IMG/VR virus record: IMGVR_UViG_3300025096_000009
Span: 15,618 to 79,617 of that record
DNA length: 64,000 bases
Strand: one strand, 5' to 3'
DNA from: a virus
The translations under genes and the position numbers were made by a program. Position 1 is the first letter of the stretch, and every line of letters begins with the position of its first letter. A model generated the notes under the pieces. It worked only from the letters and a program-made list of their open reading frames with translations. It was not told the DNA's origin and ran no database searches. Positions 1 to 64,000 of this stretch are shown here, in pieces.

Positions 1-15
1 CGCTGAAAAACCCCA

Positions 16-1161
16 ATGTTTATTGACAATGATTTCCCGAAGCTGTTGGGTGCGGAACTATACCGTCCCCATCCAGCTTATATAGTGGAAATGGCTGCAG
101 AGCCAGTCGTCGTACACGACTTTACTAAGCAACCGGGTCAAACTGTTCAGCTAGATCGTTACCGTTTCTTCGGTAACCCTGGCACGAAGACACAACGTGA
201 GCGTACTCAGGATCAAACCATCGGTACAGCAAACAGTAGGTCTATCGTTAAGGACAAAGTACTTGTATCTCTTCGTGAGTATACAGGTCCTGCTGACCCA
301 AATAATAACGCTCTCCCTAGCACATTCAAAATTGCTCGTGAGACATTAATGACCGCTCAGCGTTTGCTGCTTGATACTGGGAACCTTAATATGTTCCACC
401 AGTCAATAGGTAGCCTTACGCTTCTTGATGACTACCGGAGATGGAGAGATAGAGTCTTCATTGACGAACTTTTCAAGACTGAATCACGTGGTCAAAGTAG
501 TGATTCACAAGGTGGATACTACTACCCTAATAACAAGGCTAAGACAAACTCAACTACTCTTACTGCTTATACAGCTACAGAGTACGCTTCTGAGCGCTTT
601 AAGTTCAATGTAAAAACTGACCTTCTAGAAGTTGTTAAGAGTCTACGTAAGCGTCACGTACCAGTTTTCGCAGATGGCTACTATCGTTGCATAGCAGATC
701 CTTCACTTATGAAAGATCTTCGTGCTGATCAAGGCTTCCGTGAAGTTGCACGTTACCCAGGAATGGGCGCTCCTAACCCTCTTATGGGTGCACAAGCTCC
801 TAACTCAGCTATCTACGGTGGCGGCCAATTCGGTCAGGCACAATTCGTAGCTGGAGAGCCAGTTATGCCATCAGGCTTCGTTTTTGAAGGTGTAAGATTC
901 TTCGAATCTACAAACTTCCCAGGAAAAACTATCACGGTCGACATCGGTGATGGTAATGGAGCCGTTTCAAAAGACACTCCTGCAGGATTATTCTTCGGTC
1001 CTCAGGCAATCGGTGTAGGTATTGGTGGTCCAAATGCTCAAGTTCTAATTAATAACAACGATGACTTCTCAAGATTCATCATTCTTATTTGGCAGCTTTA
1101 TGCTGGTTTTGCGAACTTGAATAAGGACTTCATCACTACAGCCTTCACTGTATCTGAGTAA
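16..1161 (+). CDS. Major capsid protein (HK97 fold, N4-gp56-like)
   Basis: 381 aa; N-terminal 'KQPGQTVQLDRY' and C-terminal 'GxFEGVRFFES...LFFGPQAIG...DDFSRFIILIW' match the layout of N4-gp56-type capsid proteins; first gene of the structural block; strongly biased codons. Confidence 0.8.
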   Translation: MFIDNDFPKLLGAELYRPHPAYIVEMAAEPVVVHDFTKQPGQTVQLDRYRFFGNPGTKTQRERTQDQTIGTANSRSIVKDKVLVSLREYTGPADPNNNALPSTFKIARETLMTAQRLLLDTGNLNMFHQSIGSLTLLDDYRRWRDRVFIDELFKTESRGQSSDSQGGYYYPNNKAKTNSTTLTAYTATEYASERFKFNVKTDLLEVVKSLRKRHVPVFADGYYRCIADPSLMKDLRADQGFREVARYPGMGAPNPLMGAQAPNSAIYGGGQFGQAQFVAGEPVMPSGFVFEGVRFFESTNFPGKTITVDIGDGNGAVSKDTPAGLFFGPQAIGVGIGGPNAQVLINNNDDFSRFIILIWQLYAGFANLNKDFITTAFTVSE

Positions 1162-1176
1162 GGAGGTATTTAACTA

Positions 1177-1998
1177 ATGGCAACTTACAAATCTAGCGCT
1201 GGAGCTATTCTTCAGCCAGGTAACCAGATCAATAGACTATCTGGTTATAACGACGAAGGCGTTTTCGGCCTTCCCGGTGTTGAAGCATTCGAACTTGTTG
1301 GTTATGCAAAAGTTACTAACGTAGCTGCTGACAAAGCCTCTTACAAGAGTTTTAGCATCACAGTACCTTCTCCTGATCGCCGTAGTGGCGATAGAGTTCG
1401 GAATGATCGTACTAGCCTTGTTGTACAAGCTAGTGCTGAGCGTCCAGCTTATGTTTATGGCGCTTCAATCGCTATAGGACAGGATGTTCCTTCACTTGCT
1501 GCAGATCGCGCAGGCTTCCCTGCTGCACCTGTAACAGCTGATTTAGGAGCAACAAGTACTGAACTATTACTTCTAGGACCTGATAACAGTGGTGCACCAA
1601 TTGGTGTTCCAGCCACTCAACTATTAGGAAATGCTGCTGCTTCTAGTTCTATCACCGCTGCTTCTAGTGCTTTCGCTCAAGGAGCTTCTGACGTAACAAC
1701 AGGCAACCTACCATTCTGGTCAAGCGTAACTAGCACAATTGCTGCTGCTGACGCTGCTGATTCCATGATGTATAAGGTTGTAGCAGATACCACATTTAAG
1801 GTATACAACGTAAACGCAATCACTAACACTTCTGTGACTGGTGACGGTGTTTATATTAGTGCTGACGACTCAACTGCTGGTCGCGCTGGCTACATTCTGT
1901 GCCGCGTGAACTATCTACGTCCTGCTGCTGGTGTTTCTTGGAATGATATTCAAGGCTATATCGACTTTGCTTCTCAGCTAGGCGGTAACGACGAGTAA
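1177..1998 (+). CDS. Capsid-associated structural protein (decoration/minor capsid)
   Basis: Strong RBS (AGGAGG); sits between the MCP and a terminator; A/S/T/G-rich beta-type composition. Confidence 0.5.
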   Translation: MATYKSSAGAILQPGNQINRLSGYNDEGVFGLPGVEAFELVGYAKVTNVAADKASYKSFSITVPSPDRRSGDRVRNDRTSLVVQASAERPAYVYGASIAIGQDVPSLAADRAGFPAAPVTADLGATSTELLLLGPDNSGAPIGVPATQLLGNAAASSSITAASSAFAQGASDVTTGNLPFWSSVTSTIAAADAADSMMYKVVADTTFKVYNVNAITNTSVTGDGVYISADDSTAGRAGYILCRVNYLRPAAGVSWNDIQGYIDFASQLGGNDE

Positions 1999-2021
1999 TA
2001 TCTTTTTAGATTAAAAGAATT

Positions 2022-2050
2022 AGGCGGGTCCTTGTGGCTCGCTTTTTTCT
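2022..2050 (+). terminator. Intrinsic terminator of the capsid operon
   Basis: AGGCGGGTC-CTTGTG-GCTCGCTT followed by a T-tract, just after the second gene. Confidence 0.7.
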
Positions 2051-2082
2051 TGTCTATACTCTTTATATCTAGTTTCTCCTCT

Positions 2083-2175
2083 ATGATCTCCTTAGCTCTT
2101 GCTCTAATAATTGGAATTACTATTCTCTTTTGGATTTTGATTAATGATAATTCCCATCCGAATCACCCTGCGTGA
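2083..2175 (+). CDS. 30-aa single-TM peptide (not in ORF track)
   Basis: MISLALALIIGITILFWILINDNSHPNHPA; TATACT -10-like box upstream. Confidence 0.45.
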   Translation: MISLALALIIGITILFWILINDNSHPNHPA

Positions 2176-2230
2176 TGTTGAAAGCAAGGGTTTACTTTGG
2201 TAAGCTAATCAGAGACTAACAAATCGTTTT

Positions 2231-2671
2231 ATGTTGTACCAGTACAGAGTCACAGGTGGTCTTGTGGAAGTCATATCAAAACATGGCGATGGGATCATGA
2301 TGTGTCTTGATGCCCAAGATGAAGTTCTTTACGTAGACGAGGGAGATTTAACTCCCCATTTAGATGCTACTAATGAGAAGTTGCGTACAGAAGAGAGGCT
2401 TACTGCAGAGTTAGCAGCTGAAGGAGTAAAGCCTGCTAAGTTAACTACGCGAGAGACATTCCCAGTCGATGTACGTGTCAATATTAATAATGCTTCTGCA
2501 CGTCAAATTGCGGATGCATTACCTGGAGTTGGTCTTAAAACAGCTAGGGACATCAAAGATCTTCAAACTTCTCAGTCTGGAGAAAAGTTCCAAAAACTAG
2601 AGCAGTTGAGAAATATTAAAAGAGTAGATTGGGATCAGATTTTCAAAGAGAACTTAGTCCGAGTAGACTGA
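2231..2671 (+). CDS. Helix-hairpin-helix (ComEA/HHH_3-like) DNA-binding protein
   Basis: C-terminal 'VNINNASARQIADALPGVGLKTARDI...FQKLEQLRNIKRV'. Confidence 0.75.
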   Translation: MLYQYRVTGGLVEVISKHGDGIMMCLDAQDEVLYVDEGDLTPHLDATNEKLRTEERLTAELAAEGVKPAKLTTRETFPVDVRVNINNASARQIADALPGVGLKTARDIKDLQTSQSGEKFQKLEQLRNIKRVDWDQIFKENLVRVD

Positions 2672-2697
2672 TACTAGGCTCGTTTTAATGTTGATTA

Positions 2698-3177
2698 ATG
2701 AAGCTTGATACATATGTACAATCTAAAGTCCGTTGGCATTTAGGTTATAACTTAACTTCGGTCCCTGCTGGTGACCAAGCACGTCTTGAAGAAGCAATGA
2801 ATAATGTTCAAGACTCCTTTTGGTATGACAAAATTGTTGAGCAGATAGGTCGTTGTGACGAAGCTGAAAAGCGTACCGATATGACTGGTAGTGTCAATAA
2901 TGATTCAGTACCAAAAAGTCGTATTGAAAGTATTTTGGGTGACGTTGACCGTACAATTTCGACATCTGATTTCAAGGATACATTAAAGACTTGGACACAG
3001 ATTTATTTATATGAAACAGATCGTTTAGCATTACACTTATATGTTCCTAATTATAGGAATCCAGAGCAAGCTCGATATCGTTTTAATCGAGAAGGTGCTG
3101 AATTTATTCAGGCTTTACCTGGACCAGCAGATGTTGCTGTTGGTACAAGGATTGTTCTTGAAACCTCTCATCGTTAA
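2698..3177 (+). CDS. Hypothetical virion protein (possible head completion/adaptor)
   Basis: Helical 159 aa, 'SKVRWHLGY' start, position after the capsid genes. Confidence 0.35.
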   Translation: MKLDTYVQSKVRWHLGYNLTSVPAGDQARLEEAMNNVQDSFWYDKIVEQIGRCDEAEKRTDMTGSVNNDSVPKSRIESILGDVDRTISTSDFKDTLKTWTQIYLYETDRLALHLYVPNYRNPEQARYRFNREGAEFIQALPGPADVAVGTRIVLETSHR

Positions 3178-3192
3178 AGGAGATTTTTAATC

Positions 3193-4236
3193 ATGGCTAC
3201 TGGTCGACTTACTGAATCTGATTTTAGAAGAATGTCCGATGATGATCCTCGGAAACAGAGTTGGAATAAAGTTCAAAAGAAATATGGAGAACAAGGACGT
3301 CATCACGATAAGAAAAAAGATATGGAAGCGGCGAGAGCTCGTGCCGGTGGTTCTTCGCCTGAGAGTACTGAAGCATCTAGATCTGTAGGAATAGCTGCAG
3401 CTGAGAATACAGAGAGGAGGTCTACTGCTAAGGATTTAGCTGCTGGACACCGTGGAGCACAACAAGTGAAAAGTCGCGAAGCTGCTGATAGGAGAAATGT
3501 TAGACGAACCGAAATTGATAATAGTAGGTTCGAAAGGGGTAATCAAAGAAGATATGAAGATACAAAGTCAGCTTTAGAAGGTCAGACTGCAGGACGAGTT
3601 CAAGGTAGAACTGCTCAAGCGGCAGAAGGTCGTGGACGTGGAGGATATGGTAGACATGGAGAACTACTAGGAGGAGATCCTAGACAGATGAGAGATAGAG
3701 GAAGAGGAGGAGTTTCTTCTAATCCTTTTAGAAGAGGAGGAAGAGGAGGTAGTAGAGGAATGGTAGACCAAGCAACAGTAGATAATATTGGATCACATGT
3801 CTCAGATCAAATAAACAAGCAGAATCAAGCAAAAGGTGGACCAACATTTAAACATAAATCTTCTGGACCTGTAAGTAAAGAAAAACTTGATGCATTTGCA
3901 GATCATATGAAAGTGCAAATGGATAAAGCTAACAAAACGAATACAACTAGACAGAGTTGGCCGCCACCACCGAGAAAAGTTCCACAGAAGACTAAAACCA
4001 CTGGTCTTTCTTCTGATCAAGAGAGAAGGAATTTATTAACCGGTGGTGCATCACAATCTCCTCATGAGATTCTACAAAGTAAATATGGCGGTCTACAAAC
4101 ACAGAAGACTAAAGCCCCTGGTCTTTCTTCTGATCAAGAGAGAAGGAATTTATTAACCGGTGGTGCATCACAATCTTCTGATTACGATAGAGGAAAGAGT
4201 TTTATTAGTGATTATGTCTCTGGTTATCGTCGTTAG
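3193..4236 (+). CDS. Disordered R/G-rich protein with internal duplication (candidate internal virion protein)
   Basis: RGG-rich, few hydrophobics, two copies of GLSSDQERRNLLTGGASQS, C-terminal RGKSFISDY. Confidence 0.6.
   Translation: MATGRLTESDFRRMSDDDPRKQSWNKVQKKYGEQGRHHDKKKDMEAARARAGGSSPESTEASRSVGIAAAENTERRSTAKDLAAGHRGAQQVKSREAADRRNVRRTEIDNSRFERGNQRRYEDTKSALEGQTAGRVQGRTAQAAEGRGRGGYGRHGELLGGDPRQMRDRGRGGVSSNPFRRGGRGGSRGMVDQATVDNIGSHVSDQINKQNQAKGGPTFKHKSSGPVSKEKLDAFADHMKVQMDKANKTNTTRQSWPPPPRKVPQKTKTTGLSSDQERRNLLTGGASQSPHEILQSKYGGLQTQKTKAPGLSSDQERRNLLTGGASQSSDYDRGKSFISDYVSGYRR
3983..4176 (+). repeat. 77-bp direct repeat (3983-4059 and 4100-4176, 2 mismatches)
   Basis: CACAGAAGACTAAA..CTGGTCTTTCTTCTGATCAAGAGAGAAGGAATTTATTAACCGGTGGTGCATCACAATCT twice, in frame (period 117 nt). 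Confidence 0.95.
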
Positions 4237-4247
4237 AGGTACCTATT

Positions 4248-4553
4248 ATGCCACTTGATCCAGTTGCTAAAAGAGAAAGAGCTAAACGATTAGCTACAGA
4301 TTATTCTGCTTCTCAAAATGAAAGGGATAACCAAGACCGTGCAAGAGGTTCTCAAAGACGTGGTGCTATAGCGGAAGGTGCAGAAAGGATGAGTAGCGGG
4401 AGTATGGATAGGGAGACTGAAAGAGTTGATAGACCACCACTGAGTGAGACTACTGAAGTGGAACGTGAACTACATTCATCTAATAGGAATCCAAGGGTTG
4501 CAAGACCAACAACTACTAGACCTGAGATGTTAAAAAACAGGTCTCAACTCTAA
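4248..4553 (+). CDS. Small charged disordered protein
   Basis: ORF with RBS (AGAGGT); R/E-rich. Confidence 0.6.
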   Translation: MPLDPVAKRERAKRLATDYSASQNERDNQDRARGSQRRGAIAEGAERMSSGSMDRETERVDRPPLSETTEVERELHSSNRNPRVARPTTTRPEMLKNRSQL

Positions 4554-4563
4554 GGAGAAATTT

Positions 4564-4764
4564 ATGTCTATTATGGATGACCTCGACTGGGGTAGTGATG
4601 ATTATGGAACTAAGGATACTAAAAAGGATCCTAAATCTTTAGGTGGTTATAAGAGATGGACTTCCGATTCAGATAGGTCAGCTACCACTAAAAAAAGTAA
4701 GGGTAAAGAGTTTCTAGGTATTTTTAAATCTAAGTTTAAGAATAAGTTCCGTGATAGCAGGTAG
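4564..4764 (+). CDS. Small basic protein
   Basis: RBS AAGGAG; K-rich C-terminus with KGKEFLGIF. Confidence 0.6.
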   Translation: MSIMDDLDWGSDDYGTKDTKKDPKSLGGYKRWTSDSDRSATTKKSKGKEFLGIFKSKFKNKFRDSR

Positions 4765-4807
4765 CATTTCCCCCTGTTATTCTAGTTGGTAGGCTTAGTT
4801 TAATTTC

Positions 4808-5152
4808 ATGGCGATAACTTATTTTCAGGACACTATTTTCAGTATTGAGAGTACCTTAACTGCTCCAGCTGCTGGAACTGCTTTGCAGGTAGCCGTTAAT
4901 AACCTTTTTTCTACAAAAGATTACACTCTCATTGTTACTGTCGCTAGTGTAGATACAAATGTAATTGTTGGTTTAGAAGGTAGTGTTGATGGTACAACTT
5001 ATGCTCCAATTATTGCTAATCAAACAATAACTGCTAACGGTACGACTGTTTATAGTGTTTCTGGTAGACCAGTTAAATGGATTCGAACAAATTGGGTGAG
5101 TGAGTCAGGAGGAACTGCTGCCACTGTAACCTTCAATGTAGCGGCTGCATAA
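4808..5152 (+). CDS. Small beta-sandwich virion protein
   Basis: 'VGLEGSVDGTTY...VKWIR' pattern typical of phage structural beta domains. Confidence 0.55.
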   Translation: MAITYFQDTIFSIESTLTAPAAGTALQVAVNNLFSTKDYTLIVTVASVDTNVIVGLEGSVDGTTYAPIIANQTITANGTTVYSVSGRPVKWIRTNWVSESGGTAATVTFNVAAA

Positions 5153-5153
5153 G

Positions 5154-5477
5154 ATGGCAGGCCGTTTTAACGCTGTTCAACCTACGACTAGGAACGGCTA
5201 TCTGTTTGGTGCGAGAAGAGAAAATATACCTTGGGAATCTGAAGGACCTGACACTGGTAGACGTTTTCAACAAGGTAGGGCGACAAGAATGGCAGGGCAG
5301 AAAGATATCTCCGATCTTCAATTAGGATACAAAGATGCTCCTCAAGGTGTAGGACGTGGATTTGTTCCTAAAGATAGTGATGCTTGGGAAACACAGGAAA
5401 AGGATGATGCATATACCCAGGATGATCCTTGGAGAACCTTTGAAGAAGATTTAGATCCAAAAGTAGCTCGTTGGTAA
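5154..5477 (+). CDS. Hypothetical disordered protein
   Basis: Starts 1 nt after the previous stop; G/R/D-rich. Confidence 0.55.
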   Translation: MAGRFNAVQPTTRNGYLFGARRENIPWESEGPDTGRRFQQGRATRMAGQKDISDLQLGYKDAPQGVGRGFVPKDSDAWETQEKDDAYTQDDPWRTFEEDLDPKVARW

Positions 5478-5522
5478 AAAACCTTCGGCTATAATTAGTT
5501 CTAAGTCTATCTGTAAATAAAC

Positions 5523-6317
5523 GTGTCAAGCAGTAGTTCAAATAAACAGCCATTAATGGTGGATCGTCCGGCAACGGGTTCGACCTTACTGACTGTTGCT
5601 TCAGGACAATTATTCTCTACAAGTCTTATCCCAACTTCTGTTGGTAATGCGACAAAAATTTTCGACGTTGACTCTGCGTTAACTGATACATCTATTAGTG
5701 GAGCCTATATAGATGAAATTTGGTTTCGATATTCCAAACGAGTAAAGGAAGCTATTGATGCAAAGTCAGCTACTGCAGGTACATATTCTGCTGCTTCTAC
5801 AACGGTTACGGTAACTATTACTGCTGGACATAATATAGAAGTTGGTCAGGAAGTATTTTTAAATTTCACAAGTTATAACTCCGGTACTGTACCAATTGAT
5901 GGTAAGTTTACAGTTTTAACTATTACTTCTACTACATTTACAGCTACGATTCCTAATATTGCTAGTGGAACAATTACAGGTAACGTAGATGTTTATGTTC
6001 CTATTGATTTCTGTTTCTACTTAGTAAGTACCGGTATACTCACTAATATTAACCAATTTTTCCCTTTATTTGTCGCCAGTATTGAATCTGTTGCTTCAAA
6101 ACAGTCTTGCAGTTTGACTATGAAGGAGGTACTTCCTCTTATTAATCATCCTACTGTTCAGTCTGGTGCTGCAAACTGGGGATCGGCTAATAATGAGATA
6201 GCTCCTAAACAGAGAGGTTTAATGCTTAAGCGTGGACAAGCTTTGTATGTTTCTGCAAGTGGAACTGCGGCATTAACTAACGGTTTCTATTGTAATGTAC
6301 AAGGTGGATACTATTAA
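5523..6317 (+). CDS. Virion/tail structural protein
   Basis: T/S-rich; one 'GTYSAASTTVTVT..GHNIEVG' repeat also found in the next gene. Confidence 0.55.
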   Translation: MSSSSSNKQPLMVDRPATGSTLLTVASGQLFSTSLIPTSVGNATKIFDVDSALTDTSISGAYIDEIWFRYSKRVKEAIDAKSATAGTYSAASTTVTVTITAGHNIEVGQEVFLNFTSYNSGTVPIDGKFTVLTITSTTFTATIPNIASGTITGNVDVYVPIDFCFYLVSTGILTNINQFFPLFVASIESVASKQSCSLTMKEVLPLINHPTVQSGAANWGSANNEIAPKQRGLMLKRGQALYVSASGTAALTNGFYCNVQGGYY

Positions 6318-6325
6318 AGAGAACA

Positions 6326-8593
6326 ATGCCTTTCGGTGTAGGAAAGTTTGATAATTCATCGAAGTTAAAGTTCGATACTGATTTTTCAAAAAACATTGAT
6401 GGTAGTGGAGCTTTTTCTATTACCGAAAGTGGTGGAAGAAGTTATAAAAATAGTGAAGTTAGATTTTATAATACTGATTCTTTATGGAGTCGCTGGAGGC
6501 GTGGCTATGAATTATATTCTTTAACCCAAAGTTTATTAGGTTCTACAGCTGGCGAAAGACAACGCCGTGGAGATTATCGTTTATATTTTACTTTTCAGCA
6601 GTTTCCGGGTGTCTTTATACCAGCTAGGATTTTTACTTTTCCTTCTACTAATCAGGAATTAGGGGAACAAATGGTTGGAATGCGAGACACTGACGCATTT
6701 AGTTTTTATGATTATGGTCTTCCTATTCTTGGTGTTAGATATTTAGGTAAGTCGGTAAGTGCTACTTATAGTCAATCAGGTACAACATTAGTTGTCACTA
6801 AACTAGATCATGGATTATATCCAGGTGAGAGTGTTTGGCTAGATATTTCAACAGGAGGAGGTGTTGATGAAACACTTTTAATTGTTAGTACTACACAAAA
6901 TACATTTACTGTAACTACTTCTGCATCAGCTACAAACAATGGGAATGTCACTTATTATTTATCGACTACTTTTGGGGACTCACGTTGGACCACTACACGA
7001 ACTCGCCTTCGTTATTTGCCTACAGAACTTTCTTTCTTTTCAGGCGAACGTTTAGCTGATCGTATTATTGAAAAAGATCCAGGTCTTGCTTCTACGTATT
7101 CAAGGAGTGGGTCTACTGTTACAGTTGTTTGCCCTTCAGCTCATGGTTTATCTACAGGAAATAAGGTTTTTGTTGATGTTACTAGTGGCGACGTCGCTTC
7201 TGGTAGATATACAATTACTGTTACCAGTACTACTCAATTCACAGTAACAACAATAACGAGTGGAACTACGTCTGGAAATCTAACAGTTAGTAGATTATTG
7301 CGTGGTCGTGATTATAAAAACTATGTTGGCTACACGGTTACAGGACTTGATGCCGCCACAAAAGAAATAATTTTCCAAAGGAAGGATAGTTATGGTGCAA
7401 CAACTGCTGATGAAAAAACGTCAACTGTAGTTCCTGCTCATAGGGGTTTTACTATCGGGAGATATTTAACTACTGAATTGCGTTGGCAATGTTCTTGTCA
7501 AGATTTTGCAAGACGTGATAGCTATGACTTATATAGTGATCTACGCAATAAAAAGTTTCCTCGTACTTCAGTAAGGTCTACAAAACCTGGACAAGTTTTA
7601 CAGACTGATGGAACATTAAGTGATGAGAGAGATATTCCAGGTACTTTCCGAGATCTCGGTTTTGTAGCTATTAATAATTTTTATGAACTGCCTGAGTACG
7701 AAGATACGACTGATACTGACTTTCAAAGCTTAATGTATTACCAAATACGTTGGTGTAAACATATTTATGCAGCTATGTTCGCCATTACTCATGATGAAGG
7801 TAATGAACCTATTAAATTAGCGGCAAAATACACTCAGACTGGTCCAAATATCACTATTAACGTTGATAATCACGGTTTAGAAGTCGATACTAAGATTGAA
7901 CTAGCTTTTACAAGTGGAAATGCAGTTTCTGGTGAATATACGATCACTTCGGTACCTGATCCGAACAGTTTCACTGTTATTTATCCTTTTAGCGAGTCTG
8001 CTAGTGGTTATTGCAGTGTTACTAACCTAAAAAAACATGATTATGTGCGTTCTTGGTTGCTTGAACCAAGTGATAAGCCTATTGGGGATGGTTTAAAGCG
8101 CTTCGAGAAGACTTTTGAGAGAGAAAGAGAGCGTTTAGAAGGTGCTTTTGAATTATTGAAGCTAACTCAACAGAATACACCTTGGAGTGGGGGTAAAAAT
8201 GTTACTGGAAACAGAAATCAGCCTCAATCAGTCGCAGATTTTGATCCATCACTTATTGGGATGACTCTTACTGATGGTTTGAAGCGTGATGCTGATGGCA
8301 ATTTAAGTCGTAGTGGAAAAGCTGTTAATACTACTAATCGAATGATTACGTTAATTAATAAGTTGTTTAATCGATCTCCAACGCTGTTAGAAGATATAAA
8401 ACTGGGTATAGTTGATAAACCTGTTGATGAATATGGTACAAACTTTGAAGCAGGAGTTGTAGATGCAGGAGAATACCTTAATGGTACTCCTATTGAAGTA
8501 TTGGCTTCAAACAGTACAATAGACAGTAGTACTTACAGTCCTATTACCGATCAGGATGTAGTTGTTGATTCTGATCTATACATTAACGTTTAA
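6326..8593 (+). CDS. Large virion protein with 'TYSxSGxTxxV...HGL' beta repeats and a split SWIM-type Zn finger
   Basis: Three HGL repeats; WQCSCQDF...WCKHIYAAM. Confidence 0.6.
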   Translation: MPFGVGKFDNSSKLKFDTDFSKNIDGSGAFSITESGGRSYKNSEVRFYNTDSLWSRWRRGYELYSLTQSLLGSTAGERQRRGDYRLYFTFQQFPGVFIPARIFTFPSTNQELGEQMVGMRDTDAFSFYDYGLPILGVRYLGKSVSATYSQSGTTLVVTKLDHGLYPGESVWLDISTGGGVDETLLIVSTTQNTFTVTTSASATNNGNVTYYLSTTFGDSRWTTTRTRLRYLPTELSFFSGERLADRIIEKDPGLASTYSRSGSTVTVVCPSAHGLSTGNKVFVDVTSGDVASGRYTITVTSTTQFTVTTITSGTTSGNLTVSRLLRGRDYKNYVGYTVTGLDAATKEIIFQRKDSYGATTADEKTSTVVPAHRGFTIGRYLTTELRWQCSCQDFARRDSYDLYSDLRNKKFPRTSVRSTKPGQVLQTDGTLSDERDIPGTFRDLGFVAINNFYELPEYEDTTDTDFQSLMYYQIRWCKHIYAAMFAITHDEGNEPIKLAAKYTQTGPNITINVDNHGLEVDTKIELAFTSGNAVSGEYTITSVPDPNSFTVIYPFSESASGYCSVTNLKKHDYVRSWLLEPSDKPIGDGLKRFEKTFERERERLEGAFELLKLTQQNTPWSGGKNVTGNRNQPQSVADFDPSLIGMTLTDGLKRDADGNLSRSGKAVNTTNRMITLINKLFNRSPTLLEDIKLGIVDKPVDEYGTNFEAGVVDAGEYLNGTPIEVLASNSTIDSSTYSPITDQDVVVDSDLYINV

Positions 8594-8595
8594 TT

Positions 8596-9027
8596 ATGGC
8601 GGTACAAATTCTTTCTCGTCGTTCTAGTACTCTTTATGACCGGCCTTTTCCTATTCGTCTCGGTGCTGCTGAGCTGGCTATTAATAATAATGCAGGGGAG
8701 CCAGGACTATTTTTTGCTGACAACACTGCTTCTCCTTCGACAGGGTTAGTTAAAGTTGGTCCAATAGCTATAAGTTCTACAGCTCCTAATACTTCAGCGG
8801 TTGGTTTTACATCTTCTAGTAAAGGTGAATCATGGTTGGATACTGCCAGTACTCAGATACACAAAATCTTTGATGGATCAGCTTGGCAAACAGTAAAAGC
8901 TGTTGCGTCAGTTGCTGCAGGTTATCCAGCGAACCCTGTAGATGGTCAATTACACTACAACACATCCACTAGTAAGTTAACCATTTATCTACTTGCCAGT
9001 GCCTCTTGGGTTGTTATAGGTCCTTAG
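8596..9027 (+). CDS. Tail-associated structural protein
   Basis: 'QILSRRS...ELAINNN..EPGLFF', 'GESWLDT', 'NPVDGQLHYN' motifs common at fibre N-termini. Confidence 0.6.
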   Translation: MAVQILSRRSSTLYDRPFPIRLGAAELAINNNAGEPGLFFADNTASPSTGLVKVGPIAISSTAPNTSAVGFTSSSKGESWLDTASTQIHKIFDGSAWQTVKAVASVAAGYPANPVDGQLHYNTSTSKLTIYLLASASWVVIGP

Positions 9028-9269
9028 TGTTGAGATAGGAGATGATCTAGTATGCGGTCCAGTTTGTTATGAACTGCTTGCATTTCTCTTAGGAAGTCTT
9101 CTTTTAACACGTAATCACAAACAACACGATTTTGTAGGTTATCAAGATCACGTTCGATTACTTCAAAACGTTTATCTAGTTTTCTATTAAAATTAGAGAG
9201 TGCTCTAGTTATTCCTGCGAAAGCACCGATGCTTCCCGATATGATAGCTGCTAGGACTTCTGTTGACAT
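9024..9269 (-). CDS. Small TM plus coiled-coil protein (holin-like architecture)
   Basis: N-terminal hydrophobic helix, then 'YVLKEDF...KLDRI'. Confidence 0.5.
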   Translation of the reverse strand: MSTEVLAAIISGSIGAFAGITRALSNFNRKLDKRFEVIERDLDNLQNRVVCDYVLKEDFLREMQAVHNKLDRILDHLLSQH

Positions 9270-9336
9270 TTTAATTACCTATATTTCTATTCTAAAGGAG
9301 TTTACAAATTAAAATGATACTTAGTAAGTAAAGATT

Positions 9337-9870
9337 ATGGCTACAGGATACGAACCAAATGTAGAAGGGGCTATAACAGTCATGGTTGATCTGTTAGATG
9401 CAAACTCTTTTACCAAAACTAGACAACCTTATGAACCTAATTATCGTGGTCTAGTAGATGCATTAATCGATTTAAAAGAAGGATTCCCTACTTTTGCACC
9501 AACACGACTAAGTTTTGACGCGACTGCATTTGAAAATGTAGCGGAGGGAGATGCTTTATATATGAGAGCTGCGGATGGTCAGGTAGGAAAAGCTAGTGCT
9601 GCTAATGGTTCTTTAGAGAATTGTCACGTTATTGGACTTGCTGATGCAGCAACTTCTGCTTCAGGTACATGTAAAGTAATTACAACAGGTGTGAAAACGA
9701 TGCCTAGTACTGTTGATCCAGGAGATATTTATTATTTAAGTGCTTCAACTGCAGGAGCTATATCAACTACTATTCCTTCATCTTCTGGACAAGCTGTTGT
9801 AGTAATAGGTGAAGGTGCAACGACTTCTGTTTTTAGCATCCGTATAGAACCACCTATCAGGTTAGATTAA
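9337..9870 (+). CDS. Virion decoration/fibre-base protein, paralog 1
   Basis: 'AFENVAEGDALY...GQVGKA...GDIYYLS...' shared with the next gene. Confidence 0.55.
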   Translation: MATGYEPNVEGAITVMVDLLDANSFTKTRQPYEPNYRGLVDALIDLKEGFPTFAPTRLSFDATAFENVAEGDALYMRAADGQVGKASAANGSLENCHVIGLADAATSASGTCKVITTGVKTMPSTVDPGDIYYLSASTAGAISTTIPSSSGQAVVVIGEGATTSVFSIRIEPPIRLD

Positions 9871-10334
9871 TGTCAGGCGCAAAAGATCAAGAACCTTATG
9901 AATCTAATTTTGAAGGTTTAATAGGAGTCTTAATAGATTTAAAAACAACAATAGCTGGTAAGCAGGTTTACTCTGTTATAGGGTTTTCAGCTCCTGCGTT
10001 TGAGAATGTATCTCAAGGTGAGGCTTTATATTCACGTTCTAGTGATGGCAAAGTAGGTAAAGCAATAGCAAACGATACTGTTGATAAAGCAAGTTGTATA
10101 GGGTTTGCTCAGACTTCGAAGTTGACAGGTGAAACAGTAAACTGTGTAACTCTTGGTCAATTAGCCTCTTCAGGACTGACTAGAGCTAGTGATTACTATT
10201 TATCTGGGGCAAGCGCGGGTGGTATAACTACAACACCTCCAACTGGAAGTGATAAATATCTAGTCCGTGTAGGTAGAGCATCTAGTACAACTCAATTAAT
10301 TATCAAAATAGAAGCACCTATGGTTAGAAATTAA
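9870..10334 (+). CDS. Virion decoration/fibre-base protein, paralog 2
   Basis: 'PYESNFEGLIGVLIDLK...AFENVSQGEALY...GKVGKA' aligns with 9337-9870. Confidence 0.55.
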   Translation: MSGAKDQEPYESNFEGLIGVLIDLKTTIAGKQVYSVIGFSAPAFENVSQGEALYSRSSDGKVGKAIANDTVDKASCIGFAQTSKLTGETVNCVTLGQLASSGLTRASDYYLSGASAGGITTTPPTGSDKYLVRVGRASSTTQLIIKIEAPMVRN

Positions 10335-10408
10335 GGGCTATATCCTTGGTAAGATAGATAGAATAACAGTTCTTTTGAAATATATGCAGAACTGCGTTGG
10401 ATTGAGGT

Positions 10409-12700
10409 ATGGCAACTAGAAAGTCACTTGTAATAGTCAGTGGATTATTCCAGGAGTTAAATACTTCTTCGGATAAGTTAGATTTCGGTGGAAATACAAC
10501 AGCTGATCTTACTGAGAATACTAATCTTTATTACACAACTGCACGAGCACGGGGTGCTGTAAGTATTGCCTCTGGTGAGGGATTAACATATAACTCGTCT
10601 ACAGGTGTATTAGGAACAAGTGCAATTCCTAATGCTCAATTAGCTAATAGTTCGGTAACCATTGGTAGCACTGCTGTTGCTCTAGGTGCGACTGTTACTA
10701 CCTTTACTGGTATAACAGCGTTAACAGCAACGACTGGTAATGTCACCACGTTAAATATAGGTACAGATGCTGCTGCTAACTCTTTAAAGTTAACAACTAG
10801 TGGGCTGACTTTTGAAGGGGCTACGGCAGATGCTTATGAGACAACATTAACGGCTACTGATCCAACAGCTGATCGCACAATTACACTTCCAAATGAAACT
10901 GGAACTGTATTAACGAGTGCGACTTCGATTGGAAATAGTAACCTTGCAAATAGTGCAGTAACTATTGGTAGCACCAGTGTCAGTCTTGGTGCAACAGTAA
11001 CTACTTTTGTAGGACTCAGTTCTTTAACTTCGACTTCAGTAATAGGTACGACATTATATGCAGGAGCTATAGATGCTGCTAATACAATTAGCATTGGCAG
11101 TGGGAATATTATTTTTGAAGGTTCTACAGCGGATGCCTATGAAACGACCCTAACTGTTACAGATGCGACTGCAGATAGAACGATTACATTCCCTAATGCA
11201 ACCGGTACAGTTGCACTCCTTAGTTCTATTTCAGTTACAGATGCTGGTGGGGATGGAAGTCTTGCTTATAACAATTCAACAGGTGTTATCACATATACAG
11301 GACCTTCAGCTTCTGAAGTTAGGGCTCATATTAGTGTTGCTTCCGGTTCTGGGTTAACTTACTCCTCTGGAGAGATAGGAACAAATGCCATACCTAATGC
11401 CAAGTTAGCTAATAGCTCTATAACTATAGGTGGTTCAAGTGTTGCTTTAGGAAGCAGTCTTGCAACTATTACTGGTGTAACATCGATCACATCAGCGGCT
11501 GTAGTTACTGATGATAGTGGATTCAGAATTAGAGATAACTCAGACAATACAAAACAATTAGCTTTTGAATGTTCAGGAATATCTGGTAGTACTACTAGAA
11601 CTCTTACTGCACCAAACGTAAGCGGAACACTGTCTTTAATAGATGCAGCTGAGACTCTAACAAATAAGACATTAACTAGTGCTGTTCTAAACAGTACTAT
11701 TTCAGGAACATCTATTAAGGATGAGGATAATATGTCTAGCGACTCTGCTAGTCATTTAGCTACACAGCAGAGTATTAAGGCGTATGTAGACACGAAGATA
11801 ACAGCTGAAGATTTAGATATTCAAACTGATTCTGGAAATATTGATATTGATTTAGATTCAGAGGCTTTAGTTCTTACTGGTGGTACAGGTATTGATACCA
11901 GTGCTACGGGAACTACAGTTACTTACGCTATTGATTCCACAGTTGCTACGCTATCTGGATCACAGACTTTAACTAATAAGACATTAACTGCTCCTCTTGC
12001 TACTAGTATCCTTCTTACTGACTCAAATCTTATCTTTGAAGGGAATACTGCAGATGCTCATGAGACAACTCTGACCGTTTCTGATCCGACTGCAGATCGT
12101 ACAATCACGCTCCCGAATGCTACAGATACACTTGTTGGTAAGGCCACCACAGATACGCTAACAAATAAAACTTTAACCAGTGCTGTTTTAAATGACGCCA
12201 TATCAGGAACGTCTATTAAAGATGAAGATAATATGTCGAGTGATTCGGCTACTCATTTAGCTACTCAGCAAAGTATTAAGGCATATGTTGATACAAAAAT
12301 TACAGCTGAGGACTTAGATGTTCAATCTGATTCTGGATCAATATCTATTGATTTGGATTCAGCAACATTAGTTCTTACTGGTGGCACTGGAATTGATACT
12401 AGCGCTACAGGATCAACAGTTACTTATGCCATTGATTCCACAGTGGCAACGTTAACTGGATCACAAACTCTAACTAATAAATCATTAACTGCTCCTACAA
12501 TTACAGGTGCAGTTACTGCTACTAGTGCTGTATTTACAGGAGCTAGTCCTCTCGTATTCGAAGGAGCCACAGCTAACGCTTACGAAACTACTCTTGCAGT
12601 TACTGATCCAACTGCGGATCGAACTATTACATTACCAGATGATTCTGGAACTATGGCAACTGAAAGTTTCGCTACTGCAATAGCAGTTGCATTAGGATAG
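10409..12700 (+). CDS. Tail fibre protein with internal repeats
   Basis: Four FEGxTAxAxETTL..DxTADRTITxP repeats, LANSSVTIG repeats, two SIKDEDNMSSDSAxHLATQQSIKAYVD blocks, TLTNKTLT motifs. Confidence 0.8.
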   Translation: MATRKSLVIVSGLFQELNTSSDKLDFGGNTTADLTENTNLYYTTARARGAVSIASGEGLTYNSSTGVLGTSAIPNAQLANSSVTIGSTAVALGATVTTFTGITALTATTGNVTTLNIGTDAAANSLKLTTSGLTFEGATADAYETTLTATDPTADRTITLPNETGTVLTSATSIGNSNLANSAVTIGSTSVSLGATVTTFVGLSSLTSTSVIGTTLYAGAIDAANTISIGSGNIIFEGSTADAYETTLTVTDATADRTITFPNATGTVALLSSISVTDAGGDGSLAYNNSTGVITYTGPSASEVRAHISVASGSGLTYSSGEIGTNAIPNAKLANSSITIGGSSVALGSSLATITGVTSITSAAVVTDDSGFRIRDNSDNTKQLAFECSGISGSTTRTLTAPNVSGTLSLIDAAETLTNKTLTSAVLNSTISGTSIKDEDNMSSDSASHLATQQSIKAYVDTKITAEDLDIQTDSGNIDIDLDSEALVLTGGTGIDTSATGTTVTYAIDSTVATLSGSQTLTNKTLTAPLATSILLTDSNLIFEGNTADAHETTLTVSDPTADRTITLPNATDTLVGKATTDTLTNKTLTSAVLNDAISGTSIKDEDNMSSDSATHLATQQSIKAYVDTKITAEDLDVQSDSGSISIDLDSATLVLTGGTGIDTSATGSTVTYAIDSTVATLTGSQTLTNKSLTAPTITGAVTATSAVFTGASPLVFEGATANAYETTLAVTDPTADRTITLPDDSGTMATESFATAIAVALG

Positions 12701-12704
12701 TCTT

Positions 12705-13109
12705 ATGGCCACCCAAGTACAATTCCGTCGAGGATCAACAACTCAAACTTCCACCTTTATTGGTGCAGTCGGAGAAGTCACTGTAGATACAGATAAAAAA
12801 GTCTGTGTTGTTCATGATAACTCTACTAGTGGAGGTATAGCATTATTAAGAGAAGATGGTACCAATGCTTCTTTTGGACTCGGTTCGTTAACAAGCTGCG
12901 CTCTTAAATTTGCAAGTGATCCAAATACAGGACTTTATTCTCCTGGTTCTGATCAGGTAGCACTAGTTACTGGAGGTGTTGCTCAGCTTACAATAGATGG
13001 ATCGGGCTCAGTAACCATGCCAGGTAACGTTTCTATTACAGGAAGCTTAACTGTCAATGGGCTGTTTAATTCCAACGACAACATCGCTCTCATCGTCGCT
13101 CTAGGCTGA
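12705..13109 (+). CDS. Short tail fibre-type protein (Mtd/hyaluronidase-like N-terminus)
   Basis: MATQVQFRRG...GEVTVDTDK..VVHD; ends IALIVALG, like the previous gene (IAVALG). Confidence 0.7.
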   Translation: MATQVQFRRGSTTQTSTFIGAVGEVTVDTDKKVCVVHDNSTSGGIALLREDGTNASFGLGSLTSCALKFASDPNTGLYSPGSDQVALVTGGVAQLTIDGSGSVTMPGNVSITGSLTVNGLFNSNDNIALIVALG

Positions 13110-13110
13110 T

Positions 13111-13452
13111 ATGGCAAATACCTTCAAACAATCAACTAAATCTAGCTTGGTTACGGATGCTGTAAGTAGTTCGAACGCCAACATAGTAACTGCTGGTAAC
13201 ACTTCGACTCTTATTATTCTGAATGCACTTGTAGCTAATAAAACAAGTACTAGTGCCAACGTTGACGTCTATCTAGTCACTGACAGTGGCGATGATGTCT
13301 ATCTACTAAAGAGTGTACCAGTACCAGCTGGATCTTCTTTGGAGTTGATTACAGGAAGTAAAATTATTCTCGAATCTAGTGACGTACTAAGGGCGCGTGC
13401 AGATACGGCATCAGCTTTAGATCTGACAATTAGTTACTTAGATCAGACTTAA
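13111..13452 (+). CDS. Conserved 'MANTFK' tail-associated protein
   Basis: MANTFK...VPAGSSLEL..GSKIILE..DVLR pattern. Confidence 0.6.
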   Translation: MANTFKQSTKSSLVTDAVSSSNANIVTAGNTSTLIILNALVANKTSTSANVDVYLVTDSGDDVYLLKSVPVPAGSSLELITGSKIILESSDVLRARADTASALDLTISYLDQT

Positions 13453-13456
13453 TGTT

Positions 13457-13777
13457 ATGGGCTTATCTACTTTCGGAGATATAGGGGCTCTTCAAAGACA
13501 GTTTGAAGATATTAAAGTTGAGATTGACAAACAGTTTGATAAGGCGATTTTAAAATTAGATGAGACAAGTTGGGAGATTATTCGTAAGAAAAGGGATTTT
13601 TTAATACGGACTACTGATTGGACAATGACACCAGGTTGTACTGTTGATCAAGCTGCTTGGTCTGCCTATAGACAGTCTTTGAGAGACATCCCACAAACTT
13701 ATAGTGATTATGGAAGTGTCGTTTGGCCAAAAGCACCTACAACAAATGGTCCAAATACTAAATTTGAAGCGGAATAG
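13457..13777 (+). CDS. Tail fibre assembly chaperone
   Basis: IRKKRDFLIRTTDWT...WSAYRQSLRDIPQ...VWPKAP. Confidence 0.75.
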   Translation: MGLSTFGDIGALQRQFEDIKVEIDKQFDKAILKLDETSWEIIRKKRDFLIRTTDWTMTPGCTVDQAAWSAYRQSLRDIPQTYSDYGSVVWPKAPTTNGPNTKFEAE

Positions 13778-13826
13778 ATAAATAGACTTCAAATACAATA
13801 GAGGATATAAGGTTTACTAAATACAA

Positions 13827-16706
13827 ATGTATATTGGGAATGATCTGCAAGTTGCGGAATCAGGCAACAAAATTATTGATGATATAAGCTCTAGTTTTAA
13901 CGGGAGTACAACATCATTCGCGTTGCTGGTAGGTGGGGCAGCTCCTGTTCCTTTTCCAATCAATACTCAGCAGATTTATATATCGGTCAACGGTGTACTT
14001 CAGGAACCAGATCCAACTGGTAGCGCAGGTTTTAAACTATTAGGAAATAATATTGTATTCAGTTCAGCTCCAGCTAATGGACATGCTTTCTTTGGTGTCA
14101 TCTTATCTGGTGCAGATTACGTCACAGTAGGTACGGAGTTCCCTGCAGGCAGTGCTACCGCTCCCTCTATTACCTTTGGAAACGACGACAACACAGGACT
14201 ATATTCTGTAACTGGTGGAACAGTAGGTTTCACTTCAGATGGTGTTCAAACCTTCACCATGGATAGTAATGGTTTTAACTTCCCTGATAGTAAGAAAGTA
14301 AACCTTGGATCTTCGTCGGATTTACAGCTTTATCATGACGGCTCCAATTCATACATAGAGGAAGCAGGAACAGGTAGTTTGTTTCTCCGAGCAACACCTT
14401 CTATTGAATTTAGAAAGGCAGGTGGTACTGAAAAGATGCTCTATGCGGAGCCTGATGCTCAAGTAGAACTCTATTATGACAACACCAAGCGTTTTGAAAC
14501 CACTAACACAGGAACAAATGTTATCGGAATTCACGTAGACGATGGTGCTACACACGACGGAGATGTAACGTTTACTGGTGCAGCTGCTAGTGTTACGTGG
14601 GATAAGTCAGCAGATGATTTGATATTTAATGACAATGCAAAAGCCGCATTCGGTACTTCATCGGATTTAAATATCTATCATGATGGATCTCATAGCTATA
14701 TAGACAGTACTGGTACAGGTTATCTTCTTATACAAGACTCAGGAAACATATATATCAGAACTAATGATTTCCGTGTTCAAACATCAGGTGGCAGTGAAAC
14801 ATGTATTACCTGTAGTGCAAACGGAGCAGTATCACTTAATTTTGACAATAGCACAAAATTTGCCACTACTTCAAGTGGTGCAACGATAACAGGAGACCTA
14901 ATTGTTGGTCAAATAACATCATCAGGTAACATAACGTCTAATGGTACGTACTTAACATTAACGGGTAATAGTTATAACGCATGGTGGGACAAAGCTGCTA
15001 GTGCTCTTGAGTTTCAAGATAATGCTAAGGCAACTTTTGGGACAGCAAATGATCTTCAAATTTATCATGATGGATCTAACTCATATATAAAAGATGCAGG
15101 TACAGGTAATCTTTATATTTTCTCCGAAAACTTACGCATAGAAAATGCAGATGGAAGTGAGTCTTATATAGAAGCTAATGTTAATGGGTCCGTAGAACTT
15201 TATTACGACAACTCAAAGAAATTTGAGACAACTTCAACGGGGGCTAAGGTCTCTAATGTTCTGGAAATAAATAGTAATGGAACTTCAATTGCTGAAAATA
15301 ATTTAAACTTCGAACCTTCTGGAAATGTTTATATTGATCATAGGACTACTTCACAAGATATAATTTTTAGGATGTCTAATTCTTCGGCGTTAGACACAAC
15401 AGCATTAACAATAAAAGCTGACGGGTCTACTACACATCCCGATGCTATTAAGTCTAAATGGGGTGCTGGAGATGATCTTCAAATCTACCATGATGGATCT
15501 AATAGTTATGTTCATAATGATAATGGATCTGGTAACTTCTATATACAAGGCGATGCTATTAGACTCAGATCAAAAACTGGTACTGAAGATTATATAGTAG
15601 CTAATCATAATGGATCCGTAGAACTCTATTACGATAACGCTAAAACTTTTGAAACAGGTACAACAGGAGCAATCCTTAAAGGTGGTAATACAGGCGCAGC
15701 AACTGAATTACAAATTTTTGGTAATGAAGGTCAACGCGGTATATTACTGTTGGCTGCTGATGATGGAGATGATAATGCAGATTATTGGCATTTTGAAGCA
15801 GGAACTGATGGAAACTTAAATATTCAAAATTACAGTGGAGGTTCTTGGGAAAATAGTTTACTTTTAAAAAGTGGTGCAGCCGTAGAACTCTATTATGATG
15901 ACGCTAAGAAGTTAGAGACAACTTCAGCAGGTGCAACTGTAACAGGTAGTCAAAACTCAGCAGTTGAACTTAGGATAGAAAATACTAATAATAGTCAAAA
16001 TGCTGCAATTGCAAAATTAAGCCTACATGGTGGTGATGCTGCAAACCAAGGACCAATAATAGAATTAGATAGAAATGGTGCTTATCATCAAATAGAAGAA
16101 GATGCTTCTGGAAATTTAGATTTTAGTGATAACGGCACAGTTAAATATATAATGGAATCCGATGGTGATTTCCAAATATGTGATGGCGATCTAATCATAG
16201 GAACTTCTGGTCACGGTATTGACTTTAGTGCTACAGGTGGTCCTACTGGTACCGGGGCTTCAAGTGATTCAGAAGTTCTTTCGGACTATGAACATGGGAC
16301 ATGGGTTCCTCTTTTAAGGAATGGAACTAATGAGATTACCTATACAACTGGTAATGCTTCTACAAAGTTTACCTACGTAAAAATTGGTAGATTAGTCCAT
16401 TTAACTTTTTGCTTAAACAATGAAACTACAGCAGGAACTACAGGTGGTAGTAGCAGTTTCCAAATACTAAATGCTCCTTTTGCTCCCGCTGCTGAGAGGA
16501 TTATAAGTACACAAGTGCTTTGGTATGCTACTGGATTGCGTATAAACCAAACACCTATCTTTATGCACCTTCATACCGCTGGTAATTTTGAGGCATATAG
16601 AATGGTTTCTGCTACTGGTGGTTATACTTCAAATAATTGTGAAGTTGAGCAGGTCGGAGCTAGTAGTTATATGTTCTGGCGTATGAGTTATGAAACCAGT
16701 TCATAG
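13827..16706 (+). CDS. Long tail fibre (cyanophage type)
   Basis: DDISSSFNG N-terminus, repeated DLQIYHDGSNSY and VELYYDN units, GTSGHGIDFSA..DYExGTWxP tip. Confidence 0.85.
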   Translation: MYIGNDLQVAESGNKIIDDISSSFNGSTTSFALLVGGAAPVPFPINTQQIYISVNGVLQEPDPTGSAGFKLLGNNIVFSSAPANGHAFFGVILSGADYVTVGTEFPAGSATAPSITFGNDDNTGLYSVTGGTVGFTSDGVQTFTMDSNGFNFPDSKKVNLGSSSDLQLYHDGSNSYIEEAGTGSLFLRATPSIEFRKAGGTEKMLYAEPDAQVELYYDNTKRFETTNTGTNVIGIHVDDGATHDGDVTFTGAAASVTWDKSADDLIFNDNAKAAFGTSSDLNIYHDGSHSYIDSTGTGYLLIQDSGNIYIRTNDFRVQTSGGSETCITCSANGAVSLNFDNSTKFATTSSGATITGDLIVGQITSSGNITSNGTYLTLTGNSYNAWWDKAASALEFQDNAKATFGTANDLQIYHDGSNSYIKDAGTGNLYIFSENLRIENADGSESYIEANVNGSVELYYDNSKKFETTSTGAKVSNVLEINSNGTSIAENNLNFEPSGNVYIDHRTTSQDIIFRMSNSSALDTTALTIKADGSTTHPDAIKSKWGAGDDLQIYHDGSNSYVHNDNGSGNFYIQGDAIRLRSKTGTEDYIVANHNGSVELYYDNAKTFETGTTGAILKGGNTGAATELQIFGNEGQRGILLLAADDGDDNADYWHFEAGTDGNLNIQNYSGGSWENSLLLKSGAAVELYYDDAKKLETTSAGATVTGSQNSAVELRIENTNNSQNAAIAKLSLHGGDAANQGPIIELDRNGAYHQIEEDASGNLDFSDNGTVKYIMESDGDFQICDGDLIIGTSGHGIDFSATGGPTGTGASSDSEVLSDYEHGTWVPLLRNGTNEITYTTGNASTKFTYVKIGRLVHLTFCLNNETTAGTTGGSSSFQILNAPFAPAAERIISTQVLWYATGLRINQTPIFMHLHTAGNFEAYRMVSATGGYTSNNCEVEQVGASSYMFWRMSYETSS

Positions 16707-16737
16707 ACCGTAGCTAAATCTTTAAATAAGGAGAGTA

Positions 16738-17229
16738 ATGAAAGCACCAACTACTAATAATTGCTATAATTTTCGAGTTATATCGATAGATAAGATTGTA
16801 GATGGTGACACAATAGATGTCACTTTCGATTTAGGCTTTGGTATTTGTAAATCTGAAAGAATTAGAGTAGCTGGTATTGATAGTCCAGAGAAAAGAACAC
16901 GTAATCTTGAAGAGAAAGAATTAGGAATAGAAGCGAGTGAATGGCTTGAATGTCAATTAGAAGGCGCCATAGCAGGTGATGAAGATTTAGTGATTAAAAC
17001 TGAATTAGAAGGAGGTAAAGGTAAATTCGGAAGGCTTTTAGGTTGGCTTTATATTGGCTATCCTGAATGTGAAAAAGATTGTAAGTGTAATTGCCATCAT
17101 CAAGTCTCTATCAACGAGACAATGGTGGAAAAGGGATATGCATGGGAGTATGATGGCGGTACCAAATCCAAAGATCTCGAATCTTTAAGAGAAGTTCGTA
17201 GATCTCAGGGTACATTAATTTCTGAGTAA
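16738..17229 (+). CDS. Thermonuclease (SNase-like)
   Basis: IVDGDTIDV..DLGF...RIRVAGIDSPE...KFGRLLG...NETMVEKGYA. Confidence 0.85.
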   Translation: MKAPTTNNCYNFRVISIDKIVDGDTIDVTFDLGFGICKSERIRVAGIDSPEKRTRNLEEKELGIEASEWLECQLEGAIAGDEDLVIKTELEGGKGKFGRLLGWLYIGYPECEKDCKCNCHHQVSINETMVEKGYAWEYDGGTKSKDLESLREVRRSQGTLISE

Positions 17230-17232
17230 ATC

Positions 17233-17475
17233 ATGCAAAAAGTTGTTAACATCATCGCTATTTCGTCTGGTGTTGTATCTCTTGCCGTTATTGGGAGTGG
17301 TTTATTTATATACCTACAAAGAGATAAACTCGTTGATAGCGTTAAGACTCAAGTACTTAAATCAGTTGGTGGAGCACTACCTGGTTTAGTTGATACGAAG
17401 CTTCCCAGCATGACAGGACCTGCATTAGCTCCACCAGCTGCTCCTGCGCCTAAAGGCTTTGGTATACCTAGATAG
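17233..17475 (+). CDS. Cyanophage membrane-anchored small protein
   Basis: N-terminal TM, Pro-rich tail. Confidence 0.6.
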   Translation: MQKVVNIIAISSGVVSLAVIGSGLFIYLQRDKLVDSVKTQVLKSVGGALPGLVDTKLPSMTGPALAPPAAPAPKGFGIPR

Positions 17476-18242
17476 TGGACGAGATACCTGATATTCAGGT
17501 TGAACCAATAAATACATTTTTTGTTCCAGTAAGTACTCTTCCAACTGAGTTTCTACTTCCTGCTGCACCTCCTGTAACTGTAATTATTGGTATTCCTGTA
17601 GTAGAGATGCCGGGATGTGTTGAATGGCATCCTGATGATAAGAGAGCAGGTAATTTACCGATAGAAGATGATAAAGGCGTAAGAACTTTATGCCCCAATG
17701 GACAGTATCCAAGCTTTAATGCGATGGATTACTCTCCAGAGGATTTACTTTATACGTCGGAGGCGCCACCACCTGCATATAAGTCTCCACCACCTCCTGA
17801 AGCTCCTGAGACAGGCGTTCCTGAGATTCCTAAGGAAGAAGTACCATGCCCTGGTCCTAATGCTCCTCGTATAGGAGACGTTGCTCAGAACCAGAAAGAG
17901 AAGGTTTCAGGGTTCAAATTAAATGAGAGTAAAACTATTTGCATTACGTTGTACGAAGATATAGGACCCGTTGAACAATTCCTACCATCTCCTCAAGTTG
18001 TAGCAACAACTGCTACGATTGCGACGGTGGCCACGACATCGGCCCTCCTAGCAAAGCCTTTGGCTGATCTTCTTCTGAAGGTTGTGAAGCCTGCCGTGAA
18101 AAAGGCCATCGGAGCCATCCAAACCAAGCTTGGTCGGAAACCTCGGAAGTTATCTCTTTCGGAGATACAGGCGAATCGTTATCGGGAGAAGAAGGGTTTA
18201 CTTCCGTTGAAGGAGTTGAAGAAGAAGAAGAAGGTGAAATAG
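17475..18242 (+). CDS. Cyanophage Pro-rich membrane-associated protein
   Basis: GTG start overlapping the previous stop; 'PVVEMPGCV', 'AKPLADLLLKVVKP'. Confidence 0.6.
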   Translation: MDEIPDIQVEPINTFFVPVSTLPTEFLLPAAPPVTVIIGIPVVEMPGCVEWHPDDKRAGNLPIEDDKGVRTLCPNGQYPSFNAMDYSPEDLLYTSEAPPPAYKSPPPPEAPETGVPEIPKEEVPCPGPNAPRIGDVAQNQKEKVSGFKLNESKTICITLYEDIGPVEQFLPSPQVVATTATIATVATTSALLAKPLADLLLKVVKPAVKKAIGAIQTKLGRKPRKLSLSEIQANRYREKKGLLPLKELKKKKKVK

Positions 18243-19053
18243 TATGTTGGTGAGGACCTACTACACCTGGTGGATTTACTAATATTACGTCTGAACATAT
18301 CACTGCTGATTTGGATTTTGGATGAAAGCGTATTCCAGCCTTTAGGAGTTCAGCACAATTTTTAAGTCTTGCAATTTCGAAATCTAATCTTTTATTAGCA
18401 ACTAGTTGATTGGTATATTTAATTCTTGAATCCACGGCCCTTTTACATCTTGACTGCAATGATCCATCGAGGGGAATTGAGATGGTAGCGGAGAGCCCAT
18501 AATTAAAGTTGAACTGATCCTTCTGTCCTGTTCTTGTGGGTACATGATACAAGATGGATCCTGGATTATCGACGACCCCATCGTTATTGCCGTCAGAAAC
18601 GTCGTATACAGGATCATTATAGTAATATTCTCTTGGTTCCTGCCAGCTGGTGCTGTCGGTCAAAAATGGCGTGATGTTTAGAGTAGGACCCTGACAGCTG
18701 ATTCCGTCCCCATAGGTGTTGGTAATGTACGGTCCTTGCAAAACCTGGATGGCTTGGTTGGTAACAGAACCTGAGCTATTAGCCACAGGATTAGCAGTGG
18801 CGCTAACACCGCCAACGTCGCCCGCGCGTACTGCTGTGGGGAATAGTGCATTCGCATTGAGTAATACTAATAGAAGGTAGCTTAGTTGCTGAACGTTGAC
18901 GTTGTATCTGTGACGCTTTGGATCTCTGTGACTCTCTGAATTATTGTCTGGTTGACCATTCCGGGTGCTCGATACGTTTCGGTGAATTGGAAGCTGCCAC
19001 CAGGATTTGCTATCGTCCAATTGGGTTTGTTTGCAGCATCTAGACCCGTCCAT
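18013..19053 (-). CDS. Secreted cyanophage/cyanobacterial protein (true start probably near 18890)
   Basis: Signal peptide then 'VGGVSATANPVANSSGSVTNQAIQ', 'RLDFEIARLKNC'; the ORF 5' part overlaps the next gene. Confidence 0.6.
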   Translation of the reverse strand: MDGSRCCKQTQLDDSKSWWQLPIHRNVSSTRNGQPDNNSESHRDPKRHRYNVNVQQLSYLLLVLLNANALFPTAVRAGDVGGVSATANPVANSSGSVTNQAIQVLQGPYITNTYGDGISCQGPTLNITPFLTDSTSWQEPREYYYNDPVYDVSDGNNDGVVDNPGSILYHVPTRTGQKDQFNFNYGLSATISIPLDGSLQSRCKRAVDSRIKYTNQLVANKRLDFEIARLKNCAELLKAGIRFHPKSKSAVICSDVILVNPPGVVGPHQHTISPSSSSSTPSTEVNPSSPDNDSPVSPKEITSEVSDQAWFGWLRWPFSRQASQPSEEDQPKALLGGPMSWPPSQS

Positions 19054-19313
19054 GTCGAAGTAACGCCTTGAAGAGTGTTGCTATTTCCTGTTACTGAATC
19101 AGGAGATATACTTGCACCTGAATGCTGAACATTTGTGCCGGTCACAGTATACTGCCACCCTGTTTGGTAATCAATCGCATTAATTGTCTCTGTCACTTTC
19201 GATGTAGTTTCCGTATGGCTAGTCATACCTCCTTGCGTGAAGTTTGGAATTACGGGAACTGCTCCAGCTTCAGGTATAAACAGTAGTGATAAGAAGAATA
19301 ATAGCCGTTTCAT
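18882..19313 (-). CDS. Secreted protein (AVPVIPNFTQG family)
   Basis: Signal peptide; 'AVPVIPNFTQGGMTSHTET', 'FQFTETY..PG'. Confidence 0.65.
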   Translation of the reverse strand: MKRLLFFLSLLFIPEAGAVPVIPNFTQGGMTSHTETTSKVTETINAIDYQTGWQYTVTGTNVQHSGASISPDSVTGNSNTLQGVTSTWTGLDAANKPNWTIANPGGSFQFTETYRAPGMVNQTIIQRVTEIQSVTDTTSTFSN

Positions 19314-19322
19314 AGTAGCTCA

Positions 19323-19835
19323 TTAATCTCCGATAACTACCTCGCTAACGAATTGACCCGTAGCTGTAGTACCAGCGCCTCCAGCGGTTAGCGTAACCAC
19401 ACCAGCACTAGTAAGAGTCCCTGCCAAAGTACCTGCCACACCACCAGATTGCGTAGTCTGTACACCATATGCTGGCATGTCTGCTACAACTCCAGCCGTA
19501 ACGTCAACACCTGCACCCATTGCATTTATGGCGTCTCCTTGATTATAGCTAGTTGAAAAACTGAAGGCAGATCCTGCGGTATTTATGTCATAAGTACCTA
19601 CATCAAGAGTCGGTGCAGCAGTGGCGCTACCAGCAGTTAGAGCACCGAAGTGACCACTATTTGAAGTATCTACTTTTATATTTGATCCTGAGACTGTATA
19701 AGTTGAACCTAATCTAGTTCCACTTGTTGCTGCTCCATTAACTGTGAGCTGAGTACTTGTCGATAAGCGATGAACGAGATCTGCTCTTACCGGAGAGGCA
19801 CTAAACAATATTAATAATGGGATTAACTTCCACAT
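19323..19835 (-). CDS. Secreted G/T/A-rich protein
   Basis: Signal peptide; 'ADLVHRLSTSTQLTV', 'TAGGAGTTATGQFVSE'. Confidence 0.65.
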   Translation of the reverse strand: MWKLIPLLILFSASPVRADLVHRLSTSTQLTVNGAATSGTRLGSTYTVSGSNIKVDTSNSGHFGALTAGSATAAPTLDVGTYDINTAGSAFSFSTSYNQGDAINAMGAGVDVTAGVVADMPAYGVQTTQSGGVAGTLAGTLTSAGVVTLTAGGAGTTATGQFVSEVVIGD

Positions 19836-19906
19836 GATGAGTAATAATTCTTTGGCGCAATATAAGTTTACCTGAGGTTAAACTTAATACGTATTGCTAC
19901 TATACG

Positions 19907-20371
19907 ATGCCTGAGAATGTAATTAAAGATCCTATAAAAGAGGATAGTTCTAAGAAGAAAAGTGTTCTTGGAAAAATGAAAGATGCCCTTCTTCCTGATC
20001 AAGAAGAACAGGCCGCAATCATATCTACAGGTGTGAGAATCGTAGTACTTGGGTGGTCCGGTGCGATCTTGACTTTAAACTACGTTTCCATCCCAGGAAT
20101 ACCTCAACAGAAAATAGATCCAACCTTCATAGCTTCAGTGTTCACGGGGGTTTTGGCGTCTTTTGGGATCGCTACAGCTAGTAAAAAAGGCGATGGCACG
20201 ATGAAAATGAATGGTGATAGTAATGGGCAAGTAAGTAAGAAAGATATGGAGTCAATGATTGAAAAAGCAACTGCTAATTCTGCTGTACAAACTATTAGAA
20301 TTGAGCAAGCTCCGTTAGTAATTAAGGCTGAAAGTCCTAATTCTAAAGATCCTACAAAATATGAGTTGTAA
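19907..20371 (+). CDS. Two-TM cyanophage membrane protein
   Basis: 'VLGWSGAILTLNYV...IDPTFIASVFTGVLASFG'. Confidence 0.65.
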   Translation: MPENVIKDPIKEDSSKKKSVLGKMKDALLPDQEEQAAIISTGVRIVVLGWSGAILTLNYVSIPGIPQQKIDPTFIASVFTGVLASFGIATASKKGDGTMKMNGDSNGQVSKKDMESMIEKATANSAVQTIRIEQAPLVIKAESPNSKDPTKYEL

Positions 20372-20415
20372 TTGAGTAAGGTCTAGGTAATATATGGACA
20401 GCATTTCATCTTCAT

Positions 20416-21213
20416 GTGCCGAACCTTCATTGGGGATGGGTTTCTGTGGTGTCCAAGAGCCCTACTTGGTTAAAGAAGCGTCCTGTCGATGTAAGTGATC
20501 TTGAGTCCGATGAAAAAGCTGAAGTATGTCCAGCTAGGCCAATAAGGCGCTGTAAAGTTTTAGATCGTAAAAATGACCATACACAGTTAGAAACAGGTTT
20601 AGGGAAGTGGTGGATATCTGATGAGCATTGGTATGGTTTAACTGATGAGACGCCAGATGTCCCTTATTCAATAGATAGAGATTTGATCTATTTGAAGGAC
20701 TTTCCTTACTATTATCAAGAGTCTGATAAGTGGGATGATAGTGCAGTTTTTACATTTTCAATGTGTTTGAAATACCTTAAAACACCTAGTATTAACGGTG
20801 TTATGGATTATCTAGATGTCCTTAATAAGCATGGTAAGAGTACTTCTAGAGAGGCAAATATGAAGTCTTTAGTCGAGTTTGGTAGGAAAGCTACTTTCAC
20901 ATATTCTGCTGATCCTCAAGACGTTAAGGACCAGATAAATAGAGGGTTACCAGTAGCAGCTAGTCTCTTATCCAAGGGTGATATTACAAACCCAAATAGA
21001 GGAACACATCTTGTAGCTATTACTGGATATGGCGATGGATATTGGTTAGTTCAGGATCCTTTCGGAGAAATGGATCTAATTAATGGCTTATGGTCTGATA
21101 GAAGTCCTAGGTCTGGTCAGAATGTTAAATATAATTTTGAGCAGATGGATAGACGTTTATTTGCTAGTGGCGGGGCATCCGGTTGGTGTTGGGTTAATTT
21201 CCGAAAATGTTGA
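20416..21213 (+). CDS. C39-like peptidase fold with SH3-like N-terminus (nucleophile Cys apparently replaced)
   Basis: PYYYQ...; INRGLPV...THLVAITGY...LVQDPFGE. Confidence 0.7.
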   Translation: MPNLHWGWVSVVSKSPTWLKKRPVDVSDLESDEKAEVCPARPIRRCKVLDRKNDHTQLETGLGKWWISDEHWYGLTDETPDVPYSIDRDLIYLKDFPYYYQESDKWDDSAVFTFSMCLKYLKTPSINGVMDYLDVLNKHGKSTSREANMKSLVEFGRKATFTYSADPQDVKDQINRGLPVAASLLSKGDITNPNRGTHLVAITGYGDGYWLVQDPFGEMDLINGLWSDRSPRSGQNVKYNFEQMDRRLFASGGASGWCWVNFRKC

Positions 21214-21275
21214 GTCCTCTGTAAAGATTAGGGAGGGTTATTCTCATCTGAGATGTCAATTTACACTTTCGAATC

Positions 21276-21482
21276 ATGACCGACGCTCCGAAATCATTAG
21301 ATGATCAGTTACAAGATCAGCGTGAGCAACTAGAGACAACAATAAAAGATCTTGAAGCGCAGATTATGCGCGCTAAAGAAGCTTATTTGAAAATTTTAGG
21401 TGCTCAGGAATTCTCTGCAATTCAAAAACAACAAGCTGCAGCAGCTGAAGAAAACACCACTACCGAGGTCGTAGACCCCTAG
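21276..21482 (+). CDS. Small coiled-coil protein
   Basis: Heptads; 'KEAYLKILGAQE'. Confidence 0.6.
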   Translation: MTDAPKSLDDQLQDQREQLETTIKDLEAQIMRAKEAYLKILGAQEFSAIQKQQAAAAEENTTTEVVDP

Positions 21483-21486
21483 AACC

Positions 21487-21723
21487 ATGTTAGGCGAGTT
21501 GAACAAAAGTAGATATCGTGCCCTCGAGTTACTAGCGGAGCATGTACGTGCTCCATCTCGTGAACTCTCCATTAACGCAATCGTTAGTGATATTAGTGAC
21601 GAAGACCTCCGCTGGGTTACTGATCGTATTCATTACTATCTTCTTAAATTATTGGAAGATGCGGAGAATGATCCAATAGAAGAGGAAATTATAACTATTT
21701 CAGAAGAAGCAGAGATTTGTTAA
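21487..21723 (+). CDS. Hypothetical protein
   Basis: ORF in tandem with the previous gene. Confidence 0.55.
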   Translation: MLGELNKSRYRALELLAEHVRAPSRELSINAIVSDISDEDLRWVTDRIHYYLLKLLEDAENDPIEEEIITISEEAEIC

Positions 21724-21753
21724 ACTGAAGTATTCGATTAATTATTTTTTCTC

Positions 21754-21927
21754 GTGGAACCTAAACGTGATCCTTATGAATTTTTACGTGAGAGAGCGTT
21801 AAAAGTTGCTGATGAGATGGAAGATCATAGAAATGAGAGAGACGTGAATATTGGACGTCGGGCAATTGCAGGTGAAAAGCCATCTACTGTCAGAGAAAAG
21901 ATGGATGACAGAGTCATTACTACTTAA
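21754..21927 (+). CDS. 57-aa charged protein (not in ORF track)
   Basis: GTG start; MEPKRDPYEFLRERALKVADEMEDHRNERDVNIGRRAIAGE... Confidence 0.5.
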   Translation: MEPKRDPYEFLRERALKVADEMEDHRNERDVNIGRRAIAGEKPSTVREKMDDRVITT

Positions 21928-21941
21928 TTGAGGATAGTGCT

Positions 21942-22196
21942 ATGAATGAACCATTGTGGGGGCCATTAAAGAAAGAGCACAGTTCCGGTACGAATTCATG
22001 GGGGTCTAGTCAATGGGCTAAATCTTTAGGTGCTGCTAATGCATTTCAAAGTCTTCGCGCTAGCGATTTATTAAAACAAATGGATAGACAATATATTCCA
22101 AAGTCAACTCTTTTAGGACAATATTGGGATCAAGCCGGAAACCCTACAGATGGTCCAGCTTTGCACGAATCTGGTTTAACTAAGTTTGGATTCTAA
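21942..22196 (+). CDS. Hypothetical protein
   Basis: RBS GAGGA; G/S/W-rich. Confidence 0.5.
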   Translation: MNEPLWGPLKKEHSSGTNSWGSSQWAKSLGAANAFQSLRASDLLKQMDRQYIPKSTLLGQYWDQAGNPTDGPALHESGLTKFGF

Positions 22197-23003
22197 TTAA
22201 ATTAGTGACCAGCTCCTCCACCATTTAGTTATTACATACTTATTACCTTTTATTGGAGGTAAAGCTTCGTGCATAGTTTTATAGTTAGGTTTTCCATTTT
22301 GATATAAATTATTCCATGCAAGTAGAAGACCTTGTTCTGGCCGAACTTTTAGATTAAGGCGTTTGAAATAAGTTTCTCCTCCCTCTTCAACGTCATTTAA
22401 GTAAATCAGGGTTGTCCATGTACGTTGCCCCATCCATTCGCAATACACTTGATATTGTTTCTTACTCCTTGGTGGGAAGAAATCCCAATGCTCTTTATAA
22501 TACTGGCCTGGACTATATTTTTGAGCTTGTAAAGCTTCTCCTAAGAAAGGATCTAGCTCCATTAAGTCTTCTAGCTTCTCGTCTAAATCTAAAATTAACT
22601 CTGCTGGAAAGTCATGTAAATCTGCCGTTTCGCTAGTTCTATAGTCAGATGTTAGAGCTGAATCAGTGTCGTTTGCGAGAGTAGATTTTCTAGTAGATTT
22701 ATTTATACATTCAATTATGTCTTTGCATTCTCCAGGGGAGAGAAATTCATTATATGCATACACTTGTGTAAAGGGATAGTTAAGTTTATCTGCCTTTTCT
22801 TCTATGGGATTGTCATAGAATGCTCCATAGTTAATCCATTCAGGTTCCTCTTTGAAGTTACACAGTTGAAGTAGATCTTCAATATCTTGATCACTTAGTT
22901 CGTAGGCTTCTTTAAAAGATCTTAAGAGTTGTTTCTTAGTAACACCACATAATGCAGATCTAGTAAGAGGTTTGACTAATGATGCTAATTCAGAGGTATT
23001 CAT
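22197..23003 (-). CDS. 2OG-Fe(II) oxygenase, prolyl 4-hydroxylase type
   Basis: RTS..; E.LQ.QKY.PGQYYKEHWD; QRTWTTLIYLNDVEEGGETYF; MHEALPP..G.KYVITKW. Confidence 0.9.
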   Translation of the reverse strand: MNTSELASLVKPLTRSALCGVTKKQLLRSFKEAYELSDQDIEDLLQLCNFKEEPEWINYGAFYDNPIEEKADKLNYPFTQVYAYNEFLSPGECKDIIECINKSTRKSTLANDTDSALTSDYRTSETADLHDFPAELILDLDEKLEDLMELDPFLGEALQAQKYSPGQYYKEHWDFFPPRSKKQYQVYCEWMGQRTWTTLIYLNDVEEGGETYFKRLNLKVRPEQGLLLAWNNLYQNGKPNYKTMHEALPPIKGNKYVITKWWRSWSLI

Positions 23004-23052
23004 TTTTAAGTTCCATTACTCGTAGAATATGTGAGTGTAACTATATGTGCAA

Positions 23053-23193
23053 GTGGAGTTAATTGTTCTCAACTTCATAGTAATATTTGGAGGAAGCTAC
23101 GGAATAAGTACGCTTCTTCTTAGCCGTAGTGAAAAGAAACGCAGTGGTAGCCGTTCTAGGCGAGGAATTGCAGCGTCAGTTCATCGCTGGTAA
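23053..23193 (+). CDS. 46-aa single-TM protein with basic tail (not in ORF track)
   Basis: GTG start; MELIVLNFIVIFGGSYGISTLLLSRSEKKRS...; TAGAAT upstream. Confidence 0.45.
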   Translation: MELIVLNFIVIFGGSYGISTLLLSRSEKKRSGSRSRRGIAASVHRW

Positions 23194-23218
23194 TATAAAG
23201 ATAAGGTTCAAACTTTTT

Positions 23219-23434
23219 ATGGATGCATTAGAGCTTCCGGTTGACGTAGAATTCACTATTCACGCTGCCTCTCTAGCGATTCAAAATCTGGATCGCTCAG
23301 ATCTAGAGGAGGCTTTCGTTGAAATGCTCCACCAAAAAGCGTTAGATAAGCAGATGTTTTTTAACATTCTGAAGGACCACGGCATTGATGCCGACATTAA
23401 ATTCAACATCTCCACGATGGGACAGATCTCCTAA
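23219..23434 (+). CDS. nblA: NblA-like phycobilisome degradation adaptor
   Basis: From ATG 23219: LELPVDVEFTIHAASLAIQNLDRSDLEEAFVEMLHQKALDKQMFFNILK fits the NblA pattern LSLEQQF..I......MSREQ...L..L..Q.....Y..LLK. Confidence 0.65.
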   Translation: MDALELPVDVEFTIHAASLAIQNLDRSDLEEAFVEMLHQKALDKQMFFNILKDHGIDADIKFNISTMGQIS

Positions 23435-23439
23435 ATACC

Positions 23440-23823
23440 ATGGCTACTCGCACCATTGAAGGCACTCTAGACACACAAAGCGTTGACGCTGGCTCTGAGA
23501 TTACTTATCTCGGTTCTACAGCTGCAGCAAATCCTGGCGAAGCTATTAGAGGGTTTCGTATTAATCCAGGTGGCACTGGCGACATCAAGGTAACACTTGA
23601 CCGCAGTAACTCCATCAATACTATGGAGATTTTCCAAGAGGATGCTTATACAGGCGGAAGTGCACCTAACGGCTATAAAAAATTTACTAATATTGCTAGA
23701 GATGGAAAAGGTAAAGGGGCAGTAGCAGTAACAGTAACTAATGCAGCTAAGAATTATGTTGTTCTCTTGAAGTTAGACGGCTATTCTAGTGTTAGCTACA
23801 GCGGAAGCGTTGTCGTCCCATAA
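23440..23823 (+). CDS. Small beta-sandwich protein (likely virion)
   Basis: G/T/A-rich alternating beta pattern. Confidence 0.45.
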   Translation: MATRTIEGTLDTQSVDAGSEITYLGSTAAANPGEAIRGFRINPGGTGDIKVTLDRSNSINTMEIFQEDAYTGGSAPNGYKKFTNIARDGKGKGAVAVTVTNAAKNYVVLLKLDGYSSVSYSGSVVVP

Positions 23824-24556
23824 GAAAAAGAAAGTTCAAGATAGGTGGAAAGAACATCCTTTTCTCACCAGAAGGGGTATTAATTTAATAAAAACTCACT
23901 CAATGCCTCGTACTCACATCGGTATGGGGCGTTATGCTGCTTATAAGGACTATGGGGAGGATATTTGGCGTATTGGATATGGAAGTACAAAATTAGGGAA
24001 AAGATGGCTCAGTGCTTCAGATAAGGCTACTAGGGAAGAGATTGATTTACAGCTTGAAGAAGATTTAAAAGAGTTCTCTGATTTAGTAGCTAAATATGTT
24101 TTAGTACCTTTAAACCTTAATAGAAGAGCAGCTGTTCTTAGCTTTGCTCATAGCATTGGGATATCATCGTTAAAGACTTGTCGTTTATTAGAACTAATTA
24201 ACGGTTCTGCCAGTAAGAACACGCTTATTAAGGAGTGGAGTCCTTATATCAACAGAATTTGGATGTCTGGTGGGGATCTGATGAGAGATAGACGTCGGGT
24301 TGAGCTTGATACCTATTTTTCGGCGGATAAGGATATTCCCACTCTTGTTCCTCATCACTGTCGGTTGAAGAAATGCTTATTAAATCTCCCTGAGACTTAT
24401 ACTGGGGCTCCCAATCAGTTGAAAGCAATTGAATATCTTGAGAGAAAGTTACTTCAGTGGGATCCTTCTGAAGAGACTCTTCGTCAGTTTTTCCGGTATT
24501 GGACTCAGAAGCCCACTGGTCTAGGATCTCCGCCGCCTCGGGCTCGAAATGTTTAA
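23789..24556 (+). CDS. GH24 lysozyme-like protein with C-terminal accessory domain (catalytic residues altered)
   Basis: GINLIK...AYKD...IWRIGYGS...VPLNLNRRAAVLSFAHSIG...RRRVE. Confidence 0.75.
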   Translation: MLATAEALSSHKKKKVQDRWKEHPFLTRRGINLIKTHSMPRTHIGMGRYAAYKDYGEDIWRIGYGSTKLGKRWLSASDKATREEIDLQLEEDLKEFSDLVAKYVLVPLNLNRRAAVLSFAHSIGISSLKTCRLLELINGSASKNTLIKEWSPYINRIWMSGGDLMRDRRRVELDTYFSADKDIPTLVPHHCRLKKCLLNLPETYTGAPNQLKAIEYLERKLLQWDPSEETLRQFFRYWTQKPTGLGSPPPRARNV

Positions 24557-24623
24557 GCATGTCTAGTGCATCCATCAGTTGGAGTTCAGGAGTGTAATTT
24601 TCTATGAAGGTTTTGTACTGCAT
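24249..24623 (-). CDS. Hypothetical protein (antisense overlap with the lysozyme-like gene)
   Basis: Overlaps the end of the upstream minus-strand gene; N-terminal half looks helical, 3' part uncertain. Confidence 0.4.
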   Translation of the reverse strand: MQYKTFIENYTPELQLMDALDMLKHFEPEAAEILDQWASESNTGKTDEESLQKDPTEVTFSQDIQLLSTDWEPQYKSQGDLISISSTDSDEEQEWEYPYPPKNRYQAQPDVYLSSDPHQTSKFC

Positions 24624-24922
24624 GAAGGAAGAGCCTTTGGTTGATCTGCTTGATTCTTTAAACCTATTTTAAGCAGTACTAAATAGCCGATTAAGTCCAT
24701 AATGACGTCTTCATCCTCGCCAATCAACCCCACTCCTTTCTGAATTCGGTTTAATTTGTCGTCAATTCTGACTAATAACTGCTCAACTGCACTTGATTTA
24801 CTAAATATACGAGCTGGTTCAAGAGCAGAATTGCCATATTTCTTATTTTTGTACAGTAAAAGTTCTTTTACATCATCACAGACAGCTGCTATTTCAAGTT
24901 GAGTTCCTGTCATTTCTAACAT
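24602..24922 (-). CDS. Nucleotide-modification-associated domain 1 (DUF1599-like) protein
   Basis: LLLYKNKKYGNSAL...LLVRIDDKLNRI...EDVIMDLIGYLVLL. Confidence 0.75.
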   Translation of the reverse strand: MLEMTGTQLEIAAVCDDVKELLLYKNKKYGNSALEPARIFSKSSAVEQLLVRIDDKLNRIQKGVGLIGEDEDVIMDLIGYLVLLKIGLKNQADQPKALPSCSTKPS

Positions 24923-24940
24923 GGATCTTAAAATCTCAAT

Positions 24941-25567
24941 TTAGCAGATAACTCTGCCTAAATTAGAAAAAATTTCTTCAAATCTCTTGGTTTGATCAAA
25001 ACCAAACTCCAAACTTGGTAGATATATAAAGTAGCCCCAATACATTGGTGATTTCAAGGTATATAACTTCTTTCCATGTATAGTATTTGCCCTATCAGTC
25101 GGTATGCAGACTGGAAAATCCCACATTTCGGGACAAATTCTAATCATTTCCGGATAAATTGTATAAAAGAGAGCTTCTGGTATATTTCTGAGCTTCCATT
25201 CTTTTACTAAACGTCTAAACCAAATTACAGAGGGTGCTTTAGCGGCTGCACCAGCTCTTACGCTCCATCTCCACGTCCCTCTTTCCTTACTGAACGAACA
25301 ACGGCCAAATGTTGGTGGAAATAAGTATGTTTTACCTGTCCAAGGTTCTTGAATATTTAAACCATCTTCTTTTAGGGTATATATTTTTTTAGCCCTTAAA
25401 AACTCAGCATTTGCGCTGTGAGTGGAACATGGATCTAAGTCAATATCACCTAGAAGAGCATAGATATAGGGTAAATATTCAGCAGGAGTTAGCCAGTCGT
25501 CATTAAGGTGAGCTATTCGTCCTAAGACAAATTTATAATTCGCCCACCGTAGCTTTTTCTTATTCAC
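24941..25567 (-). CDS. Phage Dam-type N6-adenine methyltransferase homolog (non-canonical motif IV)
   Basis: DWLTP...DIDLDPCS...YTLKEDGL...W.GKTYLFPPTF. Confidence 0.7.
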   Translation of the reverse strand: MNKKKLRWANYKFVLGRIAHLNDDWLTPAEYLPYIYALLGDIDLDPCSTHSANAEFLRAKKIYTLKEDGLNIQEPWTGKTYLFPPTFGRCSFSKERGTWRWSVRAGAAAKAPSVIWFRRLVKEWKLRNIPEALFYTIYPEMIRICPEMWDFPVCIPTDRANTIHGKKLYTLKSPMYWGYFIYLPSLEFGFDQTKRFEEIFSNLGRVIC

Positions 25568-25971
25568 ATCATTTTTATAAAATCAGCCCCTTCATTGTCA
25601 TGTTTGTAGTGTATAAGTTCCATTTTCTCTTGATCTTGGATGATAAATAGTGATTCCTTACCAAATTCTAGTTTTTCAGCGTGAGTTATTGCCTTCTGCA
25701 TCACCTCTGCAACTCCAGTCATATCCCTGTTATTAAAGTCATTAAGAGCATTCATTAAGTGATCTACGGTTAAATAGAACATGCTTTTCTTCTCTGGTGC
25801 ATCTGGAACATAAACCATTGCTCCAGGTCCTTCTTTTTTATAGAACTCGGCATAGAACTCACACATATCGGCACAGATGCGCTCGATAGTTAATTTCAGT
25901 AGTTTTGCTTCATCGTCATTTTTCACCGTGTGAAGAAGTTTTTTTAGTAGCTTGTTACGTCTGTTTGTCAT
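25564..25971 (-). CDS. Hypothetical protein
   Basis: 4-nt overlap with the methyltransferase gene. Confidence 0.55.
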   Translation of the reverse strand: MTNRRNKLLKKLLHTVKNDDEAKLLKLTIERICADMCEFYAEFYKKEGPGAMVYVPDAPEKKSMFYLTVDHLMNALNDFNNRDMTGVAEVMQKAITHAEKLEFGKESLFIIQDQEKMELIHYKHDNEGADFIKMM

Positions 25972-25996
25972 AAGATTCTCTAACTGATTAAGTTTA

Positions 25997-26590
25997 TCAA
26001 GATTTTTCTTTATTTCCAGGCTTTTCTCTCAAGACTGATTTGATGAGGTGTCCTAATCCTGATTTTTTTAAGGTTTCTAAGAGCTTAGGTAGAGGTTGAT
26101 ATAGGACTACAGCTTTCTGCATGTTGCCAATTTTTTTTATTAATTTGCCATTTTCATCTCTTAATTTTGTCAATTCACCTTGGCGTATTAAATATTCTGC
26201 GACACATCGATAGCGACGTTTTTCTGCCAAGTTGATTTCTGGGTAGCGATCACAGATAGTACTTGTTCTCATATCGCTGAAGGTTAATCTGATTTGATCT
26301 GCTAAAGAGAGACCAAGCATTAAGTCTGTTGTACTCGTTTCATAGCTGCATATCAATTCAAGATACCTGTGTAGGTCTGCGTTTTCAAAGCTACCTGATG
26401 GAGGTATGAATATCTCTACTTGTTCGATTAGTGAATCTACTAAGAGGTCTCTATAGTTCTTAACTGTGACTGTGTTTATATCTAATTCGGAGAATCGATA
26501 ACTTTGATAGACATTTTCATCTGTATCTATCGGTTCATATTCTGTTTGATTTAAAGCTTCAATCCACGCCTCGTTTTTTATAACTGTCAT
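25997..26590 (-). CDS. Hypothetical protein (possible winged-helix C-terminus)
   Basis: 'RYRCVAEYLIRQGELTKL'. Confidence 0.5.
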   Translation of the reverse strand: MTVIKNEAWIEALNQTEYEPIDTDENVYQSYRFSELDINTVTVKNYRDLLVDSLIEQVEIFIPPSGSFENADLHRYLELICSYETSTTDLMLGLSLADQIRLTFSDMRTSTICDRYPEINLAEKRRYRCVAEYLIRQGELTKLRDENGKLIKKIGNMQKAVVLYQPLPKLLETLKKSGLGHLIKSVLREKPGNKEKS

Positions 26591-26607
26591 TCGAGGTCCG
26601 AGGTTAT

Positions 26608-26997
26608 CTAAAGCTTAGCGGAGTTTTTATAATTATTCCATTGTTGGCGATGATCTATTTGAAGAACATACTCATAATATTCTCGAATATCTGCCATATG
26701 TTCGTCTATTGAGGTAACTAAATACCATTTAGATCCGTGAATTTCTTTTAGTCTTTTTTCGCATTTGGTTCTTGATCCACCATAGTTTTCGGCTTCCCAT
26801 ATAGCTTTAGCAAAGTTTTTTTGAGTATGTGTAAGTAGGTTATTTTCCAAGTCATCTATAGACACTTGTGCTATAAGTTGGTTAAACTCTTTAAGGAAAG
26901 GATACTGTTTATCATGCGCCGACCCATTACTTATGCTGAGTTGCTCTTGATCCTCGCACTTTTGCCTGTTGGCGTTATCGGTGTTCAACATTTGCAC
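26608..26997 (-). CDS. Hypothetical protein
   Basis: ORF within the minus-strand run; start uncertain. Confidence 0.5.
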   Translation of the reverse strand: MQMLNTDNANRQKCEDQEQLSISNGSAHDKQYPFLKEFNQLIAQVSIDDLENNLLTHTQKNFAKAIWEAENYGGSRTKCEKRLKEIHGSKWYLVTSIDEHMADIREYYEYVLQIDHRQQWNNYKNSAKL

Positions 26998-27045
26998 GGG
27001 TTTGTGACAGATAGAATCAGTATAGAAGTTAAGCTTAAATAGACA

Positions 27046-27672
27046 ATGGGTAGGAAGTCACCTCCACCACCACAGGTTATAATGCCTCCACCACCGCCAC
27101 CTTCGACGATTGTGACGGATGTGACTCCTACGGAGACATACCAGGATGCAACGGATTATTTAAGACGTTTAGATGCACGTGAAGAAGCAATCGAGAAAAG
27201 AAGGTGGGATGCTGGAGAAACTCCTGGGAATATAAGATCCTCTCATGCAGCTATTAATTTACGAAATGCTGAATTAGCAAATAATTTAGATCGTGGATCT
27301 TCATTCCCTGGAACACCTAATTTTGGATCTCAGACTAATCCAGGACTAATGTCTGGTACAGGTGCTGTTATGAGTACTTTAGGTACAGGTGCTAATACTG
27401 GTAGTACTAGTAGACAAGCACGAATTAGACCAGATCAAATGTCACCTACTGCTCAGGCAGCTGCTGTTACTGGACCTGAGGCTCGTCTTGCTAATGCTCA
27501 AAAAGCCTATTGGTTAGCGGAGCAACAGAAGAACAATGAGCAGTTTTCTTATCCTGATTTTGAAGAGCCTTCATGGGCTGATCGTGACTGGTATCCAGTT
27601 GTTGATAAATGGAAAGAACGGAGCGATAAAATTGAAGTAGATGACTCTCCACCTAGAGTAGTTTCTATGTAA
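27046..27672 (+). CDS. Polyproline N-terminal protein (candidate internal virion protein)
   Basis: MGRKSPPPPQVIMPPPPPP; own TAGAAT box; inserted against the local strand. Confidence 0.6.
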   Translation: MGRKSPPPPQVIMPPPPPPSTIVTDVTPTETYQDATDYLRRLDAREEAIEKRRWDAGETPGNIRSSHAAINLRNAELANNLDRGSSFPGTPNFGSQTNPGLMSGTGAVMSTLGTGANTGSTSRQARIRPDQMSPTAQAAAVTGPEARLANAQKAYWLAEQQKNNEQFSYPDFEEPSWADRDWYPVVDKWKERSDKIEVDDSPPRVVSM

Positions 27673-27677
27673 TAGTC

Positions 27678-28355
27678 TTATTCGTCCACTTCTCCAAAGT
27701 TCAATATTTCATCATAGGTTTGTGTAATTAGGCCGAAGTTTATAGCTAAGTCATGACTATCTTTTACTAATCCCCAGTCGAGAACATTGACGTTAATACT
27801 GATTGAATAGGTGGTTTCGAGATAACGTATATCATTTGTAATTAAGAATAGATATTCCCCAGGGTTTAACTTAGTAATGGGATAGTCATCAGTTCCAATT
27901 TCGACCTCATCATCTAAGTAGTCAACAGCTCCTTCGTTATATACATAGCCATCATCATTAATTGGGAGTTCTTCTCGACGCTTATCTTCAGTTATGCGAT
28001 AAAAAGCTAGTAGTGTATTTTTATTTGTCTGCTCTTCGTAGGAAAATTGAGAATAATCTTGAGTAAATTGGACAGAGCGTGGCTCTACTAATTTTATTTT
28101 ATAGAAAGTTGTTTGCTTACGAGATAATCCTCCATGAGAGTTCTTGATCGTGAATGATCGAAACACAGATGAGAAATCCCCTAAGTCAATCGGGTTATTA
28201 AGGTTATCTCCGTGCTCTTGAGGAAGTGGATCTGAACCATAATATGAATTAGGACCATAAGCAGTAGGACCTGCTCCACCAGTAGGATACGCTTCAACTG
28301 TTCCTAAGTTATAGAAACCTGTATTATTCGGAATTGTTGTCAGATACCTGCTCAT
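27678..28355 (-). CDS. Beta-sandwich protein (possible virion protein)
   Basis: 'TTFYKIKL', 'LNPGEYLFLI' typical of PPC/Ig-like domains. Confidence 0.45.
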   Translation of the reverse strand: MSRYLTTIPNNTGFYNLGTVEAYPTGGAGPTAYGPNSYYGSDPLPQEHGDNLNNPIDLGDFSSVFRSFTIKNSHGGLSRKQTTFYKIKLVEPRSVQFTQDYSQFSYEEQTNKNTLLAFYRITEDKRREELPINDDGYVYNEGAVDYLDDEVEIGTDDYPITKLNPGEYLFLITNDIRYLETTYSISINVNVLDWGLVKDSHDLAINFGLITQTYDEILNFGEVDE

Positions 28356-28860
28356 ATTCTTCTTTTAAGCCAGTAAATAGTCCATGCATAGGATGATCAG
28401 GGTCATCTCTGCCGGATTCTGTATATCGTTCATACATTATTCTAACTCGTTCAGCCATAGCCTTAACTCCTTCTCTGCCGGTGCCTTCTTCTTGCATTGT
28501 GGGGTAAGAATCATAATCTAAGGCAATTTCTAAATGTTTTAAAGCCCATTCAGCCCTTTCCTGATCTTCTGAGTCAAACCAAGCAGTGTAATGTGATTCA
28601 CCACCTAATGTAACTACACCTGCATATTGTTTTTCATCTAAATGATAATTACTTGGGAAGACTTGACTACTTTTCGCTACTATTTTTGGCCTCTTTGTCC
28701 TTGTGGTGCTGGAAGATGTCTCCATGGTTGAGTCTGATTCTCTCAATTTCATTTGGCTCCGGATAATTTTTGAGTTCTTTGATTGTAAGGTGTGTTGGGT
28801 TACAACAGAAGGCTTTGCATGTTGGTCTGCTAAAAATCCTATATTTACCTGTATAGCCAC
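28324..28860 (-). CDS. Hypothetical protein (true start probably at METSS, ~28725)
   Basis: ORF; 5' part overlaps the HNH-like gene. Confidence 0.45.
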   Translation of the reverse strand: MAIQVNIGFLADQHAKPSVVTQHTLQSKNSKIIRSQMKLRESDSTMETSSSTTRTKRPKIVAKSSQVFPSNYHLDEKQYAGVVTLGGESHYTAWFDSEDQERAEWALKHLEIALDYDSYPTMQEEGTGREGVKAMAERVRIMYERYTESGRDDPDHPMHGLFTGLKEEYEQVSDNNSE

Positions 28861-29800
28861 GACTTAACCAGAACGCCACCCTTGATGCTGATTGGGTTTT
28901 AGCTGAGTGGAAAGGAGACCCAGGAAAATAAGCTGTTGATTCAGTATTGTTTTTTCTTGTAGCACCTTGCCATAGCCAGCATTCATCGATTTCTTTTATA
29001 TCAACTTGATCCCAGAAAGTTTTTACTTGCCAATACCAAGTTCGAAAATCAAAATTAGTGACATCTATGGAGCACCTTCCTTTTTTTATCTCCTCCATAC
29101 AGTCAAGGCACTCTCCCATGAGCCCAAAATTACCTTTGTGGGTTGATTCTCCTTTTTGATGCCAAGGGCACTCTAATTCTTGTGTCATGTGATAGGCGAG
29201 ATTAAATTTTTTAGCTTCAGTTGGGTAAGCAGTTGTTAGTTTTTCGCATGTTAGAAGCACTCCCTCCCAGATTTCCGTTAGATTATCGGACTTAGGAGCA
29301 TTTGCAACTTCTTCATATGTCTCATTATTACAGAGACGTCTAACAGTATGATAAGGAATTTTATAAACTTTAGATAATTTCAAACTACTTATCCCTTCTT
29401 CACTTTCCACTCTTAATTTAGTTATTAAGTCATTATTTAAACCTATTTCTCTTTTTTGTGCATTTTCATATGCCACATCATTCCTAGTTCCCCAATAGTA
29501 ATGAGATGGGTTTAAACAATACTGAGAGGTACAACAGGCTCTTCGAACAACTATTGAGTTATTTCCTTCACTATATTTTCCCGCCATTGAAAGCAATAGT
29601 GGTCGAGCATCTTTATTTTTATAGCGAAGTATCCTTGTTTTACTAGTTTTAAAACCTTGAAAGACAGCATTAGTATGCTTTTTCATGCACCAGCATTTAT
29701 CTTTTCCTACGCCTTGGAATAAGATTTGAAATGCTTTAGCAAAGGCGATTTGGTCCTCTGGTGTAAGGGAGTCATCTAAAAAAGGAGAAGATTGGCTCAT
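28667..29800 (-). CDS. Tandem HNH-like (Zn-binding loop) plus HTH DNA-binding protein
   Basis: Two CW.....C..xCxNPxH units flanking 'GISSLKLSKVYKIPYHTVRRLC'. Confidence 0.7.
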   Translation of the reverse strand: MSQSSPFLDDSLTPEDQIAFAKAFQILFQGVGKDKCWCMKKHTNAVFQGFKTSKTRILRYKNKDARPLLLSMAGKYSEGNNSIVVRRACCTSQYCLNPSHYYWGTRNDVAYENAQKREIGLNNDLITKLRVESEEGISSLKLSKVYKIPYHTVRRLCNNETYEEVANAPKSDNLTEIWEGVLLTCEKLTTAYPTEAKKFNLAYHMTQELECPWHQKGESTHKGNFGLMGECLDCMEEIKKGRCSIDVTNFDFRTWYWQVKTFWDQVDIKEIDECWLWQGATRKNNTESTAYFPGSPFHSAKTQSASRVAFWLSRGYTGKYRIFSRPTCKAFCCNPTHLTIKELKNYPEPNEIERIRLNHGDIFQHHKDKEAKNSSEK

Positions 29801-30168
29801 GCTGAGTAGGGTGAGGAATAGAGATTAACATAAAAGCCTGTCAGAGACAAGAAAATCATTCAACAGTCAAGTAGGAATTTTTTACCCCTATATTATTTAC
29901 TTCTAAGGATAGTGAGGTTAGGTACATGACTGTCAATATTTATATATACACTCTTATACCTAACCACAACATACACATACTTAAGTGAAACCCCCTTTAT
30001 TTTTTTAAACTTGGGTGTTGATATCAAATCAGTTGTTGTGGAATAAGTTTCGAAGGAAGTGGAGTTGTTTTGTCGAGTTCCCCTACCCTGTTTTTAGGGT
30101 ATTTTTAGCCTATTTTTAAATATCTGTACTTTGGGTTAGGTATTTGACTGTTAAATTTTGATTGAAAG
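29801..30168. other. Longest non-coding stretch noticed; candidate replication origin or packaging site
   Basis: AT-rich with GGTTAGGTA direct (29916, 30134) and inverted (29957) copies. Confidence 0.4.
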
Positions 30169-30369
30169 TTATATTACACTCAGGACCCTAACCTCAACAT
30201 GCTTTGAGAATTCTTCGAAGGTATCAGCAAATATAGTGGCTTCATCTTCGGTTTTTGCATAGCGGCACATTCCGCCTCCGTTAGAGCAGACTAAATGTCT
30301 TTTATGTCCTCTATTTTCAAAGACTTCTATTGTTGTTCCGTGCGGTAAGATTGTCATCTTATCTACCAT
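30169..30369 (-). CDS. Hypothetical protein
   Basis: ORF with 'VCS..GGMCRY'. Confidence 0.5.
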   Translation of the reverse strand: MVDKMTILPHGTTIEVFENRGHKRHLVCSNGGGMCRYAKTEDEATIFADTFEEFSKHVEVRVLSVI

Positions 30370-30418
30370 TTCCCGATGATAATATTATAAGAGAAACCTT
30401 ACGAATTATTGAGTAGAC

Positions 30419-31318
30419 ATGTCAGTATATGATAAATATCAAAAAGCCTGGGGTATTGAAAGCGGTTTACAAGCTGGTAAATCTTTTTTAAATAAATTTG
30501 TTCCTCGTGTTTTAGGTAACCCTGCTGTTAGAGGTGTTTTAAATAATCCAGTTGTAAGAGTAGGTGGTGGGGCTGCTTCAAAATTATTTAGTCTTCCTGC
30601 TCAATTGTTTATTCATGAAGTAGCTAAGCCTAATCCTTGGGGTGATAAGAATTCTCCAATGTATGGCAAAGGACCAGGGAGTTTGGAATATGCAGCAGCT
30701 ATAGAGAGGGCAAATGCAGCTGGTAGGAATAACCCTATTGAAGAAGATTATCTTATAACTCCCCCAGTAGAGGGATCAACGTCTGGGCCTAAAATATCTA
30801 ACATTGGTGAAACACCTAAAGAGTTTCAAGTAGGTGGTAAGTATGGTCCTAGTGAAGAGGCTTTAATAGATATTGCGGATGATGCAACTCTTTATAATGC
30901 GAAGGGTGACTATACAGGCGGTGTTTTACCAGAAGGAGATGGTATAGATCATCGTGCTACTTGGCTACACAATAGTCGTAATAGTCCGGCTGCTAAAGCG
31001 GGTCTTTCAGAAGATGCTAGATGGGGAACATATCTAGGGAATCAGGCATGGAGAAAAGATCAAGGTAGAAGCTATGACACATCTATAGATCATTTATTAA
31101 AGCCTTCTTCTGAGAATAAGAGACATTGGGATGTATTTGGTAATAAAGTTGTAATGGATGATAATCAGTCTGCTGTATCCCAGAAGGTAGATGCTTTTTT
31201 AGATACTGTTCCTGCAGAGGTTATTGAAGCAAATATAGCTAAGAATGATGCGGATAAAGCTAAGGTTAATAGTGGTGCGATGACTGCTGCGGAATACTTC
31301 GGAACTAATATAAGATAG
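30419..31318 (+). CDS. Low-complexity protein (candidate internal virion protein)
   Basis: G/A-rich; AGKSFLNKF and KVDAFLDTV motifs. Confidence 0.55.
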   Translation: MSVYDKYQKAWGIESGLQAGKSFLNKFVPRVLGNPAVRGVLNNPVVRVGGGAASKLFSLPAQLFIHEVAKPNPWGDKNSPMYGKGPGSLEYAAAIERANAAGRNNPIEEDYLITPPVEGSTSGPKISNIGETPKEFQVGGKYGPSEEALIDIADDATLYNAKGDYTGGVLPEGDGIDHRATWLHNSRNSPAAKAGLSEDARWGTYLGNQAWRKDQGRSYDTSIDHLLKPSSENKRHWDVFGNKVVMDDNQSAVSQKVDAFLDTVPAEVIEANIAKNDADKAKVNSGAMTAAEYFGTNIR

Positions 31319-31356
31319 TTATAGCCTTATAATTAGTATAAATAGTTAATAAAGTA

Positions 31357-31578
31357 ATGAACGGCGCAGGATTTGATCCATCTGGTTTTGACATGACTGA
31401 TATTGGTGATCCTCGGCGCCAATCGAAGTTACCTGGTGGGTATGCAACTCAGGGACAAGCAGTTAGTGCACCTTATGCGGATGCAAATAAGGCAGCAGCT
31501 GCAAAAACTAATCCTATGAATGCTGCTTCCCAAGGGATAGGCGATAGGGTTGATCATTTTCTTAGTCAATTGGGCTAA
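31357..31578 (+). CDS. Small disordered protein
   Basis: Ends GDRVDHFLSQLG; TATAAT upstream. Confidence 0.55.
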   Translation: MNGAGFDPSGFDMTDIGDPRRQSKLPGGYATQGQAVSAPYADANKAAAAKTNPMNAASQGIGDRVDHFLSQLG

Positions 31579-31805
31579 TGGGCGATAATGATTTCCCAGC
31601 AGTAATGGCCAACGGTGGTTGGGATGAAGCCAAAGATAAGGCATCTAAATGGAAGTCATATAGAAGTGGTTCATCTTCATATAGTCAATCTGGTACAGAT
31701 ATTCCTACTGGAGGCATGTATTCGAGGGGTGAAGCTACTGATGGATCCGACATAGCACCATATGGATATGAGGAATTTGGAGTTACTCCTAGTTTGTTAG
31801 GGTAA
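31578..31805 (+). CDS. Small G/S/Y-rich protein
   Basis: TAATG overlap with the previous gene. Confidence 0.55.
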   Translation: MGDNDFPAVMANGGWDEAKDKASKWKSYRSGSSSYSQSGTDIPTGGMYSRGEATDGSDIAPYGYEEFGVTPSLLG

Positions 31806-31861
31806 GTAGTAGGTTTTCTAAGCGTAAAATTAGATATATAGACTAAAGATTAGGCTGGTAG

Positions 31862-34027
31862 ATGTCACAAACAAAAGCACAATTACTTGACAATATCAAG
31901 GACAATGTTCAGCTAGATGCACGAAACTCTTTACGGTTCGCTGATACTGACTCAAGTCATTACGTAGCTTTCAAGGCTCCAGCTACAGTTTCGAGTAATG
32001 TTACTTGGACTTTACCTGCAGCAGATGGCAGTGCAAATTACGTATTAGCTACGGATGGTAGTGGAACTTTAAGTTGGATTGCTGATCCAGCTGGGCAATG
32101 GGTTACTAGTGGAAGCAATATTTATTTCACCGGAGGCAATGTAGGAATAGGAGATAGTTCGCCAAGTAATCCTCTATCCGTGACAGGTGTTGCAGCTTTT
32201 AATGGAGATGTAACTTTTACTGGTGCGAGTTATAACGCTCTTTGGGATAAATCGGATAACGCTCTTGAGTTTGCGGATAATGTGAAAGTGATTTTGGGGA
32301 GTGGAGACGACACACATCTTTACCACAACGGTAGCCATACTTATATTTCACATAGAGGTACAGGTGATTTAATTCTTGAACCTAAAGAAGGTGAAAATGG
32401 TGTAGTTTTAAAAGCTGACGGAGCCGTAGAACTCTATTACGATAATTCTCGAATGTTACGCACCACTGCAACAGGGGGCATTCTTTCGGGTAACTGGTCT
32501 CTAACAGATGACAATAAAATGATGTTCGGGACAGGGGATGATTTATATGTTTATCATGATGGATCTACAAATATAATTGATGGTCGATATCATCCTATTG
32601 AACTAAGACATCAATCAGAAGTACATATCAAATGTGTAGATGATGGAGCCGTAGAACTCTATTACGATAACAGTAAGAAATTTGAAACTGATTCAAATGG
32701 TATCTGGGTTAGCGGAGCGTTACGTGGTGAGTCTGTTGACTTAGCAGATGACAAGAAAATTCTATTAGGTTCTGGAGATGATCTTGAAATCTATCATAGT
32801 GGTAATCAGAACCTTATTAAATCTACTAATGGAAGGATTAATTTATTAGCTGCTGAAACTCGTATGGAGTCAGCTAGTGGTTCTGAAGTTCTAGCAAAGT
32901 TTATTGAAAACGGAGCCGTAGAACTCTTTCATGACAATGTAAAGAAATTAGAGACAGCGAGTACTGGTATAGAAGTAAACGGTGGAAAAATAGAACTTAA
33001 AGGTGCTGAAGGTGGAGAAGCTCAACTACAATTAAAAGCTGACGAAGGTGATGATAATGATGATTCTTGGCGAATTGTAGCAAATACAGATAATAATTTA
33101 ATTCTTGGCAACTTAGCTTCTGGTACTTGGGAAAATTCTATAAAAGCTATTGGTAATGGAGCCGTAGAACTCTATTACGACAACTCAAAGAAATTAGAGA
33201 CAGATTCAAGCGGAGTTTCCGTTTGGGGCAACTTAATGCTTGAGAGTGATGATGATATTCTTTATATTGGTCATGGTTCAGATATAAGGATCTGGCATGA
33301 TGGGGCTAACTCTCACTTTCGTAGTTATACAGGTGAATTGAGAATAGAACCTGATAATGGGCAAACTTTAAGTATTAATAATCAAGCTAATACTGTAGAT
33401 TCAGCTAAATTTATTATCGGTGGATCCGTAGAACTCTATTACGACAACTCAAAGAAATTAGAGACAGATAGTTTTGGGACCTCTATTCAAGGTGATTGTT
33501 TAAAAGTTCCTGATGGTACAGCTGGTAGTCCTGGCTTTACTTGGAATAATGAGGGTAATGCTGATACAGGTATTTTCCGTCCAGGTGCTAATATTATCGC
33601 GTTTAGTAACGCTGGTACTGAAAATTTCCGTATTGCAGCTAACGGTGATCTAACAGCTACTGATACTACTATTGGGTCTAATTCTGACCAAAGATTGAAA
33701 ACTAATATTAATGATTTTACCTATGATTTAGCTAAATTTAAGCAATTTAAACCTAAAACATTTGATTGGAAAAATCCTGGTGAACATGGAAACAAAACAG
33801 GTCAGAGAGGATTCTTAGCACAAGATGTTGAATCTATTGATAACTATTTAGTTGGAGAATGTTTCATACATGATGATGATCCAGATCGCTCATTAGTAGA
33901 TTCAGATGGAAAATTTAAAACATCTAAATTAGGTAAGAATGATGCTATGTATATTTCAGTTATAAATCAATTGATAACAAAAATAGAAACCTTAGAAACA
34001 AAAGTAGCTGCGTTAGAAAGTGCATAA
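31862..34027 (+). CDS. Tail fibre with C-terminal intramolecular chaperone (peptidase S74-like)
   Basis: Five GxVELxxDN repeats; NSDQRLKTNI...KPKTFDWK...GFLAQDV; terminal coiled coil. Confidence 0.85.
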   Translation: MSQTKAQLLDNIKDNVQLDARNSLRFADTDSSHYVAFKAPATVSSNVTWTLPAADGSANYVLATDGSGTLSWIADPAGQWVTSGSNIYFTGGNVGIGDSSPSNPLSVTGVAAFNGDVTFTGASYNALWDKSDNALEFADNVKVILGSGDDTHLYHNGSHTYISHRGTGDLILEPKEGENGVVLKADGAVELYYDNSRMLRTTATGGILSGNWSLTDDNKMMFGTGDDLYVYHDGSTNIIDGRYHPIELRHQSEVHIKCVDDGAVELYYDNSKKFETDSNGIWVSGALRGESVDLADDKKILLGSGDDLEIYHSGNQNLIKSTNGRINLLAAETRMESASGSEVLAKFIENGAVELFHDNVKKLETASTGIEVNGGKIELKGAEGGEAQLQLKADEGDDNDDSWRIVANTDNNLILGNLASGTWENSIKAIGNGAVELYYDNSKKLETDSSGVSVWGNLMLESDDDILYIGHGSDIRIWHDGANSHFRSYTGELRIEPDNGQTLSINNQANTVDSAKFIIGGSVELYYDNSKKLETDSFGTSIQGDCLKVPDGTAGSPGFTWNNEGNADTGIFRPGANIIAFSNAGTENFRIAANGDLTATDTTIGSNSDQRLKTNINDFTYDLAKFKQFKPKTFDWKNPGEHGNKTGQRGFLAQDVESIDNYLVGECFIHDDDPDRSLVDSDGKFKTSKLGKNDAMYISVINQLITKIETLETKVAALESA

Positions 34028-34094
34028 AAGTTGACGGGTTAGAAAGTGCATAAAAGTTGACGGGTTAGAAAGTGCATAAAAGTTGACGGGTTAG
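34012..34094 (+). repeat. 26-bp tandem repeat x3.2
   Basis: GTTAGAAAGTGCATAAAAGTTGACGG at 34012, 34038 and 34064, plus partial GTTAG. Confidence 0.95.
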
Positions 34095-34155
34095 TGATCT
34101 TACAATGAATAGAAAGCTCTGCAAAGGGTAAGTATCATTTTTGTTTGATATCTAA

Positions 34156-35775
34156 ATGGCATACATTGGTAGACAACTTGTACGAGGTCAGAATCGTGTT
34201 CTTGATGACATCTCAAGTAGTTTTAATGGCAGTACGACTGCTTTCAACTTAACGGTTTCGAGTTCATCGTCTCCTCCAGCGAGTGTTAATCAACTCTGGA
34301 TAATTCTCGGTGGTGTTATACAGAAGCCAGGGACTGACTTTACGGTTGCCGATGCTGTTATTACATTTACGACTGCTCCAGCTTCTACTTTAAGTTTCTG
34401 GGGGATGATTCAAGGTGATACTTCAGACATTAACTCACCAGCTGATGCTTCAGTCACGCCTTCTAAGATTGCTAATAGTGGGGATTTTGCTTTTCCGGCT
34501 GACGTTAGATTTAAAGATGCAGATGCCTCACATTATGTAGGTTTACAAGCACCATCTACTGTAAGTAGTAATTTAGTTTGGACATTACCTGCGGCGGATG
34601 GCTCGGCTAATCAAGTACTTAAAACAGATGGATCAGGGGCATTAGGGTGGGCTTCTGATGCTAATGCACCGGAAGGTACAGCTGTATTGTCTACTGGTGA
34701 AACTGGAACGACTAAATATTTAAGAGTAGATGGAGATAATACTTGTTCTTGGCAACTCGCAGTCGATGCAACAAAGATGCCTCTTGCTGGTGGTACGTTC
34801 ACAGGAGATGTCACATTTACAGGTGATAGCAGTAATGGGTTATGGGATAAGTCAGCGAATGCGTTTGTTGCAAACTTAACTGGTACGGCCTCTGGAAATG
34901 CTGTTCTAACAGGTTCGACTAATAATACCATTACTACGGTTACCGGAGCCGATGCAATTCAAGGAGAGGCCAATCTTACTTTTGATGGTAATAATTTAAC
35001 TCAAACTATTGATGCAGATGGTGAAGGAATTGTTATTACAGGAGGATCATCAAATATTAAGGCGATGCTTACTGGTAATACAAATAGATCCTCCGCTAAT
35101 AACACTATATTTGGAGTAAGTGGAAAATGGAATAGTACCGAAGTAGGTAGGATTGCTTTTGAGGCTGGTGCTGATACAACCAATAAAGATGATGGACATA
35201 TAAATTTTTATACAACTCCTTCTGGTGGAAGTCTTACATCAAGATTTGATATACAAGCTGATGGTAATGTAAAAATAGCTGACGGTGATCTAGTAATAGG
35301 AACGTCTGGTCACGGTATTGACTTTAGTGCTAACTCTCACGCTGGAGGTATGACAAGTGAGACGTTGGACGCGTATGAAGAAGGAACATTTACACCTACA
35401 TACGTATTTCATAGTAGTACAGGAACATTTGGGTATAGTACTCAGACTGGTACATACACCAAAATAGGTAATAGGGTTTTCTTTTCAGTAGTTATCATTG
35501 CAAGTTCACATAGTGGTACAAGTACTGGAAACCTTATGTTAGCTGGTTTACCTTATGCAGTACCTTCGACAACACCTATTCCCGGTAGTTGTTTCTTTAT
35601 TATTGGTGGTAATTTTACTACAGATTATGGTGTTGCTCTACAAACAAATCAAAGTGAGAGAATAGAATTCTATAGACAAGTACAAAGCACAGGTGCTAAT
35701 TATTCTCCTGTAGACGCTTCTGAGGTAAGTTTAGGTAGTTTATATATAAAATGCCAAGGACAATATCTAACCTAA
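34156..35775 (+). CDS. Tail fibre (cyanophage type)
   Basis: DDISSSFNG N-terminus, TLPAADG linker, GTSGHGIDFSA..DAYEEGTFTP..YTKIGNRV tip. Confidence 0.85.
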   Translation: MAYIGRQLVRGQNRVLDDISSSFNGSTTAFNLTVSSSSSPPASVNQLWIILGGVIQKPGTDFTVADAVITFTTAPASTLSFWGMIQGDTSDINSPADASVTPSKIANSGDFAFPADVRFKDADASHYVGLQAPSTVSSNLVWTLPAADGSANQVLKTDGSGALGWASDANAPEGTAVLSTGETGTTKYLRVDGDNTCSWQLAVDATKMPLAGGTFTGDVTFTGDSSNGLWDKSANAFVANLTGTASGNAVLTGSTNNTITTVTGADAIQGEANLTFDGNNLTQTIDADGEGIVITGGSSNIKAMLTGNTNRSSANNTIFGVSGKWNSTEVGRIAFEAGADTTNKDDGHINFYTTPSGGSLTSRFDIQADGNVKIADGDLVIGTSGHGIDFSANSHAGGMTSETLDAYEEGTFTPTYVFHSSTGTFGYSTQTGTYTKIGNRVFFSVVIIASSHSGTSTGNLMLAGLPYAVPSTTPIPGSCFFIIGGNFTTDYGVALQTNQSERIEFYRQVQSTGANYSPVDASEVSLGSLYIKCQGQYLT

Positions 35776-35842
35776 CATCTTAGACCGTCGCTAAGTCTCT
35801 AAACTAAGCCATAAACCTGTTTCGTTCGGAGAACGTCCCTAA

Positions 35843-36142
35843 ATGGCAATCACAAAAACAACTGAAAACGACAAAATAGAGGTCGTTTCAAAATGGAACA
35901 TACAAGTTAGAACTGCAACCGTTATCAAAGAAGATGGCACAGAACTGACTCGTTCATTCCATAGAAAGGTACTTACACCTGGAACACTTAAAGGTGGTTC
36001 AGGATCTGATAAAGATGATCTAGTAGCTACTGATCTATCTGGAGAAGATGCAGATGTTCAGGCAATCTGTAATGCAGCTTGGACTAGTCAAGTGAAGACA
36101 GATTTTACTGCCTTCCTTGTAGCCAATAAAGCTGCTGAATAG
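35843..36142 (+). CDS. Tail-fibre-associated small protein
   Basis: MAITKTTENDKIEVV..IQVRTATVIKEDG.ELTRSFHR..VQAICNAAWT. Confidence 0.7.
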   Translation: MAITKTTENDKIEVVSKWNIQVRTATVIKEDGTELTRSFHRKVLTPGTLKGGSGSDKDDLVATDLSGEDADVQAICNAAWTSQVKTDFTAFLVANKAAE

Positions 36143-36143
36143 A

Positions 36144-36335
36144 TTACCAGATTCCTGGAATAATTTGCCCTGTGAAGGCATAGGTTCCTAGAGCTGCAAA
36201 AATACCAATCATTGCCCAACGGCCATTAGCCTTTTCTGCTGCTTCAATGTAGGAGGATTCTCCTTCCATTACAGCGATTTGAGGCTCTTTGCCGAATATA
36301 TTCTGGCGTCCACCAGATTCATTAGTAACTGTCAT
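36144..36335 (-). CDS. hli: High-light-inducible protein
   Basis: AEKANGRWAMIG...YAFTGQIIPGIW (ExxNGRxAMxG, TGQIIPG). Confidence 0.95.
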   Translation of the reverse strand: MTVTNESGGRQNIFGKEPQIAVMEGESSYIEAAEKANGRWAMIGIFAALGTYAFTGQIIPGIW

Positions 36336-36404
36336 TTGTAGTAGAGAAATTGACTCTTCTATATTACATGAAGTTTTGTTAAGTTTGAGTATAAATACCT
36401 ATTA

Positions 36405-36689
36405 CTATATCTTATAAAATGTATATTTCAAAAATAACTCTTCGCCTTTTTTTATAGTTTTGATAGTTCTTATAAAGTAGAAATCATCCTCACAATATTT
36501 CAGGCAATTAGGTTCATCAGAATGATTTATAAATCCACCTAAAGGTGTTCTATATATCAGCTCATCTATGACGATATGAGACATACCTAAGTAGGTTCCG
36601 GAAGGGATCTCCTCCTTAGCGAAAAGACCTTGACCTGCTATGGGGCTGTCTTGTATATGTAGACTTTCTGGTAGTGCTTGATAGCTCAT
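36405..36689 (-). CDS. Minimal SET-domain protein
   Basis: SPIAGQGLFAK..I..G; GGFINHSDEPNC; IKKGEELFLKY. Confidence 0.9.
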   Translation of the reverse strand: MSYQALPESLHIQDSPIAGQGLFAKEEIPSGTYLGMSHIVIDELIYRTPLGGFINHSDEPNCLKYCEDDFYFIRTIKTIKKGEELFLKYTFYKI

Positions 36690-36720
36690 AAAAATACCCT
36701 ACTAAAGAAGATTAGCAGGG
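36690..36720 (-). terminator. Intrinsic terminator after the beta-barrel gene
   Basis: Minus strand CCCTGCTAA-TCTTCT-TTAGTAGGG then TATTTT. Confidence 0.55.
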
Positions 36721-36744
36721 CACCTTTTGTTTTTTAAAGTTTGA

Positions 36745-37131
36745 TTAGAACTTATATTTGGCTCCTAACTTAGTTCCCCAAGAAGAGTCATCTGAAGTGT
36801 CTGAATCAGCAGTTAGTAGTGATACTTCACCGTAGAAGTTTAGCTTTTCAGTAGCGTCAACATTGGCGCCAACCTTACCAGAGAATCTCCAGTCGCTATC
36901 AACACCATCAGCAGCAACGATTGCTGGACCACCTTGAACATAATATCCAAAACCTTCATTACCACCTTCATACCCTACGTGCAGGTCGGTAGTTGTGTTT
37001 GTATAATTGCTCCCACTATATGAGGAGTTGGCTTCAGTATTAACATAAAGTCCACCAGCAAAAGCAGCAGGGGCAGCTATAGAAGCAGCAGCTGCAAGCA
37101 TTAAAGGTTTAATCATTGTTTTTTTGATCAA
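36745..37131 (-). CDS. Small outer-membrane beta-barrel protein
   Basis: Signal peptide (AAFA), alternating beta strands, C-terminal GAKYKF beta-signal. Confidence 0.75.
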   Translation of the reverse strand: MIKKTMIKPLMLAAAASIAAPAAFAGGLYVNTEANSSYSGSNYTNTTTDLHVGYEGGNEGFGYYVQGGPAIVAADGVDSDWRFSGKVGANVDATEKLNFYGEVSLLTADSDTSDDSSWGTKLGAKYKF

Positions 37132-37190
37132 AAAATTTTAAGATACTGCTACGCTAACATCCCAAAACCCAGATGTAGGAAGGGTTTTGC

Positions 37191-39779
37191 TTATGCCAAT
37201 TTATTTTCTGGCAGTATGGTAGGAGCATCCTCATGTTTCTGATCTGATTTTCTGACGGCTAAACCTTTGATAAAAGGTCGTCCCTGCTTGGTGAAATGGC
37301 TTATATTTTTCATATCTAATTGGTTCTTACAGCAGTCAAGCAGTAGTGCAATAAAACGTTTTTGACCTACCGGTTTTGATCCTGTGTCCTCACAGTAAGA
37401 GCAATAGCTTGCATAGAGATGATAGCTACTATTGCAATAACGCTCCTTAGCATCTTTCGCAGCTGGTATTTTTTTACCAACGGAAGAAACGACGTCAGGA
37501 TTGTGAATTACTTCAGACTGGAGCCATTCAATTAGGTTGTTGCTATTGAGAAGAATCTCATTACGAACTCTCTTTAATGAATGTACTTTTTCGTAGGTAT
37601 CGAGGAGATATTCGCGCATCGATTCGGTCTTCATTTCCAAAACCCAGTTAACTAATCCTGGTAAATAGTTCTTCCATAAGCCTTTTACAACACCACTTTC
37701 GAGTTTGATCATCTCTTTGGCTTCAGAATTTTTATCCCATAATGACCGGTTAAACTCGACAGTTAGGCGGCGACGTGTCAGGCCAGAAGTGTTGTCGGTT
37801 GTCTGGATTGGTTCATTGGCGCAGACCATAACCATGCCTGTATAGACGAAAGGTTCACCAACATTTTTATTTTTTTCTTCAAATCTTAGATTGTCTCCTC
37901 CAGTTAGAGCTTTGAAAATTTGAGCTGATCCTCCATAACGTTCTGAGTCATTAATTAGAGTTAGCCGCTTACCTTTAATGGATGCAACTTCGAAACGACT
38001 TTGCTCTAGCTGATTCAATGTTGTACTGGCATAGTTACCATTTCCAACGAGTGCACAGCATAAATTGGCGAAGGTTGACTTTCCTCTACCACCTGGACCT
38101 ATGACTTCTAAGAATCGTTGTAGCTCATGCCCCTGACCGATCAGGCATGCCTTTAACCAAGCTCGTAGAACTTGTACCCTTTCTTCATCTCCGAACTGTG
38201 TACGCTTCAACCAGTCGATGATGGGACCGGGGGTTGCATTTGGATCATAGTCAAAATCTAATCCCCAAGTTAGGTAATGTTCGGCGTTGTGCTCGAGAAA
38301 TTCTCCAGTACTTACTTCGAGTACTCCATTACGGAAGGCGAGACGATCATCATCGTCATCCCAGTAGGTGTGAGTGATATAAGCCTGTGTCAGATTAACT
38401 ACATCGTTGAGTAAATGAGATGTAAAACCACCTGGGGTAGGGATATTTTCCCTTAAAAAGAGGTCCTGTACGAAGTGTTTGTATTCTTGTCGATAGTCTT
38501 CACGTCTCCATGTTCCTTTACTGTTCTGATAGAACATGAAGGTGTCGAATTTAGGGTCATAGCGCCAACCACATTCGATCACCATTCCAGTAACGAATTC
38601 GGCTAGTTCGGAGGCGGGTGGTGTCTTTGGTTTTCTTCTACCTTTGACAGCTTGTTCTATCTCTGAGACATCTTCTTTCGTTGGCGTACCAATTATTTCT
38701 TTTAGTGCGGTGTTTAAATCTTGGATCTGTTTTTTCTGTGGAGTTCCTTTCTCCTTAAAGAGAGCTTTAGCGCGTTGAGCTAATACTTCAGGGGAAGATT
38801 CGACAACAAAGCCACCAAATTCAACGAATCCATCTTCTTTAGCTTTTGCTCTGAGTGTTTGTAGTCCTGCACCTCCTTCTGGGTTTGGTCCACCAGGCAT
38901 TCTCTCAAAAGTTTCCCATTTTTGTTCACAGACACCGACTTCAAAGTTAGGTGCCTCAGAAGACCATTCGACCCATTCTGCTAATAAGGTTTCATCAATT
39001 TGATGTAGGGCAGCTCCTACAGTTATCCATTCTTCATAGTCAATTGCTCGTTCTGGTTTGAGGTGGTCCAGATAGACTTTAGTTTCAGCTAGTAAGTCCT
39101 CTTTCTGATATTCAGATCCGTCTTCATAGCTGATATTAACTTGTTGAGTAACAACGCCAGATGATGGAGTTTTGCGATACTTATTAGTTGGGAAACTCTT
39201 AGCAATTGCTTGATATAGCCATTCTGGTAGTTCAGGAGGATTCTTTGCATGTTCAAATCCACCATTAGTAGTAGTGTGATAGCCCTCTGTATCAGGGTGA
39301 CTACCCATAATTGCTCCCTGACGAGAGCGGAAGAGTATTTCGAATGCTGGAATATCAATCTTAATAGTTGCTTTATCTGGTAATAAGCGAATCTTTGAAG
39401 ATGGAATGCTATATAGCATCCTCTGACGTCCTGGTTTTCCAGATGAGATTGTTAAGGTTGGAGGAAATATTGCATCTAATGGAGCCCCACCTAATTTTTC
39501 AAGTTCAGGGATAGCTTCAGGTCCATCTATATCAATCCAAATAAGACCGCCTTCATTAGAGCATTGACCGCTAATTAGACCTACACCAGTTGCATTTCCG
39601 GCTTCTAGTTCTTGTTTTATGCGCTCTACAGAGTAAGGATGGGACGTCCAGCCAGCTATATAAGCTCTCTTATCTTTTAAAGGAGTCAACGGCCAATGAG
39701 CCGGAATCAGGTCGAGATTGATCTCTCCTGGCTTTAAATTGCTATCAGGTTTTTGCGGATCTGGTGAGGCGATTGGCAC
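37191..39779 (-). CDS. PrimPol-PriCT2-D5-type SF3 primase-helicase
   Basis: GLIWIDID primase motif; YEEWITVGAALH/WVEWS PriCT-2; LAFRNGVL D5_N; Walker A GPGGRGKST. Confidence 0.9.
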   Translation of the reverse strand: MPIASPDPQKPDSNLKPGEINLDLIPAHWPLTPLKDKRAYIAGWTSHPYSVERIKQELEAGNATGVGLISGQCSNEGGLIWIDIDGPEAIPELEKLGGAPLDAIFPPTLTISSGKPGRQRMLYSIPSSKIRLLPDKATIKIDIPAFEILFRSRQGAIMGSHPDTEGYHTTTNGGFEHAKNPPELPEWLYQAIAKSFPTNKYRKTPSSGVVTQQVNISYEDGSEYQKEDLLAETKVYLDHLKPERAIDYEEWITVGAALHQIDETLLAEWVEWSSEAPNFEVGVCEQKWETFERMPGGPNPEGGAGLQTLRAKAKEDGFVEFGGFVVESSPEVLAQRAKALFKEKGTPQKKQIQDLNTALKEIIGTPTKEDVSEIEQAVKGRRKPKTPPASELAEFVTGMVIECGWRYDPKFDTFMFYQNSKGTWRREDYRQEYKHFVQDLFLRENIPTPGGFTSHLLNDVVNLTQAYITHTYWDDDDDRLAFRNGVLEVSTGEFLEHNAEHYLTWGLDFDYDPNATPGPIIDWLKRTQFGDEERVQVLRAWLKACLIGQGHELQRFLEVIGPGGRGKSTFANLCCALVGNGNYASTTLNQLEQSRFEVASIKGKRLTLINDSERYGGSAQIFKALTGGDNLRFEEKNKNVGEPFVYTGMVMVCANEPIQTTDNTSGLTRRRLTVEFNRSLWDKNSEAKEMIKLESGVVKGLWKNYLPGLVNWVLEMKTESMREYLLDTYEKVHSLKRVRNEILLNSNNLIEWLQSEVIHNPDVVSSVGKKIPAAKDAKERYCNSSYHLYASYCSYCEDTGSKPVGQKRFIALLLDCCKNQLDMKNISHFTKQGRPFIKGLAVRKSDQKHEDAPTILPENKLA

Positions 39780-39893
39780 TTTGTCGTTCTTCGTATATTA
39801 GGTAATTACACCAGCAGTAGCGTAGCTCTTTTTCGCCGATGCGCTAGGTGTGCTGCATCACTAATTTATAGGGAGTGCATTTATCCTTCAATT

Positions 39894-40727
39894 TTAGGCG
39901 GCATCTCCATCTATTCCTTCCATTTCAACTTTTGCTGCTTCTTGAGCTGGAAGGATCTCGTTGTAGTACTTGTTGACTGCCTCAAGCCACTTTTGTTTGT
40001 ATTTTTCGATCGTTGTGTTTTGGATTACAAATACTTGACTGCTATCTCGTGTTGCAACGAACGTCATACACAATTCAGGTTTAAAACCAATGGTGTGTTC
40101 TAGGGCTAATGCATAAGCTGCAAGTTGTAATTGACACTTTGTATATTTCATAAATCCTGCTCGTCTCTTCCCATACTCTGCTTTAGGAGTATCGGATCCT
40201 GGCCATCTGGAGTAGTACGGCCCATTACTTGTTTTCAAATCTCCGAGTACTAATTGACCCTTATATTCAGCGACAATATCGGGTGCACCTGCCCATCCTT
40301 GTTTTTGCTCTTCATCCATCCCTGGATGCCATACACGGGAGATTCCATCGCCTCCCATTGTCCAACCATAGTCATCAGGTTTAACAGGATTCTCTGCCCA
40401 TATAACGTTCTCTAATTTATCAAGATTATCTGATAGTCCATCCCAAAATTCTGCAATTTCTGGATTATCAATTTGAGGATTTTTTTCAACGCCTAATAAA
40501 TATTCTTCCATGAGCGAGTGAACTTTTGTTCCTCTAGCTGCAGCTGCTTCTCTTCCACCAGGATTCTTTTTAGCCCATCTTTCTAAGGCTGCTTTACTTC
40601 CAGAGGTAGCTGAAAGAATTGTAGTAACAGAAGGTAGTGCTCCATAGGGAGTTTTGTAGTGTCTTGACCCACCAATTGTTACTCGAGTGTCTCCTTTGGA
40701 GCGATAATCCAAATCATTACTAGACAC
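39894..40727 (-). CDS. PD-(D/E)XK exonuclease
   Basis: LPSVTTIL; RGTKVH; AGAPDIV...LGDLKTS; QLAAY. Confidence 0.85.
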   Translation of the reverse strand: MSSNDLDYRSKGDTRVTIGGSRHYKTPYGALPSVTTILSATSGSKAALERWAKKNPGGREAAAARGTKVHSLMEEYLLGVEKNPQIDNPEIAEFWDGLSDNLDKLENVIWAENPVKPDDYGWTMGGDGISRVWHPGMDEEQKQGWAGAPDIVAEYKGQLVLGDLKTSNGPYYSRWPGSDTPKAEYGKRRAGFMKYTKCQLQLAAYALALEHTIGFKPELCMTFVATRDSSQVFVIQNTTIEKYKQKWLEAVNKYYNEILPAQEAAKVEMEGIDGDAA

Positions 40728-40782
40728 GTCGCTCGATATATAGATCTAAAGGAGAATAACCCTCCTAAATCTTGGCTATCTT

Positions 40783-40980
40783 CTATGCTCTATACATATC
40801 CTCTTCAAGTTGTAAATCAACTAGATGTTCTTTAGCTTCTTCTATGTTGTTAAAGAATTTACAGATACCTGTGTAGCAACTTAGATATCTCTCGAATGTT
40901 GTCTTTCCGCCTGTTAAAGGATAGCTATGAACTGTACCTCCTTTAGGGGTTGTTAGTAGTAGTTGTGGCATGTCATTCAT
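40783..40980 (-). CDS. Hypothetical protein
   Basis: TGATG-coupled ORF. Confidence 0.55.
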   Translation of the reverse strand: MNDMPQLLLTTPKGGTVHSYPLTGGKTTFERYLSCYTGICKFFNNIEEAKEHLVDLQLEEDMYRA

Positions 40981-41309
40981 CAGTCATGCTCCACTTCTGG
41001 TGGTCTTTCTTTTGGACCTTCTTTCGGTCCTTCTACAAAGCAGTTTTCAATGTTTTGGGCAAATTGCATACTTTGAAATTGTCCTACGTGTGCTTGTATT
41101 CTTGCATGGATGTCAAATGCTGACTTAATAGCGTCTTCTGGACTAATCATTAGCTTTGAGTTAGCAAGTAGACCGGAAGTTAAGATCGTGATTGCTAATT
41201 CCTGAGAATTAATGGTGAAAGCACGGAGAGATTTACCATTATCAGTGAAGGATGATACTAAAAAATCTAGGTGTTCCAGATTTGGATCAGGGGTGGCATG
41301 TTCGGGCAT
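40980..41309 (-). CDS. Hypothetical protein
   Basis: Tightly packed ORF. Confidence 0.55.
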   Translation of the reverse strand: MPEHATPDPNLEHLDFLVSSFTDNGKSLRAFTINSQELAITILTSGLLANSKLMISPEDAIKSAFDIHARIQAHVGQFQSMQFAQNIENCFVEGPKEGPKERPPEVEHD

Positions 41310-41311
41310 AA

Positions 41312-41554
41312 TTAGTCTTCTAAATTGCGAATGTGATATAGAGCGATGGTACTTCTTCTAATTACAGGGGTTAAGAGTCCTTCGTCTTTAAGGGCATGGA
41401 TTCGACGTTGAATAGTCCTGTGATTGCGACCAAATTTTTTAACTACTTCCGTTATAGGTATGAGCACTAAGTGATTCCCTTCGAAATCAGTGGATACTTC
41501 TAGGAGGTAGGTATGGATATCCTTGGCCAGATCATCCATGAGATTTGCCATCAT
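41312..41554 (-). CDS. Winged-HTH DNA-binding protein
   Basis: 'ITEVVKKFGRNHRTIQRRIHALKDEGLL'. Confidence 0.75.
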   Translation of the reverse strand: MMANLMDDLAKDIHTYLLEVSTDFEGNHLVLIPITEVVKKFGRNHRTIQRRIHALKDEGLLTPVIRRSTIALYHIRNLED

Positions 41555-41588
41555 TTTTTTCTCGTGTATTTTTGATTCTACGGTTGTC

Positions 41589-41816
41589 TTACTCTTCTTC
41601 TTCTGAACGTTGCTGGTACTTCAGTACGTTATTTTTAGCTGTTTGAAGATCCATGGTCCAACAGTCTTCCCAGTCATAGACTTTGCTGGGATATTTAAAG
41701 AGGACGTGGCCTGTGTTTCCATGTTTTAAACTTTTTATTTCGTAATCAGAGAATATTACTGAATCGAGGATTTCCGATGGTCCTCCTCGATAGCGGAGTT
41801 TTTTCGAATGTCTCAC
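41589..41816 (-). CDS. Hypothetical protein
   Basis: GTG-start ORF. Confidence 0.5.
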   Translation of the reverse strand: MRHSKKLRYRGGPSEILDSVIFSDYEIKSLKHGNTGHVLFKYPSKVYDWEDCWTMDLQTAKNNVLKYQQRSEEEE

Positions 41817-41858
41817 TGTTGAGCTGCAACAACAAGACTACAATATCTGGCCTAATCT

Positions 41859-42104
41859 TTACCGGTCGTAGAGATCATACTGATCTTCAAGACTTCTGTT
41901 TGACTGAGCCATTTTGATGGCTTTTTGACTAGGTCTATTAGGTGGAGTCAGATCCCACTTAGACTTTTCGTTTTTCTTTTTTGCAGAGTTCTCGATGAGG
42001 TCGTGCATTCTTTTCCTATGCGGTTCCATTGATTTTAGTAACAGTGAATGTGTAATCACCTTTAGGTTTTTTGTATCTTTATTAATAATATGGGATTGAT
42101 ACAA
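41859..42104 (-). CDS. Hypothetical protein (start probably MEPHRK)
   Basis: ORF; start uncertain. Confidence 0.4.
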   Translation of the reverse strand: MYQSHIINKDTKNLKVITHSLLLKSMEPHRKRMHDLIENSAKKKNEKSKWDLTPPNRPSQKAIKMAQSNRSLEDQYDLYDR

Positions 42105-42120
42105 GTTGCCAATTATTTCT

Positions 42121-42723
42121 TTACACTCCTTTTTTTATTCTCTTTCTCAAGCCATAAATAAGTGAGACTCTTTGGACTAGACGTGAGGATTCTGGTGCTT
42201 CTTTTGGATGATTTGATAGGACTTTTCGGATTTGATCTCGGTCTGGAAGTTCCTCTTGTTTTTGATCAAGTATTGAATTATCGATCGCTCTGGAGATTAC
42301 GGTTCTTTTGTAGAGGCTATATTTTTCTTTCTCGGTACGAGACCATTTATCGAAGTTGTCTACGAGTTTTGATTTGACTGGTCTGATTGTTGCTTGATAC
42401 TTGCTTCCAGTAGGTTTTGAGCTTATTAATTGTCTTTCATATGCCATTTTAATAATGTTAATAACATTCTTTCTTTTCTTTTTCCAGTACTCATAGGTAT
42501 TTTTGATCTCCCGAGATTCCTTTTCTAGTTGATCTAAGCATTTATCACATTCTTTAATAACACCAATAATGGCGTCAAATTTCGACTCTTCTCGAGATTT
42601 TAGAGCTTGCCAGACTTCTTCTAGCTCAGCTTTTTCTTCTTCATTTAGGTCCGGTAGTTCTAATAGGTAGTCAATTTGTTTGCCCTGTTCTAAAAGCTGT
42701 AGATAGGAGACTGGATCTGCCAT
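42121..42723 (-). CDS. Siphovirus gp157-like coiled-coil protein
   Basis: 'ESKFDAIIGVIKE...LEKE' coiled coil within the recombination cluster. Confidence 0.55.
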   Translation of the reverse strand: MADPVSYLQLLEQGKQIDYLLELPDLNEEEKAELEEVWQALKSREESKFDAIIGVIKECDKCLDQLEKESREIKNTYEYWKKKRKNVINIIKMAYERQLISSKPTGSKYQATIRPVKSKLVDNFDKWSRTEKEKYSLYKRTVISRAIDNSILDQKQEELPDRDQIRKVLSNHPKEAPESSRLVQRVSLIYGLRKRIKKGV

Positions 42724-42840
42724 CTATTTTCCTTGACCTCTATACTTCTTTTTACCTTTCCATGCATAGGAGCCTCTTTTACGTCTACCATTTCCGATAG
42801 AGGTTTTTTTAGGTACACTATCTGAGACTTTCTTAAGCAT
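42724..42840 (-). CDS. 38-aa basic 'KKYRGQG' protein (not in ORF track)
   Basis: MLKKVSDSVPKKTSIGNGRRKRGSYAWKGKKKYRGQGK. Confidence 0.7.
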   Translation of the reverse strand: MLKKVSDSVPKKTSIGNGRRKRGSYAWKGKKKYRGQGK

Positions 42841-42927
42841 TCTTTACTAAAAGATGTGCATTAATCTTAGAGTTTGTTCGGGGTATGTCAATAACCTTAG
42901 GTAGACTTAGTAATAGGTCTTTTATTT

Positions 42928-43176
42928 ATGGCATCTTTTCAGCTAATAGAACTTTCCTTTGAGCCCATCGATTTCGAACCTACTTTGGAAGATGAGTTCA
43001 CTATGAAAGCAGTCTCAAATGAGATTGAAGCGGTGGAAGATATTGAACATTTACGTACTGGCGCAATGAATTTATTAAAGATTTCAATGCATCGTCAGGC
43101 TGTTATCCGTGGCCTCTGTAGGAGGTTGGCAGAGCTAGAAACTAAGGGCGTTACTACAACACAACATAGAGATTGA
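42928..43176 (+). CDS. nblA: Second NblA-like protein
   Basis: PTLEDEFTMKAVSNEIEAVEDIEHLRTGAMNLLKISMHRQAVIRGL fits the marine-phage NblA pattern. Confidence 0.55.
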   Translation: MASFQLIELSFEPIDFEPTLEDEFTMKAVSNEIEAVEDIEHLRTGAMNLLKISMHRQAVIRGLCRRLAELETKGVTTTQHRD

Positions 43177-43313
43177 ATCCAAAAAAACAGCATAAAAAAT
43201 TGGTCAGATTAACGACCAAAGCAGAGTTATGTCTTTCTAGGAAAGAAGCAAAGAAGATTATTAGTAAAGCCGATAAGGCTCAATCTAAGTTATCTTCCTC
43301 AGTTAATCCTTGA
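43173..43313 (+). CDS. 46-aa basic protein (not in ORF track)
   Basis: TTGA overlap; 'KAELCLSRKEAKKIISKADKA'. Confidence 0.5.
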   Translation: MNPKKQHKKLVRLTTKAELCLSRKEAKKIISKADKAQSKLSSSVNP

Positions 43314-43387
43314 AGCGAAAGTCCAATTAAGCTCACGATCAAGACAGCAGCCCCTGCTCCTATGGATAGGAACAGAAGCTTTGTCAT
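43280..43387 (-). CDS. 35-aa single-TM peptide (not in ORF track)
   Basis: MTKLLFLSIGAGAAVLIVSLIGLSLQGLTEEDNLD. Confidence 0.4.
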   Translation of the reverse strand: MTKLLFLSIGAGAAVLIVSLIGLSLQGLTEEDNLD

Positions 43388-43417
43388 GACAACGTATAGA
43401 GTTGTTTCTTGAAGCAT

Positions 43418-44464
43418 TTACTTCAGGCCACCAGCGAGTGCACCGGTTTCGTCTCGTTCTCCTATGGATGGAGCAAGGATTGCTACAGTCCCTTGAGGTT
43501 GTAATGCTGGAACTCCATCAGCAATTCCATAAGCACCTGCAAGTTTTGCAGCTTCTTGTGCACTATGCTTATTAATATAATCGCTTAGAAAATCATCTTT
43601 TTGTTGTTGCCAAGCTAACTCCCAATCTTTTTTATGAAGAGTATATTTAAATACCTCTTGTTCTGCTGATTTTCTATCTGTATATTCAGGAGTCAATACA
43701 CTTTCAACGCCAGCATAAGAATATGTTTTTCCAGTTAGCTCATTTGTATCTTTGATAATTTTAAATCTAGGGCAAAAAGCATAGATAACGTGTGCTTCTT
43801 TGGAGAATTTTGCTGCAGCTCCTAGATCTTGTGCTCTGCTCATACATTTATCCATGTTGTTATAGAATTTTGTTAGAGATTCGCTAACACTGCGACTTAC
43901 TGAAGGACTAAGTGTTAGAACAATAGGAACTTCATGTGCTAATTCATTCTCTTTGGTAAGAATGTTAACTAGATATTTCCGTCTAGTACTATATTTTGAT
44001 TGTCTTGGATTGGGTTTTGCGTTAGCAGCTGCAATTTTCTCTGCGTTAAATGCGTCTTTTATAGGCTCCATACTGAGATCACCGACGGTAATATTCATGC
44101 TTCTCCCCTTATTGTTTTTAATAGAATTATCAATTACGAGTATTCCAGAGGCATGAATAATTTGGAGACGTGGAGCAACAAAGCAATGCATTGTTTCTCT
44201 ATCTCCTCCGTCGAAAATATGTACACGATTCCAATGAACCGTATTTTCTTCAAAATCGTCTTCTTTAGCAGTCCATTTACATCCTTTTAGATCTGATTCT
44301 CTAATAGCAAGATAAGCAAGGTCGTCTCTTGTATCATAAAGAGGCTGTAATGTTCCTAGACCTTGGATACCTTCTCTGTATTCTGGACTATTGAACATTG
44401 CAAAGTCGTCAAAACTGCGTGTTTCAAGAGAAGAGTTGTTTTTAGTTGTTTTAGCTGGGGTCAT
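43418..44464 (-). CDS. Hypothetical replication/recombination-cluster protein
   Basis: 348 aa next to ssb; no motif firmly recognised. Confidence 0.5.
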   Translation of the reverse strand: MTPAKTTKNNSSLETRSFDDFAMFNSPEYREGIQGLGTLQPLYDTRDDLAYLAIRESDLKGCKWTAKEDDFEENTVHWNRVHIFDGGDRETMHCFVAPRLQIIHASGILVIDNSIKNNKGRSMNITVGDLSMEPIKDAFNAEKIAAANAKPNPRQSKYSTRRKYLVNILTKENELAHEVPIVLTLSPSVSRSVSESLTKFYNNMDKCMSRAQDLGAAAKFSKEAHVIYAFCPRFKIIKDTNELTGKTYSYAGVESVLTPEYTDRKSAEQEVFKYTLHKKDWELAWQQQKDDFLSDYINKHSAQEAAKLAGAYGIADGVPALQPQGTVAILAPSIGERDETGALAGGLK

Positions 44465-44512
44465 TGCTTGGATGATTAGTGTTTGTTAAAAGGATAGCGA
44501 TGTTTGGGATTT

Positions 44513-45232
44513 TTAGAAAGGGATATCATCCTTAGGAGGATTTTTAATATCCACAGGTTTTGCAATTGCTTGTTGATGAGGTGAGTCAAAAATCTCAGCC
44601 TTATCAAAGGATGCAATTGGTGGATTCTTTTCTTCAGTCTTTTGATTCTTACCAAAGAAGGAATACTGAGCAGATCTAACTCTGATTTTGTAGTTAGTTC
44701 TTACATTGCCTTCTTTGTCAGTCCAATGATCAAATTTAAGAGTTCCTCCTAAGGACATTTGTCTACCTACAAAGAGGAATTTCTTCATACGTCCTGCATC
44801 GTCACCCCAGCTTTCAATACGGAAGCCAAGACTGTCTTGCCAATCATGCTTAAGGGTTTTCTGTTTAGGAGCTTGGCACATTAAGCCAAAGTTAAAGCAG
44901 TCTTCTCTGCGTTGTTCTCCTATAAAACCAACTCCACCTGCTAGGTGAACATGATTCAGAGTTGTGCCTTCTTTGATTATCTGTAGAGGCTGAACTGGGA
45001 CGATATACATCTTTTGATCTTCATTCGGATAAAGACGTCCATTTATTAGTACGTTTAAACCTTCTGTGAAGGCACCCGGAGCACAGCTATCTCCAGCTGC
45101 ATAACTAGGGATAACGAAGATCGGTATTATAGGAGTTTTTCCAGTACTTGGAATTTCAAAGCGCAGTGTTCGTAGACCTGACTCCATTGCGGAATCTCCG
45201 GTGTACTTGGCGCATGCATTAATAATGTTCAT
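44513..45232 (-). CDS. ssb: Single-stranded DNA-binding protein (tandem OB folds)
   Basis: 'FRIESWG..A','GTLKFDHWTDKEGNVRT' and C-terminal DDIPF. Confidence 0.85.
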   Translation of the reverse strand: MNIINACAKYTGDSAMESGLRTLRFEIPSTGKTPIIPIFVIPSYAAGDSCAPGAFTEGLNVLINGRLYPNEDQKMYIVPVQPLQIIKEGTTLNHVHLAGGVGFIGEQRREDCFNFGLMCQAPKQKTLKHDWQDSLGFRIESWGDDAGRMKKFLFVGRQMSLGGTLKFDHWTDKEGNVRTNYKIRVRSAQYSFFGKNQKTEEKNPPIASFDKAEIFDSPHQQAIAKPVDIKNPPKDDIPF

Positions 45233-45234
45233 AG

Positions 45235-45405
45235 TTAGGCAACTAGGTCAAATTTTTTTTCTAATCGAGATTGGAACTCTCTCAAGATTGCTTCAATGTT
45301 GAAGTTTGCATGATCTCGCAGATCTAGAAAACCTTCTTGGAGCGAGTTTAATTCTTCATCAGACATTTCGGAGAGTGAGTGGTGCTTTTTGGTTCGTGGT
45401 GGCAT
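45235..45405 (-). CDS. 56-aa hypothetical protein (not in ORF track)
   Basis: MPPRTKKHHSLSEMSDEELNSLQE...; stops 2 nt before the ssb start. Confidence 0.45.
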   Translation of the reverse strand: MPPRTKKHHSLSEMSDEELNSLQEGFLDLRDHANFNIEAILREFQSRLEKKFDLVA

Positions 45406-45476
45406 GAGATATTTTTGTTCATAAGGACTGTACTTGGATAATCTAAAATAAACAAGAGATATTAATTAAAAAAATA

Positions 45477-45899
45477 ATGACTGAAGGATTTAACAGGGTT
45501 GCATCTCTTTTAGACCGATTACCAGGGATGGAGGATGACAAATGGGGAAAGGTAGGACCGATTGGTACTGCACCAATTAGGAAAAGTGAAATGGAAGGTG
45601 TAGAGCCAATTGGTGTTGCACCTTTCGGTGAACGCAAGCTTCAACCAGCACATCCGGGTTTTGGATCGAACTCGATTGTAGCTCCTCAGCCATTGCCTCT
45701 TCCTTACCCCCGTCGTAAACCTGAAGGATTTCCACCTATAGGTAAAGATGGGGGTGAATGGAAAATGGAATGTCGACAGGTACCTTCATCAGGACCTTGG
45801 GGAAGAGCCCCTGGAAGAACACCTGACTTTAATCCAAGACTACCTGATTATGGTGGAGTGTTTAATCCAACGTTTAATAATGTCCAATCCAATTACTGA
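45477..45899 (+). CDS. Pro/Gly-rich disordered protein
   Basis: PIG repeats; starts MTEGFNRVASLLDRL; TAAAAT upstream. Confidence 0.55.
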   Translation: MTEGFNRVASLLDRLPGMEDDKWGKVGPIGTAPIRKSEMEGVEPIGVAPFGERKLQPAHPGFGSNSIVAPQPLPLPYPRRKPEGFPPIGKDGGEWKMECRQVPSSGPWGRAPGRTPDFNPRLPDYGGVFNPTFNNVQSNY

Positions 45900-46203
45900 T
45901 TGGTTCTTTAGAGGGCAGAATACACGTATTCCCAATGAGGCTGCTGCTAGTTTAGGCGAGCTTTTTAGGGATGATTGGGCTCAAAGAGGTAAGTTTGGAA
46001 AAGATGGATCTCAAGGTGGTTGGGATTTTACAAGAGGATTTAGACCTGGGGTATCCGCTGATGAAGGAGGATTTACATCCGGCCCAACTCCATTAGCTCG
46101 TCAAGCTGTTTTGCGAAGTTTAAATGCTGTACTTGGTCAAAATAATCCTTTAACTGATCACCCTGATCTACCACCTGGTGAAGACGATAATAGGTTTTCT
46201 TAA
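45880..46203 (+). CDS. Gly-rich small protein
   Basis: Probable ATG at 45880 (MSNPITDWFF). Confidence 0.5.
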   Translation: MSNPITDWFFRGQNTRIPNEAAASLGELFRDDWAQRGKFGKDGSQGGWDFTRGFRPGVSADEGGFTSGPTPLARQAVLRSLNAVLGQNNPLTDHPDLPPGEDDNRFS

Positions 46204-46520
46204 ATTCTCGGGATTCTATTTAAGGCTGGTGCTAAATCTCTTTCTACAATTGTCTTAGTTTTCTCTGCAATATCGTCCAAGATATTAACGTCAATATCCA
46301 TGAATGGTGGAATGATACCAAGTATGCGAAGTAGTCCATCAACAAATAGTGCTAAACAAATAAATCCCAAAATCATACTAATAATAGTGGCCTTGAAATT
46401 ATGCTCTGCCATTGAAGCTTCATCAATTGCTCTAGCTTCTTCAAGAGCAGCTGCAACCATGGCATCTACTTCACCTTTGGTGTAAAAGTCACCTATAAAA
46501 GGTATGTCGTGCTTGTCCAT
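46200..46520 (-). CDS. Cyanophage membrane protein
   Basis: 'EARAIDEASMAEHN..ATIISMILGF..LALFVDGLLRILGIIPPFM'. Confidence 0.65.
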   Translation of the reverse strand: MDKHDIPFIGDFYTKGEVDAMVAAALEEARAIDEASMAEHNFKATIISMILGFICLALFVDGLLRILGIIPPFMDIDVNILDDIAEKTKTIVERDLAPALNRIPRI

Positions 46521-46670
46521 ATTATTTCTTTATATTTTTTTGAGAACTTTTACTCATGACTTTTTTACCTCTTTAACGATAAAGTGTTGAGATGAACACA
46601 CATGATCCAGTCGAAACTTACTTTGAATGCATTTCTCATTGTTACATAGACGATGAGGAAGAAAAATGTC

Positions 46671-46868
46671 TCAACGTTTGCGTGGAGCGTCTGAAGGAGG
46701 ATCAAATCGGAGTACACCCTGTTTGATTGTCTCTGACATTTCTCTATAGCCAGTTCCAACATAAATTTGTCCAGCTACTACGGAAGCTGACATAATGCTC
46801 CAAAAGATGTAGTACCAAGAAGATTTGACTTGGTGCTTCTTTTTTTTCATTAGTGAGTCTCCATCCAA
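46671..46868 (-). CDS. Small single-TM protein
   Basis: 'WYYIFWSIMSASVVAGQIYVGTGY'. Confidence 0.55.
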   Translation of the reverse strand: MDGDSLMKKKKHQVKSSWYYIFWSIMSASVVAGQIYVGTGYREMSETIKQGVLRFDPPSDAPRKR

Positions 46869-48682
46869 TTTTTACCTTCTTTAGCTTCACCAGTTAGAGG
46901 GCATTTCAAGTTGTAATACTCTCCAGCTTTACGGAATGAGTCAATCGCTAAGCTTTTATAAAGGTCTTCAAACTGGGGCTTAACAAGAGATTGAATCTCA
47001 TCATGGATGTGAGCAACAAAGGCAAAGTGACAAGCCCATCTTAAACCGGCTTCGTACAAATCTTTGTATAGGATACATGTAGCTTTTTTAACTGCAATAG
47101 CACCGGTTGATTGCAATAACTGGTTTAATGCGGAATGTCGTGATCTGATTTGTAGATGTCTACCATCTATCCCAGTTAAATATCCTCGTTGTGTGACACG
47201 TTCATCAACTTTGTCTTTTAGTTGTTTAATAGCAGGAAGATTTTTATAGAAAGTATTGATAGTTTCATAACCTAATTCTTTTTGTTTATGTTCACTTAAA
47301 GAGACATCTAATATAGAACCTAACTTCTGGGCCCCGGCTCCATAAAGTACCGCATAAATCATAGTCTTCGCAAGCTCTCTCGTCTTTTTATCTATTTTTC
47401 CTTTACCATCAAATATGCCAAATAGTTTTGCATTATGGGTATGAATATCAAAGTCATCAGTACTAACTAACTTCGCATATTCTCCTTCATCAAAGTAAGC
47501 TAATTGGGCACCTAGACCACGCAGTTCTAAACCACTAGCATCGGCTCCTATTAGTAGCCAACCTGGTGTTGCATAGAATAGGGCTCTACATTCTGCGCCA
47601 TATTGGTGACCAACTCTCGGAATTTGAGCCATATTGGGACCTCGATGGCTACATCTACCGCTGACACAGGCATTTGTAATAACTGATCCATGTATTCGTC
47701 CATCTTTATATTTTTGACTATGCTTCAACCATGCTTCCTTGCCTTCTGCAATTTGGCCTAATCTTTTGTTGAGTAATTGATATTCAGCTAGAAGAGCAGC
47801 TTCTGGATATTTTTTACCCAAGATCTCCAAGACGTCATCATCGACCTTAACATTCCCTTTTTCCGTCTTGTTGAATCGTATCTCAGGGTATTTCTCCCGT
47901 AGTCGCTCGGCAGTCTGCTTCCTTGAAGCGGGATTAAACGTTGTGACTTTGTCCTTAAGTCGCTTCCCCGTTTTCGTCGAAATACGTTCTTCCGTAATGG
48001 GAGGGAAAACCTTTTGTAGCTGTTCATCAATCTCCGTATGTCGTGTTTTAAGAGTGTTAACCAGAGCGAACGCTGCCTTTTCGTCAAAAGGAAATCCATA
48101 ATCCTCTTGCAAGGTCATAAGGATGGCGAAGGAGTGTTCTAGCTCGTAGCATCGTGGGTCTAGTTCCTGAGCGTTGAGGTAATTGTAGAGTTCTAATGAG
48201 ACTAGGGTGTCATTTTCACAATACGTTTGCATTTCAGGAGTCCACTTATCCCACTTGTCAGCTCCAGCCTCTACTGGAAAATCAGATTTATTGACATTCA
48301 GTCTTGCACCCCATGCACCTAGAGAATGCTTACCTTTATATTTAGCTTCAATATGAGAGAACTTTTGCTCATCTACTGGCTCTAATTCAGGCCATAGAAC
48401 ACGACTCATGATGAGAGTGTCACAGATCTGGGAACCCTTCTTCTTAGTCAGATGTGGATAGACCTTAGCTAATGCTCTGAAGTCAAAATTGATTATATTG
48501 TGACCAATAAGTAAATCTGCCTGAGAAATCAGGTGAATACCATTAACAATTGGTTCATAGCCTTCCTCGTTAGAGCAGCTATAAACATGGCCTGTGTCAA
48601 TATCTCTGAGCACAAGGCTGTGTACTTTATCCAACTGATGGACTAGACCGTTGGTCTCACAGTCCAGTACTAATCTCAACAT
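46850..48682 (-). CDS. DNA polymerase family A, T7 gp5-like (3'-5' exonuclease plus polymerase)
   Basis: ExoI DCETNG, GHNIINFD, YCEND; motif A DASGLELR, motif B RELAKTMIYAVLYG, motif C HDE. Confidence 0.95.
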   Translation of the reverse strand: MLRLVLDCETNGLVHQLDKVHSLVLRDIDTGHVYSCSNEEGYEPIVNGIHLISQADLLIGHNIINFDFRALAKVYPHLTKKKGSQICDTLIMSRVLWPELEPVDEQKFSHIEAKYKGKHSLGAWGARLNVNKSDFPVEAGADKWDKWTPEMQTYCENDTLVSLELYNYLNAQELDPRCYELEHSFAILMTLQEDYGFPFDEKAAFALVNTLKTRHTEIDEQLQKVFPPITEERISTKTGKRLKDKVTTFNPASRKQTAERLREKYPEIRFNKTEKGNVKVDDDVLEILGKKYPEAALLAEYQLLNKRLGQIAEGKEAWLKHSQKYKDGRIHGSVITNACVSGRCSHRGPNMAQIPRVGHQYGAECRALFYATPGWLLIGADASGLELRGLGAQLAYFDEGEYAKLVSTDDFDIHTHNAKLFGIFDGKGKIDKKTRELAKTMIYAVLYGAGAQKLGSILDVSLSEHKQKELGYETINTFYKNLPAIKQLKDKVDERVTQRGYLTGIDGRHLQIRSRHSALNQLLQSTGAIAVKKATCILYKDLYEAGLRWACHFAFVAHIHDEIQSLVKPQFEDLYKSLAIDSFRKAGEYYNLKCPLTGEAKEGKNWMETH

Positions 48683-48685
48683 GGA

Positions 48686-48919
48686 TCAATAGGAATACTT
48701 ATAAAGTCTTGCGATATTCACTATATCAAGATCTTCGATTAAGCCAAGCTTTTTGAATTTTTCGTTTATGCTTTTAATAGCAGTTAAGTTTGGTAGGCAC
48801 AAGGCTCTATTCAAGCCATTTGTTTCTTTCAACTCAATAAGTTCTACACTTTTCCCATCTTCAGAGATGCATAGAACTTTGTCACATTCGGGAGTGCATA
48901 AGACGTATCCTGTATGCAT
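48686..48919 (-). CDS. Hypothetical protein
   Basis: Tight operon packing. Confidence 0.55.
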   Translation of the reverse strand: MHTGYVLCTPECDKVLCISEDGKSVELIELKETNGLNRALCLPNLTAIKSINEKFKKLGLIEDLDIVNIARLYKYSY

Positions 48920-48922
48920 GGT

Positions 48923-49207
48923 TCAATCCTTGATCGAATCGGCATCAGGTATAGCCCGCATTAAGAAGATATCTAATGCAATGTGAACAAGAAGCGGTAC
49001 CATTTTAAATGCTTCTGGAGGTAATCCTCCAAAGAGAGCACTTAGTTTGTCACTTAAATCAGTCCTGTGAAGTTCTTCAAATTCGACTGATAGCATGTTT
49101 GCCACATTAAGAAAGAAATCTGCAGGTTCCTCATCTTGATGTTTTAGTTGCTCAACTATTTCCCAGAGCTTAGGATCTGATTGAATCAGTTTTAGTAATT
49201 CTTCCAC
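48923..49207 (-). CDS. Hypothetical acidic helical protein
   Basis: Tight operon packing. Confidence 0.55.
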   Translation of the reverse strand: MEELLKLIQSDPKLWEIVEQLKHQDEEPADFFLNVANMLSVEFEELHRTDLSDKLSALFGGLPPEAFKMVPLLVHIALDIFLMRAIPDADSIKD

Positions 49208-49208
49208 G

Positions 49209-49802
49209 ATGACTTATCGAGTACGCCGCAAGTTTACAAGTTCTACATTTTATATTGATGATCAAATCTGCAAAATCTGGTTTGATCCTGAGAGAGAATA
49301 TCGAAAAGGCTATTGGTTTTGGAAGGTTGGTTTTGCTGTTGGTAAATCTAAACGTCAATTAAATGATTGGTTTAATGAAAGAAATAATAAAAGGACTCGT
49401 CATATTCATAAGAAGATAACTGGCCGAACTGGTATGAAAGCTATTCGTAAAGGCTTTCAAGAAGTATTGAAATTACGCTGGATTGTTCAACCAGGAGACT
49501 GTATAGAGCTGGATTGCACATCCGGAGATCCTGAGAGGCAGTTTCATGCTTGGAGCCGCTGGCATAGATATCATCCCGAATGGGTTATTAATTATGAGAA
49601 GAAAATCTTTTATTGGTATCGTCCTCCTTATTACGATGACACAATTTGGAAGTCATTTAATATAGTTCCTATTACACCAGTTGATTGGGCAGCTAACACT
49701 GCTGGCGATGCTTATTTCAATTGTTTTCGTGCTTATCCTAAAGGAGGGGAATTATCCATGGAGCAAACTCTTGAGTTAGTTGGTCAGGTACTTCCTAGTT
49801 AA
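49209..49802 (+). CDS. Hypothetical protein
   Basis: 197 aa, W/R-rich. Confidence 0.55.
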   Translation: MTYRVRRKFTSSTFYIDDQICKIWFDPEREYRKGYWFWKVGFAVGKSKRQLNDWFNERNNKRTRHIHKKITGRTGMKAIRKGFQEVLKLRWIVQPGDCIELDCTSGDPERQFHAWSRWHRYHPEWVINYEKKIFYWYRPPYYDDTIWKSFNIVPITPVDWAANTAGDAYFNCFRAYPKGGELSMEQTLELVGQVLPS

Positions 49803-49992
49803 AATGACTTTTGATAATTACAGATCTATCGATCTATATCCACATAAGTGTGGAGTTAATCCCATTGCTCATGGATATCTAAGTAAGTACAAACCTTGGT
49901 ATTTTGATGGTAAATCAGTTTGGTGGGGCAGGAGTTATGAATTACGTAGTGAGGCTGAAGAAGCCGCATTAGTTTTGAAAGACAAGGTATAG
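49780..49992 (+). CDS. Hypothetical protein (start probably MTFDN, 49804)
   Basis: ORF following the previous stop. Confidence 0.5.
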   Translation: MVRYFLVKMTFDNYRSIDLYPHKCGVNPIAHGYLSKYKPWYFDGKSVWWGRSYELRSEAEEAALVLKDKV

Positions 49993-50010
49993 CAAGTTTA
50001 ATATATCCGG

Positions 50011-50120
50011 TGGGCCGCAGAAGAACAGTGTCAGGCCCTGGGGGGAGGTGTAGTTTTTACTGTTTCCTGCACCTAGCGAACGAGAGCCTTGCCGAGAGAC
50101 AGCGGTGGGGCTACTCCCCT
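50011..50120 (+). ncRNA. Unassigned structured RNA (hairpin plus three-way junction, possible kissing loop)
   Basis: GC-rich island; stems complete only with G-U on +; preceded by TTGAAA-N18-TAATAT. Confidence 0.65.
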
Positions 50121-50166
50121 TCAATATCTTAAGATTTTCTTTACATTTAATGTATCCGCATAAACT

Positions 50167-50194
50167 GTATCAATGACTACTAAATAGTTATAAT
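50167..50194 (+). promoter_or_regulatory. NtcA box next to a -10 element
   Basis: GTA-TCAATGAC-TAC (50167-50180), 8 nt before TATAAT (50189-50194). Confidence 0.65.
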
Positions 50195-50220
50195 TAACTT
50201 ATCTACACACGGAGAAAACC

Positions 50221-50361
50221 ATGAGGCGTCTTACTTATCGCGGCATCGGATACCAGAAACCTGAAGTTCTAGTTGATAGAAAGACTGTTTCGGATGAAAA
50301 GCATACTTATCGTGGAATTAAATTTCACTATGAAGCTATGAAGAAAAAAGTAGTTGCTTAA
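50221..50361 (+). CDS. DUF4278-like 46-aa peptide (not in ORF track)
   Basis: MRRLTYRGIGYQ...HTYRGIKF: doubled TYRG motif; GGAG RBS. Confidence 0.8.
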   Translation: MRRLTYRGIGYQKPEVLVDRKTVSDEKHTYRGIKFHYEAMKKKVVA

Positions 50362-50415
50362 ATTAAGCGATTGATATAAGCTTTTTCTGGGTTACTGCTC
50401 TGCCCAAAAAACATT

Positions 50416-50446
50416 AAAGCCTCACTGTCATAGGTGGGGCTTTTTT
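50416..50446 (+). terminator. Intrinsic terminator
   Basis: AAAGCCTCACT-GTCATA-GGTGGGGCTTT-TTT. Confidence 0.75.
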
Positions 50447-50484
50447 GATGTTTTGCTTTAAACTAAGTTAGTTATTTTTTTGTT

Positions 50485-50985
50485 ATGGATTACCCCTTTT
50501 TAGAAACATTAGAGGGGAATTGGCAAGATATTAAGCAGGAGCTTGATGATCTTTTATTTGATGAGGTTGATAAGGACGAAGACTACTTTCAACCGTGGCC
50601 AGAGAAGAATCTTTACTTAGGTACTTGGGATGTTTTTGGTTTATATAATTGGGACGAGAAATGCGAAGAGAACTGTGAGAGATGTCCTAAAACTACTGCA
50701 TTAGTTGAAGAGATTCCAGGCTTAAAGACTGCTGGTTTTTCAGCACTAGCACCTCATTCTCATATAAAACCTCATCAAGGATATTTAGATAATCCTGTTT
50801 TACGTGGGCATTTGGGTTTAATTACACCAAAGAACACTAGGACTTGTTGGCTCCGAGTAGATGAGACTACACACTATTGGGAACCTGGTAAAGCTTTTGT
50901 ATTTGACGACCACTTATGGCACGAGGCTCATAATGAAGGTAACACTTGGCGCTTTATCTTATTGTTTGATTTTTTACGCTCATAA
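50485..50985 (+). CDS. Aspartyl/asparaginyl beta-hydroxylase family 2OG oxygenase
   Basis: NWQDIKQE; CPKT; AGFSAL.P.SHIKPH; LRGHLGL; FDD...HEAHN. Confidence 0.9.
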   Translation: MDYPFLETLEGNWQDIKQELDDLLFDEVDKDEDYFQPWPEKNLYLGTWDVFGLYNWDEKCEENCERCPKTTALVEEIPGLKTAGFSALAPHSHIKPHQGYLDNPVLRGHLGLITPKNTRTCWLRVDETTHYWEPGKAFVFDDHLWHEAHNEGNTWRFILLFDFLRS

Positions 50986-51268
50986 TTTTTTCTTTAGTTT
51001 CATTTTGTCCAAGGAGGATTTTTTTTATGAGTTCATCTCTCTTGTGTCTGTTTTCAGGTTGAGAATAAAAGCTGTCTTGATAAATTTCTTTTATTGTCTC
51101 CTGATTATTGTCATGGGTCATCTGTCTCGCGTTTGAATTAGTGGTTCACGGACTAGATAGAACTATTGCGGCTGTTAAAAATACTTTAGGTTCATAAGCT
51201 TATCTAGCCCATGTAGACTTATGCTAAGCCATCTAACAGGCTTAATGATCTCTTAATTAATCATTATC

Positions 51269-52360
51269 ATGGGCACAGCCATTCAGCAGCGGGAGCAAGA
51301 ATCCGCGCTGCTACAGGGATGGCCGCAGTTCACTGATTGGGTTACATCTACAAACAACCGTCTCTACGTGGGATGGTTTGGTGTATTAATGATTCCCTGT
51401 CTTTTGACGGCGGCAACCTGTTTTATTATTGCTTTTATAGCTGCTCCTCCTGTTGATATTGACGGGATTCGTGAACCAGTCGCAGGATCTCTTCTCTATG
51501 GAAACAACATCATCTCAGGAGCAATCGTACCAAGCTCGAACGCCATCGGCATGCATTTTTACCCAATATGGGAAGCTGCGTCGCTTGATGAGTGGCTCTA
51601 CAACGGAGGGCCTTATCAACTCGTCATCTTCCACTTCCTCATTGGTATCGCTGCTTACATGGGACGACAATGGGAACTTAGCTATAGATTAGGAATGCGC
51701 CCTTGGATTTGTGTTGCTTATTCAGCACCAGTCTCAGCCGCATTTGCAATCTTCTTAATTTATCCGTTTGGTCAGGGAAGTTTTTCTGACGGTATGCCTC
51801 TAGGTATATCCGGTACATTTAACTTTATGTTTGTCTTTCAGGCAGAACATAATATTCTTATGCATCCATTCCACATGTTGGGTGTAATAGGCATGTTTGG
51901 TGGGGCTTTGTTTTCCGCTATGCATGGTTCTTTGGTCACTTCTTCCATTATTCGAGAGACTACAGATTCTGAGTCTCAAAATTATGGATATAAGTTTGGC
52001 CAAGAGGAAGAAACTTATAACATCGTTGCAGCGCACGGTTATTTTGGACGTTTAATCTTCCAATATGCCAGCTTCAACAACAGCCGGTCTCTTCACTTCT
52101 TCCTCGCTGCGTTTCCTGTTGTATGCGTTTGGTTCACTTCAATGGGAGTTTCAACTATGGCGTTCAATTTGAATGGTTTTAATTTTAACCAGTCAATTGT
52201 TTCTGCCGATGGAAAAGTGGTACCTACTTGGGCAGATGTTCTTAACCGAGCAAACCTAGGTATGGAAGTTATGCACGAGCGTAATGCTCACAACTTCCCA
52301 CTTGATTTAGCAGCTGCTGAGACATCTGAAGTTGCGCTTATTGCTCCGGCAATAGGTTGA
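51269..52360 (+). CDS. psbA: Photosystem II D1 protein
   Basis: [46 protein letters not shown]. Confidence 0.99.
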
Positions 52361-52390
52361 CCTCTTTAGAGTTACTCGGCTAAATTAAAC

Positions 52391-52458
52391 AAGGTGCATG
52401 GTTTTACCGTGTGCGTGTGTGCAAGATCTAGACCTGGGGGTGGTTCCTCAGGTCTTTT
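52391..52458 (+). ncRNA. Two-hairpin element after psbA (sRNA or psbA 3'UTR) ending in a terminator
   Basis: GTGCATGGT-TTT-ACCGTGTGC hairpin, then AGACCTGGGGG-TGGT-TCCTCAGGTCT-TTT. Confidence 0.5.
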
Positions 52459-52506
52459 CTTATGGTTATTACAAGTAGAATTAAAGAAAATATTTTTAAT
52501 TTTCAA

Positions 52507-53067
52507 ATGTCATATCAATATCAAGACGCTCAAGGTAATCCTTATGTGAGAGGCTGGGGAAATGACTTTACTGATGCGGAGAAGCAGAAATACAAGATTG
52601 GGCAATATAGAGAGGATTTACCCACTACTATGACTGGTGATACTAATCCTAATAGAATACCTTTTCCTGGTCCTGGTTTTGGTACAGGTGTAATGACCCA
52701 AGGTCCTGCTGGTCAGCAGCAAGCACCACGTCCAGAAGGATTTCAGAGAGTTGCTACTGGGATAGCTGATTGGTTAACTGGTAATAACTGGGACTTTGAC
52801 CAACGTGGAACAGGTGCAAAATTTTTAAATGAGATTACTAAAGTAGGTAAGGATCCAAATGGCAATACATTTTCAGAGAATGTTCCTAATATGGCTCCTC
52901 TTCCTGAGCTTGGAATTGATCCACTTGATATTTTAATGCAGGTTCCTGCACCTGGACAAGGAACAGGTGGTGGAAAACGTTATAACCCATATGAAGGACA
53001 AACGATCACACTTCCAGATGGAAGAGTAGTTGAAAGGACTCCTGAGAACTCAGTACCTGGACCTTAA
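52507..53067 (+). CDS. G/P-rich disordered protein
   Basis: Probable ATG 52507 after TAGAAT; contains GIADWLTGNNWDFDQRG. Confidence 0.55.
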   Translation: MSYQYQDAQGNPYVRGWGNDFTDAEKQKYKIGQYREDLPTTMTGDTNPNRIPFPGPGFGTGVMTQGPAGQQQAPRPEGFQRVATGIADWLTGNNWDFDQRGTGAKFLNEITKVGKDPNGNTFSENVPNMAPLPELGIDPLDILMQVPAPGQGTGGGKRYNPYEGQTITLPDGRVVERTPENSVPGP

Positions 53068-53069
53068 TA

Positions 53070-53699
53070 ATGGCAAGTCCGTTAGAGTTTTTAAAAAATA
53101 AAGCGAAGGATGTAGCAGCGGCTGGTCTTAATAAATTACCAGATCGTGGTAATCTTTTTCTTCGTTATATGACTGGTTTAGGGGATAGAAATTTAGATTT
53201 AGATGATTCAACTTTAAGTGGTCTTAGAGATAGTACTGTTGGACTTCCATCAGAACTTCGTGAAGAAAGAGTACATGGTCCAACTGGAACTACTTGGGAT
53301 GAAGCAAAGCCAGGTCCTTGGGCGCATGTTCCCCAATCTGGGGCTATTAATCCTTATGGGAGAGGATATGGTACAGATGTTACTCATACATTAGGTCGTT
53401 TTATGTCTAAGGTAAATCCTGCCAAGACGTTCATTAATTTAAAAGATACTTATGACATGGTGAATGAAGTAGAGGATCCAGATTTAGTTTCAGGAAAATT
53501 TCAACCAATTAAAGCATTAGGATCTTTACATGGTGCTGTGAAGAATATTAATTTTAATTCTGGATTGAAAGGTTTCTATCCAGAGGAAGTAGCTAGAGCT
53601 GGTATGTATTTATCTCCTTGGAAACCTAAACCTTATGAGGTTAATATAGATGTCCCATATTCAGGTGATATTAATAATAGAGAAGTTTATAATCGCTAG
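53070..53699 (+). CDS. Hypothetical protein (possible virion protein)
   Basis: 'TLGRF...LKDTYDM' motif; starts MASPLEFLKNK. Confidence 0.55.
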   Translation: MASPLEFLKNKAKDVAAAGLNKLPDRGNLFLRYMTGLGDRNLDLDDSTLSGLRDSTVGLPSELREERVHGPTGTTWDEAKPGPWAHVPQSGAINPYGRGYGTDVTHTLGRFMSKVNPAKTFINLKDTYDMVNEVEDPDLVSGKFQPIKALGSLHGAVKNINFNSGLKGFYPEEVARAGMYLSPWKPKPYEVNIDVPYSGDINNREVYNR

Positions 53700-53787
53700 T
53701 CTTCGTCCTTAGGAAAGAGTCCTTGTAAAAATAAAGCCAATAATAAATTAGTTACTAGCGTCCACATTATTAAATAGGTAAAATCGT

Positions 53788-53952
53788 TCACTCTTCTATT
53801 AGAACTGATTCGATGTAATTTGGGTGTTCTTGCAAAGCCTTGATATCTGATTTTGCTACTTGGATAGCTTCATAAGAGTCTGTGGCGTAGGTACAGATGT
53901 CTCTGTGTGACTGATCAGCTACGTGATAGCCGATAGTGTAGTGTTTAACCAT
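53788..53952 (-). CDS. 54-aa picocyanobacterial-type small protein (not in ORF track)
   Basis: MVKHYTIGYHVADQSHRDICTYATDSYEAIQVAKSDIKALQEHPNYIESVLIEE. Confidence 0.6.
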   Translation of the reverse strand: MVKHYTIGYHVADQSHRDICTYATDSYEAIQVAKSDIKALQEHPNYIESVLIEE

Positions 53953-54000
53953 TACTAGAACCGTGATTAGTTCTACTTTATGTGAGCGTATTTCTTGTTG

Positions 54001-54261
54001 TTAGCAATCGTAGACGACAAGGTCTTTACGAAAATCGTTAAGTCCTCTGGATAAGCACTCAATAGTAAATTCTCCTGTACTCATGTTGATCGGTACAATA
54101 TTTTCTTCTTTTAGTTCTGTTAAAAGTGAGCGTATTTCATTACGTTCATCTCGGTTATTCGTCATCGGATAAAGGTCAGGTGTGATGATTACTTCCATAC
54201 CGTTAATTCTACCCCTACCGATCGTCTTCAAACAATAGAAATTTCTTGACATCCTTATCAT
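54001..54261 (-). CDS. Hypothetical protein (start uncertain)
   Basis: ORF. Confidence 0.4.
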   Translation of the reverse strand: MIRMSRNFYCLKTIGRGRINGMEVIITPDLYPMTNNRDERNEIRSLLTELKEENIVPINMSTGEFTIECLSRGLNDFRKDLVVYDC

Positions 54262-54466
54262 CTGCCGTTGCTACATTCAAAATAGTTTTTAATTTTCTTT
54301 CTGCACTGAGTGCACGATCGCTCCAATGAGACATGGCTTTACCTGTGTTAGCCAATTCAGTCTCTAAGGCTGTCTGAAAGAGTGCAGAGGGGCTTATATT
54401 CTTGCCCGACTGCTTCCATCTCGTAGCCAATTCATCTGGCACAGAGACGCTTATAACGGAAGCCAT
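54215..54466 (-). CDS. Ribbon-helix-helix DNA-binding protein
   Basis: VISVSVPDELATRWK...NISPSALFQTALE. Confidence 0.65.
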   Translation of the reverse strand: MASVISVSVPDELATRWKQSGKNISPSALFQTALETELANTGKAMSHWSDRALSAERKLKTILNVATADDKDVKKFLLFEDDR

Positions 54467-54502
54467 TTCTTAATTAGTTATATGCCTACCAAAGATAGCA
54501 CG

Positions 54503-54769
54503 TTACTTATGTAAGTCAGCCACCCTTGGTTTATGAGATTCAGTAGCAGTAACCGCTATTGGTTCACTAACAGTGAGATTATTGGATATAGCTCTTAAAT
54601 CGTTAGCAAATTTTTCAGCTTCATCTATCGAGGAGAACTGGGGATGATGTGAACCTACATCTATGTGATAAACAAAAACGACGTAGCCAATTACTGGAAA
54701 TCCCATAGATAAGTCTTTATACCGATCAAACTTAACAGGTCTTGTGCCTAAAGCAAGTACATCAATCAA
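54503..54769 (-). CDS. Hypothetical protein
   Basis: ORF. Confidence 0.45.
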   Translation of the reverse strand: MIDVLALGTRPVKFDRYKDLSMGFPVIGYVVFVYHIDVGSHHPQFSSIDEAEKFANDLRAISNNLTVSEPIAVTATESHKPRVADLHK

Positions 54770-55004
54770 GATTGTCTAGTTCTTTACCTGGTCTGTATAG
54801 TCTGAAATACTTGTCGATCATTGAGATTTGATCATCCCACCTAGCAATTTTGTCTAGTTCTTCCTGCATGGCATGGGTTATATCAGGATGTTCACCAATA
54901 CCAACTGGGTTGGCCAGATAAACTTCTATATTTGCTTTGTGCATCTCAATTTCGCCTTGAGCATGGGATCTCAAAGCTTTCAATAACGTTTCTCTCATTT
55001 TCAT
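54762..55004 (-). CDS. Conserved marine phage small protein
   Basis: ALRSHAQGEIEMHKANIEVYLANPVGIGEHPDI. Confidence 0.65.
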   Translation of the reverse strand: MKMRETLLKALRSHAQGEIEMHKANIEVYLANPVGIGEHPDITHAMQEELDKIARWDDQISMIDKYFRLYRPGKELDNLD

Positions 55005-55192
55005 GCCAGTAAGAATGGACCTGACTTGTAATATACCTCTGGGTTATCTTTAACGGTCTGATCTGCTTCTTCGTGATCTGTAACTTTGATTACTTCACTA
55101 GTGCTTGTTGGTGATCCTTTGGTCAGTACAGCCCATGCAAGGCGTTTAGCTGGCTTAGATCCATTCATGTTTATCATGAGATTATTTTTCAT
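55001..55192 (-). CDS. Hypothetical protein
   Basis: ATGA-coupled ORF. Confidence 0.5.
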   Translation of the reverse strand: MKNNLMINMNGSKPAKRLAWAVLTKGSPTSTSEVIKVTDHEEADQTVKDNPEVYYKSGPFLLA

Positions 55193-55512
55193 TCGCGTAT
55201 TTAATTATGGAGGGAATAAACCTTTACAGTACAAACTGCTGTGCAATAAAAAACCACTGCTATGACTAGGTTTAGAAATCCCAGTCTAGTAGTGGTAAGG
55301 GTTTTGTCTTCTTAGAAATCTTTAGATTTGCTGTTATTCTTTTTTGTTTATTAGAGCTTGAAGTGCTTGCTGATCATTCTTTTCTAGAGCATTTGCTATT
55401 TGCTGTGAAACGTGATCATAATCACGGGACTTTGATCTTGTCCGACGCCTATATTCAAGACTTCTTTTGAAAGAACTTGGAGTAGTCATTAGATGGTGTG
55501 CAGTTGACCTAC

Positions 55513-55791
55513 TTAGGATATATCAATTTGGCTATTAGCGTGTAAAGGATCTACCTCTGGCGTTACATTCAGTGGTATAAATTGCTCTTTGATTGCTTTG
55601 AAGAGTTCTACAGTCTGATCCAGACTAAGTTCTTGCTCTCCATGAATATTATCGATGAAGAGAGGATCCTCCATCAATATATCCAAATTAATCAATATCG
55701 AATCTAATTTACTAACTATTGATTTATGGTGCTTGACCATATCTTTAGTCTGTTTCATGGCAGTGATCATATAAGTATATAAGTTTGCCAT
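55513..55791 (-). CDS. Hypothetical helical protein
   Basis: ORF. Confidence 0.5.
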   Translation of the reverse strand: MANLYTYMITAMKQTKDMVKHHKSIVSKLDSILINLDILMEDPLFIDNIHGEQELSLDQTVELFKAIKEQFIPLNVTPEVDPLHANSQIDIS

Positions 55792-55812
55792 GTAACTTTA
55801 CATCTAATTATC

Positions 55813-57237
55813 TTAGAGATATCCCTGCCAGCTATTGGATCCGGATTGTCCTCTACTGCTACCTTTATCTGTATTTAAGAATGAATAGTCACCTGTTAAA
55901 AGAGCCTGTCTTTCTGCATCACTTGAGAGTCCACTTGTATTAGATCCTCCAGGAACATTACTACGGCGTTCAGGTCTATTAGAACTTCCATATTGACTTG
56001 GTCTACCTTCATTAGGACTACCACCAAAGGTAGATCTACGTCTGCCAGTTCTTTCTCTACCTAAGGATCTACCTCTTTCGTCAAAACGACTTCTTAAGGT
56101 GTCATATTCGCCACCTCTTGTGTCATATCGACCTTGTAGTTCGCCATATTTACCTTGGAGATTGCCATAATCTGCATAGGTTTTATCATATTTACTTTGT
56201 AGTTCTCCATGTCTACCTCTTAGAGCATCAAATCTGGTACTTCTTTCGTCATACCGACCTTGTAGTTTTCCATGTCTACCCCTTAGATCATCTAATCTGG
56301 TACCTCTGTCTTGATACTGACCTTGGAGATCATCATATCTGGTACCTCTTTCTTTGTACTGACCTTGTAGGTCGCCATATTGACTTTGTAGGTCACCATA
56401 TTTGGTTGATTGGGTATCATATTGTCCCTGCAAGGTTCCATACTTTTTGTTGAACTCTTCTTGTGTTGCTGCTGCCTTCTTGTCGGCTTCACTTTGCCAC
56501 GTTCCTTTAGCTGTATCTAACCTGGTGCCATACCGTTTTTCAGCTTGATCATGCCAACCAGTTCTAGCTTCGCCTAAACGTGCATCATACCTAGCATCAG
56601 CTGCTGTTCTCCATTCACCTCTGGCAGTTTTTAGTCTGTCATCATAGAGATTACGCTGTTCGTTGATGTATTCAGCTTTTCTCTGTCCTTCTTGTGCAGT
56701 CCAGAGGTCTCTTTGACCAGCTAAGCGTGTATCATATTTGGCTTCACGCTCAGTGTGCCATCCTTTCTTTAGCTCATCTACTTCTTTTTGAGTATATGTT
56801 TTTGGAGGAGGAGGAGGAGGTGAACCGCCGCCGCCTTTATTATGTAGTAGTACTAGTTCATCACTTAAGACATAAGTATGAGCACCATTAACGGTTAATT
56901 CAATAGATTCCCCTGTACCAAGCTTTTCAGAACCCTCAACTTCTACTTCACCTTCTAATTTAGATATCTTATCTCCTTTTTTGAGGTCAGTTGCCTTTAA
57001 CCAGCTGCTTTTTGCAGGTGAATAAAATACATCTTCTTCTGAACAATTAAATGTCTTACCTGATAGCTTAAGAGCTAATAAGGGAGATTCAATAACTCTT
57101 ACGTAAGTTACCTCATGTTCACCACGTTCAAGAGTATGCTGATGGAGAGTATCTAGCTTATCTCCTACTTCTATTTCTCTAGCAGGTTTAGTTGTTCCTC
57201 CTGCTAAGAGGATTTCCATATCAGGTATGTGACCCAT
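55813..57237 (-). CDS. Hint-domain (intein-like) autoprocessing protein fused to a repeat coiled coil
   Basis: 'EILLAGG..KPAREIEVGD', 'WLKATDLKKGD', 'ELTVNGAHTYV...LLHN|K'; then polyPro, 19-aa repeats and about 18 heptads. Confidence 0.8.
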   Translation of the reverse strand: MGHIPDMEILLAGGTTKPAREIEVGDKLDTLHQHTLERGEHEVTYVRVIESPLLALKLSGKTFNCSEEDVFYSPAKSSWLKATDLKKGDKISKLEGEVEVEGSEKLGTGESIELTVNGAHTYVLSDELVLLHNKGGGGSPPPPPPKTYTQKEVDELKKGWHTEREAKYDTRLAGQRDLWTAQEGQRKAEYINEQRNLYDDRLKTARGEWRTAADARYDARLGEARTGWHDQAEKRYGTRLDTAKGTWQSEADKKAAATQEEFNKKYGTLQGQYDTQSTKYGDLQSQYGDLQGQYKERGTRYDDLQGQYQDRGTRLDDLRGRHGKLQGRYDERSTRFDALRGRHGELQSKYDKTYADYGNLQGKYGELQGRYDTRGGEYDTLRSRFDERGRSLGRERTGRRRSTFGGSPNEGRPSQYGSSNRPERRSNVPGGSNTSGLSSDAERQALLTGDYSFLNTDKGSSRGQSGSNSWQGYL

Positions 57238-57292
57238 GGTCTTACTTAAGGTTATTGTCTTTATCGATTCTATCGGTACTAATTATTTAGGT

Positions 57293-57997
57293 TTAGCGTC
57301 TATTCAAAATTGCCATCATTAAGTCTCTGCCTAAGCTTCGGGTAGGAGATGTATTTACACCTCTTCTAGTTCTAGTGCTTCTTTCTCTTCTCTGTCCAGG
57401 ACCTCTTTGATAACGATCATCGGTTCGATCTCCATCACTATCAATGAAATCTGCAGTACCAATGGTTCCAGGCTCCCAGTCTATTCTTTCACCCCATCGT
57501 CCTTCACTTGGACTACTACGTATTGGTTGAATAGTTACTTCTCTTTCTTTTGGCATTTCAGTTTCACGCCAATCTCCATAGACAGGTTGAATACTTACTT
57601 CTTTTTCTTTTCTAGGTAGTTGTCTTTCACGCCAATCTACCCCTTCTTTCTTTGCTTGATCTGCAAGTTCTCTAGCTCTTTCTCTACGCTGTTCTTTTTC
57701 TGTAGCCATATACTGATAGTCTCTTTGACCTTGTTTAAAGCCAGGTTTATCGGGTTTCCATGCATCGGGTTTCCAGTCTCCTTCTCTTGGTAGAGTTACT
57801 ACTACGTCTGATCCACCCCAATCATCTCTATCCCATGGACGAACATACTCTTGAGGAACATAATCTGAACGTCCTAGATCCCATTCAATATCATCATGGA
57901 TAGATGGTTTTTTATCAGATATTAATCTAGGCATGCCTCCTGTCAACGAGTCAGGCTCATAAATACTTAGATCAGTTCCAGGCGCGAATCTTGACAT
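57293..57997 (-). CDS. Disordered R/D/E/W-rich protein with short repeats
   Basis: EV(S/T)IQP twice, WKPD repeats, DSDGDRTDD. Confidence 0.55.
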   Translation of the reverse strand: MSRFAPGTDLSIYEPDSLTGGMPRLISDKKPSIHDDIEWDLGRSDYVPQEYVRPWDRDDWGGSDVVVTLPREGDWKPDAWKPDKPGFKQGQRDYQYMATEKEQRRERARELADQAKKEGVDWRERQLPRKEKEVSIQPVYGDWRETEMPKEREVTIQPIRSSPSEGRWGERIDWEPGTIGTADFIDSDGDRTDDRYQRGPGQRRERSTRTRRGVNTSPTRSLGRDLMMAILNRR

Positions 57998-58075
57998 TAC
58001 TTCTATTAATAACTATTCAATCTATTCTATCTTCCTTATATATAGTCTTTGACAGTGGCGCAAACACGTGGTTTA

Positions 58076-58297
58076 TTATTTTAAGACGAGTATTAAACCT
58101 CTAATAAACATTGCAGCGAATACTACATAGTAGGTCCACATGATCCACATACCTATTTTGTTGTGGCGTGAACCTTTGACGTAATTAACTTCGACGTTAT
58201 TATCCCAACCTTTGACCATATAGTCATCAGTTGTTATTTTTCTCTTTGGTTTTCTTTCCCAAGGGCGTGGTTCTGAAAGGTTTAACCAATCCTTCAT
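58076..58297 (-). CDS. Small C-terminal TM protein
   Basis: 'GSRHNKIGMWIMWTYY'. Confidence 0.55.
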   Translation of the reverse strand: MKDWLNLSEPRPWERKPKRKITTDDYMVKGWDNNVEVNYVKGSRHNKIGMWIMWTYYVVFAAMFIRGLILVLK

Positions 58298-58635
58298 TTT
58301 TTAGCTTGTGCTTGATCTACCCATGTTTTAGCTGATTTACCTAGCTCTTTGGTTTTATCAATGGCTTTTGTAATATACGGACTAGCTTCTTCAGCTATCC
58401 ATTGGCAGTCTTGTAGAAATTCTGAGAAGTGTAGGGTGTGTACTTTCCACCTGGTTTTAGCATCTGCAACATAGTCCTTAAGAGGAATTACTTTAATCTT
58501 CTTAGGAGGTGCAATTTTAATTTTGAAATCGTCAGTCATTGTTTCGGAGGGCTGTGAGAGTTTGTTTAAGAAGGCGTCAGTTCTAGCCCTAGGGCTTAGT
58601 GTAGCTTCAATAGCCATAGCCGGTTCCATCATCAT
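58294..58635 (-). CDS. Hypothetical protein
   Basis: ORF; RTDAFLNKL. Confidence 0.5.
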   Translation of the reverse strand: MMMEPAMAIEATLSPRARTDAFLNKLSQPSETMTDDFKIKIAPPKKIKVIPLKDYVADAKTRWKVHTLHFSEFLQDCQWIAEEASPYITKAIDKTKELGKSAKTWVDQAQAKK

Positions 58636-58691
58636 CTTCGCCTAATATTAATACCCAAAGCCAAATTAAGCCAAGGATTAACATAATTGAT

Positions 58692-58889
58692 TCAAAGATT
58701 GGAGTCGGCATCATTGATAATCTTTACTTTGTAGATAGTAGTTTTCGCAGCTTTCTTTGCGAATGAAAGGTCAATCCTTTTCTTTAACCAATATAAGAAT
58801 GTCAGGACAAGGATAAATTGAATACCCTCTCCCCAGGACATGTCCCATGCGTCTACAAGATCGAGACTAGCTGCTGCAAATAAGTGCAT
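58692..58889 (-). CDS. Small TM protein
   Basis: 'LVDAWDMSWGEGIQFILVL..LYWLK'. Confidence 0.55.
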   Translation of the reverse strand: MHLFAAASLDLVDAWDMSWGEGIQFILVLTFLYWLKKRIDLSFAKKAAKTTIYKVKIINDADSNL

Positions 58890-59095
58890 TAGAGATAAGC
58901 CTTAGATATGTTCGTGGCAAATCCTACAACTGTTACACCTGCTGCTAAGACCGCAGCTGCTCCTATTACCCATTTTTCTACAACTTTTAATCGTTCTCGG
59001 AGTTCTTCTTGTTTCTCCTCCAGACGTTCTACTTTATTTTGAAGGAGGACAATTCTGACCTCCTGTCTGGTATCAAGACTTAGTTCGTCGCTCAT
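58889..59095 (-). CDS. Coiled coil plus TM small protein
   Basis: 'RLKVVEKWVIGAAAVLAAG'. Confidence 0.6.
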   Translation of the reverse strand: MSDELSLDTRQEVRIVLLQNKVERLEEKQEELRERLKVVEKWVIGAAAVLAAGVTVVGFATNISKAYL

Positions 59096-59316
59096 TGTAC
59101 ATATTGATCGACGGTATCTACTTCACGATTCCTAATTGCCTTAGCTACTTGTTCGAATAGCTGATCATCAATGTCAGTTTTAGTTGACTTGACTGCTTTA
59201 GCTAAGACTACTAAACAGATTTCAATTAATCTTTCTCCAATATCTGAGTCATCGGGTATTGCTTTCACTGCATCCTTGATGATTTTTGATGCAAATGGTA
59301 GGAACGATTTAAACAT
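59092..59316 (-). CDS. Conserved cyanophage small protein
   Basis: 'LAKAVKSTKTDIDDQLFEQV'. Confidence 0.6.
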   Translation of the reverse strand: MFKSFLPFASKIIKDAVKAIPDDSDIGERLIEICLVVLAKAVKSTKTDIDDQLFEQVAKAIRNREVDTVDQYVQ

Positions 59317-59396
59317 TGATAAGAGTACTGACTAGTTGTCGATACTTTATAGGGTGTCAACTTTAACTATATTTTCTAATTCTAAAATAAGAGTTA

Positions 59397-60440
59397 TTGA
59401 TTATTAATGTTGTGAATACTGACGAGTTTTTAGATAAATTTAAAAATTCTCTTGCAGAGGAGATAGCAGGTTTTGGTGCTAAGGAAGGAGAAAGAAGGTT
59501 TGTTAAACACTTTAGTAATGATGAACGAGTTCAAAATATTGATGAAGATGAATTAGGTGGTTCTCTTTCAGGTTTAACAAAAGAAGAATATACTCCTATA
59601 AGAAATAAGGTATTTGATACAGCGTTTGGTACAGGTTTTTCTGAACAGTATGATCGACATCCTCTTGTTGGACAAGGAGGCTTTGGTACAGTTTTTGAAA
59701 AACCTGGTGATCCTAGGCGTGTTTTAAAAGTTCAACGATTAGATCAGGATACTGATAGAGCCAAAGCAGACTATGAAGTTGAAAGGCAAATGGAAGCAGC
59801 AGAGTTTGGTTTAGCACCTCGTGTTCATGCTGTTGAAACTGCTCCTAGTTCTTATCAGCATCGTAACTCAAATTGGAAGGCTAATTTACACACTATTGAG
59901 ATGGATAAAGTACCTACAGAAAATATAGAACGTGGTAATCGTGAACAAGCTTTAGCTCTTGCAAAATCTAGATTAAAGTTAGCTAGTAAGACTGGTATTG
60001 TTCATGATGATTTAAATACTCCTTATGGTAAGAGAGAAGATCATATGTCTTATGACCCAGTTACTAAAACAATGAGTTTTATTGATTATGGAAAGACAGA
60101 AAAATATGATCATGCTCAAGATTTACATGACCATGATAAATATGGCCGAGAATTTAATAAAGCTACTGGTAGAGCAGAACACTTTTTAGATCATAAAGTT
60201 GATGCTATTTATGACGGTATGCAAGCAGTTGGTAATCAGGAAGAGGCAACTATTTTTTATGAGACATATAAAGATTTAAAAAATACAGATTTAAGGTCTG
60301 CTAGTGATCTAGTAGATCAAGGGGAATCTTTAATAAATAGACATAGTATGGCTGATACAGTTTTAACTAAGGTCGATAAGAGAGGCCATAAGTACGAAAT
60401 TAATAATCCTACTGCGTCCGATGTTTTGAGAGACTTTTGA
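59397..60440 (+). CDS. Protein-kinase-like fold protein (probable GTG start 59412)
   Basis: GQGGFGTVF P-loop, VLKV, EVE, GLAPRV, IEM, GIVHDDL, FIDYG. Confidence 0.8.
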   Translation: MIINVVNTDEFLDKFKNSLAEEIAGFGAKEGERRFVKHFSNDERVQNIDEDELGGSLSGLTKEEYTPIRNKVFDTAFGTGFSEQYDRHPLVGQGGFGTVFEKPGDPRRVLKVQRLDQDTDRAKADYEVERQMEAAEFGLAPRVHAVETAPSSYQHRNSNWKANLHTIEMDKVPTENIERGNREQALALAKSRLKLASKTGIVHDDLNTPYGKREDHMSYDPVTKTMSFIDYGKTEKYDHAQDLHDHDKYGREFNKATGRAEHFLDHKVDAIYDGMQAVGNQEEATIFYETYKDLKNTDLRSASDLVDQGESLINRHSMADTVLTKVDKRGHKYEINNPTASDVLRDF

Positions 60441-60502
60441 GTTTATCTTAAGTTTTACTTACCCTGAAAAACGAAAGTAAAATGCCCAAAACGAAAGTAA
60501 AT

Positions 60503-60727
60503 TTACTTAGTATGTTTGTACCAAGGATGGATATATTCACCTCTTGTTGTTTCTTCTCCTCTTTTGCCACTTATTGACCATGTTCTGAACCAATCAGCAT
60601 CACTTTTTAAGATACTTGGATCTGCTTTATTGATAGCTTCTTGTAGCTCCATCATACTGGCGCAATGATAAGGACATCCTGGATCAAAGTGTTCGAAGAA
60701 GTCTCTAATTACTAGGTCATATTTCAT
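60503..60727 (-). CDS. Stand-alone copy of a cyanophage endolysin-associated helical domain
   Basis: IRDFFEHF...H.ASMMELQEAINKADPSIL..DADWFRTW. Confidence 0.5.
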   Translation of the reverse strand: MKYDLVIRDFFEHFDPGCPYHCASMMELQEAINKADPSILKSDADWFRTWSISGKRGEETTRGEYIHPWYKHTK

Positions 60728-60909
60728 TTGCTTTTTAATTCAAGCCGATGATCTTCGTGCATCTTTTCTAACTGTTGAAAAATAACATTTAGATCTTCAC
60801 AGATGCTCTTTGTTGAGGTTCCTAATGTACAAAGATCTCTTTGCATTAGTGCAATTTTCTCTTTGCAATCTAATAAGACTCGGCATTGAATAGTTGAAGG
60901 TTCGTACAT
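60724..60909 (-). CDS. Hypothetical protein
   Basis: Coupled ORF. Confidence 0.5.
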   Translation of the reverse strand: MYEPSTIQCRVLLDCKEKIALMQRDLCTLGTSTKSICEDLNVIFQQLEKMHEDHRLELKSK

Positions 60910-61238
60910 TAATCGAGGTGTTTCCAGACTTTTCTGGACTTTATTGCTTGGATGTAGCCAACATCAATGTCATGCTTTTCTGCTAGTGCCACCCGCGTTA
61001 GTTTATCAGGATTATTTCTTATATCTCTTACTTGATCTGCTCTTAATTTTGAATGCTTTGGTATTCCTAATTCTGAGTTGTATTTAACAACGTGTTCTTC
61101 TGTTTTAAAACTCTCTCCGCACTCTAAACATCTTCGATAACGAGTTACATGATCTGTACGATGATCAACACTTACGATCTTTGCACTTCGTTTTTTACAG
61201 TTAGGACATTTGAAACTGGCATGAGGGCTATTAGCCAT
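60909..61238 (-). CDS. NrdR-like Zn ribbon plus HTH protein
   Basis: KCPNC...RYRRCLECGESFKTEE; KLRADQVRDIR...LAEKHDI...KVWKHL. Confidence 0.75.
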   Translation of the reverse strand: MANSPHASFKCPNCKKRSAKIVSVDHRTDHVTRYRRCLECGESFKTEEHVVKYNSELGIPKHSKLRADQVRDIRNNPDKLTRVALAEKHDIDVGYIQAIKSRKVWKHLD

Positions 61239-61539
61239 TAGTTTTTACTGTTGAGTCGTTTTGATTATAGTCTTTTTCCCATTTGAGTTGATTTTGTCTG
61301 ATTGGATCGGTATGTGTGTTGCCATCCCATAGAACGTCATAGACAAAATGTCTTTTACCTCCTTTATCTCTACAGATCTTCTTATCGGTATATCCATTAC
61401 TCATTAATATTCCTCTTCTTACTTTGTACGTCTTCTTATCCTTCTTAAAAGATTGGCTTGATGTTGTCAATGGAATGTGATTTCTATGTACAACTCGGTC
61501 GCCTTTTGTGTAGTTAGGTTTTTTTGGAGGATTAGCCAT
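61231..61539 (-). CDS. Basic SH3-like hypothetical protein
   Basis: 'YTKGDRVV','YDVLWD'. Confidence 0.5.
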   Translation of the reverse strand: MANPPKKPNYTKGDRVVHRNHIPLTTSSQSFKKDKKTYKVRRGILMSNGYTDKKICRDKGGKRHFVYDVLWDGNTHTDPIRQNQLKWEKDYNQNDSTVKTNG

Positions 61540-61561
61540 GGTGTAAAAGAGAGATGTTTGT

Positions 61562-61755
61562 GGGGGCTTACGAGTACATGCTTAGTGTCAACCTATGATG
61601 GACGCTTACTTAACGCCCTTGAGACCGCTGACACTCTTCGATGAGAACCCATTTACTTAGAGATTGAAAGCTCGAAAAATTACCAGTTAGTCCGACCAGT
61701 AAAAATTCTTTCTCTAGGGCAGCATGATACGGAAAGGTCTTTTCCACTCCGCCCC
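61562..61755 (-). ncRNA. About 195-nt multi-stem pseudoknotted RNA, possibly the manA motif
   Basis: Closing GGGGC/GCCCC; CATGCT/AGCATG; AGTGTCAGC/GTTGACACT; GGGCGTT/AGCGTCC; loop AGACC pairs with GGTCT; G-U pairs favour the minus strand. Confidence 0.65.
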
Positions 61756-61759
61756 TTGT

Positions 61760-62335
61760 TTAAAATGGAATGTCGTCTTTAGGATCTAGCTTGGGAAGAC
61801 CTGTTATGTCAAGTCCCTTCTTTTCCCATTCCTTGATTTCTTCTTCAGTAGCATTGGTTGTCCATCCAGTCCCTATAGATTCTTTAGGGATCTTTCCTTT
61901 ACGTGGCTTAAGTGCTTCATCAACATATTCAATAGCTGATTTACACATGTGCTCACTTAATTTTTTATCCCAACAACCTCCTGGATCGATAGTTCTAGAC
62001 ATATCAATATGCTTTAGACGAGTTTTATCAATACTCGCTACAGCAGTCCAATCTTCTTTATCGATGGCCCGTAGGCGATCATCTTTAAGATCATTTAATA
62101 AGGAGAAGTACTCGCAGTTGATTGCATCAGCTACTGTTTCTCCTTCATCATATTGATCCTGTAGGAAGAGTTTTCTACCTTCTCTGGCGTAAGTTCTACA
62201 TTGTTGAGCTGACTTCTCAGTCAAATCGATTAGATAGCTAACTATTTTACTGTTAGGCCAAGATGCAGCAATTAGATCTCGTGCTATCTCACAGCGTTTA
62301 TTAAACTCTGTGTCTGTTGCTCGTTCATTTGTCAT
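61760..62335 (-). CDS. HTH-type protein with SSB-like DDIPF tail
   Basis: 'ARDLIAASWPNSKIVSYL...SAQQCRTYAREGR'; ends PKDDIPF. Confidence 0.55.
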   Translation of the reverse strand: MTNERATDTEFNKRCEIARDLIAASWPNSKIVSYLIDLTEKSAQQCRTYAREGRKLFLQDQYDEGETVADAINCEYFSLLNDLKDDRLRAIDKEDWTAVASIDKTRLKHIDMSRTIDPGGCWDKKLSEHMCKSAIEYVDEALKPRKGKIPKESIGTGWTTNATEEEIKEWEKKGLDITGLPKLDPKDDIPF

Positions 62336-62699
62336 CAGTTTTCTCCTGATTGATTAGTGAGTTTCGGAAGTCATCTAGTTTGCCACTTTCAGTGAATGCA
62401 TAGAAAGAGCGTGGTAGTTGTTCTAGGTATTTGAGAGCGTTCGCATGCGTCATATCATATTCGTTATAGAAGCCAGACTTAGGGTCTTTAAGTTCATTAA
62501 TTACTCTTACTTTGTCCTCAGTGCAGCAGAGCATTATTGATTCACCTTCTCTTACGAAGGGATCATTTACATGAAGGTAGAAGTGTGGTTCCCCTTCTCC
62601 AATAGCTTGTGAGCCATTTAGCTTGTCATCATATTGAAGGTATGGAATCCATGTCTTCTCTAGAGAAGGGATAGTTTTCATCCAGTCAGTTCTATTCAT
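62325..62699 (-). CDS. Hypothetical protein
   Basis: Coupled ORF. Confidence 0.55.
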   Translation of the reverse strand: MNRTDWMKTIPSLEKTWIPYLQYDDKLNGSQAIGEGEPHFYLHVNDPFVREGESIMLCCTEDKVRVINELKDPKSGFYNEYDMTHANALKYLEQLPRSFYAFTESGKLDDFRNSLINQEKTDDK

Positions 62700-63148
62700 T
62701 AAGCTGCCTCCTTTTTCTGCTTCTTGTCATATTCTTTACCTAGTCTTTCTTCATCACTAGCTCTTCTCATTATTGTTAGTGAATCTTCAAAACTATGGCT
62801 GTCTATAGCAGCTTGAAGATTTGCTATCTCGATAGACAAAGAAATCGAAGTTTTTCTTAGAGCTTCTATTCCATCATCAAAGATTTCAGAACATACTTGC
62901 TCTGTCTCAAACCAGCCAGTGAGTCCTTCTAGTTCCTCTGAATAATCTCCTCCTTTACATTCCCACTTCATTTTCTGATGCGTGAGAAAATGCTCAGAAA
63001 CGTAAAGAGAATTAGTTCTCGATAACTTTTTATCAATTTCTGAATTTAATCTGCTGATGCGATCCATATTTGCGTGGTGTACTTTCACAGCTTTGTCATG
63101 CTGCTCTTGTACCCACTTTTCTTTTGCAGTTGGATTGTTGTTAGGCAT
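62699..63148 (-). CDS. Hypothetical coiled-coil protein
   Basis: Coupled ORF. Confidence 0.55.
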   Translation of the reverse strand: MPNNNPTAKEKWVQEQHDKAVKVHHANMDRISRLNSEIDKKLSRTNSLYVSEHFLTHQKMKWECKGGDYSEELEGLTGWFETEQVCSEIFDDGIEALRKTSISLSIEIANLQAAIDSHSFEDSLTIMRRASDEERLGKEYDKKQKKEAA

Positions 63149-63173
63149 TGGTCTGTGTGGTAAAGGTGTGTGT

Positions 63174-63446
63174 TTAAGAAATGGTCAGAGGTGGTGGAAT
63201 CTCTGGGGTGAAAGTCCAAGCTATGTAGCCATGCTCAGAAGATCGTCTTGCCTTTTCTAATGGAAAGACATACCAGCCAGTGTCTTCATGGAAGCATAGA
63301 ATTTTTCCATGCTTGTCAGTATGATCTTCTGTCGGTAGTCCATCTGCTAGGTAGAAGATGTTTTCTCCAAGGATCACGTTTGTCTTTAATGTGTCCATTA
63401 CTCCATCTACGTGAATAGCTCCGAATGGATCTCTTGTGTTAGACAT
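63174..63446 (-). CDS. Hypothetical protein
   Basis: 'LPTEDHTDKHGKILCF'. Confidence 0.5.
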   Translation of the reverse strand: MSNTRDPFGAIHVDGVMDTLKTNVILGENIFYLADGLPTEDHTDKHGKILCFHEDTGWYVFPLEKARRSSEHGYIAWTFTPEIPPPLTIS

Positions 63447-63693
63447 CTTTAGCTTCTTTGTGAAAGTTGATTTTTTCCAAAGTTCTTTTTGATGTAACTT
63501 TCTGTAAGTCCTCTATAGAAAAACCAGTCTGATGAAATTCGTTTTCTTTAATCAAATCAGACAAGATCTTTTTATATAGAATTTCAGTTTCATTAGTCAT
63601 TAGTCTCGACCTTCTTGTGAAAGTTGTACATAATTGGATTGAATGTAGTTGGTGAGATGTAATTCTCAGGGAAGTGATCGATGACTCTATCAA
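63439..63693 (-). CDS. Hypothetical protein (start probably MTNET, 63600)
   Basis: ORF; 5' part overlaps its neighbour. Confidence 0.45.
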   Translation of the reverse strand: MIESSITSLRITSHQLHSIQLCTTFTRRSRLMTNETEILYKKILSDLIKENEFHQTGFSIEDLQKVTSKRTLEKINFHKEAKDV

Positions 63694-63883
63694 CTTGTAT
63701 TGGAGGAAGTTGATATACCCCTGTGAGGTAGTCTTGGATGTCTTCTTTAGTCCAACTGATGTCGATATTGGGGAAAATATCTAGCAGGATTGTTGCTGCT
63801 TCTTCCCCTTTAATTCCTCCGTCAGCTATTAAGCTGAGAAGTGCGGCTTGTTCCATATCTTTTTCAGTAGGTTCGTAGATCAT
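63593..63883 (-). CDS. Hypothetical protein
   Basis: ORF. Confidence 0.5.
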   Translation of the reverse strand: MIYEPTEKDMEQAALLSLIADGGIKGEEAATILLDIFPNIDISWTKEDIQDYLTGVYQLPPIQVDRVIDHFPENYISPTTFNPIMYNFHKKVETND

Positions 63884-64000
63884 TTAGATATGAGAGGGGA
63901 TACATAGACCGTAATGTCTTGTGTAGTTTTGCCTGTGTCAATAGCAATCTGCTTTTCAGCTTCAAGTTCGTGTTCTAAACGAACGATGTCAGCTTCAAAT

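Follow-up and report, generated by a model that had tools for sequence, protein, structure and literature searches.

An optional N-terminal Hint domain of cyanophage proteins, predicted to remove itself by asparagine cyclisation

Gene A of the window (the whole stretch of 64,000 nucleotides of marine cyanophage DNA analysed here) encodes a degenerate Hint domain, which lies directly after the initiator Met and is followed by a helical repeat protein, its passenger. With a probability of roughly two in three, we interpret this domain as an optional, shuffled cassette that removes itself from the passenger by Asn cyclisation. The Hint is modular and caps at least three unrelated protein families of this phage lineage, each time after the start codon. 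The argument draws on its fold, its residue pattern, an exact indel between alleles, the polymorphism of these alleles, purifying selection and modularity. The positions of the features are given in Table 1.

Table 1. Features of gene A, gene B and their leaders in the window
Feature	Position	Strand	Description
Gene A (whole)	55813..57237	minus	474 aa; N-terminal Hint, linker and helical repeat passenger; from the ORF list
Degenerate type A BIL-like Hint, residues 1-133	56839..57237	minus	from fold and residue alignment; corresponds to the 396-nt (132-codon) indel
Linker after the predicted scissile junction	56797..56838	minus	Lys134 (+1), GGGG, S, PPPPPP, KT; disordered, pLDDT < 50 for residues 135-147
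Four 19-aa Y-x-x-R-L-x6-W repeats, residues 168-255	56473..56736	minus	helical; from model and repeat analysis
18 heptads, residues 266-391	56065..56442	minus	predicted long helix; Y(G/D)xL(Q/R)Gx alternating with YxxRGxx
Basic disordered tail	55816..56064	minus	pI 10.8, ending SW..YL; from composition and model
Conserved C-terminal motif GLSSDAERQALLTGDYSFL, residues 436-454	55876-55932	minus	also ends other proteins in related loci
Leader motif CCGATAGAATCG	57265..57276	minus	27 nt before gene A ATGGGT
Gene B (P0190)	27046..27672	plus	208 aa, starts MGRKSPPPP.., Hint-less in the window; from tblastn
Leader motif CAGATAGAATCA	27008..27019	plus	26 nt before gene B ATGGGT

The open reading frame singled out in the original prediction is a real gene, whose protein matches itself at 100% in the genome and has orthologs with E-values down to 1e-196. 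Since a TAA stands in frame 15 codons upstream of the start with no start codon between, gene A has no N-extein, and the Hint begins at the initiator as predicted, with Gly2 at the Cys1 position. At all Hint-bearing loci in-frame stops lie 5-15 codons upstream, again without an intervening start codon. The passenger contains no Met, so it could not be synthesized separately from an internal ATG, and contigs identical to the window span the Hint/passenger junction in two public runs. These observations speak strongly against an annotation artefact, in which the true start would lie elsewhere and the protein would have an upstream N-extein or a Hint that is not translated with the passenger. In three homolog clusters the start was called at a second in-frame ATG, codon 7 (MEILL), but initiation there would still yield an N-terminal Hint without extein. 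Hint and passenger are moreover read in one continuous frame whose dN/dS is well below 1, which makes this explanation highly improbable. Among the contigs of four marine metagenomes, some identical to the window crossed the junction and none cleanly skipped the Hint; an apparent 123-nt skip at 57073-57197 proved to be a divergent relative aligned in short pieces.

Among the public runs listed as carrying the window sequence there was no RNA run, and a scan for sigma-70 promoters and terminators around gene A gave nothing above shuffled expectation. The GC content of the Hint region is 0.37 versus 0.40 for the genome, and the idea that base composition marks the Hint as foreign DNA was rejected. 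The neighbours of gene A are psbA and small ORFs without assigned function. The original statement that it lies at a distance from the structural block holds only loosely; its immediate neighbours include no gene recognisable as structural.

The expected Hint fold was found. The AF2 model of the domain (pLDDT 89.5, pTM 0.81) has the all-beta, pseudo-two-fold fold of the HINT superfamily, and the top Foldseek matches were BIL and mini-intein structures with TM scores of 0.76-0.83 (0.82-0.83 to solved BIL domains). Against the PDB, 61 matches reached E <= 1e-3, and the listed top matches were all BIL, intein or Hedgehog HINT domains. By sequence, the PDB matches were the BIL domain 2lwy (E 2e-5) and 8w20. 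The Pfam model PF07591 (PT-HINT) matched the gene A protein in hmmscan with E 9e-6 and 26.4 bits, below the gathering threshold of 27.7, and scored 29.6 bits in a six-frame genome search; homologs scored 27.5-27.7. One Hint per genome was present both in the source phage and in a complete relative of 80,952 bp.

The catalytic positions were assigned by alignment to complete relatives and to 2lwy. Gly2 occupies the position of Cys1, and block B reads S66-E-E-D69, so that Ser66 and Asp69 stand where class 1 inteins have the Thr and His of Thr-x-x-His; the predicted absence of the block B His (SEEDVF) is thereby confirmed. The block F His corresponds to His120 (AHTY), the terminal His132-Asn133 aligns with the terminal HN of 2LWY, and the +1 residue is Lys134. 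The original reading of an intact HN followed by Lys rather than Cys, Ser or Thr was therefore accurate.

Residues were compared across 172 matching proteins: the window's own, the gene A homologs and the 150 best among 1143 representative hits. Of the 120 internal Hints in this set, 114 have Cys1 and all have the block B His. In the degenerate N-terminal Hints, both residues are missing from every member (0/29 each) with Asp at the His position in 29/29, whereas His120, His132 and Asn133 are each present in all 29; the +1 residue is Lys in 28 and Gly in one. The 29 cluster representatives with a degenerate N-terminal Hint form one clade (support 0.997), which is nested in a clade of 121 members with mostly HN/K Hints (support 0.958; the slash marks the junction). 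At dS values of up to 1.3, the Hint has a dN/dS of 0.04-0.23, which indicates purifying selection, and the invariance of HN and the block F His also spans a passenger swap within the degenerate clade. This pattern agrees with the original proposal that the domain may be fitted for C-terminal cleavage only.

The closest natural relatives (35-48% identity) are complete Hints with the signature 'CPxPxM...CSxxHKF...DAHTY...LSHN/K', which marine viral contigs encode as parts of large proteins (loci L002-L005 and L053-L063; P0047-P0189). They share with the gene A Hint the HN/K junction followed by a Pro-rich linker, as well as GEHEVTYV and other family motifs. Unlike the gene A Hint, these relatives lie internally, behind 100-1700 residues of their protein, and have retained both Cys1 and the block B His; those aligned to assign the catalytic positions, with Cys1, TxxH and HN/K, sit inside phage proteins of 1761-1764 aa. 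No description of these complete phage Hints was found in the literature.

Hint domains include inteins, which splice, Hedgehog domains, which transfer cholesterol, and BIL or PT-HINT domains, which cleave internally. In type A BILs, the C-terminus is His-Asn and no nucleophile follows at +1, and the products are mostly those of cleavage (Amitai 2003; Dassa 2004; Aranko 2013, PDB 2LWY; summarised in PMC4031507). The gene A Hint resembles them in fold (TM 0.83, rmsd 2.2 Å to 2LWY), in its C-terminal His-Asn, in having Lys rather than Cys, Ser or Thr at +1, in the lack of a homing endonuclease and in being hosted by variable proteins, and cleavage rather than splicing would be expected of it. 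In contrast, BILs are internal and begin with a thioester-forming Cys, whereas the gene A Hint starts at residue 2 with Gly, has no N-extein and belongs to a clade devoid of Cys at this position. Gly in place of Cys1 and Asp in place of the block B His leave, at most, the Asn-cyclisation half of the reaction.

The best Pfam match of the gene A Hint is the PT-HINT family, exemplified by 8W20. Zhang and colleagues reportedly proposed in 2012 that the PT-HINT of polymorphic toxins releases whatever lies C-terminal to it. PT-HINT domains, however, lie deep inside giant secreted toxins, keep Cys1 and TxxH and usually end in HN-x-C, whereas the gene A Hint scores at or just below the gathering threshold and is N-terminal in a phage protein without a secretion or filament region, a C-terminal toxin or a nearby immunity gene; Pfam, PHROGs and ESM Atlas gave no match to a toxin domain in the passenger. 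Class 1 mini-inteins (Ssp/Npu DnaB, gp41-1; PDB 1MI8, 4O1R, 6QAZ) have a similar fold (TM 0.75-0.81), are present or absent at a precise site in orthologs and end in HN, and the putative catalytic residues His120 and Asn133 correspond to their block F His and terminal Asn. In contrast to them, the gene A Hint has no N-extein, no Cys1 and Lys instead of the +1 Cys, Ser or Thr used for ligation of two exteins, which makes splicing impossible, and it is inserted at the protein start rather than in a conserved active-site motif.

Engineered mini-inteins at the N-terminus cut themselves off from the passenger in vivo through C-terminal cleavage (PMC10127266, citing Mathys 1999 and Qi 2011). The Ssp DnaB/DnaX 'SIGER' ramps (PMC10127266) are similar to gene A in having an intein at the very N-terminus with its nucleophile disabled and release by Asn cyclisation expected. 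Such tags, however, are man-made from true inteins, whereas the gene A Hint is natural, evolved and polymorphic in phages. We found no description in the literature of a natural Hint at the very start of a protein with the C-terminal cleavage half only, and literature searches for N-terminal or cyanophage Hints returned nothing relevant.

The passenger begins with the linker KGGGGSPPPPPP and has the layout originally described, in which four 19-aa repeats, 18 heptads and a disordered, motif-bearing tail follow the linker. The repeats begin at residues 168, 198, 217 and 236, and Y168, R171 and W179 are invariant among orthologs. The heptads follow a Y/F/H/L-x-x-L/R pattern, and their number differs among orthologs. 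In this genome, the C-terminal LLTG motif is found a single time. Weak Pfam and PHROGs matches that would make the passenger a coiled-coil or tape-measure protein, and its ESM Atlas look-alikes (TM < 0.45), were the only matches and were taken to reflect composition rather than homology. Some Hint-less orthologs bear the source label 'chromosome segregation ATPase', a mislabel of the same coiled-coil origin. Nothing found ties the passenger to a virion, needle or fibre, so that the suggested ejected or needle-like fibre was not supported.

Hint-less orthologs of gene A, for which a search had been proposed, do exist and begin MGR/K..SPPPPKTYTQ, that is, where the post-HN sequence of gene A begins. 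The indel between the two kinds of alleles is exactly 396 nt, or 132 codons (Gly2-Asn133), with the conserved leader and ATGGG on one side and Gly/polyPro codons on the other, and the post-HN linker of gene A aligns one-to-one with the MGRGRRSSPPP.. starts of the Hint-less proteins. A leader of ~30 nt that includes CCGATAGAATCG is conserved in Hint-bearing and Hint-less alleles alike. Among metagenome loci of gene A, 24 of 30 have no Hint, including one (L011) whose flanking genes are 96-100% identical in protein sequence and 97.4% identical at the nucleotide level over 2.4 kb. Hint-bearing alleles make up 21 of the 36 gene A ortholog clusters, and Hint-less alleles occur in the same marine samples. 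The Hint is thus optional rather than a required pro-domain of an ejected or needle-like fibre. No gene A orthologs turned up in scans of IMG/VR, nor in a scan with P0041 alone. In tblastn against 50,697 records of cultured phages, neither the entire gene A protein nor its Hint by itself nor gene B had a match.

The same cap occurs on other proteins. Gene B of the window is 70% identical (E 1e-97) to the passenger of the Hint-bearing protein P0038, and 14 of 76 gene B ortholog clusters carry a Hint, which belongs to the same degenerate clade as that of gene A. The leader GATAGAATC is common to gene A and the Hint-less gene B of the window; searched with up to one mismatch, the leader motif has two matches only in the window, before these two genes. 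At the Hint-bearing gene B loci (L044-L050), the leader is nearly identical to that of the window's gene B. The ORF upstream of gene A (57293-57997) was tested for kinship to this second passenger type and is unrelated. The third family (family C) consists of homologs of a phage S-EIV1 protein, which are capped by a Cys-bearing version of the Hint starting MAC, MTC or MGC. Among the best 120 hits, the Cys was independently lost (MAF, MAV) in 4 of 27 Hint-bearing clusters, with HN/KG kept. The occurrence of the Hint on two other unrelated proteins likewise does not support a required pro-domain of a fibre.

We propose that gene A carries a cassette related to type A BIL and PT-HINT domains, placed directly after the initiator Met of a protein most of whose relatives start MG-(R/K)n-SPPPP. 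As there is no N-extein to release, the residues of the N-junction have been lost (Cys1 to Gly, block B His to Asp), and those that serve the C-junction (His120 of block F, His132 in the penultimate position and Asn133 at the end) remain. After folding, the side chain of Asn133 would attack its own peptide carbonyl to form a succinimide and break the Asn133-Lys134 bond. The predicted products are an acidic Hint of 14.6 kDa and a basic passenger of 38.8 kDa with the N-terminus KGGGGSPPPPPPK; ordinary divergence aside, this passenger would differ from the Hint-less protein after Met removal by a single additional Lys at the N-terminus. Because at least two of the genes that carry the cassette in the S-EIV1-like cyanophage lineage share the 5' leader and the MG-basic-polyPro start, homologous recombination at the flanks is the likely route of transfer. 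The cassette carries neither a homing endonuclease nor another mobility gene, and its putative mobility is suggested by its distribution and the shared flanks.

Against the main reading stands the role of the block B His in some inteins, where it contributes to coupling or to Asn cyclisation; with Asp in its place, cleavage could be slowed or abolished. HN and His120 might also, in principle, be conserved for structural reasons. With two classic catalytic positions gone, the Hint might have lost catalysis altogether and stay on the helical protein as a structural or binding module. We regard this as improbable, because the losses are confined to N-junction residues, while the C-junction residues are invariant even across a passenger swap, because what follows HN/K matches the start of Hint-less orthologs at every residue, and because a disordered Gly4-Pro6 linker follows the junction directly. 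Family C repeats the pattern, there with independent loss of Cys1 only.

If the Hint does cleave itself off, it might be kept because it is useful to the phage: it could keep a strongly basic, repeat-rich passenger soluble or inactive until folded, time its release, standardise translation initiation or expose an N-terminal Lys, which is a secondary N-degron in bacteria with Leu/Phe-tRNA-protein transferase. Strong purifying selection across the whole Hint would fit such a pro-domain, as would the high frequency of Hint-bearing alleles in gene A and gene B clusters, the prevalence of Lys at +1, the opposite charge of Hint (pI 5.0) and passenger (pI 9.5) and the use of engineered N-terminal cleaving inteins as expression ramps (PMC10127266). 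However, a harmless parasite that needs to get out of the way predicts equal purifying selection on cleavage, the Hint is carried by three unrelated passengers, and Hint-less alleles are common also beside near-identical flanking genes, so that the passenger can function without it. An adaptive pro-domain is thus rather unlikely, although the cassette persists in some 20-50% of allele clusters, a frequency suggestive of a benefit that the cassette reading does not name.

A tentative extension of the cassette reading, which we hold to be possible but not probable, is that this 'start-codon Hint' represents a new intein-like element, which occupies the Met/Gly start of leader-sharing, MG-basic-polyPro phage genes and spreads by recombination during co-infection. 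Because Asn cyclisation alone would suffice for silence, the N-terminal nucleophile could decay repeatedly, in families A and B once, along with the block B His, and in family C independently, from Cys to Phe or Val. More boldly still, the invariant exposed N-terminal Lys might act as a conditional N-degron or maturation timer of the released protein.

IMPACT/pTWIN-type tags are engineered self-removing intein tags, and the gene A Hint would be the natural counterpart of such tags built by mutating Cys1. Comparison across the family reads like mutagenesis carried out by nature: where the N-extein is reduced to Met or to Met and a single further residue, Cys1 can be dispensed with, as can the block B His in one lineage, while His-Asn and the block F His are invariant. 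As a small (133 aa), Cys-free and presumably fast-cleaving domain, the Hint is a candidate tag. Its exact Met/Gly site in three unrelated families, two of which share a leader, bears on how endonuclease-free Hint cassettes move, and on whether they are parasites or regulators. These results add some first functional information on the almost unannotated S-EIV1-like cyanophage lineage.

Gene A is a single 474-aa open reading frame on the minus strand, with an in-frame TAA 15 codons 5′ of its ATG and no ATG, GTG or TTG between the two, and a gap of 55 nt separates it from the end of the preceding gene, which lies in another frame. The Hint fold claimed for its N-terminal part in the original prediction was borne out by both sequence and structure comparisons. 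Residues 19-133 matched the Pfam family PT-HINT at a borderline score (E 9e-6, 26.4 bits; 29.6 bits in a six-frame search; cut-off 27.7), and the toxin context of that family is absent. By sequence, the first 141 residues matched 2LWY, a BIL domain of Clostridium thermocellum (E 2e-5), and the Hint of 8W20. An AlphaFold model of the Hint, built with a 44-sequence alignment, is all-beta (pLDDT 89.5, pTM 0.81) and gave 61 PDB matches in Foldseek at E ≤ 1e-3, headed by the Tetrahymena BUBL BIL2 domain (TM 0.82) and 2LWY (TM 0.83, rmsd 2.2 Å), with the DnaB, gp41-1 and RecA mini-inteins also among the top matches.

A complete Hint, 36% identical, was found inside proteins of 1761-1764 aa on four IMG/VR contigs; it reads ..GCPDPNTLILLSDG...CSTSHKF...AHTY...LSHN↓K (the arrow marks the predicted cut site) and is followed by a Pro-rich stretch. 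When gene A is aligned to such complete relatives and to 2LWY, Gly2 takes the place of Cys1, Ser66 and Asp69 those of the block B Thr and His, and His120 matches the block F His; the Hint ends in His132-Asn133, with Lys134 at +1. We found 1143 Hint relatives among 1.84 billion representative proteins, and compared residues in 172 sequences (the best 150 of these relatives, the window protein and the gene A cluster-search homologs). In 120 internal Hints, Cys1 is present in 114 and the block B His in all, the counterparts of His120, His132 and Asn133 in 115, 119 and 118, respectively, and Lys at +1 in 63. Both N-junction residues are missing from all 29 N-terminal forms that have Asp in place of the block B His, whereas the three C-junction residues are invariant and Lys follows in 28. 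These degenerate forms make up one clade (support 0.997) nested in a 121-member clade (support 0.958) of mostly HN↓K Hints, which suggests that the N-junction residues were lost only once, in an ancestor whose Hint was N-terminal by then or became so.

The large proteins with the internal Hint directly follow a 1344-aa protein whose N-terminus resembles a phage structural protein by eye, and are likely to be self-processing virion proteins. The same HN↓K Hint is located at residue 1696 of a 2920-aa ORF in another locus (L053). Another Hint relative, the very basic 489-aa protein P0051, has two complete tandem Hints, each reading Cys1...SHN↓K, with Arg/Lys-rich linkers between and on either side of them; it has the look of a polyprotein that is processed by its own Hints.

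Coordinates of the features discussed (window positions unless a locus or residue is named)
Feature	Location	Description
Gene A	55813-57237 (-)	474 aa
Linker		KGGGGSPPPPPP; gene A passenger
Four 19-aa repeats	residues 168, 198, 217, 236	Y-x-x-R-L-x6-W; gene A passenger
18 heptads	from residue 266	Y(G/D)xLQGx alternating with YxxRGxx
Arg- and Gly-rich tail		contains GLSSDAERQALLTGDYSFL; gene A passenger
Gene B	27046-27672 (+)	208 aa, start MGRKSPPPPQVIMPPPPPP; Hint-less in window
Leader motif, gene B	27008-27019 (+)	26 nt to ATGGGT
Leader motif, gene A	57265-57276 (-)	27 nt to ATGGGT
psbA	51269-52360	carried by the virus record
Large Hint proteins	L002:2905-8190; L004:9635-14929	1761-1764 aa; complete HN↓K Hint about 120 residues from N-terminus
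Extra gene of some relatives	L028:890-2302	between the 234-aa gene and gene A
Repeat protein	G000:C1:8557-9804 (L042, upstream of window)	415 aa, largely tandem ~20-aa repeats (..RQTQAERYAGERGL..)

A search of 5.8 billion protein clusters for gene A homologs returned three classes: 21 ortholog clusters with the Hint, the window's own among them, of the form MG(G)HIPDMEILLAGG...LLHN↓KGGGGSPPPPPPKTYTQ; 15 Hint-less clusters of 269-320 aa (MGRKKKRSPAPPPAKTYTQ); and five clusters with the gene A Hint on another passenger. The Hint-less orthologs sought earlier thus exist, with starts of the MG-basic/polyPro type. Gene order (113-aa gene, 234-aa gene, gene A, 92-aa gene ... psbA) is kept in 30 metagenome loci, six of which have the Hint and 24 do not. 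In the Hint-less locus L011, where the flanking genes are 96-100% identical to those of the window at the protein level (97.4% nt over 2.4 kb), gene A starts with MGRGRSSPPPPPPKTYTQ. Both allele types have in common a leader of ~30 nt (TAAATAATTAGTxCxGATAGAATCAAT) and ATGGG, and differ by 396 nt, or 132 codons, exactly Gly2-Asn133; past this indel, the residues K-G-G-G-G-S-P align one for one with the Hint-less G-R-G-R-R-S-S.

The second passenger type (P0037-41, P0046) is orthologous to gene B of the window (70% identity to the P0038 passenger, E 1e-97), and 14 of 76 gene B ortholog clusters carry the Hint. In IMG/VR loci L044-L050 it lies directly 3′ of the gene B ATGGGT, behind a leader (gtgaCAGATAGAATCAgtatagaa..aagtagtacaATGGGT) almost identical to that of the window's Hint-less gene B. 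The leader motif C[AC]GATAGAATC[AG] has two matches in the 64-kb window, a count reached by 32 of 100 shuffles and therefore non-significant; the pair is striking through its positions, upstream of two otherwise unrelated genes whose allele families both encode proteins starting MG-basic-SPPPP. Across divergent metagenome loci the leader is better conserved than the coding sequence beside it, and may therefore act as a promoter or translation signal specific to this lineage. In the Hint tree, gene B Hints nest inside gene A Hints; the passenger swap therefore came after Cys1 and the block B His had been lost, and HN↓K outlasted it. The cassette is modular, and exactly one Hint was found per genome in the window virus and in a complete 80,952-bp relative, which bears direct terminal repeats.

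Family C, the third passenger family, comprises P0049-type proteins of 458-559 aa that start with MAC, MTC or MGC and retain the block B His; their Hint closes with SHN↓KG, and polyPro comes next. The passenger has a homolog of ~296 aa starting MGG(S/K)K..PPPP, which is matched by more than 1000 clusters, including a protein of phage S-EIV1 (89% identity), and whose gene belongs to the cluster immediately upstream of the terminase in L040 and S-EIV1. The slot before the small-terminase-like gene that holds the family C protein in those two genomes is occupied by a 415-aa repeat protein in L042. Among the best 120 matches, 4 of 27 Hint-bearing family C clusters have Cys replaced by Phe or Val with the rest kept. 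This independent repetition of the Cys loss suggests that an N-extein of just Met plus one residue makes the N-terminal nucleophile dispensable, but not the C-terminal junction. Since Hint-less proteins of all three families start with MG and Hint-bearing ones read HN↓K-G, removal of the Hint by cleavage would leave the normal protein plus one extra Lys.

In inteins and BILs, the terminal Asn forms a succinimide and the following peptide bond is broken, assisted by the penultimate and block F His residues; type A BILs cleave in this way without a +1 nucleophile (PMC4031507). Engineered mini-inteins placed N-terminally free their protein in vivo by Asn cyclisation alone (PMC10127266), and release without an N-terminal nucleophile and without motif A is reported, according to the references of that paper. 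The selectively lost N-junction residues, the invariant C-junction, the post-junction sequence that fits the Hint-less N-termini exactly and the flexible Gly/Pro linker are what a cap capable only of C-terminal cleavage should look like, and self-cleavage of the Hint is very probable from these features; a domain that does not cleave at all is improbable.

Pairwise dN/dS is 0.04-0.23 for the Hint (dS up to 1.3) and 0.07-0.57 for the passenger, giving a constraint on the Hint at least as strong as that on the passenger; the Hint is a maintained, folded and selected unit, not a decaying remnant. The main rival reading, an adaptive role in solubility, timing, an expression ramp or an N-degron via the exposed Lys, appears unlikely, if less so than the absence of cleavage. 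We favor (probability roughly 0.7) a shuffled, optional cassette on which the passenger does not depend. Public DNA runs contain the fused gene A as assembled, and the Hint on a gene-B-type leader co-occurs with it in the same four samples; the listing of public runs included none of RNA. In these runs (X1-X4; window 57016-57227), contig graphs break at the Hint edges, at about 57227 and 56807-56854. A loose contig end at 57227 has the sequence taaattaaagtagtacaATGGGTGTCCGCG, which is how the leader and start of a P0045-type gene B Hint allele read, and its depth in X1 is 41.5 versus 16.8 for the window's own strain.

The linker, 19-aa repeats, heptads and motif-bearing tail listed in the original prediction are all present in the passenger. 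In the full-length model, the Hint is followed by a disordered linker (135-147) and two long helices (150-266 and 281-403); residues 404-438 are again disordered, and the conserved C-terminal motif forms a short helix. With pI values of 5.0 and 9.5, respectively, the Hint is acidic and the passenger basic; the passenger has no Met. Database searches returned only weak coiled-coil or tape-measure-type matches, taken as compositional, and gave no support for the proposed ejected or needle-like fibre. Heptad number differs widely among orthologs (columns 300-500 of the ortholog alignment A1), and nucleotide identity to L011 falls at this block; passenger length varies by repeat gain and loss. The C-terminal motif (GLATDEDRYSTLTGK...DWRKYL; NRGLSSDRDRISMLTGRW) also ends P0042 and P0043 (about 490 aa) and the product of an extra gene of some relatives (in L028; in L020, the end of the gene that precedes gene A), which is unrelated over most of its length. 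It looks like a docking or targeting peptide.

The record (79.6 kb, rated 93% complete; the window is bases 15618-79617) also encodes a family A DNA polymerase, primase, tail-fibre genes, major head protein and large terminase. Because its 752-aa portal-region structural protein matched Synechococcus phage S-EIV1 alone among 50,697 cultured phage records (52% identity over 97% of length), the virus can be assigned by sequence to the S-EIV1-like cyanophages as a marine psbA-carrying member; S-EIV1 itself is a polar freshwater cyanophage.

The gene A Hint would work like a type A BIL, although the N-terminal Cys of canonical BILs is absent, and like an engineered C-cleaving intein tag. Unlike an intein, it has no Cys1, TxxH, +1 nucleophile or exteins to join. 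In the literature searched, we found no description of an N-terminal Hint without an N-extein, or of any Hint in S-EIV1-like cyanophages. The new features are the layout, the natural loss of the catalytic residues at the N-terminus, and the insertion polymorphism located precisely between Met and Gly in three gene families.
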